Program-made: the position numbers and the translations under genes
In this document: positions 1 through 29,724 of the stretch, in pieces
Layout: the number at the start of each line of letters is the position of its first letter
Position numbering within the stretch: the stretch's first letter is position 1
DNA from: Octopus sinensis
Lineage: Eukaryota
NCBI RefSeq assembly: GCF_006345805.1
Contig: NW_021832674.1
Span: forward strand, 1-29,724
Reading direction: 5' to 3'
Length of the DNA stretch: 29,724 bases
Notes under the pieces: generated by a model
Told to the model about the DNA's origin: nothing
Seen by the model: the letters and a program-made list of their open reading frames with translations, nothing else
The model's database searches: none

Positions 1-316
1 CCTTGTCACTGCCGCCTGACTGGTTCCCTGTGCCGCTGGCACGTAAAAAGCACCATCCGAATGTGGTCGATGCCAGCCCCCACCCCGACTGGCTCCTGTG
101 TCGGTGGCACGTAAAAAGCACCCACCACACTCTCGGAGTGGTTGGCATTAGGAATGGCATACATATGTGGAAACCTTGCCAGATCACATTGGAGCCTGGC
201 GCAGCCTACTGCCTTGCCAGTGAAATCGTCCGACCCATGCTACTATAAAAACGGACGTTAAACGATGATGATGAGGAGGAGAATGATAATGATGATGATG
301 ATGATGATGATGATGA
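1..316 (+). mobile_element. 3' end of RTE-type retroelement with (GAT)n tail
   Basis: Subrepeats gtgccggtggcacgtaaaaagcacc and terminal cggacgttaaa(cgat)(gat)n; same sequence as at 2560, 3440, 5500, 7950 and 12410. Confidence 0.75.
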
Positions 317-567
317 GTTCTGTGACCAAATGACAAAATTAACTCTATTGTGTCTTCTAATTTGAACATTATTACCAACAGCATTAACCTCAATGGGTAT
401 TTCATAAACTCTCAGTAAATCGATATCTTTAATTCAATTTTTATACAGATAATTGTTCAATTGGAAAATAGGAATGGAAGCTGTTTTCAGTTATTCTTTC
501 AAGCACAATATACTCGGGGGAAGAAAACCTTACAGAAATCAATTGGGAACTATTATTTTATACTCAC

Positions 568-645
568 CAATTGCCTGAGATGCAGCCCCTAATTCCTGAC
601 ATGTAGCCTCTGTTTGAACACACCTGTCCTCAAACTTTGGAGCCC
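568..645 (-). CDS. Exon C copy (last in this window; the array probably continues left of base 1)
   Basis: Intact splice sites, 78 nt; same peptide as 4102-4179, with one synonymous Val change (GTT vs GTA). Confidence 0.68.
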
Positions 646-1310
646 CTGAAATAAATATTTCCAAGTTTTACATTTGATATTAAAATGTCTGTATCTTTAT
701 TTTTATTAATCTCTATCTTGTTATTGTGAGACATTCAATTCCTGTCGTTACTGTTCAACCTTTGACCATTATGGTTTTGGTCAATATTTCTGTACTTTCT
801 ACAGTGGTCCCATGTAATAGCCCAATGTTTCCACAATAAAACAGACTAACATTCCTAAATCCACCCTCTCTCTCTCTCTCTCTCTCTCTCTAGAAACACA
901 TTAAATATTCTAACAATGTTGCAATTATCTCATTTAATTAACACTTGAAAACAGTTTTCTCTTAGCATTGTCTTTCTTTTCTTATAACTGCCAAATCTAT
1001 GGCATGGCACTGTCTTCTTATCTTTAGAATTCACTAATCAACATTCCTCTCTAATTAAGTAAAACTGAGGCCATTAAGACATGTTCTTTATGTGCATACC
1101 CTCCACCCCGCACACAATCTGTCCCCTAAAAATCATCTCCACAAGCCAAATTCCATACACCCTTCCCCAACATGATCCCTAACAATGTGTAAAATTTAAG
1201 GTGAGGGTACACGATGTTCCTATGACAAAATAAGTTTACATTTCAGACATACAAATGTAAGAGAGTTAATGAATTATAGCTTATTAATTATCATGATAAT
1301 TGGGTATATA

Positions 1311-1877
1311 CACTACCGTCAGAAATTAATTAGCACCCTTGATTTGCCTACCATGAAGCATGGTGGGGGTGGTCTGATGGTGTGAGGGGCGTTCAGCTAC
1401 AGTTGTGTTGGGCGGCTCTATGCCGTCTAAGGCAACATCAACGCAGCAAAGTACATTGAGATAGTACGGGATACCTCTTTGGTGGCGAGGAGTACGTGCT
1501 GGCCAGTCACCTGACCTGAACCCTATTGAGAACCTCTGGAGTCGATTGGGTAGGGATTTGAATGTGCAGCAATACAGGAACCGACACGAGCTGTTTGGGG
1601 CACTTCTTGCTGCATGAGGGGCCGTCCCTGCACAGTACCTGCAGGCACTCATAGACAGCATGCCGACCCGCGTAGCAGCTGTCATTGCTGCCAAAGGAGG
1701 GGCAACAAGATATTGACTAAATTTCACGATTAATATCAATTATGTGGTGTGCTGGGATATGTTTTAATAAATTTTTGATTAAAAACGAGTTCGTTTCTGA
1801 TAATAAGTTAATTAAATTAAGAAAATGTAAGAAAATATAGAAATTTGAGAAGTGCTAATTAATTTCCGACGCAAGTG
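1311..1877 (+). mobile_element. Internally deleted Tc1/mariner (Tc1-type) DNA transposon, 567 bp
   Basis: TA duplication at 1309-1310 and 1878-1879; 26-bp TIRs CACTACCGTCAGAAATTAATTAGCAC (23/26 match). Transposase remnants KHGGGGLMV*GAFS and SPDLNPIENLW...SMPTRVAAVIAAKGGATRY*. Empty site seen in the sister units. Confidence 0.95.
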
Positions 1878-2127
1878 TATGTGATACAATGGCACTGTGC
1901 TTAACGGTGCAATACTAGATATCAATATAGATTGTATATAATCTGAGTAAAGAACATATAACCTACATTACTATGAATATGATTGTGTCTCAGCACAGCT
2001 AATATTATGGTAGTTCCATGAGCAAACGAAGAAAGATATAACCAAGTCCACTGCCAAATACTAATGATTAATTCATTTCCTGGTCAAATAACAATGACTA
2101 TCTTTCATTAAATAATTTGAACGCAAC

Positions 2128-2951
2128 GATGTCAGTGTGTACACAAGGCAGAGTGAAGAGGCCTGAGAGAAGTGTTAGACATAAGAAGCATCAGATGTGG
2201 TGTACAAGAGAGACAACTGCACTGGTATGGTCATGTGTATGGATGAGGAGAGCTGTGGGAAGAAGTGTTACACCCTAACAGTGGAAGGAACCCGTGGAAA
2301 GGAGTGGCCCAGGAAGACAGGGGATGACGTAGTGAAACGACCTTCGAACGTTGGGCCTCACAGAGGTAATGGCAAGAGACAGAGACCTCTAGAAATATGA
2401 TGTAATTAAGAGGACTCGGCAAGTGAAGTGAGATCAGAGCTGTAGCATATACCAGTGGTGCATAACCAGCCCCTTTTAAAAGTACCCTTGAATCACAGAG
2501 TGATAAGTTGCGCTTGAGAAGAATTTCCGAGTCAAGTAAAACCGAAAACCAGAAATCACAAATCAAAATCAAATCTAGATCGAAATCAAAATGCAAATTG
2601 TAATCATGGCTGATGCCAGAGCCGCCTGGCTTCCACCCGTGCCGGTGGCACGTAATAAGTACCATTCAAACATTGTTTGTTGCCAGTGCCGCCTGACTGG
2701 TTCCCTGTGCCGTTGGCACGTAAAAAGCACCATCCGAACATGGTCGATGCCAGCCCCAACTTCAACTGGCTCCTGTGTCGGTGGCACGTAAAAATCACCC
2801 ACCATACTCTCGGAGTGGTTGGCGTTAGGAATGGCAAACATATGTGGAAACCTTGCCAGATCACTTTGGAGCCTGGCGCAGCCTACTGCCTTGCCAGTGA
2901 AATCATCCAATCCATGCCACCATAAAAAACTGACGTTAAACGATTGTGATG
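2128..2951 (+). mobile_element. 5'-truncated RTE-clade LINE: ORF C-terminus plus 3' UTR
   Basis: Decayed LHWYGHV...KKCYTLTVEGTRGKEWPRKTGDDVVK (RTE-like WYGHV...GRPRKTW), followed by an aatcaa-rich stretch, ~65-bp subrepeats and the tail. Confidence 0.75.
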
Positions 2952-3114
2952 TTTTATTAAACTCTATCTTGTTATTGTGAGACATTCAATTTCTGTCGTT
3001 AATGGTCAAATGTTGACCACTATGGTTTTGGTCAACAACAATAACAATAACCTATCAGAAAACTCAGGAAAGACCTTAGTAGTAAAAGAAACAAAAATCT
3101 TTCTCGTTACTCAC

Positions 3115-3154
3115 CTATTTACAAATAAACAACAAAATGTTTTAGTTCTCTGTC
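3115..3154 (-). other. Orphan copy of microexon A (partner B deleted)
   Basis: 40 nt, TAG acceptor and GTgagt donor, QRTKTFCCLFVN. Sequence left of ~3035 switches to an exon-C intron fragment, so B is absent. Confidence 0.4.
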
Positions 3155-3263
3155 CTAAAAGACATCATTAACTCTATTATGTCTTCTTATTAACCATTTT
3201 ACCACCACGTTAACCTTGATTTTATGAAATTTCAGTGGAATATTTAATAGAATCCTTTTTACA

Positions 3264-3849
3264 GCTAATGCGGAAACTAGGGATTGACGAGCGATTATAA
3301 GAGTTGAAGAGGCCCTGTAGTAAGGTGAGGATCGGCAATGAGTATAGTGAAGAATTCCGGATAGAAGTAGGAGTTCACTAGGGATCATTCCTAAACCCCT
3401 CGTTTTCATCATAGTCCACCAGGCAATAAGAGAAATGACAAATCAAAAGCAATTCAAGATCGAAATCAAAATGGAAATTGTAGTTGTGACCGATGCCAGT
3501 GCCGCCTGGCTGGCAACTGTTCCTGTGTCACGTTATAAGTACCATAGAAGCATAGGTCCTTGTCACTGCCGTCTGACTAGTTCCCTGTGCCGGTGGCACG
3601 TAAAAAGCACCATCCGAACGTGGTCGATGCCAGCCCCCACCCCGACTGGCTCCTGTGTCGGTGGCAAGTAAAAGGCACCCACCACACTCTCGGAGTGGTT
3701 GGCATTAGGAATGGGATACATATGTGGAAACCTTGCCAGATCACTTTGGAGCCTGGCGCAGCCTACTGCCTTGCCAGTGAAATCGTCCGACCCATGCCTC
3801 CATAAGAAACGGATGTTAAATGATGATGATGATGATGATGATGATGATG
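3264..3849 (+). mobile_element. Internally deleted RTE-clade LINE: RT fragment fused to 3' UTR and (GAT)n tail
   Basis: Remnant MRKLGIDE...SKVRIGNEYSEEFRIEVGVH*GSFL (RT QG-x-x-LSP region). Confidence 0.75.
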
Positions 3850-4101
3850 CGTTCTCTGACCAAATGACAAAATTAACTCTATTGTGTCTTCTAATTTGAA
3901 CATTATTACCAACAGCATTAACCTCAATGGGTATTTCATAAACTCACAGTAAATCGATATCTTTAATACAATTATTATACAGATAATTGTTCAATTGGAA
4001 AATAGGAATGGAAGCTGTTTTCAGTTATTCTTTCAAGCACAATATACTCGGGGGAAGAAAACCTTACAGAAATCAATTGGGAACTATTATTTTATACTCA
4101 C

Positions 4102-4179
4102 CAATTGCCTGAGATGCAGCCCCTAATTCCTGACATGTAGCCTCTGTTTGTACACACCTGTCCTCAAACTTTGGAGCCC
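4102..4179 (-). CDS. Exon C copy
   Basis: Intact splice sites, 78 nt, phase 1 to 1: APKFEDRCVQTEATCQELGAASQAI. Confidence 0.68.
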
Positions 4180-5079
4180 CTGAAATAAATATTTCCAAGT
4201 TTTACATTTAAAAAGAAACTTTCTTTATCTTTATTTTTATTAAACTCTATCTTGTTATTGTGAGACATTCAATTTCTGTCGTTAATGGTCAAATGTTGAC
4301 CATTATGGTTTTGGTCAATATTTCTGTACTTTCTACATTGGTCCCATGTAATAGCCCAATATGAAACAATAAAACAGACTAACATTTCTATATCCACCCT
4401 CTCTCTCTCTAAAAACACATTAAATATTCTAACAATGTTGCAATTATCTCATTTAATTAACACTTGATAACAGTTTTCTCTTAGCTTTGTCTTTCTTTTC
4501 TTATAACTGTGCCAAATCTATGGCATGGCACAGTCCTCTCATCTCTAGAATTCACTAATCAACATTCCTCTCTAATTAAGTAAAACTGAGCCCATAAAGA
4601 CATGTCCTTTATGTGCACACCCCCCACCCCGCACACAATCTGTCCCCTAAAAATCATCTCCACAAGCCAAATTCCATACACCCTTCCCCAACATGATCCC
4701 TAACAAGGTGTAAAATGTTAGGTGAGGGTACACGAGGTCCCTATGACAAAATCAGTTTACATTTCAGACATACAAATGTAAGAGAGTTAATGAATTATAG
4801 CTTATTAATTATCATGATAATTGGGTATATATGTGATACAATGGCACTGTGCTTGACGGTGCAATACTAGATATCAATATAGATTGTATATAATCTGAGT
4901 AAAGAACATATAGCCTTCATTACTATGAATATGATTGTGTCTCAGCACAGCTAATATTATGGTAGTTCCATGAGCAAACGAAGAAAGATATAACCAAGTC
5001 CACTGCCAAATACTAATGACTAATTCATTTCCCGGTCAAATAACAATGACTAACTTCCATTAAATAATTTGAACGCAAC

Positions 5080-5920
5080 GATGTCAGTGTGTACACAAGG
5101 CAGAGTGAAGAGGCCTGAGAGAAGTGTTAGACATAAGAAGCATCAGATGTGGTGTACAAGAGAGACAATTGCACTGGTGTGGTCATGTGTATGGATGAGG
5201 AGTGCTGTGGGAAGAAGCGTTACACCCTAACAGTGGAAGGAACCCGTGGAAAGGGGTGACCCAGGAAGACAGGGCATGACGTGGTGAAACGACCTTCGAA
5301 CGTTGGGCCTCACAGAGGTAATGGCAAGAGACAGAGACCTCTGGAAATATGATGTGATTAAGAGGACCTGGCGAGTGAAGTGAGATCACAGCTGTAGCCT
5401 ATACCAGGGGCGCATAACCAGCCCTTTTTAAAAGTACCCTTGAATCACAGAGTGATAAGTTGCGCTTGAGAAGAATTTCTGAGTCAAGTAAAACCAAAAA
5501 TCAGAAATCACAAATCAAAATCAAATTAAGATCGAAATCAAAATGGAAATTGTAGTTGTGACCGATGCCAGTGCCGCCTGACTGGCACCTGTTCCTGTGT
5601 CACGTTATAAGTACCATAGAAGCATAGGTCCTTGTCACTGCCACCTGACTGGTTCCCTGTGCCGGTGGCACGTAAAAAGCACCATCCGAACGTGGTCGAT
5701 GCCAGCCCCCACCCCGACTGACTCCTGTGCCGGTGGCTCGTAAAAGGCACCCACCACACTCTCGGAGTGGTTGGCGTTAGGAATGGCATACATATGTGGA
5801 AACCTTGCCAGATCACATTGCAGCCTGGCGCAGCCTACTGCCTTGCCAGTGAAATCGTCCGACCCATGCCGCCATAAGAAACGGATGTTAAATGATGGGG
5901 TGATGATGATGATGATGATG
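5080..5920 (+). mobile_element. 5'-truncated RTE-clade LINE (duplicate of 2128-2951)
   Basis: Near-identical sequence and the same junction gaacgcaac|gatgtcag. Confidence 0.75.
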
Positions 5921-6174
5921 CGTTCTCTGACCAAATGACAAATTTAATTAACTTATTGTGTCTTCTAATTTGAACATTATTACCAACAGCATTAACCTAA
6001 TGGGTATATTAAACTCACCAGTAAATCGATATCTTTAATTACAATTATTATACAAGATAATTGTTCAATTGGAAAATAGAATGGAAGCTCTGTTTCAGTT
6101 ATTCTTTCAAGCACAATATACTCGGGGAAGAAAACCTTACAGAAATCAATTGGGAACTATTATTTTATACTCAC

Positions 6175-6252
6175 AATTGCCTGAGATGCAGCCCCTAATT
6201 CCTGACATGTTAGCCTCTGTTTGTACACACCTGTCCTCACACTTTGGAGCCC
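6175..6252 (-). CDS. Exon C copy with compensating +1/-1 indels
   Basis: Still 78 nt and open between CAG and GTgagt: APKCEDRCVQTEANMSGIRGCISGN. Confidence 0.55.
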
Positions 6253-7510
6253 CTGAAATAAATATTTCCAAGTTTTACATTTAAAAAGAAACTTCTTATC
6301 TTTATTTTTATTAAACTCTATTTGTTATGTGAGACATTCAATTTCTGTCGTTAATGGTCAAATGTTGACCACTATGGTTTTGGTCAATATTTCTGTACTT
6401 TCTACAGTGGTCCCATTGTATAGCCCAATATGTCCACAATAAAAAGACTAACATTTTAAATCCACCCTCACTTCTGTCTCTCTCTCTCTCCTCTCTCTTT
6501 AAAAACACATTAAAAATATTCTAACAATGTTGCCAATATTCATTTAATTAACACTTGATAAGAGTTTTTCTCTTAGCATTGTCTTTCTTTTCTATATAAC
6601 TGTGCCAAAACATATGGCATGGAACAGTCCTCTCATCTCTAGAATTCACTAATCAACATTCCTCTCAATTAAGTAAAACTGAGGTCATAAGATGTCCTTT
6701 ACGTGATACGCTCCATCCCACACACAATCTGTCCCTTAAAAATCATCTCAACAACATGATCCCTAACAAGATATAAGATTTAGGTGAGGGTACACGATGT
6801 CCCTATGACAAAATAAATTACATTTCATACATACAAATGTAAGAGAGTTAATGAATTATAGCTTATTAATTATCATGATAATTGGTATATATGTGATAGA
6901 ATGGCACTGTGCTTGACGGTGCAATACTAGATATCAATATAGATTGTATTAATCTGAGTAAAGAACATAACCTTCATTACAATGAATATGATTGTGTCTC
7001 AGCACAGCTAATATTATGGTAGTTCCATGAGCAAACGAAGAAAGATATAACCAAGTCACTGCCCAATACTAATGACTAATTCATTCTGGTCAAATAACAA
7101 TGACTATCTTTCATTAATAATTTGAACGCAACAATCAAGACCAAAGGGTGAAACACTCAGAAAACTGTGCCTCTTTTAGCATTAATATCATCTAAAATCT
7201 AACAAGAGTGAGAAAAAGAATGACTATATGGATGGTAAATGTTGTTCAAACAATGTAATAAGTGTATATTATATATAGTTACAACAAGGATTTGTGAGTT
7301 CAAGTCACACAGGGAACTCATATTTAATTCCTATCTTTATATTTTATGTCAACACCAATATTTGTTTAAATGTAAACATGTTCACCGTTCAATACTAAAT
7401 TTAATATTTAATCAACGTTAATGATCATTATACTTATAATCTTAGAGATTTGATTTTTAATTCTTTAATTTATAACAAAGTTATTGACCTGAGACATTCA
7501 GGGTACGTAC

Positions 7511-7539
7511 CTAAACAACATGTCATGACAGACATCTTG
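7511..7539 (-). CDS. Second copy of candidate microexon B
   Basis: Same splice sites as 9992-10020; (S)KMSVMTCCL, open, CCL retained. Confidence 0.38.
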
Positions 7540-7631
7540 CTACATAAAAACAACAACAATAACCTATCAGAAAAATTTGGAAAGGACCTTAGTAGAAAAG
7601 AAAAGAAACAAAATCTTTCTCGTTACCTCAC

Positions 7632-7670
7632 CTGTTTACAAATAAACAACAAAATGTTTTAGTTCTTGTC
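7632..7670 (-). pseudogene. Second copy of microexon A with a 1-nt deletion (39 nt, in-frame TAA); real decay or consensus error
   Basis: gttcttgtc versus gttctctgtc in the other copies; lies in the indel-rich segment. Confidence 0.35.
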
Positions 7671-7778
7671 CTAAAAGACATCATTAACTCTATTATGTCT
7701 TCTTATTTAAACATTTTACAACCACGTAACCCTTATTTATGAAATTTCAGTGGAATATTTAATAGAATCCTTTTTACA

Positions 7779-8359
7779 GCTAAGCGGAAACTAGGGATTG
7801 ACCGAGGCGATTATAAGAGTTGAAGAGGCCCTGTAGTAAGGTGAGGATCGGCAATGAGTATAGTGAAGATTTCGGATAGAAGTAGGAGTTCAATTAGGGA
7901 TCATTCCTGAACCCCTCGTTGTCATCATAGTCACCAGGCAATAACAGAAATGACAAATCAAAAGCAATTCAAGATCGAAATCAAAATGGAAATGTAGTTG
8001 TGACCGATGCCAGTGCCCTGACTGGCACTGTTCCTGTTGTTTCACGTTATAAGTACCATAGAAGCATAGGTTTGTTCAGTTCCGCCTGACTGGTTCCCTG
8101 TGCCGGTGGCACGTAAAAAGCACCATCCGAACGTGGTCAATGCCAGCCCCACCTCAACTGGCTCTGTGTCGGTGGCACGTAAAAGGCCCACCACACTCTC
8201 GGAGTGGTTGGCATTAGGAATGGCATACATATGTGGAAACCTTGCCAGATCACATTGGAGCCTGGCGCAGCCTACTGCCTTGCCAGTGAAATCGTCCGAC
8301 CCATGCCACCATAAGAAAAGGATGATGTTAAATGATGATGATGATGATGATGATGATGA
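7779..8359 (+). mobile_element. Internally deleted RTE-clade LINE (duplicate of 3264-3849)
   Basis: Near-identical RT fragment, UTR and (GAT)n tail. Confidence 0.75.
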
Positions 8360-8609
8360 GTTCCATGACCAAATGACAATATTAACTCTATTGTGTCTTC
8401 TAATTTGAACATTATTACCAACAGCATTAATCTCAATGGGTATTTCATAAACTCTCAGTAAATCGATATCTTTAATTCAATTTTTTAAAGATAATCGTTC
8501 AATTGGAAAATAGGAATGGAAGCTGTTTTCAGTTATTCTTTCAAGCACAATATACTCGGGGGAAGAAAACCTTACAGAAATCAATTGGGAACTATTATTT
8601 TATACTCAC

Positions 8610-8687
8610 CAATTGCCTGAGATGCAGCCCCTAATTCCTGACATATAGCCTCTGTTTGTACACACCTGTCCTCAAACTTTGGAGCCT
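8610..8687 (-). CDS. Repeated 78-nt exon C, first copy in transcription order (putative LC8-binding VQT motif)
   Basis: atttatttCAG acceptor, G|GTgagt donor; phase 1 to 1, open: APKFEDRCVQTEAICQELGAASQAI. More GC-rich than its flanks. Confidence 0.75.
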
Positions 8688-8908
8688 CTGAAATAAATAT
8701 TTCCAAGTTTTACATTTAATAATAAACTTTCTTTATCTTTATTTTTATTAAACTCTATCTTGTTATTGTGAGACATTCAATTCCTGTCGTTAATGGTCAA
8801 ATGTTGACCATTATGGTTTTGGTCAATATTTCTGTACTTTCTACAGTGGTCCCATGTAATAGCCCAATATGTCCACAATAAAACAGACTAACATTTCTAA
8901 ATCCACCA

Positions 8909-8939
<31 letters not shown>

Positions 8940-9991
8940 AGAAACACATTAAATATTCTAACAATGTTGCAATTATCTCATTTAATTAACACTTGATAAC
9001 AGTTTTCTCTTAGCTTTGTCTTTCTTTTCTTATAACTGTGCCAAATCTATGGCATGGCACAGTCCTCTCATCTCTAGAATTCACTAATCAACATTCCTCT
9101 CTAATTAAGTAAAACTGAGCCCATAAAGACATGTCCTTTATGTGTATACCCTCCACCCGCACACAATCTGTCCCCTAAAAACATCTCCACAAGCCAAATT
9201 CCATACACCCTTCCCCAACATGATCCCTAACAAGATATAAAATGTAAGGTGAGGGTACACGATGTTCCTATGACAAAATAAGTTTACATTTCATACATAC
9301 AAATGTAAGAGAGTTAATGAATTATAGCTTATTAATTATCATGATAATTGGGTATATATGTGATACAATGGCACTGTGCTTGACGGTGCAATACTAGATA
9401 TCAATATAGATTGTATATAATCTGAGTAAAGAACATATAACCTTCATTACTATGAATATGATTGTGTCTCAGCACAGCTAATATTATGGTAGTTCCATGA
9501 GCAAACGAAGAAAGATATAACCAAGTCCACTGCCAAATACTAATGATTAATTCATTTCCTGGTCAAATAACAATGACTAACTTCCATTAAATAATTTGAA
9601 CGCAACAATCAAGACCAAAGGGTGAAACACTCAGAAAACTGTGCCTCTTTTAGCATTAATATCATCTAAAATCTAACAAGAGTGAGAAAAAGAATGACTA
9701 TATGGATGGTAAATGTTGTTCAAACAATGTAATAAGTGTATATTATATATAGTTACAAACAAGGATTTGTGAGATCAAGTCACACAGGGAACTCATATTT
9801 AATTCCTATCTTTATATTTTATGTCAACACCAATATTTTGTTTAAATGTAAACAGATGTTCACCGTTCAATACTAAATTTAATATTTAATCAACGTTAAT
9901 GATCATTATACTTATAATCTTAGAGATTTGATTTTTAATTTCTTTAATTTATAACAAAGTTATTCTGACCTGAGACATTCAGGGTACGTAC

Positions 9992-10020
9992 CTAAACAAC
10001 ATATCCTGACAGACATCTGG
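9992..10020 (-). CDS. Candidate 29-nt microexon 'B'
   Basis: ttgttgttgttatgTAG acceptor, TAG|GTacgt donor; phase 2 to 1: (S)QMSVRICCL. 40+29=69 nt, separated from A by a 90-nt intron. Confidence 0.45.
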
Positions 10021-10110
10021 CTACATAACAACAACAACAACAATAAACTATCAGAAAACTTAGGAAAGACCTTAGTAGCAAAAGAAACAAAATCTTTCTC
10101 GTTAACTCAC

Positions 10111-10150
10111 CTGTTTACAAATAAACAACAAACTATTTTAGTTCTCTGTC
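10111..10150 (-). CDS. Candidate 40-nt microexon 'A'
   Basis: tgtctttTAG acceptor, CAG|GTgagt donor; phase 1 to 2: QRTKIVCCLFVN. Restores frame only together with exon B. Confidence 0.45.
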
Positions 10151-10369
10151 CTAAAAGACATCATTAACTCTATAATGTCTTCTTATTTATCCATTTTACC
10201 AACCACGTTAACCTTGATTTTATGAAATTTCAGTGGAATATTTAATAGAATCCTTTTACACCTAATCTTACAAATAGAAATTAAGAACGGAACTTGTTCT
10301 CGATCAGCCTGACAAGCAAAATCCCTGAGGCGAAGATAAATGCTATAGAAATCTATAAAATACTGTTGT

Positions 10370-10680
10370 GGATGTGCAACGGCCAGTGGTTAGGGCAGTG
10401 GACTCGCGGTTGTAGGATCGCGGTTTCGATTCCCAGACCGGGCGTTGTGAGTGTTTATTGAGCGAAAACTCCTAAAGTTCCACAAGGCTCCGGCGGGGGG
10501 TTGTAGCGATCCCTGCTGTTCACTTTCTCCACAACTTTCTCTCACTCTTTCTTCTGTTGGCCTGCTCGCTTAGCCAGCGGGGTGGCGCCACTTGAAGGCT
10601 AACTCAATGCGAAGCGCATTGTAACCAGCGATGTGTAGCAACATCTGATAGCCTGGTCGGTCACAGTGATAACGGTGATA
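10370..10680 (+). mobile_element. tRNA-derived SINE
   Basis: tRNA-like head with A-box-like ggccagtggttagg and B-box-like ggtttcgattcc; tail ...ctggtcggtcacagtgata. A 3' fragment of the same family lies at ~18225-18310. Confidence 0.75.
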
Positions 10681-10731
10681 AGGTACTGTTAATTTATAGA
10701 AATCTATAAGGTACTTTTAATTTATACTCAC

Positions 10732-29724: not shown

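Follow-up and report, generated by a model that had tools for sequence, protein, structure and literature searches.

The ankyrin-RING gene on the minus strand of contig NW_021832674.1 of Octopus sinensis carries behind its RING exon a tandem array of 78-nt segments (exon C), which are spliced exons, in this gene or in close paralogues. The explanation that we favour, with somewhat better than even confidence, is that these 26-residue units form the linker of an octopus protein of ankyrin-RING-(death domain) type, that they are likely copies of its first death-domain exon, and that each copy would bind a dimer of LC8. The original prediction for this DNA is supported in part: the array is real and, judging by its sequence, likely constitutes an LC8 ladder, while selection for the ladder is not supported. 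"The window" below denotes the whole stretch analysed (29,724 nt), which is the entire contig (C9145 of genome assembly G000).

The exon array and its splicing

The following exons and related features were found in the window, given in the order of transcription:

29027..29182, minus strand: ankyrin-repeat exon, the first of the gene in the contig (approximate bounds; tblastn of public model P0004, 100%; Pfam Ank)
21367..21403, minus strand: 37-nt exon of the ankyrin region (tblastn and splice sites)
14881..15090, minus strand: ankyrin-repeat exon, linked in run X9 to the exon listed below it (splice joint 13361/14881, CT..AC)
13186..13361, minus strand: exon separating the ankyrin repeats from the RING (tblastn and splice joint)
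12124..12266, minus strand: IAP-like RING exon of C3HC4 type, which closes with R-E-F and a phase-1 donor (Pfam zf-C3HC4_3, E 4.6e-8)
10732..10782, minus strand: exon-like segment D, 51 nt, anchor lost (KEAKM), a member of the module family of exon C
1..10265, minus strand: tandem array of intron-exon units (self-blastn and feature map)
8610..8687, minus strand: exon C copy 1, peptide APKFEDRCVQTEAICQELGAASQAI, with RING-C and C-C joins
6175..6252, minus strand: exon C copy 2, with an intact motif and, in its second half, a compensated +1/-1 shift
4102..4179, minus strand: exon C copy 3 (array comparison)
568..645, minus strand: exon C copy 4, 567 nt from the contig end, with no death-domain exon before that end

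The four exon C segments, 78 nt apiece, are preceded by an identical acceptor (tatttatttcag), followed by gtgagtat, and open throughout after a 2-nt phase-1 start. The predicted canonical splice sites and phase were thus confirmed at all four positions, as was the agreement with the phase-1 donor that ends the RING exon. The segments sit inside units of 2-2.5 kb that are 87-94% alike according to self-blastn, hence their recurrence is not due to chance; each unit also has a short interspersed repeat and an (ATC)n run, and a partial unit at about 2550-3270 has no exon C. Copy 2 has gained one base after the motif and lost one at its end, so that its second half is frame-shifted (ANMSGIRGCISGN). 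Aligned with the other units, the unit of this copy has 17-20 single-base gaps, compared to 0-6 among those others, so the shift may be a consensus error. The contig ends inside the gene, which accordingly lacks its 3' end here and has at least four copies of the exon.

Splicing into exon C, on which the original prediction depended, is seen in RNA contigs, which were matched at 90% likeness and may derive from paralogues. A loose end of run X9 at 12124 joins the RING to the start of exon C, and another at 8609 joins exon C to an exon C of the APKC type; the C-to-C go-back joint is present in X9 and X24, from two studies, and the RING-C join in one run (both runs were taken as RNA from their splice joins, not from run records). 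Public model P0004 joins RING-C-C-C-C and places four motifs in one chain; no single RNA contig spans all four. Exon C is not covered in run X22, and run X1 covers introns, has no splice joint among those listed and looks like DNA. AG and GT are kept in 62/62 exon C copies of the genome and the 8 donor sites never vary, as compared with variation at 38-41% of the flanking intron sites. The path RING to D to C to C, as originally proposed, was not found: the RING joins C directly, no splice joint to segment D is present among those listed (15 of the 26 joints, 24 of the 622 loose ends), and D is absent from the public gene models compared with P0004. Apparently, this segment is skipped, at least as a rule.

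These joins largely refute the notion that the array is an assembly artefact or an unspliced intronic repeat outside a protein ending at GKKTI, which we find barely credible, even though the contig is unplaced, the unit of copy 2 is rich in single-base gaps, public model P0011 does end at GKKTI, and some contigs duplicate a locus (L021/22, L023/24). Arrays of exon C also occur on chromosome-scale contigs (C29), there is a two-repeat model in O. vulgaris (P0009), and the window units differ from each other by 38-62 substitutions per 1.25 kb. Named O. bimaculoides paralogues bear arrays of their own, e.g. P0051 with three VQT.

Domain architecture and the RING finger

The domain order in the paralogues is ANK-RING-linker-Death, and 33/33 matches to a profile of this architecture came from octopus entries. 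The C-terminal domain matches the death domains of RIPK1, PIDD and ankyrins (E 1.5e-9 to 3e-7; Pfam Death in P0015, E 1.5e-10), which differ from it in that the arrangement around it was found only in octopus entries. It is present in paralogues with exon C arrays (P0009, P0055, P0216); the window contig ends before the corresponding region. The protein had been described as "MIB-like", and "MIB1/2-like" is also the name of public entries; like MIB1 and MIB2, it has a zf-C3HC4_3 RING downstream of ankyrin repeats. Mind bomb proteins, however, possess N-terminal Mib/Herc2, ZZ and repeat domains, one or more RINGs at the C-terminus and no death domain. Pfam searches for the Mib/Herc2, ZZ and repeat domains gave no match in 8/8 proteins, including the Met-initiated P0007, P0010 and P0015; the model of the window gene itself is 5'-partial, so the N-terminus was judged on paralogues. 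The missing N-terminal domains, together with a single internal RING that is followed in the paralogues by a linker and a death domain, speak against Mind bomb identity, and many octopus "MIB1/2-like" entries are members of a separate ANK-RING-Death family. A full-text literature search (mostly outside subscription journals, judged from listings) found no paper on this family and none on LC8 motifs created by exon duplication.

Among RINGs of solved structure, those of cIAP2 and cIAP1 are nearest. All eight zinc ligands (C194, C197, C209, H211, C215, C218, C227 and C230) are present and invariant or nearly so, and they are followed by R238-x-F240, about one residue off the cIAP register. The best structure matches are the dimeric RINGs of IAP type (cIAP1/2, XIAP, BIRC7) and MUL1, and R614/F616 of cIAP1 likewise come after the last zinc ligands; unlike the IAPs, the octopus proteins have no BIR domains and their RING is internal. 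A further difference lies in the residue after the last CxxC, which we take to be the cationic linchpin position: the window RING has His where cIAP1/2, MUL1 and other octopus subfamilies have Arg, hence its ligase activity may be weak. The identity of the linchpin varies among RINGs (PMC12326332, section 6). In cIAP, the R614/F616 tail acts in trans in the RING dimer (PMC6349121). The first LC8-like motif of the octopus protein starts 6 residues past the R-x-F tail. LC8 dimers are expected to bind two chains in parallel, one per pair of motifs; binding just behind the tail would favour dimerisation of the RINGs in the trans-acting form of the IAPs, and it would also keep two death domains next to each other.

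It is conceivable, though improbable, that LC8 binds for a purpose other than RING dimerisation, i.e. to stiffen or lengthen the linker, to pre-align death domains for the assembly of a signalling platform, or to localise the protein, with a weak or inactive RING. The position of the linker between RING and death domain in the paralogues, the lack of the Arg of cIAPs, and the report that LC8 turns the disordered linker of KANK1 into a rod (PMC12803091) agree with such a role. The closeness of the first motif to the IAP-like tail argues against it, as do the gaps of 18 residues between motifs, compared to 6-9 residues giving homogeneous complexes in ASCIZ (PMC10046861).

The LC8-like motif and its variation

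In the motif EDRCVQTE, encoded by 4/4 exon C segments of the window, D-4, R-3, V-1, Q0, T+1 and E+2 each fall within the residue classes favoured by LC8 around the anchor Gln, as listed in section 9 of PMC6607443. VQT, originally regarded as a non-canonical variant, is an attested anchor with Kd of 1-20 uM; TQT and SQT are attested anchors too. Measured VQT binders include ZFPM1 (SDKGVQTP, 1.6 uM), MAST1 (1.7), SON (1.4), 53BP1 QT3 (1) and Nup159 QT6 (20 uM) (PMC12057147 supplement 1). The LC8 site of gephyrin is EDKGVQCE, and sister exons of the octopus family have the anchors KETQT (canonical), DKVTQT, DKASQT, DKGVQTD and DKHVQTD. Thus, the motif fits the LC8 rules better than was originally claimed. 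As a measure of the reliability of such predictions, 7/19 well-scoring peptides bound LC8, and VDRSIQTV failed to bind (PMC6607443). An intact LC8 is encoded in the same genome (P0017). The AlphaFold2 model of P0004 has a mean pLDDT of 50, with values <50 at residues 235-353 but also over most of the RING, from a shallow alignment, so that low pLDDT is a poor guide to disorder here.

Like the multivalent LC8 clients ASCIZ/ATMIN, Nup159, KANK1 (linker), Chica and Panoramix, the octopus protein has several 8-residue motifs with a QT anchor, placed in a linker rather than in a folded domain. It differs from them in that each motif is a phase 1-1 exon homologous to a death-domain exon, the spacing is a regular 26 residues, the copy number varies between paralogues and isoform models, and binding is predicted from sequence. 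The survey of paralogues envisaged by the original prediction yielded, in addition to the VQT, TQT and SQT sister exons, a range of 0-4 linker-exon anchors per gene model, with P0010 and P0027 having no linker exon at all. In a shuffle test, 34 [TVISL]QT anchors were counted in 1477 linker residues of 23 models (shuffled mean 2.2), and 3 in 7237 other residues; we do not count this excess as evidence of selection, since the anchors have a common ancestor and some of the models were drawn with a VQT-containing profile.

The original description of EDRCVQTE as invariant stands for the window but not genome-wide, where DRCVQTE is kept in 48/62 young C copies; 11 copies alter the motif (VKK x5, VQI x2, VQR x2, VKT, WVQT) and 3 further copies have a gap within it. 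The C copies show 18 distinct amino-acid changes on 58 sites and 7 silent changes on 17 (pN/pS about 0.74), and arrays of VQA, VKT and VKK units have been amplified as well (P0058, P0061, P0023), so the earlier statement that duplication is "building" an LC8 ladder is not borne out as a selected process, there being no clear purifying selection on the young copies. A [TVS]QT exon was found within 10 kb in only 6/20 loci picked by their RING, 2 of the 6 without an in-frame donor, by a scan that misses some exons. On a longer scale, we compared 17 exon types, one of which is merely a C variant, in a set of 103 exons (of 130, we left out 13 death exons as well as 14 rows that were frameshifted, contained stops or were unrelated). 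The anchor Gln is the best kept of 15 positions (15/17 types), with codon positions 1-2 0.88 alike and position 3 0.62, and T+1 is kept in only 9/17. The recurrence of the motif among linker types is not independent, since Gln stands at the anchor place already in 2/5 types of death exon and a single copy may be ancestral to all linker types.

The array could accordingly be read as a spacer driven by recombination, i.e. degenerate death-exon copies that would have spread through ready recombination of homologous introns and are tolerated as an in-frame flexible linker, in which the LC8-like motif is a functionless leftover of one ancestral copy. We regard this as the less likely reading, albeit one to be taken seriously: anchorless variants are amplified as readily, pN/pS is as given above, the first 47 nt show a likeness of only 57% between exon types, E/D-K/R-x-L-Q exists already in some death exons, and several models do without a linker exon. 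Against this, Gln is kept while other positions drift, and the residue at -1 toggles between V, T and S, each of which is attested in LC8 anchors, with V to T needing two base changes; compared with the nearest death exon, the motif has changed at four places, each time in the direction that LC8 prefers.

The retention of Gln may also bring to mind a protease tripwire. NLRP1 and CARD8 act as such tripwires, and 3C-like proteases cut after Gln; here, the conserved Gln in its fast-changing surroundings would be bait for a Gln-specific pathogen protease, whose cut would separate the death domain from the RING. The array does lie between these two domains in a large, fast-changing family, and the residue after Gln varies (T/M/V/A). 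We nevertheless consider this very unlikely, as units without Gln (VKK, VKT, AKM) have been amplified and the D/E-K/R-x-V/T context fully fits the LC8 rules.

Origin of exon C and the number of anchors

The first death-domain exon of the family is the likely source from which exon C was copied. Exon C is colinear with death exon 1 of locus L049 (47/72 nt identical; splice flanks agree at 49/58 bases; BLASTP 10/25, E 6e-6), from which the motif differs by E>D, L>V, D>T and V>E, each towards published LC8 preferences; the Trp kept in death exons is Ser in exon C. The claim rests on this colinear alignment rather than on the modest similarity between introns of linker and death exons (0.69 vs 0.56 shuffled). 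Near-identical C units (92-96%) stand behind RINGs that are only 26-30% alike. In a tree of the upstream introns 2/19 branches are supported and most are unresolved, hence no order of events was read from it.

Under the LC8-ladder explanation, the number of anchors would be set by unequal crossing-over, gene conversion between homologous introns, and exon skipping. Every unit being of phase 1-1, this number can change without breaking the frame, and units that have lost their anchor would serve as plain spacers. We put forward tentatively, as a scenario with a little less than even probability, that an exon for the start of a folded domain was duplicated and by four substitutions became an LC8-binding cassette, which now travels, together with its intron, as a 2-kb unit from one distant paralogue to another. 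Copy number and splicing would thereby let octopuses vary the LC8 valency within an expanded ubiquitin/death-signalling family and so dial the strength of its dimers.

Although LC8 ladders as such have been described, the origin of multivalent motif arrays and what sets their valency are mostly open questions. Here, one genome holds the putative parent exon together with intermediates (the 72-nt VQTD exon, degenerate copies of death exons), young copies of 78 nt and variants that are dead, and the range of anchors per model offers a natural series for relating the number and strength of motifs to dimerisation of the RING or the death domain. If our interpretation is true, a short linear motif was born from a domain exon, and its copy number would likely tune protein pairing through the predicted binding of LC8.

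Exon C array and its splicing

The four 78-nt segments of exon C, the linker exon encoding EDRCVQTE, lie on the minus strand where they had been claimed, with identical acceptors and donors, phase 1-1 and the motif in 4/4. They sit inside tandem units of 2–2.5 kb that are 87–94% alike, and the array also includes the following feature:

about 2550–3270, within the tandem array: partial unit without exon C

Downstream of the motif the reading frame of copy 2 shifts by one base and is later restored, which is possibly a sequence error, since its unit shows 17–20 single-base gaps against the other units, which have 0–6 among themselves. As the window spans the entire contig (C9145 of the O. sinensis assembly, G000), the gene is truncated at both ends.

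Four sequencing runs were aligned to window 8400–15200 at 90% likeness, as assembled contigs presumed to be of RNA nature. In run X9 ankyrin exons are joined at 13361/14881 (CT..AC). Of its loose ends, the one at 12124 carries the beginning of exon C, which joins RING to C, and the one at 8609 carries the beginning of an APKC-type C copy. X9 and X24, which come from different studies, both contain a go-back joint leading from the end of C back to its start; it differs silently from the window and may therefore derive from a paralogue or allele. The joins show the C segments to be spliced exons, as originally predicted, but do not support the predicted passage through segment D, a 51-nt exon-like segment between RING exon and array: RING joins C directly, no joint to D is among the 15 of 26 joints and 24 of 622 loose ends listed, and P0004, the public model of the window locus, reads RING-C-C-C-C and skips D. 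The exon chain itself is already known from this public gene model. Setting these joins beside the single-base gaps of the copy 2 unit, we consider it extremely improbable that the array is an artefact.

Between two ankyrin exons lies an intronic (ATC)n satellite (window 21864–28396; 6.5 kb, about 2180 copies, 82% matches). An intronic inverted pair (15587–16106/16674–17206, about 69% alike over 550 nt) is possibly an old DNA-transposon remnant, and a GC-richer intron stretch at 18460–19500 resembles, by eye, a decayed retroelement fragment.

The ankyrin-RING-Death family

Pfam searches identified ankyrin repeats and a C3HC4 RING, with a death domain in the paralogues P0015 and, weakly, P0016, and found no Mind bomb N-terminal domain in any of the eight proteins (0/8), so that this is not a Mind bomb gene and the former label "MIB-like" is not supported. 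The family RING matches cIAP2, cIAP1 and MUL1. Homologues were named from three Octopus species, and all 33 matches of a RING-linker-Death profile (33/33; 7999 candidates scored) are from octopus, which is weak evidence for absence elsewhere. Models P0009, P0055 and P0216 have between two and four C repeats ahead of a death domain. The family has many members: with one RING as query, 23, 44, 85 and 57 mutually overlapping places turn up in G000, and exon C gives 126 candidates (the 40 scored at 97–100%). Many family places are on unplaced contigs and some duplicate one locus. The listings of our literature searches include no paper that treats either the ankyrin-RING-Death family or LC8 arrays arising from exons.

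The RING exon itself is amplified on contig C29 (about 13.056–13.063 Mb), with at least 10 whole or partial copies within 7 kb (L010:9250–10000 and L011:1–5550), adjoining a run of short ankyrin-exon fragments.

Origin and spread of the linker exons

The intron stretch upstream of exon C is also found before several other short linker exons and before the first death-domain exon. Aligned end to end, exon C and death exon 1 of locus L049 share 47/72 bases with a 6-base insertion, their splice flanks share 49/58, and PKFEDRCVQTE falls opposite PKLEERCLQDV. A 72-nt linker exon type with VQTD has the length of the death exon and is 48/72 alike to C; a degenerate 72-nt death-exon copy is also present in linkers. 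We infer that the linker exon is a copy and the death exon its parent, because the death domain is an ancient fold, as supported by the matches of the family's C-terminal domain to the death domains of RIPK1, PIDD and ankyrin; an intron tree did not resolve the order of events between linker and death exons.

Units 92–96% identical to the window C unit occur behind RINGs only 11/42 or 13–14/47 residues alike to the window RING, and at these loci identity to the window climbs from ~75% to ~95% within the intron that follows the first linker exon, which suggests a recent event between homologous introns, either gene conversion or unequal exchange. Linker exon types are freely mixed within models P0026, P0082, P0228 and P0233, the 12 public isoform models (gene predictions) of one gene carry 0–4 linker exons each, and O. 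bimaculoides models have arrays of their own.

In a RING subfamily (L026, L030, L036, L014) Asp replaces a zinc-binding His (PCGDL), yet near-identical C units are present. Another linker exon of the exon C module family, at L017:5190 and in P0236, has expanded by a 7-residue repeat of Ser/Thr/Pro/Gln, (STSQPxx)n, in its interior; it stands between RING and death domain. The EEKGVQTV exon type (L007:733, L012:5582, L022:1097 and others) has an acceptor and no canonical in-frame donor in 13/13 copies; it is probably dead, yet retains the anchor in 10/13.

Candidate LC8 sites and proposed RING pairing

An intact LC8, the dimeric dynein light chain hub, is encoded in G000. In all, G000 has 22 dynein light chain family matches, some on unplaced contigs, with at least four intact LC8-like frames 75–78% alike to the main LC8 (see loci L041–L048).

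EDRCVQTE satisfies every preference listed in the excerpted PMC6607443: polar, e.g. Asp, at -4, Lys/Arg at -3, mid-sized residues at -1 and +1, Gln at 0 and Pro/Asp/Glu at +2. VQT had been called non-canonical, but excerpts of PMC12057147 give five VQT binders at 1–20 uM and the gephyrin site, EDKGVQCE. The motif's four differences from the nearest death exon all run towards these published preferences. Sister exons encode KETQT, DKVTQT, DKASQT and DKGVQTD, and among 17 exon types Gln is retained in 15/17 (top of 15 positions), V-1 in 11/17 and T+1 in 9/17.

The linker could also be a neutral spacer, which we regard as rather unlikely, or a protease bait, which is very unlikely. Invariance of the motif, originally noted, holds for the window copies; among 62 C copies, from loci chosen by best exon matches and thus biased towards intact ones, DRCVQTE is kept in only 48, altered in 11 and gapped in 3. 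The ratio of distinct amino-acid to silent changes is near 0.74, and what is clearly conserved is the splice sites. Also counting against LC8 are the amplified arrays of VQA, VKT and VKK units, the Gln already present in 2/5 death-exon types, and the probable single ancestor of the linker exon types. A 10-kb scan, which misses some exons, of 20 loci chosen by RING found a [TVS]QT exon in 6 (two without in-frame donor), only other anchors in 6, only a death exon in 3 and nothing in 5. According to the extracts of PMC6607443 only 7/19 well-scoring peptides bound LC8, an objection softened, though still standing, by the cooperative weak sites of KANK1 (PMC12803091, excerpt).

On balance we lean towards an LC8 ladder acting on RING pairing, which by its predicted motifs would work like multivalent LC8 clients. 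A predicted single-chain fold was uninformative on linker disorder. At what we take to be the linchpin, the window RING carries His instead of the Arg of cIAPs, which makes ligase activity uncertain. The linchpin is usually cationic but variable (PMC12326332, in part). A role of LC8 other than RING pairing seems unlikely.

In the ladder acting on RING pairing, LC8 dimers would zip two chains together along the linker. The cIAP1 RING requires a dimer, with R614 and F616 acting in trans (PMC6349121, excerpt). Because the window RING terminates in R-E-F and the first motif begins six residues on, binding of LC8 would promote pairing of the RINGs and bring the death domains into line. Successive motifs are separated by 18 residues, a spacing intermediate between the mid and long linkers described for ASCIZ in the extracts of PMC10046861, so that partial, graded occupancy by LC8 is plausible.
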